From the NCBI GenBank assembly GCA_965231215.1, contig OZ246423.1, positions 896,001-960,000 on the forward strand: a DNA stretch of 64,000 nt, written 5' to 3'. Every line of letters starts with the position of its first letter. The first letter of the stretch is position 1. Both the position numbers and the translations under genes were made by a program. Shown here piece after piece: positions 1 through 64,000 of the stretch. The notes below the pieces were generated by a model that saw only the letters and a list, made by a program, of their open reading frames with translations, searched no databases and was not told the origin of the DNA. Source of the stretch: Candidatus Altimarinota bacterium. GTDB lineage: Bacteria; Patescibacteriota; Gracilibacteria; UBA4473.

Positions 1-1296
1 TCCAGGGCCTGGGAAGGGATGCCTCCAGACGAGTTCATGAGGCAGTCCCATAAGTTCTCCAAGAGCTCGAACTTCATCTTTATAGAGATCAGAAAGAGGT
101 TCTATGACTTTACCTTCATCGATAAGTTTTTGGATTTCAGGGACCCGGTTGTGATGCGTTTTAATCTTGGCAGAATTTTTGGTGCCGCCCGTTTCTATCG
201 TATCGGGATAGATAGTTCCTTGAGCTAAAAGCCACTCTGTTTGAGGAATTTCGGCGTTATCGTCTGCGGTACTCCCTCGCCCTATTGATTCATAGGGCTC
301 AGTCTGTTCCTCGTCGCTGCCTTGAACTTCACTCAAACCTAGGGCTTTTCCGTGCTGCGCGAAAAAGTTTCGTTGGACCTCTAAAAAAGTATTTCCAATG
401 ATTTCTCGTTTAGCTTCTGGATCGTACATATCCTTGAGATTACCGAGGAATCTGTCTGACTCTCGCATAACGGTGAGGTTGGCCCCGATGTCGGTAAGGG
501 CTTTCTCTACATATTCAACTTCGTCTTGTCGCAGGAGGCCGGTATCTACAAAGAGACCTTGGACTTTGTCGGCCCCCAAAATTTTAGAAAGTAAGGCAAA
601 AGCAACGGTTGAGTCCACTCCGCCAGAAACAAAGAGGACAATGTGTTTATCACCAATTTGTTTTTTGAGTTTGGCTTGATGGGCTTCATAAAACTTTTCA
701 ATGGTCCAGTCACCGCTGACTTGGCAGATATCCAGAAAATTTTGGAGGATTAGGTGACCGTATTCTGAATGGGTTACCTCTGGATGAAACTGAATTCCAA
801 AAAGGTTTTTGGTAGGATGCCACACAGCGGCGTTAGGGCAGAGATCTGTATCTCCACAACCTTCAAACCCGGCTCCTATTTCGGATACTTCATCTCCGTG
901 GCTCATCCAGAAGGTAGAGGTCGTGGGAATATTTTTAAAAAGAGGGCATTGGCCGTTATGAGTGAGTTCAGCTCGTCCAAATTCTTTTCCAGAGTCTTTG
1001 CCAGGAACTACTTTTCCACCGGTGGCTTGGTTGAGGAACTGGTGTCCATAACAGATACCAAGAACCGGTTTGCCCAGTTCAAAAATAGCCCGATCGCATG
1101 AAGCACTCCCTTCATCATATACACTTTGTGGTCCTCCAGAGAGGATGATGCCCTTAATGAGATCATCTTGGAAAAACGCTAAATCCACTTCATCGGGCTG
1201 ATGAATTTCTGCCAGGACATTTTCTCTTCGTATCCGGCTAGCAATCAGGTGAGCGTATTGTCCGCCAAAATCGAGAATGATGATCTTTTCGTTCAT
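1..1296 (-). CDS. guaA: GMP synthase (glutamine-hydrolysing), 3' end runs off the window
   Basis: Manual translation from ATG at 1296: MNEKIIILDFGGQYAHLIASRIRR...ILSGGPQSVY...LAQGTIYPDTIE...KTHHN...RHPFPGP, all GuaA motifs. Absent from the ORF track because there is no stop inside the window. Confidence 0.95.
   Translation of the reverse strand, partial: MNEKIIILDFGGQYAHLIASRIRRENVLAEIHQPDEVDLAFFQDDLIKGIILSGGPQSVYDEGSASCDRAIFELGKPVLGICYGHQFLNQATGGKVVPGKDSGKEFGRAELTHNGQCPLFKNIPTTSTFWMSHGDEVSEIGAGFEGCGDTDLCPNAAVWHPTKNLFGIQFHPEVTHSEYGHLILQNFLDICQVSGDWTIEKFYEAHQAKLKKQIGDKHIVLFVSGGVDSTVAFALLSKILGADKVQGLFVDTGLLRQDEVEYVEKALTDIGANLTVMRESDRFLGNLKDMYDPEAKREIIGNTFLEVQRNFFAQHGKALGLSEVQGSDEEQTEPYESIGRGSTADDNAEIPQTEWLLAQGTIYPDTIETGGTKNSAKIKTHHNRVPEIQKLIDEGKVIEPLSDLYKDEVRALGELMGLPHELVWRHPFPGPG
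239..338. repeat. Palindromic RPE-like element inserted in-frame in guaA
   Basis: Imperfect terminal inverted repeats gtttgaggaatttc (239-252) / gaacttcactcaaac (324-338) and a central hairpin gccctat-tgattc-atagggc (279-298) share one centre; coincides with ~33 extra residues in GuaA. Confidence 0.7.
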
Positions 1297-1437
1297 GGGT
1301 TGATGGTAAAGATTTTTTCAAATTTGGAAATACGGAGTTTGTACTTTAGAACTCTGAATCATGCCTGAAAGGGGAACGAGTATTGAGCGTAGATTTTTAA
1401 AAATCTGGCAAGTTGACCGGATAATCAAGAGTACAGG

Positions 1438-2421
1438 TTAAACTTTTTTATACTGCATCCACAAGTCATTGCCTAAATTTTGAGTTTCAGTTAATTCGAA
1501 ACTTTTCAAATCTAATTCTTTGCTAAAAGTGGGTTTTTTATCATTTCCTAAAAAGAGAGGTGCGGTAAAGATTTGGATTTCATCAACGATTCCTAAATTT
1601 AGAAGTTTGGTATTCATTGCTCCTCCACATTCGGTCATGAGAGAGTCTCTATTTTTTTCGATGCAATAGGGGATGAGTTCCTCCACATTATCGACTCGAT
1701 GAATGGCTCTTCCTGGAAGCGCAAAAATTTTGGCTTCTTGTGGTATTTCACTTTTTCCTAAAATAATAATTTCTCCGTCAGAGGCGGGGTGGCTTAATGT
1801 TTTCTCGAGCCTACAGTTAAGGCATGGGTCATCTTTTCTTATAGTTTCGGTTGTAGTTAAAATTGCCGAATATGCGGCTCGCATCTGGTGCACTTTTTGC
1901 CGCGAAATTTCATTCGTGATGTATTGTGTGTCACTGGTGATTTTTCCATCCAAGCTCTGGGCTATTTTGAGCGTGATGTATGGTTTTTTCTGGGTAATCC
2001 AGGTTTCAAAAAAAGGATTAAGCCCTTCACAGTCTTTATTTGGGAGGAGCTCAATATCAAGGCCTTTGGCTTTAAGTTTTTTTATATTTTCACCTTTGAA
2101 ATGCGGATCTATCGATCCTACCCATACTTTTTTTGGCTGCATTTTAACAATCAAATCACTGCAGCTTGGGGTTTTTTTCCCGTGAAAGTGATCACAGGGT
2201 TCTAGGGTAATAAACATCTCTAAATCTTGAGTTGTAGTATCCAAATGTTCATAGGCCATTCTTTCCGCGTGATCTTGCCCAAAAGCTACATGCACTCCCT
2301 GAGACACAACCTGCCCGTGACTGGTCAAAATACAGCCGACTCTTGGGTTAGGGGCGGTTCTATGTGGATCAATTTGAGCGGCTAGTTGTGCGGCTTTGGT
2401 GAGGAAGTCTTGAGGGTTCAT
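1438..2421 (-). CDS. ribD: Bifunctional riboflavin deaminase/reductase RibD
   Basis: PNPRVGC, HAE, TLEPC..H.GKKTPSC zinc motifs; K.AQSLDG reductase domain. Confidence 0.93.
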   Translation of the reverse strand: MNPQDFLTKAAQLAAQIDPHRTAPNPRVGCILTSHGQVVSQGVHVAFGQDHAERMAYEHLDTTTQDLEMFITLEPCDHFHGKKTPSCSDLIVKMQPKKVWVGSIDPHFKGENIKKLKAKGLDIELLPNKDCEGLNPFFETWITQKKPYITLKIAQSLDGKITSDTQYITNEISRQKVHQMRAAYSAILTTTETIRKDDPCLNCRLEKTLSHPASDGEIIILGKSEIPQEAKIFALPGRAIHRVDNVEELIPYCIEKNRDSLMTECGGAMNTKLLNLGIVDEIQIFTAPLFLGNDKKPTFSKELDLKSFELTETQNLGNDLWMQYKKV

Positions 2422-2432
2422 GTGAGGTGCTG

Positions 2433-5400
2433 TTAAAATCGCACTGTCTGAGCATCAATCCGGTTAAAATTTGGCTGACCTTTGAGTTTCACATAGAGCG
2501 TAATATTGACGTTGCCTCGAGTTGTTCCTTTGGCAACAAAGACTTGTTTGTATTTGGTGATATCAGTCCATTTTTCATCCAGTAATATTTTTTCTGGTTG
2601 ACTAATAACCACCTGTGCGGCTTCAACGGTTTCAGGTTTAGGGAACACCATTTCTACCGACAAGGTTCTGAATTGTTTATCTACCTTCAAAATACTTGGG
2701 TTTTTAGCCTCAATAAGGCCTTCACGAGTAATCTGAATCGGAATAGATTTTTCGCTCAAATTGTCATGAATATCCCAAGCGCGGATCATGAGGAAGGTTC
2801 GTCCCATGCGTTCGGGAGCCTCAAAGTTTCTCGTAAATGGAGCTTGAGTGTTGGTTCCTAAGCTCTGGTTATTTACAAAAAATTCGGCTTTGCTGACCCG
2901 AGATTGATGGTCTTTGATATCGGCTAAAATTTGAATATTGGAATTAATCGGAATATTTTGATTGGCTAGTGGACCGAGGAAAATGATTTCTGGCCCCGCC
3001 GTATCTTGCTCTACATTTACTCGTACCTCATCTTCTCCGGCGGCGAGATTGGCCGAAATAGCCACGGCTCGAATAGTATGGCTAGAACCCAAATCCGTGT
3101 CTTCTGGAATACTAAATCTTCCAGTGAATGGAGGCTTTTGGGCTCGGTAAATGAGTTCATCGTCAAAGTAGTATTCTACGACCTGAATGTTTTGTGGATG
3201 ATAGTTGATTTGAACTTCAACTTCCCCTGGGGTAATGGTATTTCTTGGACTCAAAATAGAGACTTCTGGCGGGTTGGCTTTGGTTTCAAATTGACTCCAA
3301 TCAATAGTCCCTTCACGTTTCATCATGTTTCTCAGTTTTCGCTGCATAAAGGGAGGCAGGTCTTTGAAATAACTTTCGGTCAGGTCGTTCATTGGATCTT
3401 TAGAATTTTCTGCATCATCTTCGTCTTTTGGCGTGTCCATTTCTACCCCGAGAGTGGCAAAGAAAAGTGGATGTTCTTGAATCCATTTTTCTACGGGTTC
3501 AATCCAATTTGGCAGGTCTGGGCGAAGTGAAGTAAGGGAGAGTATAGGGAGTGTTTTTTTGGCAAAGGCCGGTGTACGAAAATCCGCCTTTTCCCCATTA
3601 AAGATATTAATAGTTTTTACGGCTACCGAATCATCGAGTTCTGTAGGCTGGTTAAAGCTGGCAAAGTATTCTGTGACTTTGAGGTTTTCTGGTGTTTGAT
3701 CTGTGGCTAGTTTTCCTGATAACCGATTAATTTCCATAGCCAATAGGGCTTTAGATTCAAGGTATGGCTTGTCTTTGTCCCCCCCCCGCTCTTTAATGAG
3801 TTGGTCATGAGCTCCTTCCATAAAGTTTTTCCAGAGTGGGGCGGCTACAGTCAGTCCAGTAGCTCCGGATTTCATAGGTTTACCACGATTATTTCCTACC
3901 CAAAAGCCAGTTACCAAATGTGGAGAAAACCCAATAGTCCACGAATCTCCTGGGACAGTAATGAATTTTCGGTTTTCGTCTGATTCTGGTTCGGCTTCAT
4001 TAAAGGCTGGATTTTTAGCGACTCGGTTAGAAGTTCCGGTTTTGGCTCCATTGTTAATCCCTTCTATCTGCAAGAAATTATTCCAGTCAAAGTCATTAGT
4101 GGTGGGTCTTGAAGTTTCATCAGTTAATACGTTGCGTACCAAGGCGGCTACTTCGGGATCTACGGCTTCTTTTTGGTTTTGAGTGTTATCGACTTTTTCC
4201 AGGACTTTCCCTTCAGCATTCCTGATTTCCAAGATGGCAGAAGGGGGGAAGTAGGTTCCGTCATTAGTAAAAGTCTGATAAGCAGAAATGTGAGAGAGCG
4301 GTTCTACTTCGGCTACTCCTACCCCAATAGCGACTCCATGAGTATCCGCATCACCCTCGTATTTGATGCCCATTTTTCCTGCCATTTCTAGTACTTTGTT
4401 AGGCGTGGCAAGAACGGCCATTTTTACAGCCGGGATATTGAGACTCCGATTTAAAGATTCTCGGAAAGAAACTGGACCACTAAAACTTTCATCAAAATTT
4501 TGTGGTGTATATCCAGCTCCAAAATCAGTTTTGACATCAAACACCACCGTGCCTGGAGCATACCCAGCTTCAAATCCCGCAGCGTACACTATTGGTTTAA
4601 AGCTTGATCCTGGTTGGCGAGAGGAAGTCAGCACATCTACCTGTCCGTCACTTTCGGTATCAAAGAAATTTTTCCCTCCGATGTAGGCGAGGATTTCTCC
4701 ATTATCTGGATTGATACTGGTCATAGCTACATTTTCTGCGCCGTAAGTACCGACGTAGTGAGCGGTTTTTTCTTTTACCAAAGTCTCAGCCAAATTTTGA
4801 AGATCTGGGTCTAGCGTGGTGTAGATTCTTAACCCTCCTTGGTCTAGGAATTCTTTTCCGTATTTTTCTTCCAGTCTTTCTCGTACATAAAATACAAAGT
4901 GAGGAGCTTTGATATCAGTTCGGGCACGTTTGAATTCGAGTTCCAAACTTTCAGCCCAGGCCTGGTTGAACTGATCTGAAGTCACATAACCCAACTCTAA
5001 CATTCGTTGAAGGACTATGTCTTTTCTCCCTTTTTTATAAGTTCGTGGTCCTTTTGGTTTGGCTTTTTCATCGGCTTCCTCAGCGGACTCTTCGGCAACA
5101 TCAGAGGTTTGGTTTTCCTCTGCGGCTCGGGCTTCGGCCTCAGTGCTGAATTCTTCATATTCATAAAATCCCATTAAGAGATCTTTGTTTGATCCGTAAG
5201 GGCTAAACCGTGTTGGCGCTACGGGGATACTGGCCAGTATAGCACTTTCAGCGATGGTCAGGTCACGAGCGGATTTTCCAAAATAGGTTCGAGCCGCCGC
5301 CTCGATCCCGTAGGCATTGTTACCGTACGAGATTTTATTGAGATAGAGTTCTAAAATTTCATCTTTGGTATAATGCCATTCTAGTTTTATGGCAATGAGG

Positions 5401-5924
5401 AGTTCCTTGAACTTTCTTATAAATTTTCTCTCTGAGCTTAAAAATACTTGTTTAGCGAGTTGTTGGGTGATGGTAGAGCCTCCACGCCTAGGGCCAATAC
5501 CAAAAAATTCATACAAAACAGCTTTTCCGATACCTCCAATATCAAATCCAAAGTGTGAATAAAATTGATCATCTTCAATCGCCAAGGTGGCTTTGACCAC
5601 CCAAGGAGAAATTTCATCTAGAGGAATATATTCCCGATTTTCATCTCCATGGATTACGTACAAGATGTGTTCAGCGGGATTGGCGGCCGGATTCAAAGCT
5701 TCACGATCATAAATAATAGTAGATTCGGCAAAGCTGAGTTCTTCGGCATTGTCTACACTGGGGAGGAAAATAGAACCATAGGCATATAAGGCCACTAAGG
5801 TGACAATGCTTAAAATCAAGATATTTCGTTTCCAGTGTAGGCAGATTGATTTTTTTCGTTCACGCTTAAAAGGATTAAACTTTTTCCACCAGGCTTGTTT
5901 TCGTCGGAAACGTTTTATGCGCAT
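2433..5924 (-). CDS. Class A penicillin-binding protein (PBP1A family) with C-terminal Ig-like domains
   Basis: AIEDDQF, GGSTITQQL, RKFKE transglycosylase motifs; PGSSFKP, SLN, KTGT transpeptidase motifs; C-terminal beta-rich Big-like repeats. Confidence 0.92.
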   Translation of the reverse strand: MRIKRFRRKQAWWKKFNPFKRERKKSICLHWKRNILILSIVTLVALYAYGSIFLPSVDNAEELSFAESTIIYDREALNPAANPAEHILYVIHGDENREYIPLDEISPWVVKATLAIEDDQFYSHFGFDIGGIGKAVLYEFFGIGPRRGGSTITQQLAKQVFLSSERKFIRKFKELLIAIKLEWHYTKDEILELYLNKISYGNNAYGIEAAARTYFGKSARDLTIAESAILASIPVAPTRFSPYGSNKDLLMGFYEYEEFSTEAEARAAEENQTSDVAEESAEEADEKAKPKGPRTYKKGRKDIVLQRMLELGYVTSDQFNQAWAESLELEFKRARTDIKAPHFVFYVRERLEEKYGKEFLDQGGLRIYTTLDPDLQNLAETLVKEKTAHYVGTYGAENVAMTSINPDNGEILAYIGGKNFFDTESDGQVDVLTSSRQPGSSFKPIVYAAGFEAGYAPGTVVFDVKTDFGAGYTPQNFDESFSGPVSFRESLNRSLNIPAVKMAVLATPNKVLEMAGKMGIKYEGDADTHGVAIGVGVAEVEPLSHISAYQTFTNDGTYFPPSAILEIRNAEGKVLEKVDNTQNQKEAVDPEVAALVRNVLTDETSRPTTNDFDWNNFLQIEGINNGAKTGTSNRVAKNPAFNEAEPESDENRKFITVPGDSWTIGFSPHLVTGFWVGNNRGKPMKSGATGLTVAAPLWKNFMEGAHDQLIKERGGDKDKPYLESKALLAMEINRLSGKLATDQTPENLKVTEYFASFNQPTELDDSVAVKTINIFNGEKADFRTPAFAKKTLPILSLTSLRPDLPNWIEPVEKWIQEHPLFFATLGVEMDTPKDEDDAENSKDPMNDLTESYFKDLPPFMQRKLRNMMKREGTIDWSQFETKANPPEVSILSPRNTITPGEVEVQINYHPQNIQVVEYYFDDELIYRAQKPPFTGRFSIPEDTDLGSSHTIRAVAISANLAAGEDEVRVNVEQDTAGPEIIFLGPLANQNIPINSNIQILADIKDHQSRVSKAEFFVNNQSLGTNTQAPFTRNFEAPERMGRTFLMIRAWDIHDNLSEKSIPIQITREGLIEAKNPSILKVDKQFRTLSVEMVFPKPETVEAAQVVISQPEKILLDEKWTDITKYKQVFVAKGTTRGNVNITLYVKLKGQPNFNRIDAQTVRF

Positions 5925-6016
5925 ACAGAGAGGTTGTATCTAAATTATGATAAATTTCAAATACTTAAAACGAAGAAAACGTTTTTTTATGACATTTTTA
6001 AATTTTAGAATTTTTT

Positions 6017-7255
6017 CTATTCATACCGCAACGCTTCAATAGGACTTTTTTTCGCGGCTTGCCTAGCTGGATAAATACCAAAAATCATACCTATAAAAGT
6101 AGCCACTCCCACTCCCAAAAGGGCGCCTGAAATTGGGAAGACGAAAACCCAGTCCATACCGCTAAAAGTATTAATAGCATAGGTTATTAACCAGGATATC
6201 CCGGTGCCCAGCAAAATGCCAATAACGCCTCCTATACCGGTGAGCATTATGGATTCTAATAAAAATTGGGTCAAAATATCGCTCGAAGTCGCTCCTAAAG
6301 CTTTTCGTAGGCCGATTTCTCGGGTTCGTTCAGTTACACTCACCAGCATAATGTTCATAATTCCGATGCCTCCTACAATTAGAGAAATAGCAGCGACGGC
6401 TCCAAGGAAAAGAGTGAGTGTCCCGGTAACGGTACTAATAATGTCAGCGGCTTGATCCATAGTAGATACATGAAAATCGTCTTTATCTGGATCGGTAATG
6501 TCATGTAATTCTCGGATGGTGAGAGTCACATCTTCGGCTACCTGTTTAATATATTTTTCTTCCGTGGCTTTTAGTAAGATCGCCTGAAAATAATTGGTTC
6601 CAGCTAGGTATTCTTGAACCGTTGAATATGGAATGAGAATAAATTTATCTACATTCTGCATTGAAACTGTGCCGGTTTTGGGGAAAGTTCCAACAACTCG
6701 AAACCATTGTCCTTTAATTTTTATTTTTTCACCAATCGCATTGGAGTCCCCAAAAAGATCATCTTTAAGTTGCCAACCCAGAACTACCACTTTGGACTTG
6801 GCTTCAACTTCTTCATCGCTAAAAAGGTTTCCTTTGTCTGGGTAAACGTTGAGAAAGTCCATGTAATGAGCGGTAGAGCCCAAAATTTGCCCCCGGGTTC
6901 TTTCTCCTTTATAAACCACATTTTCCGAAATAATGACAAGCGGAGTAATATTTTCGACATGGGGCACGTTTGAACCTTTACTCACGGCTTCTAAATCTTT
7001 TTTCCCGACCGAATCGGTATAGATTTCAACCCTATCTGACAACCCCTTTGGAGCGGCTCCTGGTTCAAGAGAAATGGTAGTGGACCCCCAACCACTAATC
7101 TGGTTCATAATCATAGTATTTGCCCCTTTTCCAAGCGACATAACAATAATAATAGCCATCACCCCAATCACAATTCCTAAAATCGTCAGAAGTGAACGAA
7201 CTTTGTTCGTCTTCAGTCCGGTAATAGCCGTGAGAAAGGTATAAAAAAGCGACAT
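6017..7255 (-). CDS. MacB/FtsX-family ABC transporter permease
   Basis: RSLLTILGIVIGV, GGIGIMNIMLVSVTERTREIGLRKALGA, PIEALRYE. Confidence 0.92.
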   Translation of the reverse strand: MSLFYTFLTAITGLKTNKVRSLLTILGIVIGVMAIIIVMSLGKGANTMIMNQISGWGSTTISLEPGAAPKGLSDRVEIYTDSVGKKDLEAVSKGSNVPHVENITPLVIISENVVYKGERTRGQILGSTAHYMDFLNVYPDKGNLFSDEEVEAKSKVVVLGWQLKDDLFGDSNAIGEKIKIKGQWFRVVGTFPKTGTVSMQNVDKFILIPYSTVQEYLAGTNYFQAILLKATEEKYIKQVAEDVTLTIRELHDITDPDKDDFHVSTMDQAADIISTVTGTLTLFLGAVAAISLIVGGIGIMNIMLVSVTERTREIGLRKALGATSSDILTQFLLESIMLTGIGGVIGILLGTGISWLITYAINTFSGMDWVFVFPISGALLGVGVATFIGMIFGIYPARQAAKKSPIEALRYE

Positions 7256-7974
7256 TATTTGAGGGTGTGTTGATTATGGATAGGCCCAGTTATGGCACGA
7301 TCAGTTCCAACTTTTCCATCTACGATTCGAACTAGACGCTCCGCATATTCGGCCGTGCGGGTTTCATGAGTAATAAGAATGATGGTTTTACCGGCTTTGT
7401 GTAGATCTTTGATAACTTGCATGATGGTGATTCCGGTTTTTGAGTCCAGATTACCGGTAGGTTCATCAGCAAAAACCACTGAAGGTTCACACACCAATGC
7501 TCGGGCAATAGCGACTCTTTGTTTTTCTCCGCCTGAAAGTTGACCCGGATCATGATGTATTCTGTGTGAGAGACCAACAGAATCGATTGCTTTTTCGGCC
7601 ATCGAATGCCATTGTTTGGAAGGAATTTGTGAGTACAGCAAGGGAAGCTTTACATTCTCTAAAACTGAGGTTCGAGGGAGTAAATTAAAAGCCTGAAATA
7701 TAAACCCCATTTGCTGGTTTCGGATTACAGCTTTTTCTTTTTCACTGTAAGTATCAATTTGTTTTCCTTTAAAAAAATATTCTCCATTCGTGAGATCATC
7801 CAGTAATCCAATGATATTAAGCAGCGTAGATTTCCCTGATCCCGAAGGCCCCATAATAGTCACAAATTCACCTTCTTTTATAGTTACATCAATGCCATGC
7901 AAAACCTTAGTTTCCAGGTCGCCTGAAAAGTAGGATTTATGGATATCTTTGAGTTCAATAAGCGAAGATTTCAT
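7255..7974 (-). CDS. MacB/LolD-family ABC transporter ATP-binding protein
   Basis: [33 protein letters not shown]; start moved to the internal Met at 7974. Confidence 0.92.
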
Positions 7975-7978
7975 AGCA

Positions 7979-9535
7979 CTATTCGAGTAAAAGTTTGTCG
8001 CCTTCTTTAAGTCCACTCAGAATTTCAATATGGCCGTTGGTATCTCTAATACCCGTTTGGACTCCAACCTCTACCACTTCTTGTGATTGGTTATGGGTTT
8101 CTAAAATTCGAACAATTTTTTCATTTCCGTCCCGGATAACTCGTCGTTGAGGAACTTTAATAATGTTTTCTTTTCGGGCAGTAATAATGTCGACATCTAC
8201 GGACATACCTGAACGAATTTCGAGTTCAATATCCTTTGGGTCAAGTGCAATTTTTACTTGATAATAAGTGACCCCTCCTACTTCGGTTTCAGCAGGTTCA
8301 ATAAATTTTACAACACTTTCGAAGGTGTGATCATCAAAGGCATCAAACATAATCTCTACCGGATCATCAATATTAATTTTGGCTACATCAATTTCCGGAA
8401 CATTGAGTTCAATTTCATAGCCTTCGCCGATCATCGAAATTAAAATTTCTTTAGCCGTCATCAGTGAAATAACTTCACCTTTTTTAGCATTTACTTTAGT
8501 AATAATTCCATCAAAGGGAGCATAGAGAATGGTTTTATTAATTTGAGCCTGGATTTGAGCCACCCGGGCTTGCGCCCCAAGAACCGCTGCTTCGTACATT
8601 TCAATTTGCTCTTCACGTGTTCCGACCTGGGTAAGATTGAGTTCTTGTGCACTTGTATCAAGTGATTTTTGAGCGATGAGTAAATTTTGCCGAGCGTTTC
8701 TGAGTCCTGAAATAGCGGTGTTAATATTGCTTTGAGTGCTACTGATACTATTTTTCCAGCTATCAAGTTTACTTTGGGATTGAGTAACCGTGACGTGAAA
8801 AGTATGGCTGATACCCACTAAGTCATCCACAAACACTTTTAGTTGATCTAGATTTTTCTCCACCTTTTGTGCCGTAAGGTCAAGATTATGCGTTGTTATT
8901 TTATGCATTTCGCTTTCCCAATTTTTCACCATTTGATCCAAATAAAAAAGCTGGTGATTGAGTTGTCCTAACTCGGTAGTATGGGTAGTGGCAAAAGCGA
9001 TTTTTGAACGGTTGTAGCCAGGATTGTAGGTAAGTCCTCGAAGAGTGTTACGAACAATAAAACTGGCAGTAGTAAAAGCTTCACGGATTTCAATTTCTAG
9101 ATCCTGTTCCGCATTTTTGAGAGTGGTTTCCGAAGAAGATTTTTTAGAAATCTGAATCTGAACTTCTTCTTCACGGTTTCCTTTTTGAGCTTCTTTAAGC
9201 TGTGCCTGAACTTGACGAAGATTGGCAATAGCTTCGGTTTTTTGAGCCCAAAGTTCTTGATTGGTAAGTTTTACAAGGGTGTCTCCACTTTTTACAGAAT
9301 CACCTACTTTTACGTACACTTCCTGAATTTTTCCATTATTTTCAAAGGTCAGGTCAGATTCATCAATGGGTTTGACTTTTCCAGTAACACTCACTTTTTG
9401 AGTGATATCAGATTTTTCAATCGTCTGATATTCATAGTCTTTTTGTTCTTCCTGGAATTTTATAAGATAAAGCGTAGTTCCAACACCCAGTAATATGCTC
9501 AGGAGAAGAAGGCGTTTCCAAGTAAAAAATTTCAT
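7979..9535 (-). CDS. MacA/HlyD-family membrane fusion (adaptor) protein
   Basis: N-terminal TM, VKVGDSVKSGD lipoyl-like motif, long coiled coil, APFDGII; operon with ABC genes. Confidence 0.88.
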   Translation of the reverse strand: MKFFTWKRLLLLSILLGVGTTLYLIKFQEEQKDYEYQTIEKSDITQKVSVTGKVKPIDESDLTFENNGKIQEVYVKVGDSVKSGDTLVKLTNQELWAQKTEAIANLRQVQAQLKEAQKGNREEEVQIQISKKSSSETTLKNAEQDLEIEIREAFTTASFIVRNTLRGLTYNPGYNRSKIAFATTHTTELGQLNHQLFYLDQMVKNWESEMHKITTHNLDLTAQKVEKNLDQLKVFVDDLVGISHTFHVTVTQSQSKLDSWKNSISSTQSNINTAISGLRNARQNLLIAQKSLDTSAQELNLTQVGTREEQIEMYEAAVLGAQARVAQIQAQINKTILYAPFDGIITKVNAKKGEVISLMTAKEILISMIGEGYEIELNVPEIDVAKINIDDPVEIMFDAFDDHTFESVVKFIEPAETEVGGVTYYQVKIALDPKDIELEIRSGMSVDVDIITARKENIIKVPQRRVIRDGNEKIVRILETHNQSQEVVEVGVQTGIRDTNGHIEILSGLKEGDKLLLE

Positions 9536-9675
9536 TAATTAAAAAATGGTAGAATTACCCCATTTTATCACATTTCTTGTATATTTACAAAACAAATACA
9601 GGCTGGATCTTTCGGTTCAAAATTGATAATTTTAAATGCATTTGAGTATAGTGTGATCAAATATTATGTTTTTCT

Positions 9676-10311
9676 ATGAAAATTGCGCCCTCCATTCTTG
9701 ATGCGGATTTTGGTAATCTTCAAACAGATATTGATTCTATTGCGACAGCCGATCGTATTCACCTGGATGTTATGGACGGGCACTATGTACCTAATATTAG
9801 TTTTGGTCCGCCGGTTTTAAAAAATATTAAATATCCTGTGCCTTATGAAGTGCACCTCATGGTGGATAACCCAGAAAAATTTGTAGAATATTTTGCCCCT
9901 ATGGGAGTTATGGGAATAACGTTTCATATAGAGAATACAGGGACAGAAAAAGCTCTAGCGCTGCTCGAAACCATTAAGAAAAAAGAAATAAAAGCGGGTA
10001 TTTGTATTGATGGATACACGGAGCCAGAAGCCTTGAGTGATGAAATTTTAGACATCACAGATCAAATACTAGTAATGTCGGTCAAAGCCGGATTTGGGGG
10101 ACAGTCTTTTATGCCCCAGTCAACCGAAAAAATTCAAACACTTCGAGCTCGAGGCTACACCGGAGAAATAGAGGTAGATGGAGGGGTCACCCTGGAGAAC
10201 GTTAAAATACTGAGCGAAGCGGGAGCCGATATAGTGGTAGTAGGAAGTTTTTTAATGAAAAAAGGGATTGAAGAAAGAGCTCAAATCATTAAGAATTTCC
10301 AGGCTATATAA
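9676..10311 (+). CDS. rpe: Ribulose-phosphate 3-epimerase
   Basis: IAPSIL.ADF, HLDVMDGHYVPNISFG, GFGGQSF, EVDGGV. Confidence 0.96.
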   Translation: MKIAPSILDADFGNLQTDIDSIATADRIHLDVMDGHYVPNISFGPPVLKNIKYPVPYEVHLMVDNPEKFVEYFAPMGVMGITFHIENTGTEKALALLETIKKKEIKAGICIDGYTEPEALSDEILDITDQILVMSVKAGFGGQSFMPQSTEKIQTLRARGYTGEIEVDGGVTLENVKILSEAGADIVVVGSFLMKKGIEERAQIIKNFQAI

Positions 10312-10319
10312 GCTCATTT

Positions 10320-10886
10320 ATGTTTACTGGAATTATTCAGCAACTGGGAAAGATTAAAACCATAAAAGGATCACGGTTTGTGATTTCTCATAATTTTACA
10401 GAGGCTCTAGAGATTGGGGAATCGGTGGCCCTGAATGGAATGTGTTCAACGGTGGTAGAATTTTCTGATAAAGATTTGGCTGTAGATATTATGGCTGAAT
10501 CTCGGAGTGTAACTACTTTTGGGACAGCGCAAGCCGGGACCTTGGTAAATCTAGAACGGTCGGCCAAAATGGGGGAACGAAACTCTGGTCATAATGTAAC
10601 TGGACATGTCGATCAAGTCGGGGAAATAGTGAAGATTAAACCCCTGTCAGATTTTTATTTAATACGCGTGAAATTTAATCCGGAAAACCGAAAATTTTTG
10701 GTGCATAAGGGCTCAGTCGCTCTTGAAGGTATCTCCTTAACCATCAGTGGTTTAGGGGATGATTTTTTTGAAGTTTCGATTATTCCACATACTTGGCAGC
10801 ACACAAATCTGTATGATAAAATTGAAGGAGATGGCGTAAACCTAGAGTTTGATATTTTTGGGAAATACGTTCTCAACTTAAAATAA
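10320..10886 (+). CDS. ribE: Riboflavin synthase (alpha chain)
   Basis: MFTGII, VNLER, GH.VTGHVD, KGSVALEGISLT, VNLEFD. Confidence 0.95.
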   Translation: MFTGIIQQLGKIKTIKGSRFVISHNFTEALEIGESVALNGMCSTVVEFSDKDLAVDIMAESRSVTTFGTAQAGTLVNLERSAKMGERNSGHNVTGHVDQVGEIVKIKPLSDFYLIRVKFNPENRKFLVHKGSVALEGISLTISGLGDDFFEVSIIPHTWQHTNLYDKIEGDGVNLEFDIFGKYVLNLK

Positions 10887-10958
10887 GCACTAAAAATTCA
10901 GTCAGTAATTGAGTGACAGCGTATCTTTATTATTTAGGAAAGGCTCTAAACCTACACC

Positions 10959-11222
10959 ATGATAAAAAAAATTCTGAACTTCCCAGATAAACTCATCAGT
11001 CAATTGCTTATTGGCTGCATCCGTGTGTATCAACGTACGATTTCTCCAGATCACTCGGCGCTAGGGAAAACCGAACCTTTTAAGGGCTGTAAGTTCTACC
11101 CGTCTTGCTCACAGTATGCGGTAGAAAGCTTAGAAAAAAAAGGGATTTGGTCTTTACCCAAAATTGTATGGAGGGTTTTGAGGTGTAATCCGTGGAGTAA
11201 AGGAGGCATAGATAAACCTTAA
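10959..11222 (+). CDS. yidD: Membrane protein insertion efficiency factor YidD
   Basis: YQRTISP, CKFYPSCSQY, RVLRCNPWSKGGID. Confidence 0.93.
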   Translation: MIKKILNFPDKLISQLLIGCIRVYQRTISPDHSALGKTEPFKGCKFYPSCSQYAVESLEKKGIWSLPKIVWRVLRCNPWSKGGIDKP

Positions 11223-11266
11223 AATTAAGAATTGCCATTTGATCTGCAATTCTTATCTTTAGGCTG

Positions 11267-12199
11267 ATGGTTTTATTTTCGATTCTCGTTTTCTTTGTGA
11301 TCTTCTCAATCTTGATTCTTATTCATGAGTTTGGGCACTATTACGCCGCCATTAAATCAGGAGTAAAAGTAGAAGAATTTGGATTGGGAATGGGCAAGAA
11401 ATTGTATGGAAAAAAATACGGAGAAACCGAATTTACTTTCAATGCGGTTCCTTTTGGGGGTTTTGTCCGAATGTTAGGAGAGGAAGAAACCTCAAAAGAT
11501 CCACGAAGTTTTGGGCAAGCACCTCTGCTGAACCGAATGATTATTACGCTTGCTGGCGTGTTTATGAATTTTGTACTAGCTATAGGGTTGTTAACGATTC
11601 TTTTTACTATCGGAACCAATCCCATTTTGGTTTCGAAGCAAGATATTGACAGAGCCCATGAAAAAGGCTGGATAGAGTTCCAAAACGAAGCAGGAAACGT
11701 TCTAGAAAAAAATCAGATTGAAGCTGAAAAAGAAGCCGGGAGAACGGTCTCAATCACCTATACTCAAAAGATTAAAAAACCTTTCCCGCAGTCTGTGTGG
11801 TTTGCCACGACCGAAACCGTAAGAATTTCTTATGCCGTGTTGCAGAAAGCGGCCGAGATACCAGTTGAACTGATTAAAGAAAGGCGGATACCAGAAGGGC
11901 TAGCCGGCCCTATAGGGATCGCAGAAGTCACGCATCGGGTTATTCCCCTAGGGTTTTTGGCCTTGGTCAAATTGACCGCACTGCTTTCAATATCTCTTGG
12001 AGTGATGAACCTTTTACCCATTCCAGCTCTGGATGGAGGGCGGTTTATTTTTCAGCTAGTAGAACTGATTTTGAAACCTTTCAAAACCAGACCAAGTGAA
12101 ACTATTGAAAATTTTGTACATTTAGGAGGATTTGTTCTGCTTATGGGGTTGCTGTTGCTCATTACCTGGAACGATATCTATAGGATTTTTGTTTTATAG
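11267..12199 (+). CDS. Site-2 (M50) zinc metalloprotease, RseP-like, no obvious PDZ domain
   Basis: HEFGH, GGFVRM, NLLPIPALDGG. Confidence 0.9.
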   Translation: MVLFSILVFFVIFSILILIHEFGHYYAAIKSGVKVEEFGLGMGKKLYGKKYGETEFTFNAVPFGGFVRMLGEEETSKDPRSFGQAPLLNRMIITLAGVFMNFVLAIGLLTILFTIGTNPILVSKQDIDRAHEKGWIEFQNEAGNVLEKNQIEAEKEAGRTVSITYTQKIKKPFPQSVWFATTETVRISYAVLQKAAEIPVELIKERRIPEGLAGPIGIAEVTHRVIPLGFLALVKLTALLSISLGVMNLLPIPALDGGRFIFQLVELILKPFKTRPSETIENFVHLGGFVLLMGLLLLITWNDIYRIFVL

Positions 12200-12326
12200 T
12201 CCTGCTGGGTTATTTTGTTTTTGTAAGTATGGACTTCTCACACTACAAGAAAATAGAGAGAGGAATTCCGATATTTCTAGAGGAGAACAATTAGCTCTAG
12301 TTGAAACTACTTGGCTTTATTTCTGT

Positions 12327-12354
12327 TTGACAAAAAATTCCTCACTCCTAAACT
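12327..12354 (+). promoter_or_regulatory. Putative sigma70 promoter of rplY
   Basis: TTGACA-16 nt-TAAACT, 22 nt upstream of the start codon. Confidence 0.55.
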
Positions 12355-12376
12355 CGCGCGGCTTATTTGAAGAATA

Positions 12377-13027
12377 ATGGCTGAAACTTTTGCCTTGGCT
12401 GCCGAAAAAAGAGAAATTTCTAAACATTCTGCTCGAAATACTCGTCGTGAATACAAAATTCCTGGCGTGGTGTATGGACACGGCCTTGATCCAGTTCCAG
12501 TATCAGTAGATTATTCAGAATTTTTAAGACTTTTTCGTAAAGCGGGTCAATCTTCAGTTATTGACCTAACTATCGATGGAAAAGCCACAAAAGTTTTAGT
12601 ACAAAAATATGATCTTGATCCGGTAAAAGATACATTTGTTCATGTTGATTTCTTTGCGGTCAACCTCAAAGAAAAAACGATTGTCCGTGTGCCCCTTCAT
12701 TTTGAAGGAGAATCAATGGCCGTTAAAAACCTTGGAGGTATCTTTAATGTGGCTCATCATGAACTTGAGATCCGATGTCTTCCAACCGAAATTCCACACG
12801 ATATTAAAGTAGATATTTCTAGTCTAGAAAATGTCCACGATCATATTTCTATTGCAGACCTAAATCTTTCAGAAACTTTGGAAGTGATGCATCTAGAGGC
12901 TGGAACGGTGCTGTGTACCGTAACAGCGGCTCGAGTTGCGGTCGAAGAAGAAACTACCGCCGGAGGTGAAGAAGGGGAGGGAGCTGAAGGTGCCGATGGA
13001 GGAGAAGCCAAAGCCGAAGACGCTTAG
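12377..13027 (+). CDS. rplY: 50S ribosomal protein L25/Ctc (long form)
   Basis: IPGVVYG, HVDF, VRVPLHFEGES, IP..IKVDISSL, acidic tail. Confidence 0.95.
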   Translation: MAETFALAAEKREISKHSARNTRREYKIPGVVYGHGLDPVPVSVDYSEFLRLFRKAGQSSVIDLTIDGKATKVLVQKYDLDPVKDTFVHVDFFAVNLKEKTIVRVPLHFEGESMAVKNLGGIFNVAHHELEIRCLPTEIPHDIKVDISSLENVHDHISIADLNLSETLEVMHLEAGTVLCTVTAARVAVEEETTAGGEEGEGAEGADGGEAKAEDA

Positions 13028-13072
13028 GGAGTAGTTGCTTATCTCTCGTAATTTATTTAGTTTAGAAGGTGA

Positions 13073-13786
13073 ATGGAGCCTTATGTTTTTGAAACCTTTA
13101 GAACTTTTGATCAGCATAAAATTTTTCAATTAGAAATGCACTTGGATCGACTGTTCCATTCGGCCAGAACTTTGGATATAGAGCTGCCTCAAAATTGCAC
13201 AAAGCCTCATATTTGTACCAAGCTCCAAGAGATATTGAATCTCCATAACCCACAAAAAGATTGGCGTATAAAGATAGAGGCCAGTGCGAAAGACTGGAAG
13301 ATTATTGTGAATCCCTTTGTGCCACTACCAGAAAGTATTTATCAAGAAGGAGTGCGATTGGTAAGTGATAGATGTCTAAGAGATAATCCCACAGCCAAAG
13401 CTAATTCTGAAAGGTACAAGTACTACGCCCAAAAGTGCGAAAAAATCTTTTTTGATGTTATGGTGTTTGATGAAAATCAAAACCTGCTTGAAGGAGGTAT
13501 CACGAATATTTTTGTTGTTTTTGGGAAAACCGTTATAACGCCTAAAGACCATATTTTGTTGGGCACTATGAGGTCTTGGGTTATAACCCAATTGCCTAAG
13601 CTCGGGTATAGCGTTCAAGAAAAAAAAATTACCTATCTGGAGATGAAAAAAGCCAAAGCTATTTTTTGCACTAATGCCCTAAAAGGGGTGGTGCCGGTAG
13701 GTTTCTGGGAAGATTGGGCAAGCCGGGACTTTGAGCTCGCTAAAAAGCTAAACCAAAAACTTCCTTTTCCACGCCCTAAGAGTTGA
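13073..13786 (+). CDS. Class IV PLP-dependent aminotransferase family (D-amino acid aminotransferase/PabC-like)
   Basis: VFETFRT, HLDRL..SA, EG..TNIF, ILLGTMR, TNA..G. Confidence 0.85.
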   Translation: MEPYVFETFRTFDQHKIFQLEMHLDRLFHSARTLDIELPQNCTKPHICTKLQEILNLHNPQKDWRIKIEASAKDWKIIVNPFVPLPESIYQEGVRLVSDRCLRDNPTAKANSERYKYYAQKCEKIFFDVMVFDENQNLLEGGITNIFVVFGKTVITPKDHILLGTMRSWVITQLPKLGYSVQEKKITYLEMKKAKAIFCTNALKGVVPVGFWEDWASRDFELAKKLNQKLPFPRPKS

Positions 13787-13826
13787 AAGATTTGGCTATT
13801 TCTGGTACAATGATCTGGTAAATTTT

Positions 13827-14741
13827 ATGTCCAGTTTTTCTGTTATCATTCCCAGCTATAATGAAGGTGCGTGGCTTGAACGCACTGTTATGGGCGTACT
13901 GGAGAATACCAATTACCCAGAGTTTGAGATCATTATTGTAGCCGATAACTGCACCGATAATTCTACCGATTTTTGTAAACAAAAATCTATTCCCAACGTA
14001 GTGCTCTTGGAAACTTCACACAATTTGGGAGCGATAGAAGCTCGGAATTATGGCGCTTCTATTGCCGAGGGAGAAAACTTAGTCTTTATTGATGCTCATG
14101 AAGTTCCGGAAACCGATAATTGGATTTCGGTGCTATTTGACTTGCTTGAGAAGCCTAATACGGGAGCGGCAACAATACCGATTTCAAGCTTCGAAGACCC
14201 TCAGAGGATTGGGTATGTGTATCGCCTTAAGGATTTGGCGCTAGAGCCTGCTTGGGAGTCGAGAGAATCAAAACATTTACCATTAGTACCGGTTATTCCT
14301 GGGGGGTGTTTTGCCATTAAAAAATCTGTATTTATCGAAACAGGAGGGTTTAATCCTTTGTTAAAAAAGTGGGGGAGAGAGGACCTAGAATATTCGCTTC
14401 GTTTGTGGCGAATGGGATATGATTTGAGGTCGTCAAAGGCAGCTAAGATTGCTCACGCATTTAGCCATAAAAGAGCATTTGAGATTAGTTGGGATCAGGT
14501 GGATCATAATATTTTGCTTATTGCTGATTTATTGTTTTCCTCAGAGGCGTGTAAAAAAGTTTGTACACATTTAAAAAAGATTCGTCCACAGAATTATGAT
14601 AAAATTTATCAACAATTATTAAATAATGAAGCCTACCAAGCTTACAAAGCAAAACTACTGCTAAAGCGTAGTTTTGAGGACTATAAGATCGAGTTTAAAG
14701 ACTATTTACCAAAAAATTATTCTCTTATACCACAAGTATAA
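13827..14741 (+). CDS. Glycosyltransferase family 2
   Basis: SVIIPSYNE, ARNYGA, FIDAH, GGF...WGRED.EYS.R. Confidence 0.88.
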   Translation: MSSFSVIIPSYNEGAWLERTVMGVLENTNYPEFEIIIVADNCTDNSTDFCKQKSIPNVVLLETSHNLGAIEARNYGASIAEGENLVFIDAHEVPETDNWISVLFDLLEKPNTGAATIPISSFEDPQRIGYVYRLKDLALEPAWESRESKHLPLVPVIPGGCFAIKKSVFIETGGFNPLLKKWGREDLEYSLRLWRMGYDLRSSKAAKIAHAFSHKRAFEISWDQVDHNILLIADLLFSSEACKKVCTHLKKIRPQNYDKIYQQLLNNEAYQAYKAKLLLKRSFEDYKIEFKDYLPKNYSLIPQV

Positions 14742-15979
14742 AACATTCCAAGCCCTATATTTTTCCAGTCATTATCACTTCCAACTCTTAATGGAGTAGT
14801 GCTATAGCCAATATAACTAGGGACGATTGATCCAAGCTCTCCATGGTTTCCACTTCCCCAACACCATAAAGCACCATCATTCTTTATCGCACAAGAGTGA
14901 GAGTATCCTGAAGCAACGCTTTCCCAAGTGTTCTCACTTCCTACCTGTGTAGGAACCCTCTTACTACCTGTATAGCGTTTTCCCTGACCAAGCTGTCCAT
15001 AGTGATCTCCCCCCCAACACCACAAAGTATTATCTGTTTTTATCGCACATAAGTGTCTTTTTCCTATACCAATACTTTTCCAAGTATCGGTACCAACCTG
15101 AACGGGAGTACTTCGATCTATAGCATCATTCTGTCCTAGTTGTCCATAACGGTTATCTCCCCAGCACCACAAGGTATTATTATTTTTAGTCGCACAGGCA
15201 AATTTATTTCCAAGGTAAATATTTTTCCAATCGTTATCGCTACCAACTTGCACAGGGCTCGGTTGGTTATCTGATGGATCATTACTACCAATTCCAAGTC
15301 TTGAATCAGAATTACTCCCCCAACACGACAAAGTATTATCAGTTGTTATTCCACAAGTATGATCTAATCCTGCTGAAACATCTTTCCAAGTACCAGGTAA
15401 TCGCTTAGGGTAATGTTCATACTCATGAATTCCTCCTTTTCTGCCTATTCCTAGCTTCCCAAGGTAAGTGTGTCCCCAACACCATAACGTATTATCATCT
15501 TTTATTGCACAAACATGTCCAGCTAAACCAAATTCTATAGTATCTGCCAGACTACTTAAGTATGAAGGACTCATTCCCCAACATTGAAGATTATTTCCAC
15601 TTGAAATAGCACAAAAGGAATTCACCCCAATTCCAACTTTGTTCCAACTACTACTTTCAAACTGCTCAGGCTCATGAGTATTTGATAATCCTGGAAGAGG
15701 TGAGCTTCCCCAGCACCAAAGAGCCTCTGGAACATGGCATGCCGAAAATTCAATATTTATGGGTTTATTATTCAGAAAAGAGTGCCATCCTGTGGTGGTT
15801 TGAGTTGGAACAAATCGTTCTTTCCCATCCAAGCTCTTAATTTTTTTACAAATTCCATGAGCATTAATTATTTTATCGGCTGTTCCAATACGGAATCCAG
15901 TAAGAATGGTATTAATTGCAAAAACCTCGTCAAAAAGAAGCAATAACGAAAGTAAGAAAAATAATTTTTTTGTTCTCAT
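14717..15979 (-). CDS. Secreted RCC1/BLIP-II-like beta-propeller protein
   Basis: Signal peptide; about 7 repeats of H.CAIK.DNTLWCWG.N.YGQLG; start overlaps the stop of the upstream fibre gene. Confidence 0.85.
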   Translation of the reverse strand: MRTKKLFFLLSLLLLFDEVFAINTILTGFRIGTADKIINAHGICKKIKSLDGKERFVPTQTTTGWHSFLNNKPINIEFSACHVPEALWCWGSSPLPGLSNTHEPEQFESSSWNKVGIGVNSFCAISSGNNLQCWGMSPSYLSSLADTIEFGLAGHVCAIKDDNTLWCWGHTYLGKLGIGRKGGIHEYEHYPKRLPGTWKDVSAGLDHTCGITTDNTLSCWGSNSDSRLGIGSNDPSDNQPSPVQVGSDNDWKNIYLGNKFACATKNNNTLWCWGDNRYGQLGQNDAIDRSTPVQVGTDTWKSIGIGKRHLCAIKTDNTLWCWGGDHYGQLGQGKRYTGSKRVPTQVGSENTWESVASGYSHSCAIKNDGALWCWGSGNHGELGSIVPSYIGYSTTPLRVGSDNDWKNIGLGMFYTCGIRE

Positions 15980-17853
15980 AGATTCATAACTTCCTTTAAT
16001 TTATTAATTTGTTCTTGTTGATTTTCAATTAATTTCTGTTGTTGATCCGTTAGTTCTTTCATTTCTTTTAAGGCCTCAACAAGTATGGCATTTATATTTC
16101 CATAGCGAACCGACTTCAGCCCATCCACCTCGCTTGTTTCTACGAGTTCTGGTAGGACTCTTTCAACATCTTGAGCAATGAAACCAATAGAATTTTTATC
16201 AGAATTATTCCATTTAAATTTAACACCTTCTAATTGCTGAATAATTTTTATTGGATTTTTGATTTTCAAAATGTCTTTTTTCAAACGCTTATCAGAGGAG
16301 TAAACAAAATCTGTTGCTAGAACTGTTCCTTCAACATCTAGCTTCTGAGAAGGGGCCGTCGTCCCAATCCCGACATTACCCGTATGCGCAACCGTCATGG
16401 AAGGTGTCCCGCCATAATAGGAATTACCAGCAGCACCATCTACATAAAACCGAATATCCCCTGCATTGGACACCAAACGTATCCAGTTGCTTCCACCTTC
16501 AGAATAAAGCCCTAAATCAGTACCAGAAGCCAACCCCGCTTTGTTGATGATGCCCTCTCGAACCCTCAAACCACCACTACCAATATCCAACGTAGCACTC
16601 GGCGTCGCCGTCCCAAGACCAATATAACCATTACCACCATCAAGCGTAAAGTGCGTATTTTCCCCAACACCACCACCCACATTAATCTTGAATTTATGAT
16701 TATCTGACTGATCCAGTCCTACAGAATACCAAGCATTCCACGGATCATGGAAACGAATTTGCGAGTCAGCATCATTATTCTCAACCTCGATATTCCCGCC
16801 GCGTATCTCTAACTTATTATCCGGATCTGCCGTCCCAATCCCGACATTGCCGCCGACAAGCGCCATGTCAGTTGCAACAGAACGTAAGATAGCCGTATTA
16901 TTACTATCTGTTGTTATATCAAGAATTCTTTGGTCACCCGCTTTATCATTATTAAAAATACTAAAAAATTGATTGTCATCTAGACTTCCTGCTGGCGCAG
17001 CGCCAAGAGCCCTGCCTGCCATTATTATCCCTGAAACATTCAACTTCGCATTAGGAGACTCCGTCCCAAGCCCGACATTGCCATTCGCTGCAATACTCAA
17101 ACCATGATACCAATTGGTACCATCATTATTATAGATAGAGAGCGCATTCGGCGCACCATAAGAAGATGGTCTCTTAACAAAATCTGTAAAGTGTGAGCCA
17201 CCATTGCTACTTTGCAAACGTAACGTATGGCCAGTATTATCCGGCGAAAGAACGTGCAACGGCAAACCAGGCGTCGCCGTCCCAATGCCAACCCTACCGG
17301 TTTCTGTCACTCGCATAAGTTCAGCCCAGTTACCGCCTGGGCCAGCGGCATTTTTTCCGATGACGAGGGCTCGGTTATCATTATCATCATTATTCCAGTC
17401 CATAGAAAGATAAACATTGTCTTCCCCATTTAGCTCTAGAGCTCCATTACTGTCATAAATAGTGCCGCCTCTTACCAGCAGTGTACCATCTATTTGAAGA
17501 TCTCCGTCTTCATCAATGTTGGCTTTATCTGCATCGGCTCCTGTTCCAATCTGAAAGAGTTTTTCATTGGCGGTAGGAGAGGCTTTGTGAATTGAAAAAT
17601 GTGCCGGAAAAGTATCGGTTCCAATACCGACTTTCCCATTAAGATAATAGAGGTCTTGACCGCTGAAATTCCAAACCTGATAGCCTAAAATATCAACAGC
17701 GGTAGAGAGGCTTAGGAGATCAGTTCTTACCTTGTTCCAATCTGAGGCCCGAATAAGTTCTCCACTATTGACAGTGGGAGTGGTTATTGTCACCGCAGCG
17801 TAAGAAGTATTTGAGAAACTGAACAACAGCCATGCAAGCAATAGAGTTCTCAT
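15976..17853 (-). CDS. Secreted tail-fibre-like adhesin A (GNVGIGT repeats, C-terminal peptidase S74 chaperone domain)
   Basis: Signal peptide; repeated G[NKR]VGIGT..P...L junctions; SSDKRLKKDI...IGFIAQDVE.VLPELV...Y..I.A.LVEALKE plus coiled coil. Confidence 0.85.
   Translation of the reverse strand: MRTLLLAWLLFSFSNTSYAAVTITTPTVNSGELIRASDWNKVRTDLLSLSTAVDILGYQVWNFSGQDLYYLNGKVGIGTDTFPAHFSIHKASPTANEKLFQIGTGADADKANIDEDGDLQIDGTLLVRGGTIYDSNGALELNGEDNVYLSMDWNNDDNDNRALVIGKNAAGPGGNWAELMRVTETGRVGIGTATPGLPLHVLSPDNTGHTLRLQSSNGGSHFTDFVKRPSSYGAPNALSIYNNDGTNWYHGLSIAANGNVGLGTESPNAKLNVSGIIMAGRALGAAPAGSLDDNQFFSIFNNDKAGDQRILDITTDSNNTAILRSVATDMALVGGNVGIGTADPDNKLEIRGGNIEVENNDADSQIRFHDPWNAWYSVGLDQSDNHKFKINVGGGVGENTHFTLDGGNGYIGLGTATPSATLDIGSGGLRVREGIINKAGLASGTDLGLYSEGGSNWIRLVSNAGDIRFYVDGAAGNSYYGGTPSMTVAHTGNVGIGTTAPSQKLDVEGTVLATDFVYSSDKRLKKDILKIKNPIKIIQQLEGVKFKWNNSDKNSIGFIAQDVERVLPELVETSEVDGLKSVRYGNINAILVEALKEMKELTDQQQKLIENQQEQINKLKEVMNL
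16364..16616. repeat. 253-bp internal cassette identical to 19152-19404
   Basis: Base-by-base comparison showed no differences; encodes ATPSATLDIGSGG...AHTGNVGIG. Confidence 0.95.
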
Positions 17854-17944
17854 ATTTATTTTTTTTCACACTTTATAATACAGGTATTTGTTTTTAGTTT
17901 AAAGTTAAATTTTCTGACTTGTTTTTTTAAAATTTTGGATGGAT
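17276..17944. repeat. ~670-bp near-identical direct repeat (5' constant region plus promoter) of 20304-20971
   Basis: Only a handful of substitutions seen; covers the first ~192 codons and ~90 bp upstream. Confidence 0.95.
17862..17914 (-). promoter_or_regulatory. Conserved fibre-gene promoter (copy 1)
   Basis: Minus strand TTTAAA-17 nt-TATTAT-aaagtgtg; identical at 20890-20942 and related at 26904-26959. Confidence 0.55.
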
Positions 17945-18019
17945 ATCAGCAAAATTCTCTGTTGATAAACTTTATCTGATCATTGTATCAGAAAACCCCT
18001 AAAAAATAAAGTGAGGATT

Positions 18020-20881
18020 CTATTGATTTTCCAAAGCTTCAACACGAGCTTTGAGGGCATCATTTTCAGCCTTGAGCTCTTGAATTGCTTTGACGAGGAT
18101 AGGCGCCATCTGACCATAGGCCAAAGACTTCGTGCCCATCTCATCATCCGCCGTGCTCACCAGCTCCGGCACCAAAGCCTCAACCTCTTGCGCCAAGAAA
18201 CCAACCTGATGCACTTGCTCCGCCCGCTGCGCCTCATCGATCCAATCAAACGCCACCGGCTTCATCGCCATCACCGTATCCAAACCATAATCCAGATCCA
18301 CCACATTGGTCTTCAACCGAGCATCAGAAAAAGTCGACCAAGTCGACCCCGTATTCGCCCCGCCCCCCCCACCAAGTGAGGACTGAGCCACACAATTACC
18401 TCCAGAAGTATCACAAATTTGATTCGTGCGTACTCCTCCACCGTCAGCTCGAATACCCGCCCCTGAATAAAGCCACTTATTTCCATAAACTCTCAACCAA
18501 GTAGAATCGGTCATATGGAATCCTCCTCCATAATTTTGGAAATAAATTCCATTATTTCCATTCACTCGAAGCCAATCTCCTAGAATCTGAACTCCATTAT
18601 GGATGAAAATACGCCCACCAAATGTAGCATCGTTATTTTCCATATTTATAGACAAGGGCCACTGTCCATTGTATTGACACCAATTATTACCCCCTCCAAC
18701 GCCATCATTACCACAACCTCGTAAAAAATACATTACATTAGCATTCATATGTATCATGGCCGAACGATGATCTACATCTCTAAAGTAAATGGTTGGGTAA
18801 TTACTTCGAATGGTTAACCCATTGGCATATCCATCGCCTCCATTCCCAACCTGAAGTTTGGTAGTTGGGCTTGAAGTTCCAATCCCGACATTGCCCTGCA
18901 TACCAAAATAACTTAGGTTAGGCCTAAAAACGGCATACTCTGTATATTCTCCGGGATTATCTCTCCATCTAAAAATCCTTAACCCTTGATCATAATTATC
19001 AATGGTAATTCGCCCATTTCTATTGCTTTCTGGATCAGCATTCATTAACACCATTTCACCTCCTTCAGTAGCTGTGTTTTGAGAGTCTATTCTCAAATAA
19101 TTGGTTCTCAAATCCCCAGCTACCTGTAGTTTTGAGGTTGGATTAGCGATTCCAATCCCGACATTACCCGTATGCGCAACCGTCATGGAAGGTGTCCCGC
19201 CATAATAGGAATTACCAGCAGCACCATCTACATAAAACCGAATATCCCCTGCATTGGACACCAAACGTATCCAGTTGCTTCCACCTTCAGAATAAAGCCC
19301 TAAATCAGTACCAGAAGCCAACCCCGCTTTGTTGATGATGCCCTCTCGAACCCTCAAACCACCACTACCAATATCCAACGTAGCACTCGGCGTCGCCGTC
19401 CCAATCCCGACATTACCAGAAGGTTTAATAGTTACTTTTTCAGAAAATGAACCAAAACCAATATTAGGGGCTAAGCCTTCAGTATTCCAATGTCCTAATC
19501 TTATATCTGTTGTAGAGCCTGCTGCAATAGCCGGATATTGCCCATTCTTTTTCACAAACCCTAAACGAGAATTAACACCAGAGTCAGCTCCCATATAAAT
19601 ATCCTCTCCAGTGGCTACTACATTTCCTCCAGCTACTAATTTTGTCTTGGTCCCAAAAGGGCTCGGAGATGTAGCAGTACCAGCCAGAACGATACCCCCT
19701 GTTGGGTTAAGCAGAAGATTCCTGGCGTTATTAGTCGCATTAAACTCTTTATGGTAAGCCTGTAACCAAGGCCCTCCATCAGCAACACCTATATCCATAA
19801 CATTTGTACTATTTACAGTCTGAAATCGAGCTATAGCCCCAGGACTAGGGGTAGTAGCATCTGGCAGCGATTGTCCAGACGATGTTACATGTAATTTTTC
19901 CAATGGAGTATTAGTCCCAATCCCGACATTGCCAGAAGCCCGAGTAACGTTGCTACCACTTTCTGTCCAGGTAGAACTCCCGCCACCACTACTCAAACTT
20001 CCAGCGGGAACACAGTTACCTCCATTTTGATCACAGTACTCTGTAGCGCCTATTTTCCCTTCAACATCTAGCTTTAGCCCCGAGGAGGGGCTGATTGTAC
20101 CAATCCCGATATTCCCATTTCCTAGATTCAAGGTCATCATATCACCGCCACCACCAGTAGAAGAAAATCTAGCTGTATCCTGAGCTCCTGCATAAGTTTT
20201 TATTCTTAATGAGTCTGTAGCATTACTAATAATTAAGCCGTCATCACTAGCTCCACCATTAACTTTCATATCTCCGACCACCTGAAGCGCATGAGATGGA
20301 TTTGCCGTCCCAATGCCAACCCTACCGGTTTCTGTCACTCGCATAAGTTCAGCCCAGTTACCGCCTGGGCCAGCGGCATTTTTTCCGATGACAAGGGCTC
20401 GGTTATCATTATCATCATTATTCCAGTCCATAGAAAGATAAACATTGTCTTCCCCATTTAGCTCTAGAGCTCCATTACTGTCATAAATAGTGCCGCCTCT
20501 TACCAGCAGTGTACCATCTATTTGAAGATCTCCGTCTTCATCAATGTTGGCTTTATCTGCATCGGCTCCTGTTCCAATCTGAAAGAGTTTTTCATTGGCG
20601 GTGGGAGAGGCTTTGTGAATTGAAAAATGTGCCGGAAAAGTATCGGTTCCAATACCGACTTTCCCATTAAGATAATAGAGGTCTTGACCGCTGAAATTCC
20701 AAACCTGATAGCCTAAAATATCAACAGCGGTAGAGAGGCTTAGGAGATCAGTTCTTACCTTGTTCCAATCTGAGGCCCGAATAAGTTCTCCACTATTGAC
20801 AGTGGGAGTGGTTATTGTTATCGCAGCGTAGGAAGTATTTGAGAAACTGAACAACAGCCATGCAAGCAATAGAGTTCTCAT
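18020..20881 (-). CDS. Secreted tail-fibre-like adhesin B (GNVGIGT repeats, PilV-like segment, C-terminal peptidase S74 domain)
   Basis: Same N-terminus as A; many GNVGIGT junctions; FSDARLKTNV...VGFLAQEVE.LVPELV...LVKAIQEL. Confidence 0.85.
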   Translation of the reverse strand: MRTLLLAWLLFSFSNTSYAAITITTPTVNSGELIRASDWNKVRTDLLSLSTAVDILGYQVWNFSGQDLYYLNGKVGIGTDTFPAHFSIHKASPTANEKLFQIGTGADADKANIDEDGDLQIDGTLLVRGGTIYDSNGALELNGEDNVYLSMDWNNDDNDNRALVIGKNAAGPGGNWAELMRVTETGRVGIGTANPSHALQVVGDMKVNGGASDDGLIISNATDSLRIKTYAGAQDTARFSSTGGGGDMMTLNLGNGNIGIGTISPSSGLKLDVEGKIGATEYCDQNGGNCVPAGSLSSGGGSSTWTESGSNVTRASGNVGIGTNTPLEKLHVTSSGQSLPDATTPSPGAIARFQTVNSTNVMDIGVADGGPWLQAYHKEFNATNNARNLLLNPTGGIVLAGTATSPSPFGTKTKLVAGGNVVATGEDIYMGADSGVNSRLGFVKKNGQYPAIAAGSTTDIRLGHWNTEGLAPNIGFGSFSEKVTIKPSGNVGIGTATPSATLDIGSGGLRVREGIINKAGLASGTDLGLYSEGGSNWIRLVSNAGDIRFYVDGAAGNSYYGGTPSMTVAHTGNVGIGIANPTSKLQVAGDLRTNYLRIDSQNTATEGGEMVLMNADPESNRNGRITIDNYDQGLRIFRWRDNPGEYTEYAVFRPNLSYFGMQGNVGIGTSSPTTKLQVGNGGDGYANGLTIRSNYPTIYFRDVDHRSAMIHMNANVMYFLRGCGNDGVGGGNNWCQYNGQWPLSINMENNDATFGGRIFIHNGVQILGDWLRVNGNNGIYFQNYGGGFHMTDSTWLRVYGNKWLYSGAGIRADGGGVRTNQICDTSGGNCVAQSSLGGGGGANTGSTWSTFSDARLKTNVVDLDYGLDTVMAMKPVAFDWIDEAQRAEQVHQVGFLAQEVEALVPELVSTADDEMGTKSLAYGQMAPILVKAIQELKAENDALKARVEALENQ
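19152..19404. repeat. 253-bp internal cassette identical to 16364-16616
   Basis: Direct comparison. Confidence 0.95.
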
Positions 20882-20971
20882 ATTTATTTTTTTTCACACT
20901 TTATAATACAGGTATTTGTTTTTAGTTTAAAGTTAAATTTTCTGACTTGTTTTTTGAAATTTTGGATGGAT
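20304..20971. repeat. Second copy of the ~670-bp constant region plus promoter
   Basis: Direct comparison with 17276-17944. Confidence 0.95.
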
Positions 20972-21113
20972 GTCCCCAACAGGATTCTCTCTAATTTTTA
21001 TGGTTTATCCTGGCATAAGATTAAAGGTTCGCCCTGCGGCTCTGAGCTGGTTTATAGTTTTCTCACTACAATAACTATCACCGAGGAATCCTCCGCTGTT
21101 AGTTCCTATCTCA

Positions 21114-24100
21114 TTAGTTTTTACGGCAATAGAGTACGGCGACATTCTTTGGTCGGGTTTCAGCGCCACCAACGGCGTTTGATGCATTCGCAATGACGCC
21201 GTTATTATAGCCTCGTTGATAATGCCCGCCAAAGGACCAACCGCTGCCATTATAGGAATTTTGCGGAATATGCTCGTGTGACTTAAATTCATCTTCTTGC
21301 GTGCTTCCCGGCGCTCTCACCCCGCCAGGGTCAATGGTTCCGGTGCTGTCAATACCCCGCAAGAAGCGTCCGCGTGCAGCGGTATATTCGCTCCATCCAG
21401 CAGGGCAGGACGTCAAGTCAAACGCCTGAATCTCTCCAGAAATTCGGCCGCCACCCGAACTGCCGCCGGAGCTGCCGAAATAGCCACAACGGCCCTCATC
21501 ACAAATATCGGCCAAATCCACACCGGCACCATCCGTGGCACCACAACGGGTGCTTAAACCACTAATACCAGAAATATTTCCAGTTCCATCAAAGGCGATA
21601 TACCGATTAAAATTCCCTACAATTGCATACCAAACCGAGTCATTCTTGTGTTCCGACATAACCAGAATCTGACCCCATGTTCCCGAGCTGTAATTACACA
21701 TCAAGTAATCCGGCCACTTCGAAACACCCGCAGGCGCGACCGGTAACTTCAGTGTCGACGCAAGATTAGACCCCGCGATAGCATCAGAAATAGCCGCCCC
21801 CGAACTCGAACCCGACCCGCCGCCGGGTACAACTTTATATACCTTATAATCCACCGTGCCGCCGCAGCCTGCATTGTTGTAGATGGTCATGGAGATTTTA
21901 CTCGAGCCATCCGTTCCAAAGGTGGCGTACATATAGCCGCAGCCTGCCGTGCTATAGGTCGGTTCAAGTGCGGCGATGTATTCGTAACCGTTTGCTAGCC
22001 CCGTTACGGCAGAGGCGTATGAATTACCTGGGACAGTGGCGGTACCGGACGCTACTTCTTCCAGCCCCAGTGCGCTGCCACCCCCCGAACTCGACCCGCC
22101 GCCACCGAAATAGATGACTTTACCTTCGCTGATGAGCGTATCTATCGATTTGCCGTTACAGTCTGAGCCGGTGGCATGCGTCTGATAAGCCGCAGTCTGC
22201 GCCTTAGTCGTGGGATGGAAGATGAACTGCGCATTGTCCGAATCACTCGGGTCGGAATTCGCGACATAATAGACGCCGTTGGTTGCGTGGTCATGATCGG
22301 CGATAAACATTCGTGTGTAGCCATTTTGCGTACATTTTAGCGCATCCGGCCAGCCGGATTTGAACACACCGGTTGGTGTGCTCGAACTCGACGAACCCGA
22401 GCTGCCGCCGACTTTAAAGCCGGAGAAATGGGATTCCCTTACGGTTCGTGCGGTGCCGCCATTGTGATAGACAATGACTTCAACCACATCATTGGCATTG
22501 AGATAGGCTATTCCAGAACAGCTAAATGCTCCTGAATTGCCTGACACTGTGGTGTTATGTCGCGCATAACAAATACTATCTGCTGCCGCGGATTTGCCAG
22601 CATGATTCTTCTGAATTCTAATGATTTGATCGGAGCCAGAGGCCTCAATTTCAGCAGAGGCGTTAAATTGGTAAAAACCTGTTGACGGCACGGTAAATTT
22701 GCCGGTTGATGTATCGTAATTGTTGCCTCCCTCCTCCTGTATCTCGGTCGCAAAAACAAGGTCGGACCATGTATTGTGTGTGGCAGTTTGTGTCCCATCC
22801 CCAATCGCCTGGAATGAAACAGCCGACCCCCCACCCGAACTCGACGAACCCGACCCGCCGCAGTTTTTCTGGAGCGATGTGACGGCAGAGTCGGTGCTAT
22901 AACTTGCTGTCCCTTCAGTACGATAGCGACGCGTACCCTTAGCGCTGCTTTGAATCGTATATTCAAAGTTAGTGCCAGAACTCGCAAAATCCACGAAGAA
23001 TATCTCAGCAGCTTTTACTTTATAGGCATACATAATATTGCCACTACCCTGCTCTGCACGATAGTCGCAGCTTGTATCAAAACTATTAGTATCACTTAGG
23101 CTGACCTCTTCCCAGCCCCCACCCAAACTCGACGAACCCGATCCGCCGCTTCCCCATTCCTTCCAGGCAATGGTTTTGAACTGTAGGGTCTGCGCATATT
23201 GTTGGTCGTTGGAGGCGACTTCAAACAAGGTCGTGTGATAGCTGAACATGATATTGGTGGCGTCGTAGCCCAGAGCGGAGCCGCGCTTGGTGGCACCGCC
23301 GTTGAATTGGTTGCCGTCGGAGCTGAGATGCTGGGTGATATTGCCGGAGCTGTCCTTTAAATACCCGACCGCAAAGACCGGCTCGGCCCCGAACCCATGC
23401 GCGAAGTTGCGGGTATTCGTCCCGGCTGCCAGCGTCACCCAGCCGGAATCGAAGTCCGGCGTGCCAAGCGCACCGCCGGTGCCACTGCCGCCCGAACCCG
23501 ACCCGCCGCCGGACATTTTGAAGCCGGAGAAATGGGTGTGGTAGGCGCCTGCGCTTCCATACGGGGTTTCAGCGCCGGCAGCCCGAATGTCGATCTGGTC
23601 GCCCGCTGTCAGTTCCAGAATGAAGGAGGCATCGCTTCGCCGATATCTAACACTGCCGCCAACGCCTCCGTAGGATGCGATCAGCATGTTGACGCCATTT
23701 TTATAGACCCAGTAGTCTGAGTTGTCTGTATTGTTCTGCCCCAGAATCTCATAGGAGAAATGATAGGTGCCGTCGGACGGGGCGACATAGCGGTTGTTGG
23801 TGAGGTCGAAATCATCACCGATATTGGTCAGCGCCAGATCCCAGGTCACGACATCACCGGTAGACGCGGACTGATGTGCGGTTTTGACGACGGTGAAGGC
23901 GGATTCCGGCGTCGACGAACTTGATCCACCGCCAGAGCTGCCGCCGCCGAGCATGTAGCCGTAGAAGAGACTATCGGCTGGATGTCCAAGATTCACACGC
24001 CCGCGATTGCTGAAATAGATACTGAGTTCATCATTCACCGCCGCATCAATCAACACACATCCAGAATTTGTTTCTGCGTTCGGATTGTTATATTGGCTGG

Positions 24101-26840
24101 ACTGTCCACCATTAACAACAGCGCCATTCTTATGAATTTCCGTGTGGAACTCAGCATTATTATGATTGTAATATTGCCAACAGACATTGTAGATCCCCTT
24201 CGTCGGCACCGTATAAATCCCCGTCGTAGCATCAAAACCACTATCCGTGTCCAAATCCACCGTGTCATAAACCATGGCCCCCGCACCACTTTGCACCGCC
24301 GTCTGACGCGCTGAAAACGCCACCGGAGAAGCAGAATCTGATCCACCGCTAGACCCCGACCCGCCGCCGGAACCAAGGAGATACGCTTTCATCGTCGCGG
24401 CAACAGACGGCGTAGCATCGTTGCTATGTGCAATAACACTAAGATAATCGGTCGTACCGTTCATCTCCACAACTTGTGTAATACTGTGATAAGCATCACT
24501 ACCATTAAGGTTTACATATCCAGAATCGTTAGCAACAGATGCACCATTTTTGCTAATAGTCGTAGAACACCACTTATTCGCATCGATACTCCGGCAAACA
24601 ACATTGGCTATCACGAGATATTTACCGGCAACATTCGGGGTAAAACGCCCTGTCGCCGTGTCATGCAAATTTCTGGAATCGGAACCCACTGAGTCAAGAA
24701 CAATCTCTGTCCATGCATTCTGCGGTATCGACTTCGCCGCCGAAGTTGCAACATGAACATAAACCTCCTCCCCCGAAGAACCACCGCTAGACCCCGAACC
24801 GCCGCCGGAGATTTTGAAGCCGGAGAAGTGGGTGTTTGCGCCTTCCAGATTGATCGAGGCGCCGTTAGTATTATACCCAGAAACCTGAACCACATCTCCT
24901 GCAGCCAGTTCTACCACGGCAGAGCAGGATGGTGCGTGGTCAAGGTTTGAATTTTTACCTCTAGCACTGCTGAGACAGAGCGTTTCGATATTGCCACCAC
25001 CCAAATCCTTATAGATGCGTATCAACAGACCATTATTATTGGAGCTGCCATTCATCAAACTCGACGTAAATAGATAGGTACCAGTACTTGGGGCGGTAAA
25101 TTTTCCGGTTGAGGCGTTGTAATTTGAACCGCCATTTTGATGTTGTATCGTTGGAAAGATTGTATTTGCCCAGGTCTGTGAGGCAATTGATGTAGTCGAA
25201 CCTGTCGCCCTGAATGAAATTTCTTCACCCGAACCGCCCGAGCTGCCGCCGCAGTTTTTCTCGACTTGATTGACCGTGAAGCTTCCTCCCCAAGAGGCAC
25301 CCGTTCTGAGATTGTAGCTATTTTTGCTGCCTTTGGGGATGCGGAACTCGATCTCCGTACCGCTGGAATTCCATTGGGTAAAGTAGGCGTAATCGGCAGC
25401 GACCAATGTCGCGTAAAATTTTTGTCCGCCTGAGGGGCTATCCAATGTCGTACGATAATCGCAGGCAGTGTCAAAGTCTGCCGTGTCGCTTAGGCTGACC
25501 TCTTCCCAGCCGCCGCCACTACTCCCTCCACTCGCTAGGGATCCCCAAGTTGATCCATCACAGACTTGGACTGCCCCTCCTTGGTATCGGATTGTTCCGG
25601 CTTTCGTGTTGTCACAGGCAGCTGTATCATCTCCAATCTTGACTCCTCCAGCTATATCTAATAGCGCTGCTGGAGTAGCGGTTCCTATCCCTACTTGACC
25701 ATCTTCATCGACTCTCATTAATTCTACCCAATTGTCTCCTGGGCCCGGACTATTCTTTCCTATAATTAAGGCTCTTGTGTCTACATCATTGTTATTCCAG
25801 TCCATTCCGATGTAAATGTCATCTTCTCCACTTAATTCTAGGTTTCCGTAACTATCATAAACATCGCTGCCTCGTACCAATAAATCTCCATCCAAAAAGA
25901 CGTCTCCGTCTTCATCTATGGCGAATCTATTATCGTCTCCACTAATGCCTACCTGAACCAGTACTTGGTTGGCCGCAGGAGTATCCTGGTAGACATAAAA
26001 GTTTGCTCCAGGACTAGTAAGGCCTATCCCGACCTTTCCACTACTATAATGAATGTCTCCTGAGGGGCTGCCCTCTTCCCACTTTCCGCCTCCTAAAACT
26101 TCCCAACTACTTCCATCATAATAAAAATATTCATTACTTGAAGTATTGTAATATGTATCTCCTGCATCTGGGCTCTCTGGCGGAGTTGTATCAGTCACGG
26201 AGTTACTAATTTCTACCCAGCTACTTCCATTATAAAAATAGATTTGATTATCTGTTGTATTATAAAAAACATCTCCTTCACTGCCACTGCCTGGATTACT
26301 CCCCCCACGCTGAATAGCACTTGCGCCGCCTCCGCTTGCAATGCTGGAGGCTACGTCCGAGGGCACTACACAATTATTTCCCAAAGCATCACAGTATTCT
26401 ACGGCTCCCACTTTTCCTGCTATGTCTAGTTTTAGTCCTGGACTTATACTCGAGGTACCAATACCTACATTACCTAAGGGGTAATTAATATCACTAGAGG
26501 ATTTTATCCAATACTGTTCTGGAAGATTGGTCAATTGTGATCCATCTCCTATAAATCTAGTGGCTTTTACGTTTCCGTTTACCTCTAGTTTTTGGGTTGG
26601 TGAAGCTGATTCTAGGCCAATTCCAAATCGATCATCACCTAAAGCGCTGGTGCCTTGATCATTTCGTTTAAGCCCCTTCACTACATTTACTAAAGTATTT
26701 AGCTCTGTAGCGGTAAAAGCATCTCCCGTTTCTTTTGCGGGTATAGACGAGGCATCATATTCTGCGGCTTTAACTGGCTCAAATACAGTCAAAACGGTCA
26801 TAAGTACTATCACGCAAACGCTAAGAGAGATGTGGCGCAT
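21114..26840 (-). CDS. Giant secreted mosaic fibre/adhesin C (1908 aa): fibre stalk, ~12 Gly/Ser-linked modules (several C1q-like), terminal tail-collar-like domain
   Basis: Signal peptide; GNVGIG stalk; modules with TGKFTAP..G.Y.F and HFSGFK (C1q-like); C-terminus GEIQAF...CPAGW...GRFLRG...GSTQEDEFKSH.H...ETRPKNVAVLYCRK typical of phage tail-collar proteins. Confidence 0.8.
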   Translation of the reverse strand: MRHISLSVCVIVLMTVLTVFEPVKAAEYDASSIPAKETGDAFTATELNTLVNVVKGLKRNDQGTSALGDDRFGIGLESASPTQKLEVNGNVKATRFIGDGSQLTNLPEQYWIKSSSDINYPLGNVGIGTSSISPGLKLDIAGKVGAVEYCDALGNNCVVPSDVASSIASGGGASAIQRGGSNPGSGSEGDVFYNTTDNQIYFYNGSSWVEISNSVTDTTPPESPDAGDTYYNTSSNEYFYYDGSSWEVLGGGKWEEGSPSGDIHYSSGKVGIGLTSPGANFYVYQDTPAANQVLVQVGISGDDNRFAIDEDGDVFLDGDLLVRGSDVYDSYGNLELSGEDDIYIGMDWNNNDVDTRALIIGKNSPGPGDNWVELMRVDEDGQVGIGTATPAALLDIAGGVKIGDDTAACDNTKAGTIRYQGGAVQVCDGSTWGSLASGGSSGGGWEEVSLSDTADFDTACDYRTTLDSPSGGQKFYATLVAADYAYFTQWNSSGTEIEFRIPKGSKNSYNLRTGASWGGSFTVNQVEKNCGGSSGGSGEEISFRATGSTTSIASQTWANTIFPTIQHQNGGSNYNASTGKFTAPSTGTYLFTSSLMNGSSNNNGLLIRIYKDLGGGNIETLCLSSARGKNSNLDHAPSCSAVVELAAGDVVQVSGYNTNGASINLEGANTHFSGFKISGGGSGSSGGSSGEEVYVHVATSAAKSIPQNAWTEIVLDSVGSDSRNLHDTATGRFTPNVAGKYLVIANVVCRSIDANKWCSTTISKNGASVANDSGYVNLNGSDAYHSITQVVEMNGTTDYLSVIAHSNDATPSVAATMKAYLLGSGGGSGSSGGSDSASPVAFSARQTAVQSGAGAMVYDTVDLDTDSGFDATTGIYTVPTKGIYNVCWQYYNHNNAEFHTEIHKNGAVVNGGQSSQYNNPNAETNSGCVLIDAAVNDELSIYFSNRGRVNLGHPADSLFYGYMLGGGSSGGGSSSSTPESAFTVVKTAHQSASTGDVVTWDLALTNIGDDFDLTNNRYVAPSDGTYHFSYEILGQNNTDNSDYWVYKNGVNMLIASYGGVGGSVRYRRSDASFILELTAGDQIDIRAAGAETPYGSAGAYHTHFSGFKMSGGGSGSGGSGTGGALGTPDFDSGWVTLAAGTNTRNFAHGFGAEPVFAVGYLKDSSGNITQHLSSDGNQFNGGATKRGSALGYDATNIMFSYHTTLFEVASNDQQYAQTLQFKTIAWKEWGSGGSGSSSLGGGWEEVSLSDTNSFDTSCDYRAEQGSGNIMYAYKVKAAEIFFVDFASSGTNFEYTIQSSAKGTRRYRTEGTASYSTDSAVTSLQKNCGGSGSSSSGGGSAVSFQAIGDGTQTATHNTWSDLVFATEIQEEGGNNYDTSTGKFTVPSTGFYQFNASAEIEASGSDQIIRIQKNHAGKSAAADSICYARHNTTVSGNSGAFSCSGIAYLNANDVVEVIVYHNGGTARTVRESHFSGFKVGGSSGSSSSSTPTGVFKSGWPDALKCTQNGYTRMFIADHDHATNGVYYVANSDPSDSDNAQFIFHPTTKAQTAAYQTHATGSDCNGKSIDTLISEGKVIYFGGGGSSSGGGSALGLEEVASGTATVPGNSYASAVTGLANGYEYIAALEPTYSTAGCGYMYATFGTDGSSKISMTIYNNAGCGGTVDYKVYKVVPGGGSGSSSGAAISDAIAGSNLASTLKLPVAPAGVSKWPDYLMCNYSSGTWGQILVMSEHKNDSVWYAIVGNFNRYIAFDGTGNISGISGLSTRCGATDGAGVDLADICDEGRCGYFGSSGGSSGGGRISGEIQAFDLTSCPAGWSEYTAARGRFLRGIDSTGTIDPGGVRAPGSTQEDEFKSHEHIPQNSYNGSGWSFGGHYQRGYNNGVIANASNAVGGAETRPKNVAVLYCRKN
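26071..26762. repeat. ~690-bp constant region of fibre C, inverted paralogous copy at 63058-63749
   Basis: Colinear and ungapped, high identity by eye (roughly 85-90%). Confidence 0.9.
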
Positions 26841-26903
26841 TGGTCTTCTTTTTTAATTTATTTTTTTGAGAAAAGTATACCATTAATAGCTTAAAGGAAA
26901 TCT

Positions 26904-26959
26904 TTTTTCTCACACTTTTATAATACGAGTATCCATGTTGGGTTCAAAGCTAAATTTTC
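26904..26959 (-). promoter_or_regulatory. Diverged copy of the fibre-gene promoter upstream of fibre C
   Basis: tcacacttttataatac.agtat...ttcaaagctaaattttc aligns with tcacactttataatac.ggtat...tttaaagttaaattttc. Confidence 0.5.
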
Positions 26960-27005
26960 CAAAAAAATTAGAGTTCTAATTTTTTATTTCTAAAATGCTG
27001 CCAGT

Positions 27006-28127
27006 ATGGACTATAAAAAAGCTTCGGTTTTAGCGCGCCAAGAGACAGGAGGACAGATTGAAACGGGTTTAAAAGCCTCACTGGATACGCAGGATGATTT
27101 GGCGACTTTTTACAGTCCTGGGATTGCAGGACCCTGTATGGTTATTGCCGATGATGTTACCCAATCAAAGAAATTAACTATCAGAAAAAATACCGTTGCG
27201 GTTATCTCAGATGGGAGTGCTGTTTTGGGGCTTGGGAACATAGGGCCAGAAGCGGCTTTACCCGTTATGGAAGGAAAGAGTATGCTGCTCAAACACTTTG
27301 GAGGGGTAGATGGATTTCCCATTGTATTGAAGACTCAAGACACAGAAGAAATTATAGAAACGGTTAAAACAATAGCGCCCACTTTTGGGGGGATTAACCT
27401 AGAAGATATAGCAGCGCCTCGTTGTTTTGAAATTGAACAGCGCTTGATCGAAGCCCTAGATATTCCTGTATTTCATGATGATCAACATGGAACCGCTATC
27501 TGTACACTCGCGGCTCTAATCAATGCCCTGAAAGTAGTTGGAAAATCGAAGGAAAATATTCGTGTGGTTATTGCTGGGGCAGGGGCGGCTGGAATTGCGA
27601 CGGCCAAATTGCTTCGCTCTTGGGGAGTAAAAAATCTAGATTTGGTAGATTCTCAAGGGGTTATTGATTGTCGTCGAGAAGGCCTGAATGAAACAAAAAA
27701 AGAATTTTGTAGCTTTAAAACTGGGGATCTGGCTTCAATGCTGATCAAGGCGGATGTATTTATTGGCGTTTCAAAAGCGAATATTTTAACACCAGAAATG
27801 GTCCAATCAATGAACGCTGATCCTATTGTTTTTGCCCTGGCCAATCCCGATCCAGAAATGCCTCCAGATTTGGCTGAAGAAGCCGGAGTTGCGATAATGG
27901 CAACGGGGCGTTCTGATTATCCGAATCAGATTAATAATGTACTTGTTTTTCCTGGATTATTTAGAGGATTATTGGATGCCGGAATTAATAAAGTAGATGA
28001 AAAAATGAAGCTGAAAGCGGCTATCGCTTTAGCGGGCTTGGTTCCTAATCCAAATCCTGGGAAAATCATCCCACAACCATTTGAAGATGGCATTGCTCAA
28101 ACCGTTGCTCAAGCCGTTGGGACCTAA
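27006..28127 (+). CDS. NAD(P)-dependent malic enzyme
   Basis: DGSAVLGLGNIGP.A.LPVMEGK, NLEDI, FHDDQHGTA, GAGAAG, ATGRSDYPNQINN. Confidence 0.95.
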   Translation: MDYKKASVLARQETGGQIETGLKASLDTQDDLATFYSPGIAGPCMVIADDVTQSKKLTIRKNTVAVISDGSAVLGLGNIGPEAALPVMEGKSMLLKHFGGVDGFPIVLKTQDTEEIIETVKTIAPTFGGINLEDIAAPRCFEIEQRLIEALDIPVFHDDQHGTAICTLAALINALKVVGKSKENIRVVIAGAGAAGIATAKLLRSWGVKNLDLVDSQGVIDCRREGLNETKKEFCSFKTGDLASMLIKADVFIGVSKANILTPEMVQSMNADPIVFALANPDPEMPPDLAEEAGVAIMATGRSDYPNQINNVLVFPGLFRGLLDAGINKVDEKMKLKAAIALAGLVPNPNPGKIIPQPFEDGIAQTVAQAVGT

Positions 28128-28149
28128 GTGTAGAGGTTTCATATTTGTC

Positions 28150-28178
28150 TTTTTGATTCCTATACTTAGAATCAAAAA
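28150..28178. terminator. Inverted repeat, possible terminator
   Basis: tttttgattc-9 nt-gaatcaaaaa just after the malic enzyme stop. Confidence 0.35.
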
Positions 28179-28226
28179 AGTAGATGTTGGAGACCCAAAA
28201 AATTAAAAACTAAATTAGAAAATTTT

Positions 28227-29636
28227 ATGCCACACTATCAACGAAATATACGATTTATTTTCTTTCTTATACTTCCTATATTGGGATTTTTACTTGGGTG
28301 GAGTTTGAGCCAAAAAAATGCAGCCACAGAGAGTGAAACCCAAATTTCAGAAGTGGCAGAATCTATGGATGAAGCCAATAGCCGAAGCGTTTTGAAATCT
28401 AAGCCAGCGCTTTTTCGCAAGACCGATCCAAAAGATGTAAACTTGGATATTTTTTGGGAAGTATGGCATTTGATGGAAGGCAATTATTTGAACCCAGAAA
28501 ATCTAGAAACCAAAGAACAAGTTTATGGAGCCACGAAAGGACTTGTAGACTCTTTGGATGATCCGTACAGCGTATTTATGACTCCAGATGAAATGGCTGA
28601 ATTTGAAGAGTCTATGTCTGGCGAATTCCAAGGGATTGGAGCTGAAATTGATAAACGTGATAACCAAATCGTAGTCGTGAGTCCGCTCAAAGGAAGCCCG
28701 GCTGAATCTGCCGGTCTCAAAACGAGAGATATTATTTTCAAAGTGAATGATGAACCTACCTTTGGAATGTCTATTGAGGAAGTCGTCACTAAAATTCGAG
28801 GCCCAAAAGGAGAAAAAGTGGTACTCACCATTATCCGAAAAGAGGAAAGAAAACCAATAGAAATTTCGATAGTTCGGGACAACATCATTCTGCCAACATT
28901 GGAATGGAAAATGGAAGACGGAGACATAGCGCATGTTGCTATGTATCAGTTTGGAAACAATGCGGTTAAAGACTTCAAAAAAGCCGTTCCAGAAATTTTA
29001 CTGAAGTCCCCCAAAGGAATCATTATGGATTTCCGCGGCAATGGGGGAGGGCTTTTGGATGCTTGTATAAAAATTCTTTCGGAATTTATAGATAACCAGG
29101 TAGTGGTAAAAACCAAAGGCCGTAAATTTGGAGACACAGGAGATCTTGTGAGTGCTCGTGATGGGGCTTTCTTGGATGTGCCACTTGTGGTTTTAGTAAA
29201 TGAAGGGTCAGCCAGTGCTTCTGAAATTTTTGCAGGCGCTATTCAAGATCACGAGAGAGGGGTCATCCTTGGGCGAAAAACATTTGGGAAGGGGTCAGTA
29301 CAAAATGTAATACCACTCTCAAATGGATCAAGTCTAAAAGTCACAGTAGCCGAATGGCTTACGCCAGACGGGCGGTCTATTCATAAAAATGGAATTACTC
29401 CAGATGAAATAGTTGAAGATGAAGTAGATCCAGAAACTGAATTTGATCCAATGCTTGAGAGAGCGCTTCAGCTCATAGGCACCGAAGAAGCGCTAGAGCT
29501 TATAGCTCAAGAGTCTGAAGCCATAGAAGAAGATACAGGTGAAGTAGCGGAAAAAGTTGAAAATTCGGAGAACAATGATAATACTGAAGATCCAGAACAA
29601 ACCACCGACAAAACTTCAGATGAAGACACTCAATAA
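28227..29636 (+). CDS. C-terminal processing peptidase S41 (PDZ) CtpA-like
   Basis: LDDPYS, GIGAEI, D.RGNGGG, SASASEI, TFGKGSVQ. Confidence 0.93.
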   Translation: MPHYQRNIRFIFFLILPILGFLLGWSLSQKNAATESETQISEVAESMDEANSRSVLKSKPALFRKTDPKDVNLDIFWEVWHLMEGNYLNPENLETKEQVYGATKGLVDSLDDPYSVFMTPDEMAEFEESMSGEFQGIGAEIDKRDNQIVVVSPLKGSPAESAGLKTRDIIFKVNDEPTFGMSIEEVVTKIRGPKGEKVVLTIIRKEERKPIEISIVRDNIILPTLEWKMEDGDIAHVAMYQFGNNAVKDFKKAVPEILLKSPKGIIMDFRGNGGGLLDACIKILSEFIDNQVVVKTKGRKFGDTGDLVSARDGAFLDVPLVVLVNEGSASASEIFAGAIQDHERGVILGRKTFGKGSVQNVIPLSNGSSLKVTVAEWLTPDGRSIHKNGITPDEIVEDEVDPETEFDPMLERALQLIGTEEALELIAQESEAIEEDTGEVAEKVENSENNDNTEDPEQTTDKTSDEDTQ

Positions 29637-30906
29637 ATTTACATTCTTGATTCTAACCTGCCTATTTACGCTTAGTGCCGGAGCTCAAGAGGTTTCAAAA
29701 TCTGTACCAGGTAATATTCGTTTACTGTTTGGTGATCGAGTTTTAACCCTCAATTTTAAAGCTCATCCAGAATTATTGGTGCAGAGCCCCAAACATTTTT
29801 TTAGGTTTAATGATCAACGGATTCCTCTAGATTTAGACCAAAATTTACCATTTGCCTCAAGCATTCCGCTGGAGACAGAGTTTGTAACCGAGATTGCGCC
29901 TAAATCGTTGGAAAAGTACTTTCAAACCACTTCTATTTTAGGGAACAAAAATCAGAAAAATATGATTGAAATTACTCAAAATAAAAACGGGTATATCAAT
30001 ATTTCTGGACGTCCAACTTCTGGGAATTTTTCTGTAGACATGGATCGGCTAGTAGAACTCATTAATACCGCTATTTTAGAGCAAAATAAATTTGTGAGAG
30101 TCCCCGCTAAAAAGGTGTATGCAGAGGTAGTTGCGGATCAAGATTTAGCCAAAAAAGGAATCCGAGAAATTGTCGCTATTGGGAAATCCAATTTTGAAGG
30201 TTCTTCAGATGCTCGTATTCAAAATATTTTAGCTGGCGCGAGAAAATTTGATGGAACCTTGATTAAGCGCGGAGGTACTTTTTCATTCAACCATATTTTG
30301 AAATCAGTCGAAGAAAAAGATGGGTTTGTCAAAGAATTGGTCATTAAAGGAAACGATACAGAAAAAGAACTAGGAGGAGGGGTATGTCAGGTATCTACAA
30401 CGGTTTTTCGAGCCGCATTTTCAGCCGGTTTGCCCATCGTAGAGAGGCGAAACCATTCTTATGCAGTGCCCTATTACAAGCCTCATGGTCTAGATGCGAC
30501 GATCTATTTAGGTGGGCAAGACTTCCGATTTAAAAACGACACTCCTGGAGATTTATTAGTACAGTCATTCGCGCAAGGCAATGATCTTTATTTTGTGTTT
30601 TATGGAACCCGGGATGACAGAAGTGTGGCCTTTGAGGGGCCATTTATTTCTGAATATAGAAAGGCTCCAGAGCCAGACATTATTGAAACAGTTGAACTGC
30701 CAGAAGGAGAACTAGTAGAGGCTAGTAGCGCTCATGATGGATTCAGAGCTGAATGGGTAAGACGTATCAGAAAAGATGGAGAAAAGACAGAAGAATCCTG
30801 GGCTTCAACGTATCGTCCTTGGGCAGCCAAAATTTTGAGAGGAACCGGGCCAGAAGCAGTCGCTGAAGACCATTTATCATTGCCGCAGGAAATTGCCTCT
30901 GAGTAA
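29620..30906 (+). CDS. VanW family protein
   Basis: FSFN, GGGVCQVSTTVFRA, ER.NHSY.V.YY, G.DATIY; start moved to Met 29620. Confidence 0.88.
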   Translation: MKTLNKFTFLILTCLFTLSAGAQEVSKSVPGNIRLLFGDRVLTLNFKAHPELLVQSPKHFFRFNDQRIPLDLDQNLPFASSIPLETEFVTEIAPKSLEKYFQTTSILGNKNQKNMIEITQNKNGYINISGRPTSGNFSVDMDRLVELINTAILEQNKFVRVPAKKVYAEVVADQDLAKKGIREIVAIGKSNFEGSSDARIQNILAGARKFDGTLIKRGGTFSFNHILKSVEEKDGFVKELVIKGNDTEKELGGGVCQVSTTVFRAAFSAGLPIVERRNHSYAVPYYKPHGLDATIYLGGQDFRFKNDTPGDLLVQSFAQGNDLYFVFYGTRDDRSVAFEGPFISEYRKAPEPDIIETVELPEGELVEASSAHDGFRAEWVRRIRKDGEKTEESWASTYRPWAAKILRGTGPEAVAEDHLSLPQEIASE

Positions 30907-30956
30907 AGGCTATCAGGCTTTACATTTCTTCTGGTTTACCGGAAAATACCAGTAAT

Positions 30957-33407
30957 ATGCGGTTTTTGTGGTTTTTTGCTTTTTTTGCTTCTTTTTGCCT
31001 AAGTGGTTTGGCCTTAGCTCAAACGACTTCGTTAAAAATAGTACAGCCTGAAAATATTCGCAGAGTTCCTACTTTAGAAGTACAACCACTTCAAATTTTG
31101 TTAAAAAAACCACATCCAGATATCCCTCTATCTGGAGAAATTTTAGCTCGAAAGCCTTTGAAAGCGAAAGGTATACAGTTTTCTTTGTACAATGATCAAG
31201 GGGCTAAAGTGTGGGAAGATGAGCTAAACTTAGAATATAAAATTTCTAAAATTATTGCGTTTTACTATTCAGACTTAGAGGTGTTTGGCGAATTGACCTT
31301 GAGTGTGAAAGCCTATGATGAATTTTCTAATACTATTGGAGCTGGAGAGCGGAAGATAGTGTTTCCAAAAGGAACCAAAAAGCCAGAAATTTTACACGCT
31401 GATAGTTACCTCTCTGAAGATCGTAAATTACAGTTTTCGCTGTTTGTACAAAACGGAGCCTTTGATCAGATATTATTTCCTCAGGTAAAGGTTTATAGTC
31501 AGGCTATCAATGATGAAAATTTGGTCATTAGCTATGACGCTACTCCTCTGCGTTTGCGCCCAGAACAAAAGCAAAAGATAGAGTTTGCCCTAGAAGAATT
31601 TTTGGCACCAGGAGTCTACGCTACAGAAGTAGGGTTAATAGATTTTAGGACTCAAAAACAAATTTCAGGCCTGCGTACTGACCAAATTTTTAATGATGGG
31701 GATTATTTAAAAATACTCAGCTTTGATAGCTTTGTGGACGAAGAAAATCCACAAAAAGCCGAAGTCAAACTCTTTGGCCTGGCGGTTATTCCAGATGAAG
31801 TCACACTTATGGCCAAAGTGGTGATTAACGTAAAAGGGGAAGTTTTATTTGATAAAACGATTCCCGTTCCCTTGGAGCAGGGATATTTTTCTCAAAATTT
31901 AAAGTTGGATTTTCCAAAACCAATTGATGGTTTTGATGGCACCTTACAGTTTTTCATGGGAAATGAGTTGTTACTTAACAAAGATTTTTCAGTTAATGGA
32001 GAGGGATATGATCCTTTGGTAGCCAACTATCAAGAAACCGAAACCTCGGTGGAAGGATCTGAACCCACTAAGGTGAAACGGACACGCCCAGCTAAAACCA
32101 AAAAAATTCTTTGGTGGGAAGAGTTTAAAGCCTCCCCTAAATTGTGGATGGCAGCAGTTGGAGGGGTTATGGTGTTATTGGCGTTAGTGATACTGATTAA
32201 ATCTAAGGGGCTAGGGTTAATGCTCTTTTTTGTAGGGATGTGTTTGTTTATGTTTGGGATAAGTCAAAAATTGTTAGCGGCCAATTCGCAAACGCGCGTA
32301 TTTCCAGTAATTGAATGGACGGACCCTAGCAGTAATCCCATTTGGGCCTTTAACCCTGAAAATGTGAGAGGCTTCCAAATCCTTCCCATAAAAGGACGAG
32401 TGTATAATTTTTTAAGTGGCAATAGCCTCTTTAAACAAAACCGTATAGATTCAATGCGATTTAATCTCTATAGTCCCAGTGGTAAATCTTATCAGTTCCC
32501 CATAAACTCTAAGGTATTAGTGCCAGAATCAGAAATATCGATTGATCAATCTAACGGAGCATATTCGTTTTTATTAGATTTAGGGAAACTTAATAATCTA
32601 TTTCCTATTGCCCAAGAGTCTCAATTGCTATGGGAAGATGGTGAATGGCAGATACAGTTACTTTTTCACTACAAAGACAAAGTGGAAAATATTGACTTCT
32701 GGTTTGCGACAGATCAGCGTAAATTTGGAAGCTTTATAGTAGATACAAAAGCTCCAGAATTAGAAGTGGCCTTTTTTAGCGCCAGTAACAAACCTTTGCA
32801 AAAAGGAAGATTCACCAATAAACCCGTTAGAGCTAAAATTAAATGTACTGATGAATTTGCTGGCTGTGCCGAAGATGAATTGGAGCTACTTATTAAAGGA
32901 AATTTCTGCTCAGATGAATCTAAATGTAATACCGAGGCCTCAAGATATATCCAGGTTTGTGATACGGTTGAAAATTGTACCCAAAAAGAAATTATCGTAG
33001 ATTTTTATGATCCAGTCCCCCCCAAACTCTTTGACTTTAACTTTGATAATAAGCTCTCGATACCTGTAAAAAGTATTTTTGATATTTATGTGCGATACGT
33101 AGATCCGGCTACAGTAGAGGATGAACAAGAGTTGGAGCAATGGTTTGAAGATTCACTGTGTACCGACAATCGATTTTTTGTAGAAGATCAAGCTACTGGA
33201 TTCTGTAAAGAAAAAAACCAGACCTGTATTACAAAAGACACCTCTACTCTCTTCAGAGGGAAGGTTGATTCACAGGCAAATTGTAGTGTGGAATGTCCCG
33301 CGGGATATGAATTTAGAGAGGGACTTTGTCTTAGAGAGTGTGGATATAATCAGTTTAAAGACGGGCAAGTGTGTTTTCCCTGGAATTTAGCCCCTCCTGC
33401 GTCATGA
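30957..33407 (+). CDS. Large exported hypothetical protein with internal TM pair and Cys-rich C-terminus
   Basis: 816-aa ORF with signal peptide, mid-protein hydrophobic segments and many C-terminal Cys. Confidence 0.75.
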   Translation: MRFLWFFAFFASFCLSGLALAQTTSLKIVQPENIRRVPTLEVQPLQILLKKPHPDIPLSGEILARKPLKAKGIQFSLYNDQGAKVWEDELNLEYKISKIIAFYYSDLEVFGELTLSVKAYDEFSNTIGAGERKIVFPKGTKKPEILHADSYLSEDRKLQFSLFVQNGAFDQILFPQVKVYSQAINDENLVISYDATPLRLRPEQKQKIEFALEEFLAPGVYATEVGLIDFRTQKQISGLRTDQIFNDGDYLKILSFDSFVDEENPQKAEVKLFGLAVIPDEVTLMAKVVINVKGEVLFDKTIPVPLEQGYFSQNLKLDFPKPIDGFDGTLQFFMGNELLLNKDFSVNGEGYDPLVANYQETETSVEGSEPTKVKRTRPAKTKKILWWEEFKASPKLWMAAVGGVMVLLALVILIKSKGLGLMLFFVGMCLFMFGISQKLLAANSQTRVFPVIEWTDPSSNPIWAFNPENVRGFQILPIKGRVYNFLSGNSLFKQNRIDSMRFNLYSPSGKSYQFPINSKVLVPESEISIDQSNGAYSFLLDLGKLNNLFPIAQESQLLWEDGEWQIQLLFHYKDKVENIDFWFATDQRKFGSFIVDTKAPELEVAFFSASNKPLQKGRFTNKPVRAKIKCTDEFAGCAEDELELLIKGNFCSDESKCNTEASRYIQVCDTVENCTQKEIIVDFYDPVPPKLFDFNFDNKLSIPVKSIFDIYVRYVDPATVEDEQELEQWFEDSLCTDNRFFVEDQATGFCKEKNQTCITKDTSTLFRGKVDSQANCSVECPAGYEFREGLCLRECGYNQFKDGQVCFPWNLAPPAS

Positions 33408-35620
33408 AAATATTTTTAATGCTAGCGTTGATGTTTTTCCCCTGGGCAACCTGGGCGAAACTTTCGGTGCCAAATTCGGGGATTGATTGGAAAAGGTCTA
33501 CCCTGACTATTGAAAATTTTGAGACTGAACATGAAAGCCACTTTGATCTCTTTAAATGTTTTCGCCAAGACGCTAAAAAACTACCGATAAAACTCACCTT
33601 TGAGAACCTAGGGTTCTCTGGAACCGATAGTGGACCTATCACCATAGTACAGGAATTTGAGACCAATCAGTGTTTTCAAACCGCTGGAAAATATGATCTT
33701 AAAATCCGTCTTTTTGATCTGGCGGGGAATGTGACAGAAACCTTGGTAAGTTTAGTGGTTTTACCTGGGCAGTTAAACCTGGATAAAAGTGAAATAGTTC
33801 CCTTGAGCACGAATCGTTATATTAAGCCTGGCTCCTTTGTAGAAAATATTTCTGATGACTGTAATAAAGCGCTTTTGGTAGCAAATAATCAGGACACTTG
33901 CCGTTTAAAGTTATTGGTAAAAGATGACTTTGGAAACATCATTAATGGGGATACAGTTACCAAAGATATTGGAGTAAATATAAAAAATAATAAGTGGAAC
34001 AATACCGTTATTGAAGTAGCGAGAAATCCAGAACAAGCCTTTTTGGCTGGGTTAAGGTTTGAGAACGATCAGACTGAGACTTTGCTTAAACTAAATGAAG
34101 CAGGGGATCTAAATTTTGACATCAAAGCGGCCATTCCTTCTCTCAATGTACACCCCAAAAAATTGGGAGAAATCCGGTACGGTCAAGCGGACACTTTTAG
34201 TTTGCCAGCGGTATTTGAGTTCTTTTCTCAGGACAAAATTGATGAAGATACATCTGAAAAAGAGCCGCCGCTGAAGAGTAAAGGGGTTGAAAAAAAAGTT
34301 CAGCTCACCTTCGAACCCTGGGTGAAAACTATGGTAGATATGGATAAAGAGACTCCACAACTACAGTATATACCTTTCAGGACTTGGACTTCTTTCCCTG
34401 TTCGGTTTACTACTTTTACCTCAAGTGTGTTACCAGCGCTATTTAATGTGAAATTTAAATCGATTATAAAAGAACCACTTAGTATTCAGTTCTTTAAAGA
34501 GGTAGCAGATGAAGAGCGACCAGAAGTGGAAGAAAAAGTGCTGAGCGTCCAAAACAATGAAAGTAATAACTACTCGACAGAGCTCAATATGAGGGTACAG
34601 GGGCCAGAACATTTATCGGTTAACAAACCTTTTGTATTACTCCCTTCAGTAATATATCCACTGCTTCATGAAGGCGAAAAGAAATTAGTAGAATATCCTA
34701 CCAACATTGTCTGGGGAGAATCAGGTAAAGATATGACCTTTACTATCTTGGGTATCAGAGCTGATATCGAAGGAAAAACTTCAAGTGCCAAAGATACCAG
34801 TGGGATCTTACTTTCTAGTAGTGGAGTTTATAGAGATGCACGTGAAGAAATTACTCGTAATGCGTTTACCATGGTTCGTGGGCGAACTCCAAAAGCGGTA
34901 ACGGAATTTAATGTAAACAAAGATTTTGAGGAAGACTATGATGTGATCTTTATTAAGGATCAAACAGTAAAACTTACGGGCGATGGAGAAGATGATTCTC
35001 CGATTGTATTTGATCAAGGCACTAAAACTATATTGATAGAAGATGGAAATTTATTGATCGATAGAGACATGGTTTATGGAGGGAATGAGGACTCACTTGG
35101 CATTATTATGGTCAATAAAAATACAAATAATCGAGTCGATGGAAATGTATTTGTAAATGCTAGAGTTCAAGAATTTGTAGGAACCTACTTTTTAGATGGA
35201 AGTTTGATGAGTACCGAAAAATTTCAAACCCCGAGTGTTTCTGACGATATAGAAAACAGAACCATTAGTAATAATGAAAATCCTAATGCGCCTTTAGGAT
35301 TGCAACTAGTTTTAAACGGAACCATCATTTCCCAAAACACTATTGGTGGAGCAGATCAAAGTCCCTCTATGGGCCCATGGGGGAAACCTTTAGATCGTGT
35401 TTTGGCTCTGCGGTATGATCTAAATTATATAAGGCGTTATGAACCAACACGAGATTTAAACAACGGAAGAATTGTGGATGACAGCTTTAATAGCTATTGC
35501 CGAAAAGTCGATGATAAATGTGATCCAAATCCATATGCGTTTGTTATACGTCCAGACGGGCGGATAAACGTGCTTCCGCCACCAGGGTTTTTAAGCGTTC
35601 CAGGTCTCAGCCTGAATTAG
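33404..35620 (+). CDS. Large exported hypothetical protein (C-terminal QL.LNG...NTIGG...RYDLNY motif)
   Basis: ATGA overlap with the previous gene; signal peptide MKIFLMLALMFFPWATWA; Ig-like segment DLAGNVT. Confidence 0.75.
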   Translation: MKIFLMLALMFFPWATWAKLSVPNSGIDWKRSTLTIENFETEHESHFDLFKCFRQDAKKLPIKLTFENLGFSGTDSGPITIVQEFETNQCFQTAGKYDLKIRLFDLAGNVTETLVSLVVLPGQLNLDKSEIVPLSTNRYIKPGSFVENISDDCNKALLVANNQDTCRLKLLVKDDFGNIINGDTVTKDIGVNIKNNKWNNTVIEVARNPEQAFLAGLRFENDQTETLLKLNEAGDLNFDIKAAIPSLNVHPKKLGEIRYGQADTFSLPAVFEFFSQDKIDEDTSEKEPPLKSKGVEKKVQLTFEPWVKTMVDMDKETPQLQYIPFRTWTSFPVRFTTFTSSVLPALFNVKFKSIIKEPLSIQFFKEVADEERPEVEEKVLSVQNNESNNYSTELNMRVQGPEHLSVNKPFVLLPSVIYPLLHEGEKKLVEYPTNIVWGESGKDMTFTILGIRADIEGKTSSAKDTSGILLSSSGVYRDAREEITRNAFTMVRGRTPKAVTEFNVNKDFEEDYDVIFIKDQTVKLTGDGEDDSPIVFDQGTKTILIEDGNLLIDRDMVYGGNEDSLGIIMVNKNTNNRVDGNVFVNARVQEFVGTYFLDGSLMSTEKFQTPSVSDDIENRTISNNENPNAPLGLQLVLNGTIISQNTIGGADQSPSMGPWGKPLDRVLALRYDLNYIRRYEPTRDLNNGRIVDDSFNSYCRKVDDKCDPNPYAFVIRPDGRINVLPPPGFLSVPGLSLN

Positions 35621-35664
35621 GCTTTGCAGATGTTATAAGGGCTCAGTATACTAAAAATTGTTAT

Positions 35665-36663
35665 ATGGAACTCAGTTTCTGGCATTGGGGAATTTTGGGA
35701 GGCATATTGTCTTGGTTTTTAACCTGGTGGAGTGTGAAGTTTTTTCCGCTTTTGGGCCTTTTGGACTTCCCTGAACGCTATGGCCTTAAAAGAGCTCGAA
35801 AGCCTTACCCCGGAGGTATAATGATTGTTTTTTTGAGTTTAGGTTTAATCTCTATTGACCTTCATTTTTGGCCTTTAATTTTGCCATTGATGATATTGGG
35901 AGGAATTTCTTTTATTGACGATAGGCAAGGGGTTTCTCCTTGGGTTCGGTTAGCGGTGCATTTGTGGTTGGCGACCTTTTTGTGGATGGTCGGAGTCAAG
36001 ATTTACTATGTGACGAATCCTTTTGCGGCTACCAACTTTGAAATTACACAAATATTCCCACATGTGGCCTTCTTTCTGACCATCTTTTGGATTGTAATGA
36101 TCCAAAATGCTATCAATTGGATGGACGGACTTCCCGGTTTGAGCGTCGGGGTTTCAGGTATAGGTTTTTTGACGCTTGGAGGCTTAGGGCTCTTTAAACC
36201 AGAACTGGCCTTTGATCCAGCGCACCAAACGCTCACTTTTGCCAATCTTTATTTAGCGGGTATTTGTGTAGGTGCTTTTTGGTTTTACTGGAAGGGAAAA
36301 ATTATCCTAGGCGATACGGGCTCCCAAATTTTAGGATTTTTGTTGGCGGTTATGGCTATTTTTTCTGGAGCCAAAATTGCGACAACACTGATGGTGCTTT
36401 GCATCCCTATTCTAGACTTTTTCTGGGTAATCTTTAGACGCTTAATTTTAGAAAAACGTTCTCCATTAAAGGGAGATACCAAACACCTGCATCATAATCT
36501 AGCCAAACATTTTAGTGCTGAAAACACGAGCCTCTTTTTAGTAGGAACCTCCGCACTGTTTGGAGCCATCGCTATTTTCCTTTCGGGAGCAGAAAAAATG
36601 TGGGCGTTTGGAGTCACCGCTTTATTGGTCTTGAGCCTAAATCTCTACTTATTTAAGAAGTAG
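35665..36663 (+). CDS. MraY/WecA-family polyprenyl-phosphate HexNAc-1-P transferase
   Basis: FIDD, NAINWMDGLPGL, LGDTGS, HLHH; multi-TM. Confidence 0.9.
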   Translation: MELSFWHWGILGGILSWFLTWWSVKFFPLLGLLDFPERYGLKRARKPYPGGIMIVFLSLGLISIDLHFWPLILPLMILGGISFIDDRQGVSPWVRLAVHLWLATFLWMVGVKIYYVTNPFAATNFEITQIFPHVAFFLTIFWIVMIQNAINWMDGLPGLSVGVSGIGFLTLGGLGLFKPELAFDPAHQTLTFANLYLAGICVGAFWFYWKGKIILGDTGSQILGFLLAVMAIFSGAKIATTLMVLCIPILDFFWVIFRRLILEKRSPLKGDTKHLHHNLAKHFSAENTSLFLVGTSALFGAIAIFLSGAEKMWAFGVTALLVLSLNLYLFKK

Positions 36664-36665
36664 TT

Positions 36666-37559
36666 TTAGCTAGCAGAAGCGTCGTAAATACTCTGAATGG
36701 AGTTGTTGAGTGTGTCTGAGAATTCAGCATCACTTTGTTGGGCCGACAACCCTTCACTCAGGGCTCGAGAGAAACTGGCTACCATGCCGTTGTTTTCACT
36801 AAGGCGTCGATTCGCTTCGTCTCGAGAGTATCCGCCAGAGAGAGCGACTACCTTCACCACATTTGGATGTGCTTGGCAGTCAGCGTAGTGATTTGGTTTT
36901 TCTGGAAGCGTAAGTTTAAACATTACCAATTGGTCTTCATCAAGCCGACTAAGTTCGTCGAGCAAGGCCTCTCGAAGTAGTACTTCACAATCAGCTTTAT
37001 CAGGGGCATGAATGTCTACTTCAGGTTCAATAATAGGAACCAATCCATGAGCAATAATCTGTGCCCCCACCTCAAACTGTTGCGCCACAATGGCGGCAAT
37101 TCCGTCTGGGTCAGCTGACTTAATCACAGAACGCATTTTAGTGCCGAAGATTCCGGCGGCTTTGGCTCGTGTCAGCAGAGCGTCTAGCTCTGGCATAGGT
37201 TTCATCATTTGTACTCCATGGGCTTGTTCAGCGAGTCCTTTATCTACTTTGAGGAATGGAACCACATTCTTTTGTTCCCAAAGGTAAGTGGCAGTAGGGA
37301 TTCCTTCAACCTTCCTATCCATGGTCATTTCAAAGAGAATCGCTCCGAAAATTCGATCCCCCTCAAAGCTTTGGTCAGTCATGATCCTGGTTCTCATTTG
37401 ATGAATCCTATCAAACATTTCATCTTCTCCCGAATATTGATCGGCATCAACGCCATAGAGCTTTAAAGCCTTCGGCGTACTACCACCACTTTGGTCTAAA
37501 GCGGCAATAAAACCATGAGAATTACGAATTTTTTGGAGTTGATCGTCAAAGGTAGACAT
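36666..37559 (-). CDS. Fructose-bisphosphate aldolase class I (bacterial type)
   Basis: [50 protein letters not shown]. Confidence 0.93.
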
Positions 37560-37657
37560 GTTTGTGGAGGATAAATTTCGTTTAAATTTTGTTCAATTTA
37601 GATGAAAAAGTCGAGCAATTTTTATAAAATTTGTTACACTTGCTTTTGAAATTAAAA

Positions 37658-37990
37658 ATGCCCGATTGTCAAAAATGCGATTGTAGTGGAAATTCTCCAC
37701 TTTTTAAAGCCTTAGACACCATTGCAAAACGGTGGTCTTTGTTGATTCTGATGACCATTCATAACGGAGAAGAAAACTACAATGCGATACAAAGAGCTAT
37801 CCCAGAGATAAATACTCGCATTCTCTCCCAAAGGCTTAAAGAACTAGAGACTGAAGGGTATATAGAAAAATTTACTGATAAAAAAAATATCCGAAAAACC
37901 AGCTATAAACTCAGCCAAAAAAGCTTAGATCTCAAGCCTATAATGATGGATATGTCCAAGTGGGCTGGCAAATGGGATTCCAAGGCCTAG
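37658..37990 (+). CDS. HxlR-family winged-helix transcriptional regulator
   Basis: AL..I.KRWSLLIL, ..RILSQRLKELE..G; divergent from aldolase. Confidence 0.85.
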   Translation: MPDCQKCDCSGNSPLFKALDTIAKRWSLLILMTIHNGEENYNAIQRAIPEINTRILSQRLKELETEGYIEKFTDKKNIRKTSYKLSQKSLDLKPIMMDMSKWAGKWDSKA

Positions 37991-38093
37991 AAAACACTGT
38001 ATTTTTTGTTGCTTTAAACTACTCGCTTTTTAAAACTTAGAGTGAGAACACATTGATTCCAGAAATTTTTCATTTATATTTGTGTTTCGAAGT

Positions 38094-39341
38094 ATGCAGT
38101 TTGAAAAATTTAAGAACGCTCAAAATATTTGTATCTATGGATATGGAGTTGAGGGAAAATCCTCAGAACATTTTTTATCACAACATTTTCCACATCTAAA
38201 TATTCAGATATTTGAGGATAGTGATGGCCAAACTTTAGATTGGGAGGCTTTTGATATAGTCATTAAGAGCCCTGGGATTCCGCCCAGTCATGTGCCTCCT
38301 GAGCACGTAAATAAAGTCACTTCTAATATTCGTATTTTTCTCGCTAACCTGCCGGAAGAAAGGCGGATGAAAGTCATTGGGATCACAGGATCAAAGGGGA
38401 AATCAACCACGACCAAATTCTGTCATGAATTGCTTAATCAATGTGGGAGAAAAGCCGTTATTGGAGGGAACTTTGGGACGCCATTTTTGGATATATTTAA
38501 TGATTTTATAAAAGGGGAGTACGAATTTGTGGTAGCAGAGTGTTCAAGCTTTCAGCTCTATGACTTGGATATTTCACCTGGGATAGCCATTTTTCTTTCT
38601 TTCTTCCCAGACCATCTAGACTGGCATGGAACTCAAAAAAAATACTTAGAAGCCAAAAAAAATCTCTGGGCTCACCAAAAATTAGGGAATGTGTTTCTCA
38701 TTACTCCAGCAGTGCAAGATATAACTCAAGGAGGACATGTATGTGAAAAGCCCGCTACTAGATTATTCCCTGAAAAGGCTATTTTGCAGGCGGATCACTT
38801 TCGGCAAAATTTAGGAACGATCTGGACTTTAGGAGAAATTTTGGAACTCCCCAATTTAGAACGAAACTGGCAAAAAGTAGCCGAAAATTTTGAAATGATT
38901 GAACACCGTTTAGAACGTTTTGCTCAAAAAAAAGGGATTACATTTTATAATGACTCGATTGCTACAAGTCCAGAGGCAGTAGAGGTAGCGATTAAATTTT
39001 TTGGGTCCCAGTTGGGCACCCTTATTTTGTGTGGTCAAGATACCGGAATTGGAGGGTTTGGAGGCGTTGTAGAAAATCTAAAGCGATACGCCCCTCAAGC
39101 CAAAGTTTTACTTATAGACTCAGGGGTCTCTGAAAAATTTATAAACGTGGCTCAGGATCAAAATTTTGAGGCTTTCCAGGTCTGTGAAGATATACAGACG
39201 GTGGTTTCTCAAAGTTTCGAAATTACACCTCAAAATTCAGTCTGTTTATTCAGTCCAGGAGGCAAAAGTTTTGATCAGTTTGAAAATTACAGAATACGCG
39301 GTCGAGTTTTTAAAGAATCTGTGAATAATTATGGAATATGA
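38094..39341 (+). CDS. murD: UDP-N-acetylmuramoyl-L-alanine--D-glutamate ligase
   Basis: KSPGI, GITGSKGKSTT, GGNFG, E.SSFQL, DHLDWH, HRLE, NDSIAT, SFDQFENY..RG. Confidence 0.93.
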   Translation: MQFEKFKNAQNICIYGYGVEGKSSEHFLSQHFPHLNIQIFEDSDGQTLDWEAFDIVIKSPGIPPSHVPPEHVNKVTSNIRIFLANLPEERRMKVIGITGSKGKSTTTKFCHELLNQCGRKAVIGGNFGTPFLDIFNDFIKGEYEFVVAECSSFQLYDLDISPGIAIFLSFFPDHLDWHGTQKKYLEAKKNLWAHQKLGNVFLITPAVQDITQGGHVCEKPATRLFPEKAILQADHFRQNLGTIWTLGEILELPNLERNWQKVAENFEMIEHRLERFAQKKGITFYNDSIATSPEAVEVAIKFFGSQLGTLILCGQDTGIGGFGGVVENLKRYAPQAKVLLIDSGVSEKFINVAQDQNFEAFQVCEDIQTVVSQSFEITPQNSVCLFSPGGKSFDQFENYRIRGRVFKESVNNYGI

Positions 39342-39619
39342 AACTAGTAAAGAAAATTCAGTCTAAACTTTTAGATCACTACAAACAGGTATTGGTTTTT
39401 GATGAAAGAGGGGATGGGCACTTTGTCCAAATAATCTGTGTTGATGTTGGATTTGAAGGGAAATCTTTACTGGTAAAATCACGAGAGATTTTTACTCATT
39501 TAGGGAATGAAAAGTCAAAAGTTCACGCCCTTTCGGTAAAAGGATTTACCCCGGCAGAGTGGGAGGTAAAGTCCAAAGATTTCGAACTTATTAAATATCA
39601 GCACTACCCAAAATCATAA
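39338..39619 (+). CDS. BolA-family protein
   Basis: GDGHF.....FEGKSL.....I...L....HALS...TP.EW; adjacent to monothiol glutaredoxin. Confidence 0.8.
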   Translation: MKLVKKIQSKLLDHYKQVLVFDERGDGHFVQIICVDVGFEGKSLLVKSREIFTHLGNEKSKVHALSVKGFTPAEWEVKSKDFELIKYQHYPKS

Positions 39620-39933
39620 TGAACCAACTCTATCCGCATTCAGAAATTCAAACACTCATAGAGTCACACAAAGTAATTATCTTTGGGAAAGGCGATAAAA
39701 CCCAGCCTATGTGTGGTTTCACCGCCCGGGTGCAGGAAGTGTTTGAAACCCTCCCATACGATTATCACATGGTGAATGTATTAGAGGAACCAGCACTGCG
39801 ACAAGAACTCAAAACTTTTTCAGACTGGCCCACCTTTCCTCAAGTCTATATCCACCAAGAATTTGTGGGGGGATGTGATATTATTTTAGAAATGCATGCA
39901 GAAAAACAACTCCAAGAGTTATTAAAAGCTTGA
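39619..39933 (+). CDS. grxD: Monothiol glutaredoxin (Grx4 family)
   Basis: KG...PMCGFT, LK.FSDWPTFPQVYI..EFVGGCDI. Confidence 0.9.
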   Translation: MNQLYPHSEIQTLIESHKVIIFGKGDKTQPMCGFTARVQEVFETLPYDYHMVNVLEEPALRQELKTFSDWPTFPQVYIHQEFVGGCDIILEMHAEKQLQELLKA

Positions 39934-39946
39934 ATTTTTTTAAGCA

Positions 39947-40126
39947 CTAGAAGTCGTCGTCTTCTGAGAACAATTTAATCCGAATAGGGTCTTGTTGGGT
40001 GACCAAAATTTCAGCTCCACAAAGAGGACACTCCAATACTTCATCTTCATGAATATCAGAGGTTTCTACCTCAAATCGTCCGCGACAATCGGGGCAATAA
40101 AGTGAAACGAGGGTTTCAAAGTCCAT
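39947..40126 (-). CDS. LysW-like small zinc-ribbon protein (59 aa, not in ORF track)
   Basis: Manual translation MDFETLVSLYCPDCRGRFEVETSDIHEDEVLECPLCGAEILVTQQDPIRIKLFSEDDDF. Confidence 0.75.
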   Translation of the reverse strand: MDFETLVSLYCPDCRGRFEVETSDIHEDEVLECPLCGAEILVTQQDPIRIKLFSEDDDF

Positions 40127-40239
40127 ATGTGTGGGAAAAAGACTTGTCTGGATTTTTTTACCGTTTTTTGGGGCAATTGCAAATTTTTGGCAGCAATGAG
40201 CCGGAATGTGGTTGAGGGTTTTTTAGGATATGGTTTTGA

Positions 40240-40812
40240 TTACTTTTCTATATTTTTATTTTTTGTAATCACCATAATTCCATCATCCAAGTCTAGAGGA
40301 TGTATTTCGTAGTGCCACTCGGTTTGCGATTCTAAAAAATTCCAAAAAGCCTCCATCTTGTACCGAAATTTTAGCACATCATCTACCACAATTATTCCAC
40401 CAGAATTAAGTTTGGGGGTACAAATCTCAAAAAATTCTAAGGTGCTTTTTTTAATGCCATCAATAAAGATGAAATCAAACATCTGATCCATATTTTGAAT
40501 AATTTCTTGAGCTCTTCCAAAGTGCATAGTGACATTTGTAAGTCCTGTGGTAGCAATATTTTCTTGAGCTATTTTAAAGCTAGGGGTGGAGTGATCTATG
40601 GTATGGATATGGCCTTTGGTAGTTTCTAAAGCATCAGCAATCCAGATAGTGGAATAGGCATGAGCACATCCAATCTCTAAAACCGATTGGCATTTTTTTT
40701 CCAGAATAAGCGTATGCAAAAATTTAGCTACTTCAATAGAGATGCTCGGTACATCTCCAGCGAGATCTTTAACTTTTAGTTTTTCTAAAAACGTGGTGCG
40801 TTTTTCCTCCAT
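40240..40812 (-). CDS. O-methyltransferase (Methyltransf_3/YrrM-like)
   Basis: VLEIGCAHAYSTIW, FDFIFIDG.K, GGIIVVDDV. Confidence 0.87.
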   Translation of the reverse strand: MEEKRTTFLEKLKVKDLAGDVPSISIEVAKFLHTLILEKKCQSVLEIGCAHAYSTIWIADALETTKGHIHTIDHSTPSFKIAQENIATTGLTNVTMHFGRAQEIIQNMDQMFDFIFIDGIKKSTLEFFEICTPKLNSGGIIVVDDVLKFRYKMEAFWNFLESQTEWHYEIHPLDLDDGIMVITKNKNIEK

Positions 40813-40898
40813 ATGCAGAAGTATTGTACCCTCTATCCAAAATTTGTAATAGTCTAGGATTTATTTCTAATTTATTACTAAGCACTCATAAAACTTAA

Positions 40899-43445
40899 CT
40901 ATTTTTTGTCAATTTTCTTTAGTTCATACCACTTTTCTAAAGCTTCTTTTGGGGACAATTCATCCGGGTTCACTGACTGAACGAAGTTTTCAACTTCAGA
41001 TACTTTTTCAACGACTGGTTCTCGAGGTACTTGAGCAAAGAGATTTGGTTTTCCAGAAAGCAGATTTTCAGATTCTAATCTGGCTAAAACCTCTTTAGCG
41101 TTCTTAATCACTTCCGTTGGAATGCCCGAAAGTTTCGCTACTTCAATCCCAAAACTGTCGGCGATACCTCCTGGTTTTATCTGCCGCAGAAAAACAATCC
41201 CGTTTTTATTTTGGGTGACCGATACCTGAAAGTTTTCTGCTGCACTCAAATCATGAGCCAAATCAATCAGCTCATGATAGTGGGTGGCAAAGAGAGTTTT
41301 TGCCTTAGTTTTATCATGTAAAAATTCCGTGATAGCCCAGGCCAAGGAAATTCCATCAAAAGTAGAAGTTCCTCGGCCAATTTCATCCAAGATAATAAAA
41401 CTTTTGTCAGTTGCAGCATGCAAAATAGTAGCGGTTTCGGTCATTTCTACAAAGAAGGTAGATTTACCAGCTGCTAAGTTATCACTTGCTCCTACACGGG
41501 TAAAAATCCGATCAAAAGTAGACCAGCTCGCTTCACTGGCGGGGACATAACTTCCCATTTGTCCTAGCCAAATAATCAGCGCATTTTGTCTGAGGAAGGT
41601 GGATTTTCCAGCCATGTTGGGACCAGAGATCAAGTGGAAACGTGACCTTTCCCCACACATTCTGAGATCATTGGGAATAAACCTTTCGGTACTCAGATTT
41701 TCTACCACTGGATGTCGACCATCTTTAATCACAAATTTGGTATCAGTCTCGCTAATATTGGGTTTGTGCCATCTTTGAACTTTTGCGGTTCTACTCAAAG
41801 ACTGAATTGCATCTAGAACCCCAATCTGTCGAGCCGCATTTTGGAGCTTGGTGATTTCATTTAAACATGATTCTCGTAGCTCTAAAAAGATTTTATGCTC
41901 AAGAGCAAAGCTTTCACTTTCGGCACTTAACACCTTTTTTTCATAGGTTTCTAGTTCGGGGGTGGTGAATCTTTCGGCATTTACCAATGTTTGGCGACGA
42001 ATCCAAGAATCTGGTGCATTTTCAGCTTGAGCTTTGGATACTTCTAGGCAGAATCCAAAATTTTTGGAATACTTAACCCGTACATTTTGGATACCCGTTT
42101 CGGCCTTTTCGCGATCCAAAAAATCCTGGAGCCAGGCATCAGAGTCCTGACTGAGTTGTTTGAGTTCGTCGAGTCTTTCATTAAAGCCCGTAGCAATCAT
42201 GCCGCCTTCAGTAATTTCTAGAGGAGGATGATCTACTAAGGCGTGGGAAAGTATTTCATGCAAGACTTCAAATCCTTGTAGCGATTGGGCAATATTAAGT
42301 AGGGGGCTGTTAGCGGATTTAACCAGTTCTTTTAGCGGAGAGAAAACCGCTAAACTGTTTCGAACAAAGCTTAAATCCCTAGCGTTCCCTCGACCACTCG
42401 CGAGTCGGGCTAGGATTCTTTCGATATCGCCAATGTTTTTAAGGAAGCTCGGAAGGTCTTGCTGGAATGCTCGGTCATTCAGACATTCTTCCACGGCTTT
42501 AAGGCGGTTGTTTATGCCTTCAGTATTTTTGAGTGGGTAAGCGATTATTTCTCTTAGTTTTCGGCTTCCCATTGGCGTGTAAGGTTTTTCAAAAACCTGA
42601 TAGAGCGAGACTTTTTCAGTAGGGTCAATGGAATCAAAAATTTCTAAATGCCGGAAGGTCTGTCCGTCTAAAGACATTCTATGGCCTGGGGTGTAGTGAT
42701 CAATTTTTTGGATGTGATCTAAATCTGATTTTTGAGTTTCATTCAGATAATTCAAAATCACTGAACTCACTACAATTAAACTAGATAAATGTGCTATTCC
42801 AGAAACCGATAAATGATTTTTTGGGAAGTGATCATTAAGGGTTTTAGTGGCGTCTTTGATGGTTGGAAAAGTCTTTGGAACTATCAAACTTTTGGGGAGT
42901 TTTTTACTAAATTCATCATCCTGAAATTGAAGGATGTCACATAAAATTTCTTTCGGATTTAGACGATAGAGTTCATCAAAAAACGAAATTTCATTTTCAA
43001 ACTGAGCGGTTTTAAAAACCCCTGTAGAGCAATCCGTATAGGCTAAACTGTAAATTCCTTTGTCGAGTAATATCGCCGCCAAAAAATTGTTTTGATCACT
43101 TGGTAAATTCCCACTTTCGAGGGTTGTTCCTGGAGTGATAACACGATCAATGATACGCGAAATTTTACCGTCACGGTCTTCTTTTTGCTCTGCTACAGCG
43201 ACTTTATAGCCCAATTCTACAAGTTTTTCTAAAGGTTGTTTATGCGCATGATGAGGAAATCCTGCCATCGGCATTTCGTTTTCGGTATTTTTATGTCTGG
43301 CAGTCAGCGTCAATCCCAGTAATTTTGAGCACAACACGGCATCTTCAAAAAACAGTTCATAAAAATCTCCCAGACGGAAAAATAAAATCGCGTCTGGATT
43401 TTGAGATTTCAAATCCCAATACTGGCGTTGAACCGGTGTAGACAT
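40899..43445 (-). CDS. mutS: DNA mismatch repair protein MutS
   Basis: FFRLGDFYELF, GPNMAGKST, STF.VEM, DEIGRGTST, FATHYHEL. Confidence 0.97.
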   Translation of the reverse strand: MSTPVQRQYWDLKSQNPDAILFFRLGDFYELFFEDAVLCSKLLGLTLTARHKNTENEMPMAGFPHHAHKQPLEKLVELGYKVAVAEQKEDRDGKISRIIDRVITPGTTLESGNLPSDQNNFLAAILLDKGIYSLAYTDCSTGVFKTAQFENEISFFDELYRLNPKEILCDILQFQDDEFSKKLPKSLIVPKTFPTIKDATKTLNDHFPKNHLSVSGIAHLSSLIVVSSVILNYLNETQKSDLDHIQKIDHYTPGHRMSLDGQTFRHLEIFDSIDPTEKVSLYQVFEKPYTPMGSRKLREIIAYPLKNTEGINNRLKAVEECLNDRAFQQDLPSFLKNIGDIERILARLASGRGNARDLSFVRNSLAVFSPLKELVKSANSPLLNIAQSLQGFEVLHEILSHALVDHPPLEITEGGMIATGFNERLDELKQLSQDSDAWLQDFLDREKAETGIQNVRVKYSKNFGFCLEVSKAQAENAPDSWIRRQTLVNAERFTTPELETYEKKVLSAESESFALEHKIFLELRESCLNEITKLQNAARQIGVLDAIQSLSRTAKVQRWHKPNISETDTKFVIKDGRHPVVENLSTERFIPNDLRMCGERSRFHLISGPNMAGKSTFLRQNALIIWLGQMGSYVPASEASWSTFDRIFTRVGASDNLAAGKSTFFVEMTETATILHAATDKSFIILDEIGRGTSTFDGISLAWAITEFLHDKTKAKTLFATHYHELIDLAHDLSAAENFQVSVTQNKNGIVFLRQIKPGGIADSFGIEVAKLSGIPTEVIKNAKEVLARLESENLLSGKPNLFAQVPREPVVEKVSEVENFVQSVNPDELSPKEALEKWYELKKIDKK

Positions 43446-43523
43446 GTGGGTTTAGTGAAAAGATTCTGTAGAAAACCGATTTTTTTTGCAACTGTTTGTT
43501 TGGTTTTGTACATTGGGTTCCGC

Positions 43524-44759
43524 ATGCGTTACTTTTTTTGGCTGTGTCTGCTGTGTATGATTCCTGGACTTTTGATCCGAATTCCGTTTGGTGGAGGAGG
43601 GATTTTGCTCTCCGATATTGTCATACCCGCCTTTGCGGGAATGTGGGTATTTAAAAAATTGTTTTTGGACCAGTTTGTGAAGTTTTCAAAATTTTTGCTT
43701 CCAGGATTTATGTTTGGAGTGGTGGCTTTGCTTAGTTGGATTTGGGGGGCTTGGGATTTAGAATTTAAGGCTCAAGTTTTGTCTTTTTCTTATATTGTGC
43801 GATTTATTTCGATTCTGGTTCTGGCTTGGGCGGCTTCAGAAATGGTGCAAAAAAAAGCAGAAATAGAACCTTTCTTCTACAAGATTTTTGCGATTGTTGG
43901 GATTATTATTTTGACGGGATATATACAGTTTTTTGTATACCCAGATATTTCTAAATTCTCCACGGTGGGAGGATTTGACCCACATACGGGGAGGCTTCTT
44001 GGTACGTGGATGGATCCCAATTTTGTAGCGGGGTTGTTAGGCTTTTTCCTCCCCTTGATGTGCGCTGTGTGGTATGAAACTAAGTCTCAAAAGAATAAAA
44101 TTATCCTCGGGGGATTCATTGTATGCTGTCTGTATGCGCTCTTTTTAACCTTTTCACGAAGTGGATATTTAGCCGCGATGGGAGGCCTTGGGTTATTCTT
44201 TTTATTCCGAGATCCTAAGATTATTTTAGTGGGCATTATTGTGGCAACCCTGGGACTGGCGAGCAATGAGCGAGCGCAAAAACGAGTGGGTCAGCTGGCT
44301 GGGACACTCGCGGCGGTACTCTTCCAGGAAACCGATGAAGTGGATGCTACCGCTAAACTGCGGGTAGAGAGTTGGAGCAAAAGCCTCACGCTTTTTGAAA
44401 AATACCCAGTGCTCGGAATTGGATACAACACCTACCGGTATCGGGCAGCCGAAGAGGGAATTGTGGATGAAACCTATTTTTCTGCGGGAGGATCTGATTC
44501 TACTTTACTCACAGTGTTGGTCACGACTGGTATTATAGGATTTTTAGTTTTCATGTGGTTTTATTGGTCTCTCTGGATTCGTCATTTTTTGATATATTGG
44601 TCTACAAAGCACAGTTTGCATTTAGGATTTGTAGCCGGCTGGTCGGCAATATTAGTGCACAGTGTATTTGTAAATTCACTACTATTTCCGCTGATTTTTA
44701 TGCCCATTTTAGTTGTATTGGCGGTACTGGAATCTACCAGTAGCCTAAAAGAGGAGTAA
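43524..44759 (+). CDS. O-antigen ligase (Wzy_C)-family membrane protein
   Basis: Multi-TM; R..GTW.DPN, LTFSRSGY, R...W......P.LGIG; start moved to 43524. Confidence 0.85.
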   Translation: MRYFFWLCLLCMIPGLLIRIPFGGGGILLSDIVIPAFAGMWVFKKLFLDQFVKFSKFLLPGFMFGVVALLSWIWGAWDLEFKAQVLSFSYIVRFISILVLAWAASEMVQKKAEIEPFFYKIFAIVGIIILTGYIQFFVYPDISKFSTVGGFDPHTGRLLGTWMDPNFVAGLLGFFLPLMCAVWYETKSQKNKIILGGFIVCCLYALFLTFSRSGYLAAMGGLGLFFLFRDPKIILVGIIVATLGLASNERAQKRVGQLAGTLAAVLFQETDEVDATAKLRVESWSKSLTLFEKYPVLGIGYNTYRYRAAEEGIVDETYFSAGGSDSTLLTVLVTTGIIGFLVFMWFYWSLWIRHFLIYWSTKHSLHLGFVAGWSAILVHSVFVNSLLFPLIFMPILVVLAVLESTSSLKEE

Positions 44760-44950
44760 GGCTTTATTAACTTCCCCCAAATGCATTCCTCATAGAAGGC
44801 TAGACTATGGTTCCTTAAAATTTTTGCTGATGCCGTATTTTGACTCTTTTTTAAGGAGGCCCCTGAGCCTGAAAATATGGGTGACAAGTTTTTTGGTTCA
44901 AAGAGCGTTAAGGGATTGAAAATATACCCACTACGATTTACAATCGAATT

Positions 44951-46738
44951 ATGTGGCGGATAATAGGGTTTTTGCTCGTGGTTGGAGGCATATTTGGTCT
45001 AAGCCAAGAAGTTCTCAATAACCAAATCCCAAAGTGGAAATCTACCACTATTTCTTTGGTGCAAGAAGCCCAGAATGCGCAACTGGACAGAGACGCCTGG
45101 AAAGAATTAAACGTTCGAGTACGCGAGGAACTCCCTTGGTTTTATCCGTTTTCACGGATGCGTTCACTGTTCGCAGAAGGGGAGTATATGGTGCATTTGG
45201 TACATGAAGCGCAGCATAATTTTTCAATTAATTTTTCATTCGAGGATCGCACTATGAGCACAAGAGATCTAGAAAAGGTCTTTTGGTTTTTGGCGCAAAC
45301 AGAAGTTTCGATTGATAATATTTTGTATGACTTGAGGGCTTTGCCTACCTGGCTTTTAGAGCCCGAAGAACTAAAAATTTTTCAGTCTCAAGTAGCGTGG
45401 CTGGAGTACCTGCAAGATCAGTTGCAAGATGCTCAGCGCTTTGAAAAAATTTTTCAACGGTTCGTAAAAGACAAAGAAAGAGTTTTAATTTTGCTGCAAA
45501 ACCAAAATGAACCCAGATCTACCGGTGGGTTTGCTGGAAGTTTAGTATTGCTCGACTTTGACAAAGATAAAATTACCTGGGAGTTTTTGGATATATATGC
45601 GTTAGACCGTTTGGTGCCTGGAGAAGTTCAGCCAGCCGCTCCAGCATTTTTTCACGACCTTTCCAAAACCATTTCGCTCAGAGATGCTAACTTTTGGCCT
45701 GACTTCAGGCAAAGTGCTCAGAGCTATCGGTTTTTCTTTGATGCTATAGGTGAGCGTCCTCCTAAAACCGTTGTAGGAATAAACCTCAATAGCATTGAAG
45801 AAGTACTTAAACTCACCGGCCCTGTAACCCTTGATAAATGGGGATTAGAACTCAATCAGCATAATTTTGATACGATGCTTCAGTTTTTAGTGGAGTCTAA
45901 AATTACAGGACGTTATAACGTAAAAGCCCCGGTAGAAATTTTTGGCTCTCAGTTGTTTTCGCCTGAAAGTATGGCCAGGATTTCCTGGCAAGACTGGCAG
46001 CGTTTTAATCTCAAAGCATTTTTACAGGCAAAAAATATACTGGCACATTCTCAAAATATCCAACTCCAAAAACTATTTGAAAAGTGGGGAATCGATGGCC
46101 AAATTCGCCCAAAAGGTGACGCTGACAACTTTATTCACTTTGATTTTATTTCTATCGGTGCTAACAAATCTGAAAAATTTATGTGGACTAAACTGCATCA
46201 TGACAGCGAGATTTTGTCTGATGGAAGAGTCTTGAACACGCTTGATATCAAAAGAACTCATGCCCTTCGAGCAGGAGAACTCAATGACTTACTAGGAACC
46301 AATACGATGCCCCCAAATGTAAAAGATCTCATTACAGAAGACCTTTGGTGGAAACTGGGAGCGGGCCAAAATAGAACCATTATGCGTGTCTGGGTTCCAG
46401 CAGGCAGTCAGCTTGTAGATCAGGTAAATCCAAGTGGAGGGATAAACGTAAATACAGATTTTGAGGGCTTTACGGTCTTTGAAATACCTCTGTTTGTGGT
46501 GCCCAGCGAAACGGTAAACGTAACACTGAAGTATCAGACTCAGATTGATCGTGGAGCGAGTAATTGGCGTCCGTATTTCTTGGAGCTTTTAGGGACTCCA
46601 GGGAAAGATAAAACAGCATTTATAGCGAGTATTTCTACAGGCTCAAAAGGGGCTTTTAGTGCAGAAACTCAAAACATAGGCAAACCTCAAGATTTGGTCG
46701 ACTCAGACTTTAGAGCCGTTGTGGAATTTGAAAATTGA
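44951..46738 (+). CDS. DUF4012-family protein
   Basis: LILLQN.NE.RSTGGF.GS, LRDANFWPDF..SA, ANKS. Confidence 0.8.
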   Translation: MWRIIGFLLVVGGIFGLSQEVLNNQIPKWKSTTISLVQEAQNAQLDRDAWKELNVRVREELPWFYPFSRMRSLFAEGEYMVHLVHEAQHNFSINFSFEDRTMSTRDLEKVFWFLAQTEVSIDNILYDLRALPTWLLEPEELKIFQSQVAWLEYLQDQLQDAQRFEKIFQRFVKDKERVLILLQNQNEPRSTGGFAGSLVLLDFDKDKITWEFLDIYALDRLVPGEVQPAAPAFFHDLSKTISLRDANFWPDFRQSAQSYRFFFDAIGERPPKTVVGINLNSIEEVLKLTGPVTLDKWGLELNQHNFDTMLQFLVESKITGRYNVKAPVEIFGSQLFSPESMARISWQDWQRFNLKAFLQAKNILAHSQNIQLQKLFEKWGIDGQIRPKGDADNFIHFDFISIGANKSEKFMWTKLHHDSEILSDGRVLNTLDIKRTHALRAGELNDLLGTNTMPPNVKDLITEDLWWKLGAGQNRTIMRVWVPAGSQLVDQVNPSGGINVNTDFEGFTVFEIPLFVVPSETVNVTLKYQTQIDRGASNWRPYFLELLGTPGKDKTAFIASISTGSKGAFSAETQNIGKPQDLVDSDFRAVVEFEN

Positions 46739-46741
46739 TAG

Positions 46742-46852
46742 TGCCATAGCGAGGCTTGTTTATTTTTAACTCAATGACCAGGAAATCTACTTCCTAAAAG
46801 GAGATTGCCGCCCTTTTTTTAACTTAGATTTTTACTTCGTTACACAATCACA
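46742..46852. repeat. Degenerate palindromic intergenic repeat (copy 1)
   Basis: Aligns with the reverse complement of 50074-50182 (shared gcttgttta, aatgac, ttgcc, atttttac, ttcg, caat.aca). Confidence 0.65.
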
Positions 46853-46894
46853 GAGAGTTGTGTTTTTTATGTTTCTCCCTACATTACTCATCGT

Positions 46895-47848
46895 ATGTTA
46901 GAGTTATTGATTCTCGCTTTTATGTCGCCAGAGGCCCAAGAATTCTTTGGACAACTTCCGTCAGGGAGTCGCGCAGGGATTGAAGTTTTAGAACCAGCAG
47001 AGCTCCCCCAAAAAAAAGAAAACAAGCTCGCTCCAGAACTCTTAAATGATCCCTATCTGGCTATTTTTGCTAAAGATATAAATTCAGGAAAAACTTTATT
47101 TGCTCATAACGTAGATAAAGCTCAGCCCATTGCGAGTCTAACCAAAATTATGACCTATTTAGTCATTCGTGAAAATTTTGACCTAGATGAGGTTGTCTCA
47201 ATCCCTCTAGAAGCTACCCGTATAGAAGGTGCTAAAGCCGGACTTTATGCCTACGAAAAAATGACAATCAGAACTCTTTTAGAAGCTATTTTGATTCCTT
47301 CTGGAAATGATGCAGCGGTGGCTTTGGCCATTGCCGACAGCGGAACAGAAGAAGTCTTTGCACAAAAAATGAACCAAAAGGCCCGTGATCTAGGTCTGGA
47401 TTCAGCCCAGTTTTATAACGCTACCGGATTGGATATCCTAGAAGCCCCAAGAGAATGCGTGATTTCAGAGAATATTGAAGACTGTGATGCCTCTGAAGTT
47501 GAGGTATACGGCAACAAAATGTCGGTCCGTGAAGCGCTGATGATGGCTCAGATAGCCCTGCAGGATGACTTTTTTAGGGAAACGGTTCAAAAAGATACGT
47601 TTTATGGAGAATCGGCAGACCAAAAATTCGTTCATGAAAAGAAATCTACCAACCAACTGCTTGGAGCTTTTATAAATTCTAAAGGCGTTAAAACAGGGTA
47701 CACAAATCTAGCAGGGCAGTGTTTTATTAACCTATCGGTAGATGAAGAGGGAAGAGAAATTTTAACCGCAGTACTGGGTTCTTCCGATAGATTCGGGGAG
47801 ACCAAAAAATTGATGCACTGGATTTGGGAAAGTTTTACCTGGAGATAA
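46895..47848 (+). CDS. D-alanyl-D-alanine carboxypeptidase (peptidase S11)
   Basis: ASLTKIMT (SxxK), SGND (SxN), KTGYT. Confidence 0.92.
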   Translation: MLELLILAFMSPEAQEFFGQLPSGSRAGIEVLEPAELPQKKENKLAPELLNDPYLAIFAKDINSGKTLFAHNVDKAQPIASLTKIMTYLVIRENFDLDEVVSIPLEATRIEGAKAGLYAYEKMTIRTLLEAILIPSGNDAAVALAIADSGTEEVFAQKMNQKARDLGLDSAQFYNATGLDILEAPRECVISENIEDCDASEVEVYGNKMSVREALMMAQIALQDDFFRETVQKDTFYGESADQKFVHEKKSTNQLLGAFINSKGVKTGYTNLAGQCFINLSVDEEGREILTAVLGSSDRFGETKKLMHWIWESFTWR

Positions 47849-47997
47849 AAAATTTCAAATGCGTATAAATAAAAATACGCTTATTTTAAAAATCACTTTG
47901 TTCCTCGAACTTTTCGTTTTTTATTCTCCAGACTCTGCTAGTTTTTATTTAGATATGGCAAATCATCTTTTTTTCTCTTCCAAAAACGCATTTTTTC

Positions 47998-48006
47998 TGC
48001 TATAAT
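47998..48006 (+). promoter_or_regulatory. Extended -10 promoter of the pilin-like pair
   Basis: TGCTATAAT 20 nt upstream of the ATG. Confidence 0.55.
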
Positions 48007-48026
48007 AATGTGATTTAAATAGTTTC

Positions 48027-48455
48027 ATGAAACATTTATTCGCCCTTTGTGCCTTCTTTCTGACTTCAATTGCAGCACTGCAAGTAAGTCCTCCTGTAGT
48101 GCATGAAGCTGAAGCTTTTCATGTGAAAATGTCTGTAGCCGCTTACGTTAGGGGGAGCGATAGATTCCAAATTGGTCTACTCTCTGTAGGGAGTGAAGCT
48201 GGACTAGAATTTGGAACCGCTAGTCCACGAGATATTGTGTGGAGAGCGATTCGAATTATGGCTAGTATTGCCGGTACTCTGGCTATTTTGCTCTATATTG
48301 TGGGAGCGTATTTTATTATTATTTCACAGGGGAATGAGACCCAATTTCAAAAGGGAAGAGATGTTATACTCTATACCTCGTTAGGGGTAATACTGGTCTT
48401 TACCGCCTACATTATTGTACAGTTTACTCTTGGTATTATTTTCTTCGCAGGCTAA
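48027..48455 (+). CDS. CPR-type pilin-like protein (TrbC/VirB2-like)
   Basis: Signal peptide plus two TM helices, GA..II.SQGNE....KGR..I.Y...G..L. Confidence 0.75.
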   Translation: MKHLFALCAFFLTSIAALQVSPPVVHEAEAFHVKMSVAAYVRGSDRFQIGLLSVGSEAGLEFGTASPRDIVWRAIRIMASIAGTLAILLYIVGAYFIIISQGNETQFQKGRDVILYTSLGVILVFTAYIIVQFTLGIIFFAG

Positions 48456-48823
48456 TGAAAAACTATGGCATGATTTCCGCTTTCCTACTGATGTTCATTG
48501 TGGCAATGATGCCCGAACTAGTAGCCGCTTATACGGTAAAACTTCAAGAACCAATTGCGGGGGTAAGTTCGGTGAGTGGAGGAAATGGTTTTGATCTCAT
48601 CAAAAAATATATTTCTCTGATCTACCGATTCTTTGCTTCTCTTATAGGGATTACCGCAGTACTTATGATTGTATTTGCAGGAACTCAGATTATCTTTGGA
48701 GGAGCGGAACAAGGGTTAGTTCAAGATGCGAAAGAAAGGATTAGAAATGCTATTCTGAGTTTGATTCTGCTTTTTGGTACCGCGTTACTGCTTAAAACGG
48801 TTAATCCTCAATTCTTCAACTAA
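48455..48823 (+). CDS. CPR-type pilin-like protein (TrbC/VirB2-like)
   Basis: AVLMIVFAG.Q.......AKERIRNAI..LILL....LLL.TVNP. Confidence 0.78.
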   Translation: MKNYGMISAFLLMFIVAMMPELVAAYTVKLQEPIAGVSSVSGGNGFDLIKKYISLIYRFFASLIGITAVLMIVFAGTQIIFGGAEQGLVQDAKERIRNAILSLILLFGTALLLKTVNPQFFN

Positions 48824-48850
48824 AAGTCCCTAGTTTTGAGTATTTTTTCG

Positions 48851-50059
48851 TTAAAACTTTAAAGCTTCCCCTGAAGCACCACCCTGGATACTACCGTCAA
48901 AAACCACCTGTCCTTTTAGCCAGGTTTTTTCAGTGAGCCCTTTAATGGGCCATCCTTCAAAAGGTGTCCATCGACATTTAGAAAATAATTTTTCAGCTTC
49001 AACGCTCCGTTCTACCTTCGGATCAAGCAAGAAACAATCAGCATCATATCCTGATTTAATGAGTCCTTTTTTGTCTTTCACATTAAAAGTCTGGAAAGTT
49101 TTGAGTGAGGTCATCGCTGATAGTTGTTTCAGATCGTATCCACGATTTACAAATTCGGTATAGAGCAACGGGAAAAAGGTTTCTACTCCAGGAATTCCAT
49201 AAAAGATTTGGTCCGATAACTTTTCTTCTCGAGTATGAGGGGCGTGATCGGTTGCAAAGAAATCCATCGTTCCGTCCTCTACGGCTTCCCACATAGCTTC
49301 AAGGTCATCGTGAGTCGCTAGCTCAGGTTTCATACAGCAAAAAGCGCCGTGTTTCATTCGGTCTTCATGCGTCATAAATAGATGATGTGGGCACACTTCA
49401 ATAGAAATTTTATCTTTGAGTTCTGGATCTTTTTTAATTTTTCGGACTAGTTCTACTTCATTCCTTAGACTGGCATGACAGAGGTGTAGTTGGCATGGAG
49501 CTTTTTCTTCTAACCAAATTTCGACAGCTCTGTGAAACACTGGCCCTTCTGCATGTAAAGCCACTTTTTTACCCACGTTAAATATCTCTCTCCATCTAGA
49601 TTCATCATCCATTTTGAGGTTTCCGGTTGTGGTATTGAGATAGAGTTTGGTCCCTGGGACTTGTTCTACAGCTTCAATTTCAGTTTGGTTGTCTGGCCCA
49701 GCTCCAAAATAAAATCCATAGTGCGCATGAGATTTTTTAGCTCCCAGGGCTTTTTTATCCGCGAGTAATTCACGGGTAAAGGTGGGAGGGTCGGTGTTGG
49801 GCATATCAAAAAAAGCAGTTACGCCCGCAGAAATGGCAGCCTGCGAGCCACTCTTTAAGTCTTCTTTGTATTCAAATCCTGGGTCTCGAAAGTGGACGTG
49901 AGGATCAATACATCCTGGGAATAGTATTTTTCCACTTCCATCAAGGGTTGCATACGCACCGTCTAGGGAGTCTACAAATATACCATCAGCTATATAAATA
50001 TCTTTTACTTCATCGGTGTGAGCATCGATGACACGGACGTTTTGGATTAGATAATTCAT
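48851..50059 (-). CDS. pyrC: Dihydroorotase
   Basis: PG.IDPHVHFRDPG, DMPNT.P, EVCPHHL, ATDHAPH. Confidence 0.92.
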   Translation of the reverse strand: MNYLIQNVRVIDAHTDEVKDIYIADGIFVDSLDGAYATLDGSGKILFPGCIDPHVHFRDPGFEYKEDLKSGSQAAISAGVTAFFDMPNTDPPTFTRELLADKKALGAKKSHAHYGFYFGAGPDNQTEIEAVEQVPGTKLYLNTTTGNLKMDDESRWREIFNVGKKVALHAEGPVFHRAVEIWLEEKAPCQLHLCHASLRNEVELVRKIKKDPELKDKISIEVCPHHLFMTHEDRMKHGAFCCMKPELATHDDLEAMWEAVEDGTMDFFATDHAPHTREEKLSDQIFYGIPGVETFFPLLYTEFVNRGYDLKQLSAMTSLKTFQTFNVKDKKGLIKSGYDADCFLLDPKVERSVEAEKLFSKCRWTPFEGWPIKGLTEKTWLKGQVVFDGSIQGGASGEALKF

Positions 50060-50073
50060 TAGTTACATTTTTA

Positions 50074-50182
50074 TGTCATTGAGAGCGAATGTAAAAATTA
50101 AATTCAGAAAAAGCCTGGCAAGCTTTCCTAAATGAGATAGCTTCGTCATTTTGCAGTACATTAAACAAGCTTCGTAATGACA
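50074..50182. repeat. Degenerate palindromic intergenic repeat (copy 2)
   Basis: tgtcatt...aatgaca terminal inverted repeat; resembles the gtcattgcgag...gcaatc...gattgcttcg...ctcgcaatgac pattern. Confidence 0.7.
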
Positions 50183-50206
50183 GTTAAGGGCCAATTTCTA
50201 AGGGGT

Positions 50207-51109
50207 TTAAATTAACTCCAATCCTCGAGCAATCAAGGCCATTCTGATGGGGACTCCATTTCGGGCTTGTTCAAAGTATTTGGCTTGAGGAAGTGAGTCT
50301 ACCTCAAATTTTATTTCATCTACTCTTGGTAGTGGATGCATCAAAATAGCATTTGATTTCATTTTGCTTACTTTTTCTTTGTCAAAACAAAAGGCATTTT
50401 TATGACGCTCGTATACTGCAGGATCTAATCTTTCTTTTTGGATTCTGGTATCATAAATTATATCCGAAGTTTCTAAGATATTGTCAGTAAGTTCAAAATA
50501 TTTAGTGTCAGTTTTTGGGTCAAAATATTTATCTGGAATTTGAATTTCTTCTGGAGCCACAAAATTGACGGTAATACCTGGGAATTTTTTTATTAGCTGA
50601 GAACTAGAGTGAACAGTTCGCCCGGTTATAAGCTCTCCAACATAAGTGACCGTAAGGGGATCTTCTCCGAGGCGGAAGTGTTTAAATATGGTATATAAAT
50701 CCAAAAGACCTTGTGTAGGATGTTCGGCAGGACCATCTCCAGCGTTAATTACTGGTACCCCAGAGTGATCAGCTATAACTTTTGCGTCTCCGGCATTTTT
50801 AGATCTAACGGCTATAATATCTGCGTATCCACCAACCATGGTGGCCGTATCCTGTAAAGCCTCCCCTTTGGCTTGAGAAGAAAATGTTACGTCAGTTTCA
50901 GAAATAACCCCTCCGCCAAGTCTGTGCATAGCCGCTTCAAAACTCAGTCTAGTTCGAGTAGAGGGTTCATAAAAAAGAGCCGCTAAGATTTTTCCTTTAG
51001 CCATCTCAGAACCTCCTTTTAGGAGTATTTCATCCATCTCTGTGGCTTGGGCCAAAATTTGCTTGAGTTCAGTATGGTCAAATTGTCCGGCAGCAAGTAC
51101 ATGTTGCAT
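50207..51109 (-). CDS. pyrB: Aspartate carbamoyltransferase catalytic subunit
   Basis: FYEPSTRTRLSF, NAGDG..EHPTQ.LLD, TRIQKER, MHPLPR. Confidence 0.96.
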   Translation of the reverse strand: MQHVLAAGQFDHTELKQILAQATEMDEILLKGGSEMAKGKILAALFYEPSTRTRLSFEAAMHRLGGGVISETDVTFSSQAKGEALQDTATMVGGYADIIAVRSKNAGDAKVIADHSGVPVINAGDGPAEHPTQGLLDLYTIFKHFRLGEDPLTVTYVGELITGRTVHSSSQLIKKFPGITVNFVAPEEIQIPDKYFDPKTDTKYFELTDNILETSDIIYDTRIQKERLDPAVYERHKNAFCFDKEKVSKMKSNAILMHPLPRVDEIKFEVDSLPQAKYFEQARNGVPIRMALIARGLELI

Positions 51110-51204
51110 TTGTAGGAAGTGAAATTTTATCTGAATAATCCTACTCTATTTTTAAAACCCTTCAACCCTCTTCTTTTTGACTTTTAAACTGTATCACTTT
51201 CACA

Positions 51205-51232
51205 TTGACAATTATGCACATAAAAGTACTTT
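51205..51232 (+). promoter_or_regulatory. Putative sigma70 promoter of rplU
   Basis: TTGACA-16 nt-TACTTT. Confidence 0.45.
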
Positions 51233-51312
51233 TCGGCCACATATTTACTATTTGTTCGGGATATAAGCGCCATCTCTGGCCTCCGACGAATGTTTCTTAA
51301 CCTCATTACATA

Positions 51313-51738
51313 ATGATTGCTGTTGCAAAGATAGGCGGTCACCAAGCCCTCATAAAAAAAGGTGACAAAATCCAAGTAGACAAACTTGATGTTGAAGTAG
51401 GGAAAAAAGTGAACTTTGATGTACTGCTTGTCTCTGAAGAAGATGGGACTGGCTTCAAAGTGGGGAAACCATTTATTGATGGTATGAATGTGGAAGCGAA
51501 AGTGCTTTCCCATGGGAAAGGCGAAAAAATCCGAGTATTCAAAATGCAACCTCGGAAACGATACCGAAGAACCCAAGGACATCGTCAAGATTTTACTGAA
51601 ATTGAAATTACAGATATCAAAACAGGCAGTGCTAAAAAAGCCGCTCCCAAAAAAGAGGAAAAAGCACCAGCCAAAAAAGCCGCTCCAAAAGCTAAATCTG
51701 CAGAAAAAAAAGTTGCTAAAAGCGCCAAAGAGAAGTAA
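51313..51738 (+). CDS. rplU: 50S ribosomal protein L21 with Lys/Ala-rich tail
   Basis: GGHQ, GKP, KGEKIRVFK...RKRY...QGHRQ.FT. Confidence 0.96.
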   Translation: MIAVAKIGGHQALIKKGDKIQVDKLDVEVGKKVNFDVLLVSEEDGTGFKVGKPFIDGMNVEAKVLSHGKGEKIRVFKMQPRKRYRRTQGHRQDFTEIEITDIKTGSAKKAAPKKEEKAPAKKAAPKAKSAEKKVAKSAKEK

Positions 51739-51798
51739 AAATATAAAGCTTTCTTTATTTTTAGAAGAAGGCTTAGTACGTGAACGAGACTTATAATC

Positions 51799-52386
51799 AT
51801 GAACGATCAACAACCCGTACCCCCGCAACCACCACAAAGTGGTCAACCTGGAGACACTCCGCAAGGACAAAATTCTGGGGCTCAACAGCCCGTACCTCCA
51901 GTACAAAATCCTCAACAACCGACACCACCTGCAGCTCAGCCGTCACCGGCGCCTCAACCGGCTGCACCACAAGTACCAGCCGATCCAAATAACCGAGTTG
52001 GACAACTTAGTCAGCGTGACGGGAATATTTTTATAATTCCACCGCACCCAAATACGCAGTTTGATGAAAATTATTTTTTGGCACTTCTAGAGGGATCAAT
52101 TTCGCTCACCATGGAAGAAAAGCAAAGAGTTATTGATGCTATTCCTCGCCTTTCAATTGAGCAGATTAACGAACTCATCTCTATCTTTGAAGAAGAGAAA
52201 CAAAAATTTTCAGAACTAGAAAAAGAGTTCGCTGATGATGTAGCTAAACTCAAAGCAGAACGAGAAAAAGAAATTGAAATGACGGAAACCAAAAAAGAAG
52301 AAGAAAGTGAAGCAGATGCGGATGCTGCCGCAGCGGAAGCCCTTAAACGTCAGATGATGGGAGGGGACGATCAGCCACAGCAATAA
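51799..52386 (+). CDS. Hypothetical protein with Pro/Gln-rich N-terminus and helical domain
   Basis: 195-aa ORF co-oriented with rplU and followed by a terminator. Confidence 0.75.
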   Translation: MNDQQPVPPQPPQSGQPGDTPQGQNSGAQQPVPPVQNPQQPTPPAAQPSPAPQPAAPQVPADPNNRVGQLSQRDGNIFIIPPHPNTQFDENYFLALLEGSISLTMEEKQRVIDAIPRLSIEQINELISIFEEEKQKFSELEKEFADDVAKLKAEREKEIEMTETKKEEESEADADAAAAEALKRQMMGGDDQPQQ

Positions 52387-52404
52387 ACTTTTAACACATA
52401 ACAG

Positions 52405-52431
52405 AAAAAGCGGCCTAAAGCCGCTTTTTTT
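52405..52431 (+). terminator. Rho-independent terminator (possibly bidirectional)
   Basis: aaaaagcggc-ctaaa-gccgcttttttt. Confidence 0.85.
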
Positions 52432-52506
52432 GTGCCAATGGGATTTGCTTTTTGGTTCAGCTTAGCGCTTCATTCAACAAATCCTTCAGGCTTTGCGAAG
52501 TAGTAG

Positions 52507-53193
52507 TTATTTGCCAATTTTATCTAAGAGTTTTCCCGCTCTGTCTTTGCCCCCGAGTCCAAACGCAATACCTCCTGCAATGGCGAACATTGCTACGACT
52601 CCCGTGAAGAAGGTTTCAATTAAACTCTGCGCGATTCCCAGTTGTACGAGAGCCGCCATAAGTGAGAAAATAATGATAGCGGCATTAGCAATTTGTCCGA
52701 GAGTTCCGGCTTGTTTTTTGCTGAGATTCAGACTGCTGGTTCCATGTACAGACACGTCTTGAACGATTTTCCCAATAGCCATTCCAAAGGCCAGGATAAC
52801 AATAGCGACAAATACATTTGGTATATAAGCCAAGATTTGGTTGATAAAGTCATTGAGCTGTTGAATTCCCAGAATATCAATCACTACAACCAGCAGCACT
52901 AACACCAAGAAAATCTGCACTATCTTGGTAAGTAATTTAGTAAGTGAGATAGTAATTCCTAGCTTTTTAAGTTCATCAGTAACCCCTATGCTTTTAAGCA
53001 TATGGTCTACTTTGAGCAGAGATAAAACTTGCTCAGTGACAGTGGTAAGGGCTCGAATAATAATCATGCCTACCATCAGTACGATAAGGGCGGTAATGAC
53101 TAAAGGCAAAAAGCCCATGATTTGGAGGCCGAGCTCCTTGAGAGGGGTAAGAACTAAGCTTCCCCAGGTAACCAGTAAGTTCGTTGGATCCAT
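52507..53193 (-). CDS. Conserved TM-helix-repeat protein (MscS-associated TM_helix family)
   Basis: Two repeats of ..[FY][LI]P....A.++L..G; AIAGGIAFGLGGKD. Confidence 0.8.
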   Translation of the reverse strand: MDPTNLLVTWGSLVLTPLKELGLQIMGFLPLVITALIVLMVGMIIIRALTTVTEQVLSLLKVDHMLKSIGVTDELKKLGITISLTKLLTKIVQIFLVLVLLVVVIDILGIQQLNDFINQILAYIPNVFVAIVILAFGMAIGKIVQDVSVHGTSSLNLSKKQAGTLGQIANAAIIIFSLMAALVQLGIAQSLIETFFTGVVAMFAIAGGIAFGLGGKDRAGKLLDKIGK

Positions 53194-53288
53194 GATGTAG
53201 AGGGTTAAAAACTAGATCATCCTCCATTTTATGGTAATAATCCCTAAATCCAAAAACATTTTTGCTTCTTGCTTCATATTTAACTCAC

Positions 53289-53318
53289 AAAAAAAACGGC
53301 CCAAAGGCCGTTTTTTTT
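53289..53318 (-). terminator. Rho-independent terminator of rplJL
   Basis: aaaaaaaacggcc-caaa-ggccgtttttttt. Confidence 0.85.
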
Positions 53319-53340
53319 AGTAAAAATGTAAAAGAAAAAA

Positions 53341-53751
53341 CTATTCAAGTTCAATAGTAGCTCCAGCTTCTTCAAATTGTTTTTTGATTTCTTCAGCTTC
53401 TTCAGCTTTAACATTTTCTTTAATAGTTCCTCCGTTATCAGCCAATCCTTTAGCGTCTCCCAAGCCTAGGCCTGTAACTTCTCGGATTACTTTAATAACA
53501 GCGATTTTTTGTCCTCCAGCATCTTTAAGAACGATGTTGTAGGCAGATTTTCCTTCATCAGCAGCGTCGTCGCCTCCAGCAGCTCCAGGAGCGACAGCAA
53601 CGGCAACAGGGGCACTCGCTGTGATTCCGTATTTTTCTTCAAAGTATTTAGCAACGTTGTTGGCTTCAAGAACACTGAGTTTCTCAATAGCGTCTACAAC
53701 GGCTTGTTCGCTCTTAGAGAGCTCAACGGTAGCAGTAGTTTCTTCTGACAT
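53341..53751 (-). CDS. rplL: 50S ribosomal protein L7/L12
   Basis: KIAVIKVIREVTGLGL.DAK, AEEIKK.FEEAGA. Confidence 0.96.
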   Translation of the reverse strand: MSEETTATVELSKSEQAVVDAIEKLSVLEANNVAKYFEEKYGITASAPVAVAVAPGAAGGDDAADEGKSAYNIVLKDAGGQKIAVIKVIREVTGLGLGDAKGLADNGGTIKENVKAEEAEEIKKQFEEAGATIELE

Positions 53752-53781
53752 GATAGTTAGAATTAAAAGTTAATTTAAAAA

Positions 53782-54333
53782 TTAAGAGGCCGTAGAAAAT
53801 TTTTCGGCGTCTTTGAGGGCCATAGTGATTCCGCGAAGACCATGCGTAAGACCCGCATGAATGCCTCGAGGACCATGGCGAAGGGCACCAACGATTTTTG
53901 AAAGAGATTCTTCTCGAGTAGGAGTGTTGGCAAGTGTAGCAGTAGCACTCTCGTCTAGAAGTTTCCCTTCATAAATAGCACCCGCAAAATCGAATTTTGA
54001 GTGACCAGATTCTTTATTAGTATGCTCTTTTTTTAGATTTTTGATAGCGGTAGCTGGAGCAATTTCATCTTCAGGAGATACAATTACAGCAACAGGGCCA
54101 TCTAGATCATCAGAACTGAATTCAGCTAAACCAGTTTCTTTAGCCGCCAGGGCGATCAAAGTTTTTTTGATCACCGTGTAGCTCATCCCTTGTTCTCGGA
54201 GGCCTCTTCTGGCAGCTTGCACTTCCATCACAGTAGCTCCATCAAATTTGAGGAATGCCACACCTTTTGCGTCTTTGAATTTTGCTTCCAAAGCTTTGAG
54301 CTGATCGGTCTTTTTGGCTTTTGAGGTGGCCAT
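53782..54333 (-). CDS. rplJ: 50S ribosomal protein L10
   Basis: VIKKTL..LA, GP.AV, LA..PTREE; directly upstream of rplL. Confidence 0.94.
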   Translation of the reverse strand: MATSKAKKTDQLKALEAKFKDAKGVAFLKFDGATVMEVQAARRGLREQGMSYTVIKKTLIALAAKETGLAEFSSDDLDGPVAVIVSPEDEIAPATAIKNLKKEHTNKESGHSKFDFAGAIYEGKLLDESATATLANTPTREESLSKIVGALRHGPRGIHAGLTHGLRGITMALKDAEKFSTAS

Positions 54334-54482
54334 GATTTTAATTTGGTTAGTTTAGGGCGAAAATAAAATCGCCTTGGTGCTTGGCACAAAGACGTACGAT
54401 TTGAAACGACCTAAAGGGGTTAATTTCAGGCTCTAGAGCACAGGCTCCGAGCGCTAAAGATTGAAATCACACTTTCCTTTTT

Positions 54483-54522
54483 TCATCTCGGCCAGGCTCA
54501 CTTGCATGCTGGCGGTCTTTGA
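54483..54522 (-). promoter_or_regulatory. L10 leader (autoregulatory RNA)
   Basis: Minus strand aaagaccgccag...cctggccgagatg resembles the AGACCG.AG...CCUG.CG/AGA kink-turn core of L10 leaders; in the rplJ 5' UTR. Confidence 0.65.
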
Positions 54523-54544
54523 TAAAGCGAGGTGAATATAGGGA

Positions 54545-55093
54545 TCAGGCAGTACTTGTCAAAAAATTTTCGAGGATAAAAATGCCCGCCACACTTCCCG
54601 CCGTGGTTTTTGTTTCAGAGTTTAGAAGTAATTTTTTGGCCGCTTCTATATTGGGCACGGTAAAAATTTCTATTTGTTCGGCCTCTTCTAGTTGCGGTTC
54701 AGCGAACTTTTTAGCTTCAAGAGCTACTACATAGTGATACTGCATTTTTGATCCGGTAGGGTTACTAAAGAGGGCTCGGACCTCCTCAAATTTGGACGCG
54801 GTAAATCCAGTTTCTTCTTTGAGTTCTCTAATGGCGGCTTTAAGCGGAGTCTCCCCTTTGTCTATCATGCCGGCACAAAACTCAGTAACCACTTCACCAC
54901 TGCCGTGCTTATAATTTCTCTGCAGTAATATTTCCCCTTTTTTTAAAATTGGCATAACCAGAACCGCGCCTTCATTTAAGTTGATATACCATTCGGTAGT
55001 TTTGCCGCTAGGCAGTTCTACGATTTGTTTTTCTATAGGACAGAAGGGACTGTCTATGAGTTGTTTTCGACTGAGTACTTTGAAGGGTTTCAT
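54545..55093 (-). CDS. NUDIX hydrolase (ADP-ribose pyrophosphatase-like)
   Basis: AGMIDKGE....AAIRELKEETG. Confidence 0.9.
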   Translation of the reverse strand: MKPFKVLSRKQLIDSPFCPIEKQIVELPSGKTTEWYINLNEGAVLVMPILKKGEILLQRNYKHGSGEVVTEFCAGMIDKGETPLKAAIRELKEETGFTASKFEEVRALFSNPTGSKMQYHYVVALEAKKFAEPQLEEAEQIEIFTVPNIEAAKKLLLNSETKTTAGSVAGIFILENFLTSTA

Positions 55094-55096
55094 GTG

Positions 55097-55645
55097 TTAA
55101 AAATTTCCAATAACCGTGATATTCTGACCCTTTTTAAAATTTTTGTCACGTCGCCAACTGGCTAAATTTTGATCATCAAAAGTAGAGCGGTCATCCAATT
55201 GAGCTTGGGGTAAAAGGGCTTTTAGGCAGGCTTTATATTCAAACATAATGAGGCCATTATCTTCCGTAAAAAATTGATTCCCAAATTTTGTAAAAATCAC
55301 GTCGTAACAATCATCTTTTTGGATTTCAAAACGAGGATAGAGAGGACCAATCCAGATGTGAGGGTCAGCAAATATCTCCAAGAGGTTCTCAATAATACCA
55401 TTCACACAGCCTCGCCATCCGGCATGAATAATGCCGTGTTTTTCATTATCCCAGAAACAAATAGGCGCACAGTCTGCGGTTTGTACTCCGAGGAGAAATT
55501 CAGCATTCTGAGTCCACAATCCATCACAGTTATTTAAATCTTCATTACCGGTGATCACTTCTTGGATATTAGAACTATGGGTTTGTTTTGGGAGTATAGT
55601 CCCATTGGGGAGAGTGTGTCCGGGTAAAAATGTGTGAATGTTCAT
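55097..55645 (-). CDS. YfiH/PgeF (laccase-domain) family protein
   Basis: QTHS, DGL.T, TADC.PI, HAGWRG, IGP, SWRR. Confidence 0.88.
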   Translation of the reverse strand: MNIHTFLPGHTLPNGTILPKQTHSSNIQEVITGNEDLNNCDGLWTQNAEFLLGVQTADCAPICFWDNEKHGIIHAGWRGCVNGIIENLLEIFADPHIWIGPLYPRFEIQKDDCYDVIFTKFGNQFFTEDNGLIMFEYKACLKALLPQAQLDDRSTFDDQNLASWRRDKNFKKGQNITVIGNF

Positions 55646-55772
55646 TGGATAGAGTCTCGTACTAAAATCTCATTAGAGTGAGGTGCAGCCTTTCAGTTTC
55701 TAGAACAAGATTTTTGGGTTTGGGATCCATTATGATAATCTTAGCGTGCTTATTTTAGAACCTCCAAATTTT

Positions 55773-56429
55773 ATGAAGTTTTACCACTATTCTCACTGTC
55801 CCTTTTGCCAAAGAGTTAGATTGTTTTTAGGCGCCAAAAGGCTGCCTTTTGAATCTATAGTGCTCAGTTATGCAGACTTTGAAACTCCCGAATCACTTAT
55901 CGGCAAAAAAATGCTGCCTATCATACAATTTGATGATGGAACCATTATGGCGGAGAGTCTAGATTTAATTTATGAAATTGAAAACAGATTCCCAGAACAT
56001 AAGCTCATTATTGATGATACTTATGCTAACATCCAATGGGCGGCGACCAAAATGCTAAATATCCCGAGATATTTTGACCTGCTATTGTCCTGGATGCTAG
56101 ACGGCTACAAAGACGCTCCAGAAATGGATGAAGCCGGCGCAAAATATTTTCGTGAATCAAAAGAGCAAAAACGAGGGGTGAGTTTTGAGGATCTTAAATC
56201 CGAAAGTATTTCGATTTTTGAAAACAATGTGGCTCCAGTACTCCAGGAAGTAGAAGAGCGCATTGCCGATACGGGATTTGTGGGAGCGTCTTTTGGCGCT
56301 GCTGATTGTGTACTGGTTTCGGATATGAGTAGTCTGCGTTTGGTTCCAGAAATAGCCCTTTCAGAAGAAATTATGGACTATTTTGAAAGAGTCGAGAGTT
56401 TCTGTGGAGATCAGTTGTTGAAGTACTAA
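55773..56429 (+). CDS. grxB: Glutaredoxin 2 (GST fold)
   Basis: Y.HCPFC.R.R, IGKKMLPI..DDG..MAESLD. Confidence 0.8.
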   Translation: MKFYHYSHCPFCQRVRLFLGAKRLPFESIVLSYADFETPESLIGKKMLPIIQFDDGTIMAESLDLIYEIENRFPEHKLIIDDTYANIQWAATKMLNIPRYFDLLLSWMLDGYKDAPEMDEAGAKYFRESKEQKRGVSFEDLKSESISIFENNVAPVLQEVEERIADTGFVGASFGAADCVLVSDMSSLRLVPEIALSEEIMDYFERVESFCGDQLLKY

Positions 56430-58505
56430 TCAATTTTCGTGACCTAACTGATTAAGCGGGTTAATCCCTCGTTCTGGGTTGCCCCAAACAAATTGGTTCA
56501 GGCGAGCATAACTTGGGGGAGTGTAATCGAGGGTAGCCCATTCACCATGAATTTGCTGTAGGGGTTCTGGAGCTTTAAATTCGCTCGCATGATGGGGATA
56601 ATTTTCGAGGAAAATGTTAGCCAAATCTCGCCACACAGATCCAAGAGCATAAATCGCCACGCTCCCAGGCTTCAGAGCCTGACCATTAGTGTTTCCCCCC
56701 CACAGCATCACCGTGGCTTCGGGGGTATAACCAATTACAATATCATCTACTGGCAGGATCAAATTATTGACTCTTTTAGAAGAAGTTCCGGTTTTCACCG
56801 CCATAGGTTTATTGGTATTGATGTGTTGATTCCATTCGGGCGGTCGAGCTTCTTTATTAGCTAAAATATCAGAGATAAAAAATTGGGTTTTAGGTGAAAT
56901 TTTTCGAGCAATTTTGATACCACAAGGGTTACTCAGTTTTTGGCCTTTCAGGTCTCTAATTTCTATGATGGGACAAAGGGGTAAATGTTCCCCGCTCCCA
57001 AGAGTGGCATAGGCATTAGCTAGATCGGTCAGCTTTACGTCGGCGGTTCCCAGTGAAAGGGTCCACCCAAAAGCATGATTTTTAAAGTTTTTCCAAATAT
57101 CAAATCCAAACCGCTGATCTAGATATTTTTTCATACGGGCTTCCCCTCCAGCCAAAAGGAGCGCTTTGGCGGCTGGGATATTTCGTGATTGAGCCAGAGC
57201 CTGAGTCATCCGAATGCCCCCTTGAAAGTGGCCATCAGAATTTCTGAGCCTGAAGTTATCGCCTCGGAAATTTACTACCGAATCGTAAAAGATGGTGGGG
57301 GGTTGGTAGCCTTGCTCAATAGCGGCCGCGTAAATGAAGGGCTTAATAGTAGAACCTGTTTGACGCCTGGATCGTAATAGGTCTACTTGTCCAGAAATAT
57401 CAGAATTCCAAAAAGATTTTGACCCAATCCAAACCAATGGCCCGCGAGTTTCGTGATCAAGAATTAATACGGCTAAATTGGTCATCCAGTGGTCGGCAAA
57501 AAGTTGTCCGCTTTGGATTCGTATTTGATTATAGATTTTATCTTGGAGATCAGCATCTAATGTGGTCTTTACGACTAGACCTTTGGCTTCGCTTTTGAGG
57601 TCTAGTCCTTTAGATTTCAAAAAATCTTGAATATAAAACCGAAAATGCTGGTAATCATCATGAACCCATCTTCGGTGGTTTGGAATTTCGATTTTTCTTA
57701 GATCTTCCCAGACGCTTTGAGCATATTCTGGTGACCAATTAAGGTTTTTAGCGACGGCAAAAAGAAGGGATTCTACCCGTGAAAAATCATAATTAAGATC
57801 CCGAAAAGGAGAACACGTATCATCTACAAAATCTATCGGACAATTTCCAAGCCAAGCGGCGACTTCGCCCTGTTTGGTCAGCCTTACTGGATCTTTTGGG
57901 AGCACGGCTAAGACCAAAGCTTCACTATCGGTAAGTGCAATTGGATCTTTATCAAAATACATTTTTGACGCTACAGCTACTCCATTAACCCTTGGGCCGT
58001 AGGGAACAGTATTGAGATACATCTCTAAAATTTCTTTTTTGCTATAGTTTGATTCAACCCCTAAGGAAATAAAAACTTCTCGCAGCTTTCTTTCATAGCT
58101 TTTCTCGTCATTTAAAAAGACTTTTCGAGCTAACTGTTGGGTGATAGTTGACCCTCCTTGGGCCGTTCTGCCAGACTGCCAATTTACAAAAGCGGCTCGC
58201 AAAATCCCTTTAGGATCAATCCCTTTGTGGGAGTAAAATCGCTTGTCTTCGGCCATAACCGTAGCAATCTTTAGTGTTTGGGGAATGACTTCAATGCCAG
58301 CCCATTCTCGGTTTTCTTGGGTGAAGTTTCGGTATATTTCACGGTCGTTTCTATCAGTTACAATAAGCGAAAATTCCAGATCGTCTAGCGTTAGGTTTTT
58401 CCCTCTTATGAAATCGGGTTGCCCCCATTCTATGAGACTATCCAAACAAATAAACCCGCTTACGAGAAAGGCTGTAAAAAAAGTAAAAAATAGGTGCTTT
58501 ATCAT
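56430..58505 (-). CDS. Class A penicillin-binding protein (PBP1A/1C-like)
   Basis: AEDKRF, GGSTITQQL, RKLRE, GSTIKP, SRN, KTGT. Confidence 0.9.
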   Translation of the reverse strand: MIKHLFFTFFTAFLVSGFICLDSLIEWGQPDFIRGKNLTLDDLEFSLIVTDRNDREIYRNFTQENREWAGIEVIPQTLKIATVMAEDKRFYSHKGIDPKGILRAAFVNWQSGRTAQGGSTITQQLARKVFLNDEKSYERKLREVFISLGVESNYSKKEILEMYLNTVPYGPRVNGVAVASKMYFDKDPIALTDSEALVLAVLPKDPVRLTKQGEVAAWLGNCPIDFVDDTCSPFRDLNYDFSRVESLLFAVAKNLNWSPEYAQSVWEDLRKIEIPNHRRWVHDDYQHFRFYIQDFLKSKGLDLKSEAKGLVVKTTLDADLQDKIYNQIRIQSGQLFADHWMTNLAVLILDHETRGPLVWIGSKSFWNSDISGQVDLLRSRRQTGSTIKPFIYAAAIEQGYQPPTIFYDSVVNFRGDNFRLRNSDGHFQGGIRMTQALAQSRNIPAAKALLLAGGEARMKKYLDQRFGFDIWKNFKNHAFGWTLSLGTADVKLTDLANAYATLGSGEHLPLCPIIEIRDLKGQKLSNPCGIKIARKISPKTQFFISDILANKEARPPEWNQHINTNKPMAVKTGTSSKRVNNLILPVDDIVIGYTPEATVMLWGGNTNGQALKPGSVAIYALGSVWRDLANIFLENYPHHASEFKAPEPLQQIHGEWATLDYTPPSYARLNQFVWGNPERGINPLNQLGHEN

Positions 58506-58643
58506 TTCTTTGTTTCTTTTTATAATATTTAATAAAAAAGTCAAATAAAAGTAAGACAATCTTTTTACCTGTGACCTTTTTTGACAAGGAGCAAAAGGGG
58601 TTTGTAGAATTGCGCCAAAGGCTCATCTCTAATTCACAAAAAC

Positions 58644-58793
58644 AGGCGGGAAGAATTTAAAGCTTTTTTGATCAAAGGGAATGCGGTTGATATTGATTTC
58701 ATCCAATCAGAATACGTCCTTAAACCCGCTCCCCCTGCCGCGGATGTGGTGCTGCTTACCAAAATTCGAGATCTTCTAAAAAAGCAAAAATAA
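58644..58793 (+). pseudogene. mscL: mscL remnant lacking start codon and both TM helices
   Basis: Translates RREEFKAFLIKGNAVDIDFIQSEYVLKPAPPAADVVLLTKIRDLLKKQK*: MscL N-terminal EFK.F..KGN.VD and C-terminal LL..IRDLL motifs, no ATG in frame after upstream TAG. Confidence 0.75.
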
Positions 58794-58927
58794 AACGATA
58801 AAAGTAATTGGTTAATAAGCTTATCCCAAAACTATTCCAGGCGCTAAAACCTCCCAGTGTTTAGCTAGGTTTTTGTTTTCCAACATTAAGATTTTATTTA
58901 AAATAAAGTTTGAAAAATAAAAACCCA

Positions 58928-60478
58928 ATGTACATTCACTTTAAGCTTATTGTGTCAATATGGCTTTTAACCTTCCTTTTGGGAGGCGTCCCAATAGTTT
59001 TAGCTGCAGAATTTGAAGTAAATAATATTCCCCAAAAAAGCACAGGAGACGCTATATCGGCTGTAGAATTCAACACTATTGTTGATACGCTCAAAGGGAT
59101 TAAGCGGAATGATTACGAGACGGTTACGTTAGATGATGATCTTTTTGGGATTGGACTTGCGCTGAGTTCCCCCTCGGAAAAGTTAGAGGTAGGCGGAAAT
59201 ATAAAAGCGGATAAATTTATTGGAGATGGATCAGAGTTAACAAACCTTCCAGACAGCCATTGGATCAAAACCGGAAGCAGTATTAACTATCAAGAAGGTA
59301 AAGTAGGTATTGGAATAGCCACTCCCTCCGCCAGGTTTCAGGTAGAAGGAGGGGTGATAGTGGACTTGCCAAGCACAGGAAGTTATTCAGATTTTTTGGT
59401 AAACCTCTTTGATGGAAGTGCGGCTCTTAAAGTGCAGCCAAATGGAGCAGTAGGAGTGGGAACTTCAACGCCTACACCAGGATTACTTATGGACATAGAA
59501 GGGGCTTTAGGAGTAGGGCAACTCTGTGATGAGAGTGGCGCTCACTGTCTGGAGGTTTCTGATATTGTGACGGGCGGGGGAATCGCGAATCTTTGGACGG
59601 ATAACAGTGGTAAAATTTACTATAATTCAGGCAATGTAGGTATTGGAGCTACAGATCCTGAAATGTGTGTAGGATGTACTAATAAAACTTTAGAAATCAA
59701 AGGTGAAAATCCAGGGATAGCCCTGAATGACCAAACAGGTTCCACCCAGAAGAAATTCAGAATTTTTAGTGATGATGGGTTTTTGCGTTTTGCTTCAACC
59801 GAGAGTGCTTCGAATCTTTCAAAATACGTCCAAATAGACACGGAGGGGAATATGAGTATTGGGAGTCCTACCGCTGCCAGCAAATTAGAGGTGAATGGCG
59901 GATTGAAACTGGGAACCGATACCAGTGCCTGTAGCGGTATTAAAGAAGGAACACTGCGTTACAGTGGAGGTCATGTGGAAGTATGTAATGGAACTTCTTG
60001 GATCGCTCTTGGATCTGGCGGAGGTGGGGGGAGCCTCTCTGTAGGCCCTGGATTTTATGCCCATAGAACAGCTTCTCAAAGTATTTCAAGCGGCAGCTGG
60101 ATACGGATAGATTATACGGCTGAAGAATTTGATAAAACCAATGACTTTGATCTGTCAAATGATCGTTTTGAGCCAAGTGTAGCTGGACGCTATATCCTGA
60201 CCGCTCAAACTCGGTATGAGGGAATGAGTTCGCAAGATATCGTCTTTATTCAGATCAAAAAGAATGGACAGGTTATTGCACGTGATCGAGTACGAGTTAT
60301 TGAATCGGGCTACACCAACCGGTATCCAGTTACAAAAGTTTCGGTGGTAGCTGAAGCCAATGGAACTTCAGATTACTTTGAGGTAGAGACCTACCATGAT
60401 TTTGGAGAAAACCGTAATCTGAATGCGAATAAATATTATACCAATTTTACTGGCTCTTTGGTGAATGCTGGTGCTTGA
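58928..60478 (+). CDS. Secreted tail-fibre-like adhesin D (GNVGIG stalk plus single C1q-like head)
   Basis: Signal peptide; N-terminus homologous to fibre C (P.K.TGDA..A.E.NT+V..+KG+KRND); C....EGTLRY....EVCNG..W; C-terminal RF.P.VAG.Y...NGTSDY.EV module. Confidence 0.8.
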   Translation: MYIHFKLIVSIWLLTFLLGGVPIVLAAEFEVNNIPQKSTGDAISAVEFNTIVDTLKGIKRNDYETVTLDDDLFGIGLALSSPSEKLEVGGNIKADKFIGDGSELTNLPDSHWIKTGSSINYQEGKVGIGIATPSARFQVEGGVIVDLPSTGSYSDFLVNLFDGSAALKVQPNGAVGVGTSTPTPGLLMDIEGALGVGQLCDESGAHCLEVSDIVTGGGIANLWTDNSGKIYYNSGNVGIGATDPEMCVGCTNKTLEIKGENPGIALNDQTGSTQKKFRIFSDDGFLRFASTESASNLSKYVQIDTEGNMSIGSPTAASKLEVNGGLKLGTDTSACSGIKEGTLRYSGGHVEVCNGTSWIALGSGGGGGSLSVGPGFYAHRTASQSISSGSWIRIDYTAEEFDKTNDFDLSNDRFEPSVAGRYILTAQTRYEGMSSQDIVFIQIKKNGQVIARDRVRVIESGYTNRYPVTKVSVVAEANGTSDYFEVETYHDFGENRNLNANKYYTNFTGSLVNAGA

Positions 60479-60577
60479 GCTTTAGAAATGCCTTAGATTT
60501 CTTTCCTGATTTTTGAGTATTGAAGTTGTTCAAAAAATATTTGTTTTTCCTCTATTTATGATACAATTTTTTTCGAC

Positions 60578-62866
60578 ATGTCTTTGAATCGAATTTTTAC
60601 ACGTTATTTCTGTGCTGTTTTGGCTTTATTATGGGCCTTTTCTGCGGAAGCGTTGTTTTTTCAAGTAGATGACACTGTAGCCGCTGACAATGCGGCTTTT
60701 AGAGTTTCAGGATTACAGTCTAATGAAACGGTTGGCTTTTGGCTCGATAGACCCGAAGGTGAAGGTTTAACTTTTTCAGCTAAGGCCGATGAGTTCGGAG
60801 TGATTAATGAAGAGGTGTATGGACTGCACCTGAAAAAATCAGGCAAATATACCCTAAGCCTAACGCGGCCGTTGCTGCCGTATGATCCGGAAAGCGTAAG
60901 TTTTACCGTGAAACCCGGAGCGCCTTCGGCCTACCGGTCAGAACTAGTGGCTCATATAAAATCTCTGCCGGCCAATGGTGAGGCGGAGGGACCGTTTAAA
61001 GTAGTGGTGCGCGATGCTTATGGAAACCCTGTCTCAGATCAGAGCGTAAAAGTCTTCTCTTCACGAAAAGAAGACTGGATCGTAGCCTCTGGACGAACCG
61101 ATAGCGAAGGGATTATAAGAGGAAAAGTGACTTCACAAACACCTGGAGTTTCAGTGCTTTCAGCGCTTGTGGGAGAGGTTACTATTTTTGAGCGCACAGA
61201 GCTTATCTTTCACCTTCCCGCTAATCAACTTGGAAACGTGGGGCAATCAGACAATATTGGCCAGTTTCTTAAAGCGCAGTTATTTCAAGAAGAAGGGTTT
61301 GATGAGGTCGCTTATTTCACGCTAGAAGAAATAGAAAACGAGGTGATAACCGATCGAAACTATACCGTAAAAATAGTGGCTAAAGACGCTGACGGAAACA
61401 TCGTAAAAAACTATAAAGGAAAGATTAGATTTTCTTCAAGTGATAGCGAGGCTCAGCTCCCAGCCGATTATGAATTTGAAGACGAAGATCAAGGAGAACA
61501 TACCTTTGCCTTGGCCGTTACCTTTGGAACTCCAGGACAGCATACACTCAGTGTCGCCGACTTTAATAACTCGGTGATTCGAGGGCAAAAAACCTTAGAA
61601 GTATTTGATGAAGATCAATTTGGCCCAGAAGGAGAAGATGGACCTCTGACAATTATTACTCCGCTTGAAGGTACCTACAGTTCGCCAAGAATGACCATTA
61701 CGGGGAAAGGGCCATCAGGTTCTACTATTAAACTCAGCGATGGGCCAACACTGCTTATTGAAGACCTTATTATTGATACTAACGGGGACTTTGTATACCA
61801 AACTCCAGCACTAGCCGATGGACTGCATAAGTTTTTCGCATCCACACTGGATGAATCTCAGTTTTCAAACGAAGTAACGATTCGTATTGATCAGACTCCA
61901 CCGAGAGTATTGGCGGTAGAAGTAGACCCGCCAGAGGGCGTAGATCCAGGATCCATATTCCAGGTAAAAGTATCTTCAAATGAACCGCTCTCAAGTGCTC
62001 GGTGTGTGTTTAATGAAATTGCTCAAGTGCTGACTCAGTCTGGAGAAATCTTTGTCGGAAACTATCAGGCTCCACAAAGTTGTGGTGAATACCCAGTAGG
62101 ATGTACCGTCGCTGATGTGCTAGGGAATGAGTTGCAAGAAGACAACGCCGCCGTCGTAAAAGTCTGTAAAGAAGGGCAAGAAGAAGCTGATAAAGATACG
62201 GATCAAGATGGACTTAGCGATATTTCTGAAGGGTATGAACTCGATGATGACGGAGATTGCGTGCCAAACTGGCTGGAATCTATTGTTGCTGATAGTGATG
62301 GGGATGGCATAGTAGACCAAAAAGACCCAGATAATGACACCGATAATGGAGGGATTGATAATACCCGAGAATGTAGAGAACTTGGAACTGATCCACTCAA
62401 TCCAGATGATGATCAACAAGGAGGGATTCGCCCAACAGCGGTGCCTAATTTGTCAGCGGAACCTGGAGATAAAAGAGTTACGCTTTTCTGGTCCCCCGCT
62501 AAAGACGATAAAGAAGTAGTAGCCTACAGTATTAGCTACGGGCTCTCTTCAGACGCCCTAACCCTGACCAACAAGACGCCAGATGCGCGTACACAGTGGT
62601 ATATTGATGGACTCGAACCAGCGACAAAGTACTTCTTTCAGATTAGAGCTATAGATGATGGAGGGGCTCAGGGAGTGCCGAGTAATGTGGTGGAAGCCGC
62701 AACCTTCGATGCTAATGGGAACCCCGTAGAAGGAAGCTCCGTAAAGGGAGAACGCAATTTTCACTCTTCAGCAGTACCAAGGACTGGAGCTCGTAATTGG
62801 CTTCCGTATGGATTAGCTATTTTGGGAGGTATTTTCTTTTTATACGTCAGCCGGAAAAGGAGCTAA
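60578..62866 (+). CDS. Cell-surface protein with Ig/invasin-like domains, DxDxDG Ca-binding repeats, fibronectin III domain and LPXTG-like anchor
   Basis: Signal peptide; RDAYGNP, DADGN; DTDQDG, DSDGDG; L.W.P....Y....GLEP.TKYFFQIRA; C-terminal VPRTG, TM helix, RKRS. Confidence 0.8.
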   Translation: MSLNRIFTRYFCAVLALLWAFSAEALFFQVDDTVAADNAAFRVSGLQSNETVGFWLDRPEGEGLTFSAKADEFGVINEEVYGLHLKKSGKYTLSLTRPLLPYDPESVSFTVKPGAPSAYRSELVAHIKSLPANGEAEGPFKVVVRDAYGNPVSDQSVKVFSSRKEDWIVASGRTDSEGIIRGKVTSQTPGVSVLSALVGEVTIFERTELIFHLPANQLGNVGQSDNIGQFLKAQLFQEEGFDEVAYFTLEEIENEVITDRNYTVKIVAKDADGNIVKNYKGKIRFSSSDSEAQLPADYEFEDEDQGEHTFALAVTFGTPGQHTLSVADFNNSVIRGQKTLEVFDEDQFGPEGEDGPLTIITPLEGTYSSPRMTITGKGPSGSTIKLSDGPTLLIEDLIIDTNGDFVYQTPALADGLHKFFASTLDESQFSNEVTIRIDQTPPRVLAVEVDPPEGVDPGSIFQVKVSSNEPLSSARCVFNEIAQVLTQSGEIFVGNYQAPQSCGEYPVGCTVADVLGNELQEDNAAVVKVCKEGQEEADKDTDQDGLSDISEGYELDDDGDCVPNWLESIVADSDGDGIVDQKDPDNDTDNGGIDNTRECRELGTDPLNPDDDQQGGIRPTAVPNLSAEPGDKRVTLFWSPAKDDKEVVAYSISYGLSSDALTLTNKTPDARTQWYIDGLEPATKYFFQIRAIDDGGAQGVPSNVVEAATFDANGNPVEGSSVKGERNFHSSAVPRTGARNWLPYGLAILGGIFFLYVSRKRS

Positions 62867-62991
62867 ATAGAAAAGTCATTTAAAATGAAGGCTTTGTTTT
62901 GCAAGGTTCTTTTGTCTATAAGCTATTCAGGGCCTTTTTTTTATGCTAGAATACAGGAGGATTTTCAGAATTTAAGTAAAAATAAAATCAA

Positions 62992-64000
62992 ATGCACTTT
63001 TTCTCTTTCCCCTTAATTTTATGCGGAGTCTTTTTGTTTTCTGTTGTTTCTGCTACAGAATATGATCCAAGCATTATACCATCAAAAGTAACCGGTGATG
63101 CTTTCACCGCCACAGAGCTAAATACTTTAGTAAATGTAGTGAAGGGTCTTAAACGAGATGATCAAAATACCAGCACTTTAAGTGATGATCGATTTGGAAT
63201 TGGTCTAGAATCAGCTTCCCCAACCCAAAAATTAGAGGTAAATGGGGGCATAAAAGCCACTAGATTTATAGGAGATGGATCACAATTGACGAGCCTTCCA
63301 GAAAAATACTGGATCCAAATTGGAGGAGATATTAATTACCCTTTAGGGAATGTAGGCATTGGTACCTCGAGTATAAGTCCAGGGCTAAAACTAGACATAG
63401 CGGGGAAAGTGGGAGCCGTAGAATACTGTGATGCTTTGGGGACTAATTGTGTAATGCCCTCAGATATAGCCTCCAGTATTGGAAGTGGCGGTGGCGCGAG
63501 TTCTATCCAGCGTGGGGGGAGTAATCCAGGGAGTGGCAGTGAAGGAGATATCTTTTACAATACCTCAAATAATCAAATCTATTTTCATGATGGAAGTAGC
63601 TGGGTAGAGATTAGTAACTCCGTGACCGTTACAACTCCGCCAGGGAGCCCAGATGCAGGAGATACGTATTACAATACTTCAAGTAATGAATATTTTTATT
63701 ATGATGGAGACAGTTGGGAAGTTTTAGGAGGCGGAAAGTGGGAAGAGGGAACAACGCTAGGAACCATTTATTATACTGGTGGAAATGTAGGGATTGGCAC
63801 CTCAAACCCTAGTTTTAAACTTACTATAGTTGGTGATGCAACTGCTTCATGGGTAAGTGCAGCAGCCCTATTGGCTGATACTAGTGCTGGTGGTAGAGCT
63901 TATTCAATTGGGAGTCGGAATGGAGTAGGATTTCATATAGGAGATGAAACAGCTGGAGTTTCATTATTGGTAATTGACGCTGCTGGAAACGCCGGAATTG
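62992..64000 (+). CDS. Secreted tail-fibre-like adhesin E, paralogue of fibre C (runs off the window)
   Basis: Manual translation MHFFSFPLILCGVFLFSVVSATEYDPSIIPSKVTGDAFTATELNTLVNVVKGLKR...GGKWEEG then a different module; TGCTAGAAT extended -10 at 62944-62952. Confidence 0.85.
   Translation, partial: MHFFSFPLILCGVFLFSVVSATEYDPSIIPSKVTGDAFTATELNTLVNVVKGLKRDDQNTSTLSDDRFGIGLESASPTQKLEVNGGIKATRFIGDGSQLTSLPEKYWIQIGGDINYPLGNVGIGTSSISPGLKLDIAGKVGAVEYCDALGTNCVMPSDIASSIGSGGGASSIQRGGSNPGSGSEGDIFYNTSNNQIYFHDGSSWVEISNSVTVTTPPGSPDAGDTYYNTSSNEYFYYDGDSWEVLGGGKWEEGTTLGTIYYTGGNVGIGTSNPSFKLTIVGDATASWVSAAALLADTSAGGRAYSIGSRNGVGFHIGDETAGVSLLVIDAAGNAGI
63058..63749. repeat. Inverted paralogous copy of 26071-26762
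   Basis: Colinear, ungapped comparison. Confidence 0.9.

Follow-up and report, generated by a model that had tools for sequence, protein, structure and literature searches.

Repeated module edges and linkers suggest recombination in a mosaic surface-fibre gene of a Candidatus Altimarinota bacterium

A stretch of 64,000 nucleotides from a Candidatus Altimarinota bacterium (contig OZ246423.1, positions 896,001 to 960,000; hereafter the window) contains modules whose DNA ends are nearly identical whilst their interiors have diverged widely. A preliminary description of this stretch took the pattern for the signature of a segmental gene-conversion system of the pilE/pilS, vlsE or msp2 type, with a separate set of exchange handles for each module class. 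The question raised by the locus is how such ends arose, and whether they belong to a system of that kind. The identical DNA ends and the divergent interiors of the sister modules are real. However, the modules are consecutive domains of one open reading frame, P0001, and not separate genes or cassettes (Table 1). The translation consists of an N-terminal stalk with a putative signal peptide, suggested by a hydrophobic N-terminus ending in VKA/AE, followed by 12 small modules that include five C1q modules (C1 to C5) and two ‘WEEVSL’ modules (A1 and A2). These 13 parts are joined by 12 Gly/Ser linkers (L1 to L12) of 8-13 residues each. The Pfam C1q profile (PF00386) matched P0001 in four stretches with 152.5 bits against a cut-off of 23.7, and module C3 shows only a sub-threshold match to BclA_C (26.6 bits against a cut-off of 38). 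Module X1 gave only a weak language-model lead in the protein atlas, to phage hypothetical and H-lectin-like clusters. Assignment of the last module to the phage ‘tail collar’ domain was rejected, as a Pfam search at E≤1 returned nothing but one spurious match. P0001 is probably an adhesin, its C1q-type heads probably binding a receptor or ligand. The neighbouring genes that were read encode more fibre paralogues, and besides these a glycosyltransferase, a malic enzyme and an RCC1-like protein. A sibling gene at window positions 18020-20881 ends in a Peptidase_S74 chaperone (profile search).

Table 1. Features of the P0001 gene and its repeated tracts. Positions are those of the window.
Feature	Positions	Strand	Remarks
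Open reading frame P0001, 1,908 aa	21114-26840	minus	ORF list and translation; fibre-like, putatively secreted multi-module surface protein; holds all repeats
N-terminal 436 aa, putative signal peptide and ‘stalk’	25533-26840	minus	Native codon usage, GC3 0.32; common to paralogues
Module A1, ‘WEEVSL’ domain, aa 445-530	25251-25508	minus	GC3 0.605
Module C1, C1q-like, aa 539-677	24810-25226	minus	Pfam profile and translation
Module C2, C1q-like, aa 691-822	24375-24770	minus	Lacks HFSGFK end
Module C3, C1q/BclA_C-like, aa 835-964	23949-24338	minus	Lacks HFSGFK end
Module C4, C1q-like, aa 977-1109	23514-23912	minus	GC3 0.669; cassette common to C-termini of paralogues G1232 and G1236
Module X1, aa 1121-1229	23154-23480	minus	Unassigned; GC3 0.771, most atypical of the modules
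Module A2, second ‘WEEVSL’ domain, aa 1243-1327	22860-23114	minus	GC3 0.424
Module C5, C1q-like, aa 1340-1477	22410-22823	minus	38% aa identity with C1, its sister in the interior
Modules Y1 (22107-22379), Z1 (21825-22073), Y2 (21477-21797) and T (21117-21446)	21117-22379	minus	Linkers L10-L12 between them
A-start tract, copy 1, exact 23-mer	25489-25511	minus	Final Gly codon of L1 and W-E-E-V-S-L-S (2 nt)
A-start tract, copy 2, exact 23-mer	23095-23117	minus	End of L7 and start of A2
A-end tract, copy 1, exact 16-mer	25246-25261	minus	(E)KNC and first two Gly codons of L2
A-end tract, copy 2, exact 16-mer	22855-22870	minus	(Q)KNC and start of L8
C1 end, T-H-F-S-G-F-K-I and first 6 codons of L3	24793-24835	minus	93% over 43 nt to C4 end and L6
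C4 end, T-H-F-S-G-F-K-M and first 6 codons of L6	23497-23539	minus	Partner of C1 end and L3 tract
C5 end, S-H-F-S-G-F-K-V and start of L9	22392-22432	minus	Third, weaker copy
Linker L7 DNA	23116-23149	minus	94% over 34 nt to last A2 codon and L8; direct repeats bracketing A2
Last A2 codon and linker L8 DNA	22828-22861	minus	Partner of L7 (family D3)
Linker L3 DNA	24781-24809	minus	97% over 29 nt to L4; pair brackets C2
Linker L4 DNA	24343-24371	minus	Partner of L3 (family D1)

Both exact repeats described at the edges of the WEEVSL modules, the 23-mer at their start and the 16-mer at their end, were recovered by repeat finding, blastn and a genome-wide pattern search. The same applies to the C1q-type ends, where 35 of 37 nt agree between 23503-23539 and 24799-24835, and to a partial third copy, which matches the C4 end at 84% over 44 nt with a gap and the C1 end at 90% over 20 nt (blastn). 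The interiors are indeed weakly similar, with a nucleotide identity of 0.39 for A1/A2 and 0.37 for C1/C4; 38 of 83 aligned residues are identical between the A1 and A2 cores (43% by tblastn) and 35 of 131 between those of C1 and C4. The repeated blocks are spaced 2391-2403 nt apart. Across the genome, the A-start 23-mer has two copies even when up to four mismatches are allowed and the A-end 16-mer has two at up to two mismatches, all within the P0001 ORF, and the C-end 37-mer has four copies, the two extra ones closing full-length paralogues. Logan contigs cover 21100-23799 and 23874-25605 with no differences. They derive from three runs on two samples of one study, and contigs lose rare variants. 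As these independent contigs show both copies, an assembly artefact was ruled out as the source of the repeats.

The C1q-end tracts continue directly into the DNA of the Gly/Ser linkers, and those of the A modules border on it. The A-start tract barely reaches the linker, sharing its final Gly codon but neither of the two codons that precede it. The linkers themselves are near-identical in-frame repeats of one family, built around the core GGC GGC GGG TCG GGT TCG. A genome search for this 18-nt core with up to two mismatches found seven copies, all inside the P0001 gene. Among the 66 linker pairs, eight share at least five identical consecutive codons; when the Gly and Ser codons were shuffled among linkers the mean was 0.27 such pairs and the maximum three, so that the observed eight were reached in none of 2000 shuffles. 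A comparison of the gene with itself by blastn listed 45 in-frame repeats, of which 37 touch a linker or its adjacent codons, including the ten strongest and every pair with at least 90% identity over at least 23 nt. The other eight, 12-20 nt long, lie away from linkers, within modules or in the N-terminal part. The proposal that every class of module possesses handles of its own was therefore overstated, because the linker DNA adjoining the tracts is common to modules of all classes.

Synonymous divergence (Nei-Gojobori) is lower at the module ends than inside the modules, in support of the preliminary description. For A1/A2, pS is 0.40 at the ends, a small sample of 8.7 synonymous sites and 11 informative codons, against a saturated value of about 1.0 in the interior; for C1/C4 it is 0.21 over the last eight codons and 0.71 inside. 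Where A1 and A2 have identical residues, the same codon is used in 9 of 11 cases at the ends and in 4 of 26 inside (Fisher, p = 0.00024), and further end and interior counts of this kind were 8/10 vs 10/25 and 7/8 vs 8/27. Chance was assessed by shuffling synonymous codons within each module, with 2000 shuffles for each of 12 module pairs. The longest in-register run of A1/A2, 23 nt, was equalled in five shuffles and the sum of its two longest runs in one. The longest run was equalled in 29 shuffles for C1/C4 and 40 for C4/C5, and in 372-1981 for the remaining nine pairs, whose sums of the two longest runs were equalled in 140-1981, except for Y1/Y2 with 42 (uncorrected). A1/A2 withstands a 12-fold correction (about 0.03 and 0.006), which the C1q pairs do not; these figures are optimistic, since the hypothesis came from the same data. 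Judged by codon choice, the DNA match of A1 and A2 thus appears to exceed what chance would give for their shared amino acids. Moreover, the C1 tail is nearer to the C4 family (35-36 of 39 nt) than to C5 (26 of 39), the closest relative of C1 in its interior, where identical residues of C1 and C5 have the same codon in 22 of 42 cases against an expected 14.3. This incongruence between tail and interior constitutes a mosaic, conversion-type signature.

Modules and larger segments are also shared with other genes. The paralogues that carry the extra C-type ends, G1232 and G1236, are two full-length genes with their own signal peptides. DNA encoding P0001 residues 1-211 is 95.3% identical to both (blastn), and that for residues 383-440 is 93-94% identical to paralogues, the match stopping inside L1 at window position 25521. 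C4 corresponds to the last module of both paralogues with 81-82% amino acid identity (tblastn) and 88-89% DNA identity over 23501-23903 (blastn). At its 5′ edge, this shared block starts about three codons into the module, past the upstream linker; its other edge lies within L6 (SGGG). Divergence between C4 and the paralogous copies is uniform, with pS 0.20 inside and 0.18 at the ends, and therefore this pair has no added end homogenisation. The C1 end forms a 37-nt island that matches the end of G1232 at 36 positions, in a module whose interior has no blastn match. Downstream of G1232 and G1236, a further module runs on out of frame after a stop directly behind an SGGG linker. From these shared blocks, modules seem to move as units, and since C4 and the N-terminal segments are 88-95% identical to same-genome paralogues with breaks in linkers, at least some of this exchange would have been intragenomic.

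The composition of the modular part is foreign to the genome. GC3 ranges from 0.40 to 0.77 among the modules, whereas 758 ORFs of the genome average 0.339 (sd 0.048). The P0001 gene has the second-highest GC3 of the genome. In the linkers, GGC accounts for 34 of 71 Gly codons and TCG for 27 of 57 Ser codons, compared with 3 of 43 for TCG in the N-terminal part, where GGA makes up 35 of 58 Gly codons. Adjacent modules differ widely in GC3, and so do A1 and A2 (Table 1), which argues for several acquisitions or for different residence times. Among 25 relatives, none was found to have the modular part, and seven have homologues of the N-terminal part alone; the A domain was found in none of 40 related genomes. 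At the syntenic locus of a complete genome of the same genus there is only a 635-aa orthologue of the neighbouring fibre gene, and the P0001 gene is absent. Large-scale protein searches returned no close homologue, the best module identity being 51%. The same kinds of module occur, at no more than this identity, in other giant proteins in different orders, and no sampled protein has the order of P0001.

Conserved ends are a family-wide feature of the A domain at the protein level, so that this part of the described pattern is structural; it is at the DNA level that the ends of A1 and A2 are less diverged than their interiors. Scans of metagenomes and genome contigs yielded eight distant A-domain loci, several of which need genetic code 25. 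One of these, record L017, encodes three A domains, and the other distant loci have no multi-module gene fit for a replicate of the comparison of ends and interiors. In all ten aligned members, which come from different sources, the ends are the most conserved part: W-E/V-D/E-V-P/S-L...C.YR at the start and ...EKNC at the end, with W1, V4, D8, D13, C16, Y18 and C86 invariant and two invariant cysteines within the edge motifs. The codons behind the start motif differ elsewhere, both in three A domains of one Gracilibacteria record and in an Absconditabacteria domain with the same residues WEEVSLSDTADF; the Leu codon shared by A1 and A2 is CTA, and a related record with the same peptide uses another. 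Family-wide selection on the nucleotides of the A start was rejected, as the same motif has other codons in other genomes. An AlphaFold2 model of A1 is all-beta with a mean pLDDT of 91.3. It matched no PDB fold at E≤0.001 (best TM-score 0.42), and the domain itself had no Pfam match at E≤1 and no usable match in the protein atlas. The 86-aa ‘WEEVSL’ domain would accordingly represent a confidently predicted beta fold outside the Pfam families and PDB folds searched. Genome records with A-domain relatives were found only for Candidatus Gracilibacteria and Absconditabacteria. For small host-dependent bacteria such as these, fibres like P0001 are prime candidates for host attachment, and the turnover of their specificity modules is thus useful to know.

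The explanation that we hold to be probable, with some reserve, is that junction-seeded recombination and short-tract conversion shaped a young, lineage-specific mosaic surface-fibre gene that probably encodes an adhesin. In the protein, the opening and closing strands of a domain type are the conserved structural core of its family wherever it occurs, HFSGFK being the closing motif of the C1q domain. In the DNA, linker repeats and the conserved module edges next to them would provide tracts of 20-45 nt of near identity, in which homologous recombination of the RecA type could start and end; RecA is encoded in the genome. Such events would copy, swap, duplicate or delete whole modules, both within the gene and among paralogous fibre genes, and short conversion tracts spilling out of a linker into a module edge would leave the edges younger than the interiors. 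We infer that recombination at the tracts is the cause of the pattern, and that it acted in the present lineage rather than in a donor.

An account without any recombination, by chance and protein constraint, would make A1-C1 and A2-C5 an old diverged tandem duplicate, and the 2391-2403 nt spacing of the blocks fits such a two-module duplication. That conservation in the A family is strongest in the end motifs, that HFSGFK-like ends recur in distant C1q modules, that informative sites are few and that the C1q pairs lose significance on correction for multiple tests all agree with it. We nevertheless consider it decidedly unlikely: the A1/A2 runs were rarely equalled with the protein and the codon usage of each module held fixed, the interiors are synonymously saturated and the ends are not, the shared CTA codon is unused in the related record, the C1 tail lies nearer to C4 than to the interior sister C5, and the linker similarity exceeded that of all 2000 shuffles. 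It is also unlikely that the repeats are mere scars of an array that was built in a lineage of higher GC, acquired more or less whole and fused to a native N-terminus, with no exchange now. The foreign GC3 and Gly/Ser codon dialect of the modular part would follow from such a history, as would its absence from the 25 relatives and from the congener's locus, the confinement of the linker core to this gene, the identity of the sequence in two samples and the occurrence of similar module kits in other organisms, one of them a protein that NCBI names a tail fiber domain-containing protein of Brucella anthropi. However, the spread of GC3 among adjacent modules speaks against acquisition as a single block, the segments shared with same-genome paralogues have their breaks inside linkers, and no sampled protein has the same module order or exceeds 51% module identity.

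Programmed antigenic or phase variation, with an archive and class-specific handles, was suggested by the conserved flanks around divergent cores, and the lower synonymous divergence of those flanks, the mosaic similarity within a multigene surface-protein family and the out-of-frame modules downstream of G1232 and G1236 are in keeping with it; small host-dependent bacteria might plausibly need surface variation. Yet the archive is missing. A tblastn search of the closed 1.33-Mb genome with the 13 parts found no further copy of A, X1, Y1, Y2, Z1, T or C3, the A-type ends occur twice only and in the same ORF, and full-length genes account for the extra C-type ends. No joints between repeats were seen in the Logan contigs of the three runs, and both samples were identical, which counts only weakly as contigs drop rare variants. 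Moreover, with interiors only 39% identical, an exchange between A1 and A2 would swap two old fixed variants rather than draw on a repertoire. The absence of cassettes largely refutes a programmed silent-cassette system, and programmed variation as a whole is very improbable. The gene-conversion signature thus stands as regards the lower synonymous divergence of the ends and the mosaic C1 tail, and a dedicated conversion system with an archive was not borne out. Mutagenesis of the module interiors by a diversity-generating retroelement can practically be dismissed. Two ORFs with reverse-transcriptase domains are present at 327388-329326 of the genome, but they are about 590 kb away from the P0001 gene, and the 10 kb around them contain no template-like match in it by blastn, matches elsewhere in the fibre regions being marginal (E 0.02-0.85). 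Sister modules also differ at all base types at about 39% identity, unlike adenine-specific variants of a template of about 90%. The gene was rejected as a retroelement target on the absence of a template match.

In pilE/pilS, vlsE and msp2, an expressed surface gene is segmentally converted from silent cassettes, and dedicated cis elements are involved, such as a G-quadruplex upstream of pilE and inverted repeats at vlsE. P0001 resembles these systems in having conserved flanks, with evidence of more recently shared DNA ancestry, around the variable cores of a surface protein. The analogy drawn in the preliminary description nevertheless fails, as neither silent or promoterless cassettes nor a single expression site backed by an archive exist, A-type ends stand at just two places in the genome and no switching was observed; the partners are two domains of one ORF or full-length paralogues. 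The pattern instead resembles the mosaicism of phage tail fibres, by analogy with genes gp37/gp38 of T-even phages, where exchanges take place at conserved glycine-rich and other short motifs flanking hypervariable segments. In P0001, too, short conserved glycine-rich junctions flank divergent segments that may act in recognition, and the exchanged segments end at or near them (C4 in L6, residues 383-440 in L1); the outcome in both would be new combinations of receptor-binding determinants. Unlike gp37/gp38, the P0001 gene is chromosomal, in a bacterium with a small genome, and has a signal-peptide-like N-terminus, and a viral search of IMG/VR with the A-domain alignment and the C4 module found no relative. 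Furthermore, whole autonomous domains on flexible linkers are exchanged here and not loops of one domain, and whereas the glycine-rich motifs of gp38 are structural core, the Gly/Ser stretches of P0001 are linkers.

Other modular surface proteins offer partial parallels. Fibres of phages and extracellular contractile injection systems (eCIS) have the same domain vocabulary, C1q and Peptidase_S74, as P0001 and its sibling gene, with C1q receptor-binding heads and horizontal acquisition. Modular evolution through horizontal acquisition is described for eCIS fibres carrying C1q and S74 (PMC12923769), and C1q-domain proteins appear as hypervariable host-recognition proteins of marine phages (PMC3909814). 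P0001 differs from such fibres in its Sec-type N-terminus and in bearing five serial C1q modules, which is unusual beside a single terminal head. Polymorphic toxins, Rhs and CDI proteins likewise have a conserved junction that permits recombinational replacement of the module behind it; P0001, however, has many junctions instead of one, and neither toxin domains nor immunity genes nor standalone cassettes came to light. Fibres of the BclA type also place a C1q/TNF-like jelly-roll head on a bacterial surface filament, and C3 has its weak BclA_C match, but this falls short of the cut-off, P0001 lacks a collagen-like GXX region, and it has several heads in series. A search of the open-access literature on C1q in Peregrinibacteria and Patescibacteria found no description of such proteins among the papers listed; it gave none for Peregrinibacteria, and those listed for Patescibacteria all dealt with the gut microbiome or with immunology.

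Should junction-seeded recombination be the right explanation, P0001 would be a clear cellular example of ongoing domain shuffling, a native stalk having been lengthened by a dozen foreign receptor-binding modules, with linkers that space the protein and at the same time supply the DNA homology for exchange. The finding brings to light no new type of variation system. A more speculative extension, to which we give little credence, is that linkers and edge codons, far from being passive scars, are a selected ‘junction grammar’ of in-frame recombination handles by which a host-dependent bacterium with a reduced genome plugs receptor-binding modules, including horizontally acquired ones, in and out of its surface fibres. 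If so, modules would be shared among paralogues and among lineages that use the kit, and attachment would be retargeted without a cassette archive. The junction architecture could also serve as a natural template for the construction of modular binders. Y- and T-type modules recur in different orders in giant modular proteins from elsewhere, and within such proteins the junction elements are nearly identical: in the giant protein P0002, for example, six connectors are identical at 21-24 of 24 amino acids.

The interval 22405-25511 lies entirely within a single ORF of 1,908 aa (window 21114-26840, minus strand), and the sister modules of the preliminary description are therefore successive domains of one protein. 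The source genome is closed (1,326,059 bp, 39.9% G+C), the window being its positions 896001-960000. A segment resembling a signal peptide and an N-terminal part of 436 aa come first in the protein; 12 modules follow, set apart by 12 Gly/Ser linkers (L1-L12) of 8-13 residues each. Four stretches match C1q (PF00386; 152.5 bits against a Pfam cut-off of 23.7), and C3 gave a BclA_C match below threshold. No Pfam family was found for the A, X1, Z1, Y2 or T modules at E<=1.

Positions of modules, repeats and neighbouring fibre genes
Feature	Position	Remark
625-aa fibre gene	window 15976-17853	directly downstream
953-aa fibre gene	window 18020-20881, minus strand	directly downstream; Peptidase_S74 chaperone at end
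Module A1	aa 445-530	begins WEEVSL
Modules C1, C2, C3, C4	after A1	C1q-like
Module X1	between C4 and A2	
Module A2	aa 1243-1327	second WEEVSL module
Module C5	after A2	C1q-like
Modules Y1, Z1, Y2, T	last four of the protein, in that order	
WEEVSL starts	window 23095-23117 and 25489-25511	exact 23-mer
WEEVSL ends	window 22855-22870 and 25246-25261	exact 16-mer
C1q-like ends	window 23503-23539 and 24799-24835	35/37 nt match
Third C1q-like end	near window 22392-22432	weaker copy
C1 end + L3 vs C4 end + L6		93% over 43 nt
L7 vs L8	flank A2 on both sides	94% over 34 nt
L3 vs L4	flank C2 on both sides	97% over 29 nt
(Near-)invariant A-domain positions	W1, V4, L6, D8, F12, D13, C16, Y18; K84, C86	ten-domain alignment

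The 86-aa WEEVSL domain of the A modules (window 22860-23114 and 25251-25508) is modelled confidently as a small all-beta fold (mean pLDDT 91.3), yet it has no fold match in the PDB at E<=0.001. A profile of this domain, searched against 1.84 billion representative proteins, returned just 26 at E<=0.001. Several of these are pilin-like proteins whose N-terminus is of the prepilin type, or else small secreted proteins from records of Gracilibacteria/Absconditabacteria type (code 25). One metagenome contig (L019, 5,222 nt), readable only with TGA as Gly, carries small genes in a tandem array, each encoding a membrane/signal segment, a conserved motif (LYVNNNETL..AAKRN) and a domain similar to A that ends in ...KLQKKCQ.

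All of the repeated module ends that had been described are present. Both copies of every repeat are covered by independent Logan contigs with 0 differences (three runs from two samples of one study), and an assembly artefact is therefore ruled out as their source. Ten aligned A domains from different sources have their (near-)invariant positions concentrated in the first 18 residues and the last three, and the C1q modules of distant proteins also close with HFSGFK-like ends. At the protein level, conserved ends around a divergent interior are a property of the domain families themselves.

The DNA identity at the ends nevertheless exceeds what a conserved protein requires. At identical degenerate residues, A1 and A2 use the same codon in 9/11 cases within 8 codons of the ends and in 4/26 cases in the interior (Fisher 0.00024). 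The corresponding counts are 8/10 and 10/25 for C1/C4 and 7/8 and 8/27 for C4/C5, and module pairs without the HFSGFK end show no end/interior codon contrast. Identical ends around divergent interiors had been taken as a sign of gene conversion, and synonymous divergence is indeed lower at the ends: the synonymous difference (pS, Nei-Gojobori) of A1/A2 is 0.40 for the ends but reaches saturation (about 1.0) in the interior, and that of C1/C4 is 0.21 over the last 8 codons against 0.71 in the interior. When synonymous codons were shuffled inside each module (2000 shuffles per pair, 12 pairs), the 23-nt run of A1/A2 was attained in 5/2000 and both A runs jointly in 1/2000; the observed run was attained in 29/2000 for C1/C4 and 40/2000 for C4/C5. 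The remaining nine pairs were unremarkable for longest run, with Y1/Y2 at 42/2000 on the two-run statistic, uncorrected. Since these data also suggested the hypothesis and offer few sites, only A1/A2 is robust after correction for 12 pairs. In one Gracilibacteria record, three A domains have the shared start motif in different codons, and an Absconditabacteria record has an identical WEEVSLSDTADF peptide encoded by other codons. Codon-level identity of the ends is thus specific to the 1,908-aa gene.

A comparison of the gene with itself (blastn) revealed that 37 of the 45 in-frame repeats listed touch a linker or its adjacent codons, including the 10 strongest and all pairs with at least 90% identity over at least 23 nt. 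The other eight are short (12-20 nt) and lie in module interiors or in the N-terminal part. Tracts at C1q ends continue into the linker; those of the A modules extend no more than one or two codons into it, at its start or its end. At least five identical consecutive codons are shared by 8/66 linker pairs, a value attained in 0/2000 shuffles of Gly/Ser codons among the linkers (mean 0.27, maximum 3). An 18-nt linker core, GGC GGC GGG TCG GGT TCG, occurs seven times at up to two mismatches, every time within the 1,908-aa gene. The linkers have a codon dialect that differs from that of the N-terminal part, with GGC for 34/71 Gly and TCG for 27/57 Ser, against GGA for 35/58 Gly and TCG for 3/43 Ser. 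It had been proposed that each module class has its own exchange handles. Instead, the self-comparison tracts and the common linker repeat family amount to one junction repeat, extended by the conserved edge of the neighbouring module, so that free-standing class-specific handles are not found in this gene.

Related secreted fibre genes are present in the genome, two directly downstream and another four within its positions 954928-970193. In blastn comparisons, aa 1-211 of the 1,908-aa gene have 95.3% DNA identity to two paralogous full-length fibre genes, G1232 and G1236, and aa 383-440 have 93-94%, the match ending within linker L1. C4 and the first SGGG of its linker match the final module of the same paralogues at 88-89% identity, the similarity beginning just inside the module and ending within L6. 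Loose contig ends at 23501 and 25521 coincide with the edges of the C4 and aa 383-440 similarities. C4 and its paralogous copies diverge evenly along their length (pS about 0.2), which is what the copying of a whole cassette predicts; judged from these alignments, modules travel as units. At the end of C1 there is a 37-nt island that matches the end of G1232 at 36/37 nt, although the C1 interior has no detectable DNA similarity to that gene. The C1 tail matches the C4 family at 35-36/39 nt versus 26/39 for C5, whereas the C1 interior is closest to C5 (38% versus 27% aa identity). This incongruence is the clearest conversion-type signal among the C1q modules.

Third-position G+C (GC3) is 0.32 in the N-terminal part and 0.40-0.77 in the modules (X1 0.77, C4 0.67, A1 0.605, A2 0.424). 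Over 758 ORFs of the genome GC3 averages 0.339 (sd 0.048), and the 1,908-aa gene ranks second of them. The A domain was not found among 40 related genomes, and with the whole protein as query 7/25 relatives match, solely within residues 1-471. In a complete same-genus genome (G004:C1:1096000-1110000) the interval between the RCC1-like and malic-enzyme genes holds nothing but an orthologue (635 aa) of the first fibre gene, the 953-aa and 1,908-aa genes being additional by comparison. The syntenic interval of a second same-genus genome contains no ORF of at least 200 aa. Other giant proteins have the same module kinds (C1q types, Y, T and a Cys-containing connector) in different orders and at <=51% identity; NCBI names one of them, from Brucella anthropi, a tail fiber domain-containing protein. 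Junction elements inside such proteins are likewise almost identical, six connectors of P0002 matching at 21-24 of 24 residues. The GC3 contrast, the absence of the modular part from the relatives searched and the occurrence of the module kinds elsewhere mark the 1,908-aa gene as a recent mosaic specific to this lineage, in which a duplicated native N-terminus is combined with modules of foreign, heterogeneous composition.

The preliminary description likened the modules to the programmed cassette systems pilE/pilS, vlsE and msp2, an analogy that fails on the lack of a cassette archive in the genome. Searches with all 13 parts (tblastn) found no further genomic copies of A, X1, Y1, Y2, Z1, T or C3, and the A-type end sequences occur twice in the whole genome. 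There are therefore no further WEEVSL-class modules with the same ends, and a silent-cassette archive is ruled out. For the C1q class, two extra copies of the ends do exist, but both close full-length genes. A DGR is also ruled out as the source of the divergent interiors: the two neighbouring ORFs with reverse-transcriptase domains (RVT_1, 75.9 and 51.5 bits), at G000:C1:327388-329326 of the same genome, are about 590 kb distant and without a template match. These ORFs may be of the group II intron, retron or DGR type. No phage relatives were found in IMG/VR with two queries, the A-domain alignment and the C4 module. Contigs of two samples contained no rearranged form of the gene, which counts weakly against fast switching.

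The gene-conversion reading is supported in part, in the form of junction-seeded recombination and concerted evolution within a mosaic gene built of modules. The mechanism is most likely recombination seeded at the linker and edge tracts, and we infer that it is the cause of the observed pattern and acted in this lineage, not in a donor. Linker repeats and the adjoining conserved module edges supply near-identical tracts of 20-45 nt, roughly the lower length limit commonly cited for homologous recombination to be efficient in bacteria, and RecA is encoded in the genome. Recombination with both endpoints in such tracts would transfer entire modules from one paralogue to another, by copying or by swapping. 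It would duplicate or delete modules that lie between like linkers, and it would leave short conversion patches, so that the edges of modules stay younger than their interiors. Among known systems, the nearest is the mosaicism of phage tail-fibre adhesins, for which one account places exchanges within or close to short conserved motifs, glycine-rich or other, that separate hypervariable segments (PMC3157838). Phage and eCIS fibres are described as having C1q and S74 modules among their known components (PMC12923769, PMC3909814). The 1,908-aa protein is presumably an adhesin, with C1q heads that would bind a partner.

Within the N-terminal repeat region, contigs of two runs skip 114 nt (window 26093-26208), which fits a 114-nt direct repeat (26099-26166 / 26213-26280, 72% identity). 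The skip may come from paralogues with one repeat unit fewer or may be a length variant. In G1232 and G1236 (G000:C1:965380-965520 and 970120-970330, past the right end of the window) a TAA stands immediately behind the SGGG linker, and a further module of RCC1-like repeats goes on in another frame. After G1232 this is a 310-aa ORF whose C-terminal part, beginning near residue 224, is for the most part a repeat of the C-terminus of an 868-aa paralogue; after G1236 it is an out-of-frame remnant that reaches a stop after about 88 residues. This arrangement could stem from a frameshift in the linker or from recoding, or the extension may be decaying. A 534-aa antisense ORF over the repeat region of G1236 (G000:C1:968328-969932, minus) is in all likelihood an artefact produced by the repetitive, G+C-rich coding sequence opposite.

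The Peptidase_S74 module of the 953-aa gene shares 75/100 identical residues with the C-terminus of P0004, an unrelated 1,624-aa metagenomic protein, and GC3 is 0.63 in the last 60-codon bin compared with 0.22-0.40 elsewhere in the gene. By sequence it looks like another horizontally acquired terminal module. The 625-aa and 953-aa genes are almost identical over about 195 N-terminal residues (one difference noted by eye) before they diverge, with internal segments in common, e.g. GNVGIGTATPSATLDIGSGGLRV..., a further instance of mosaicism within the fibre family.
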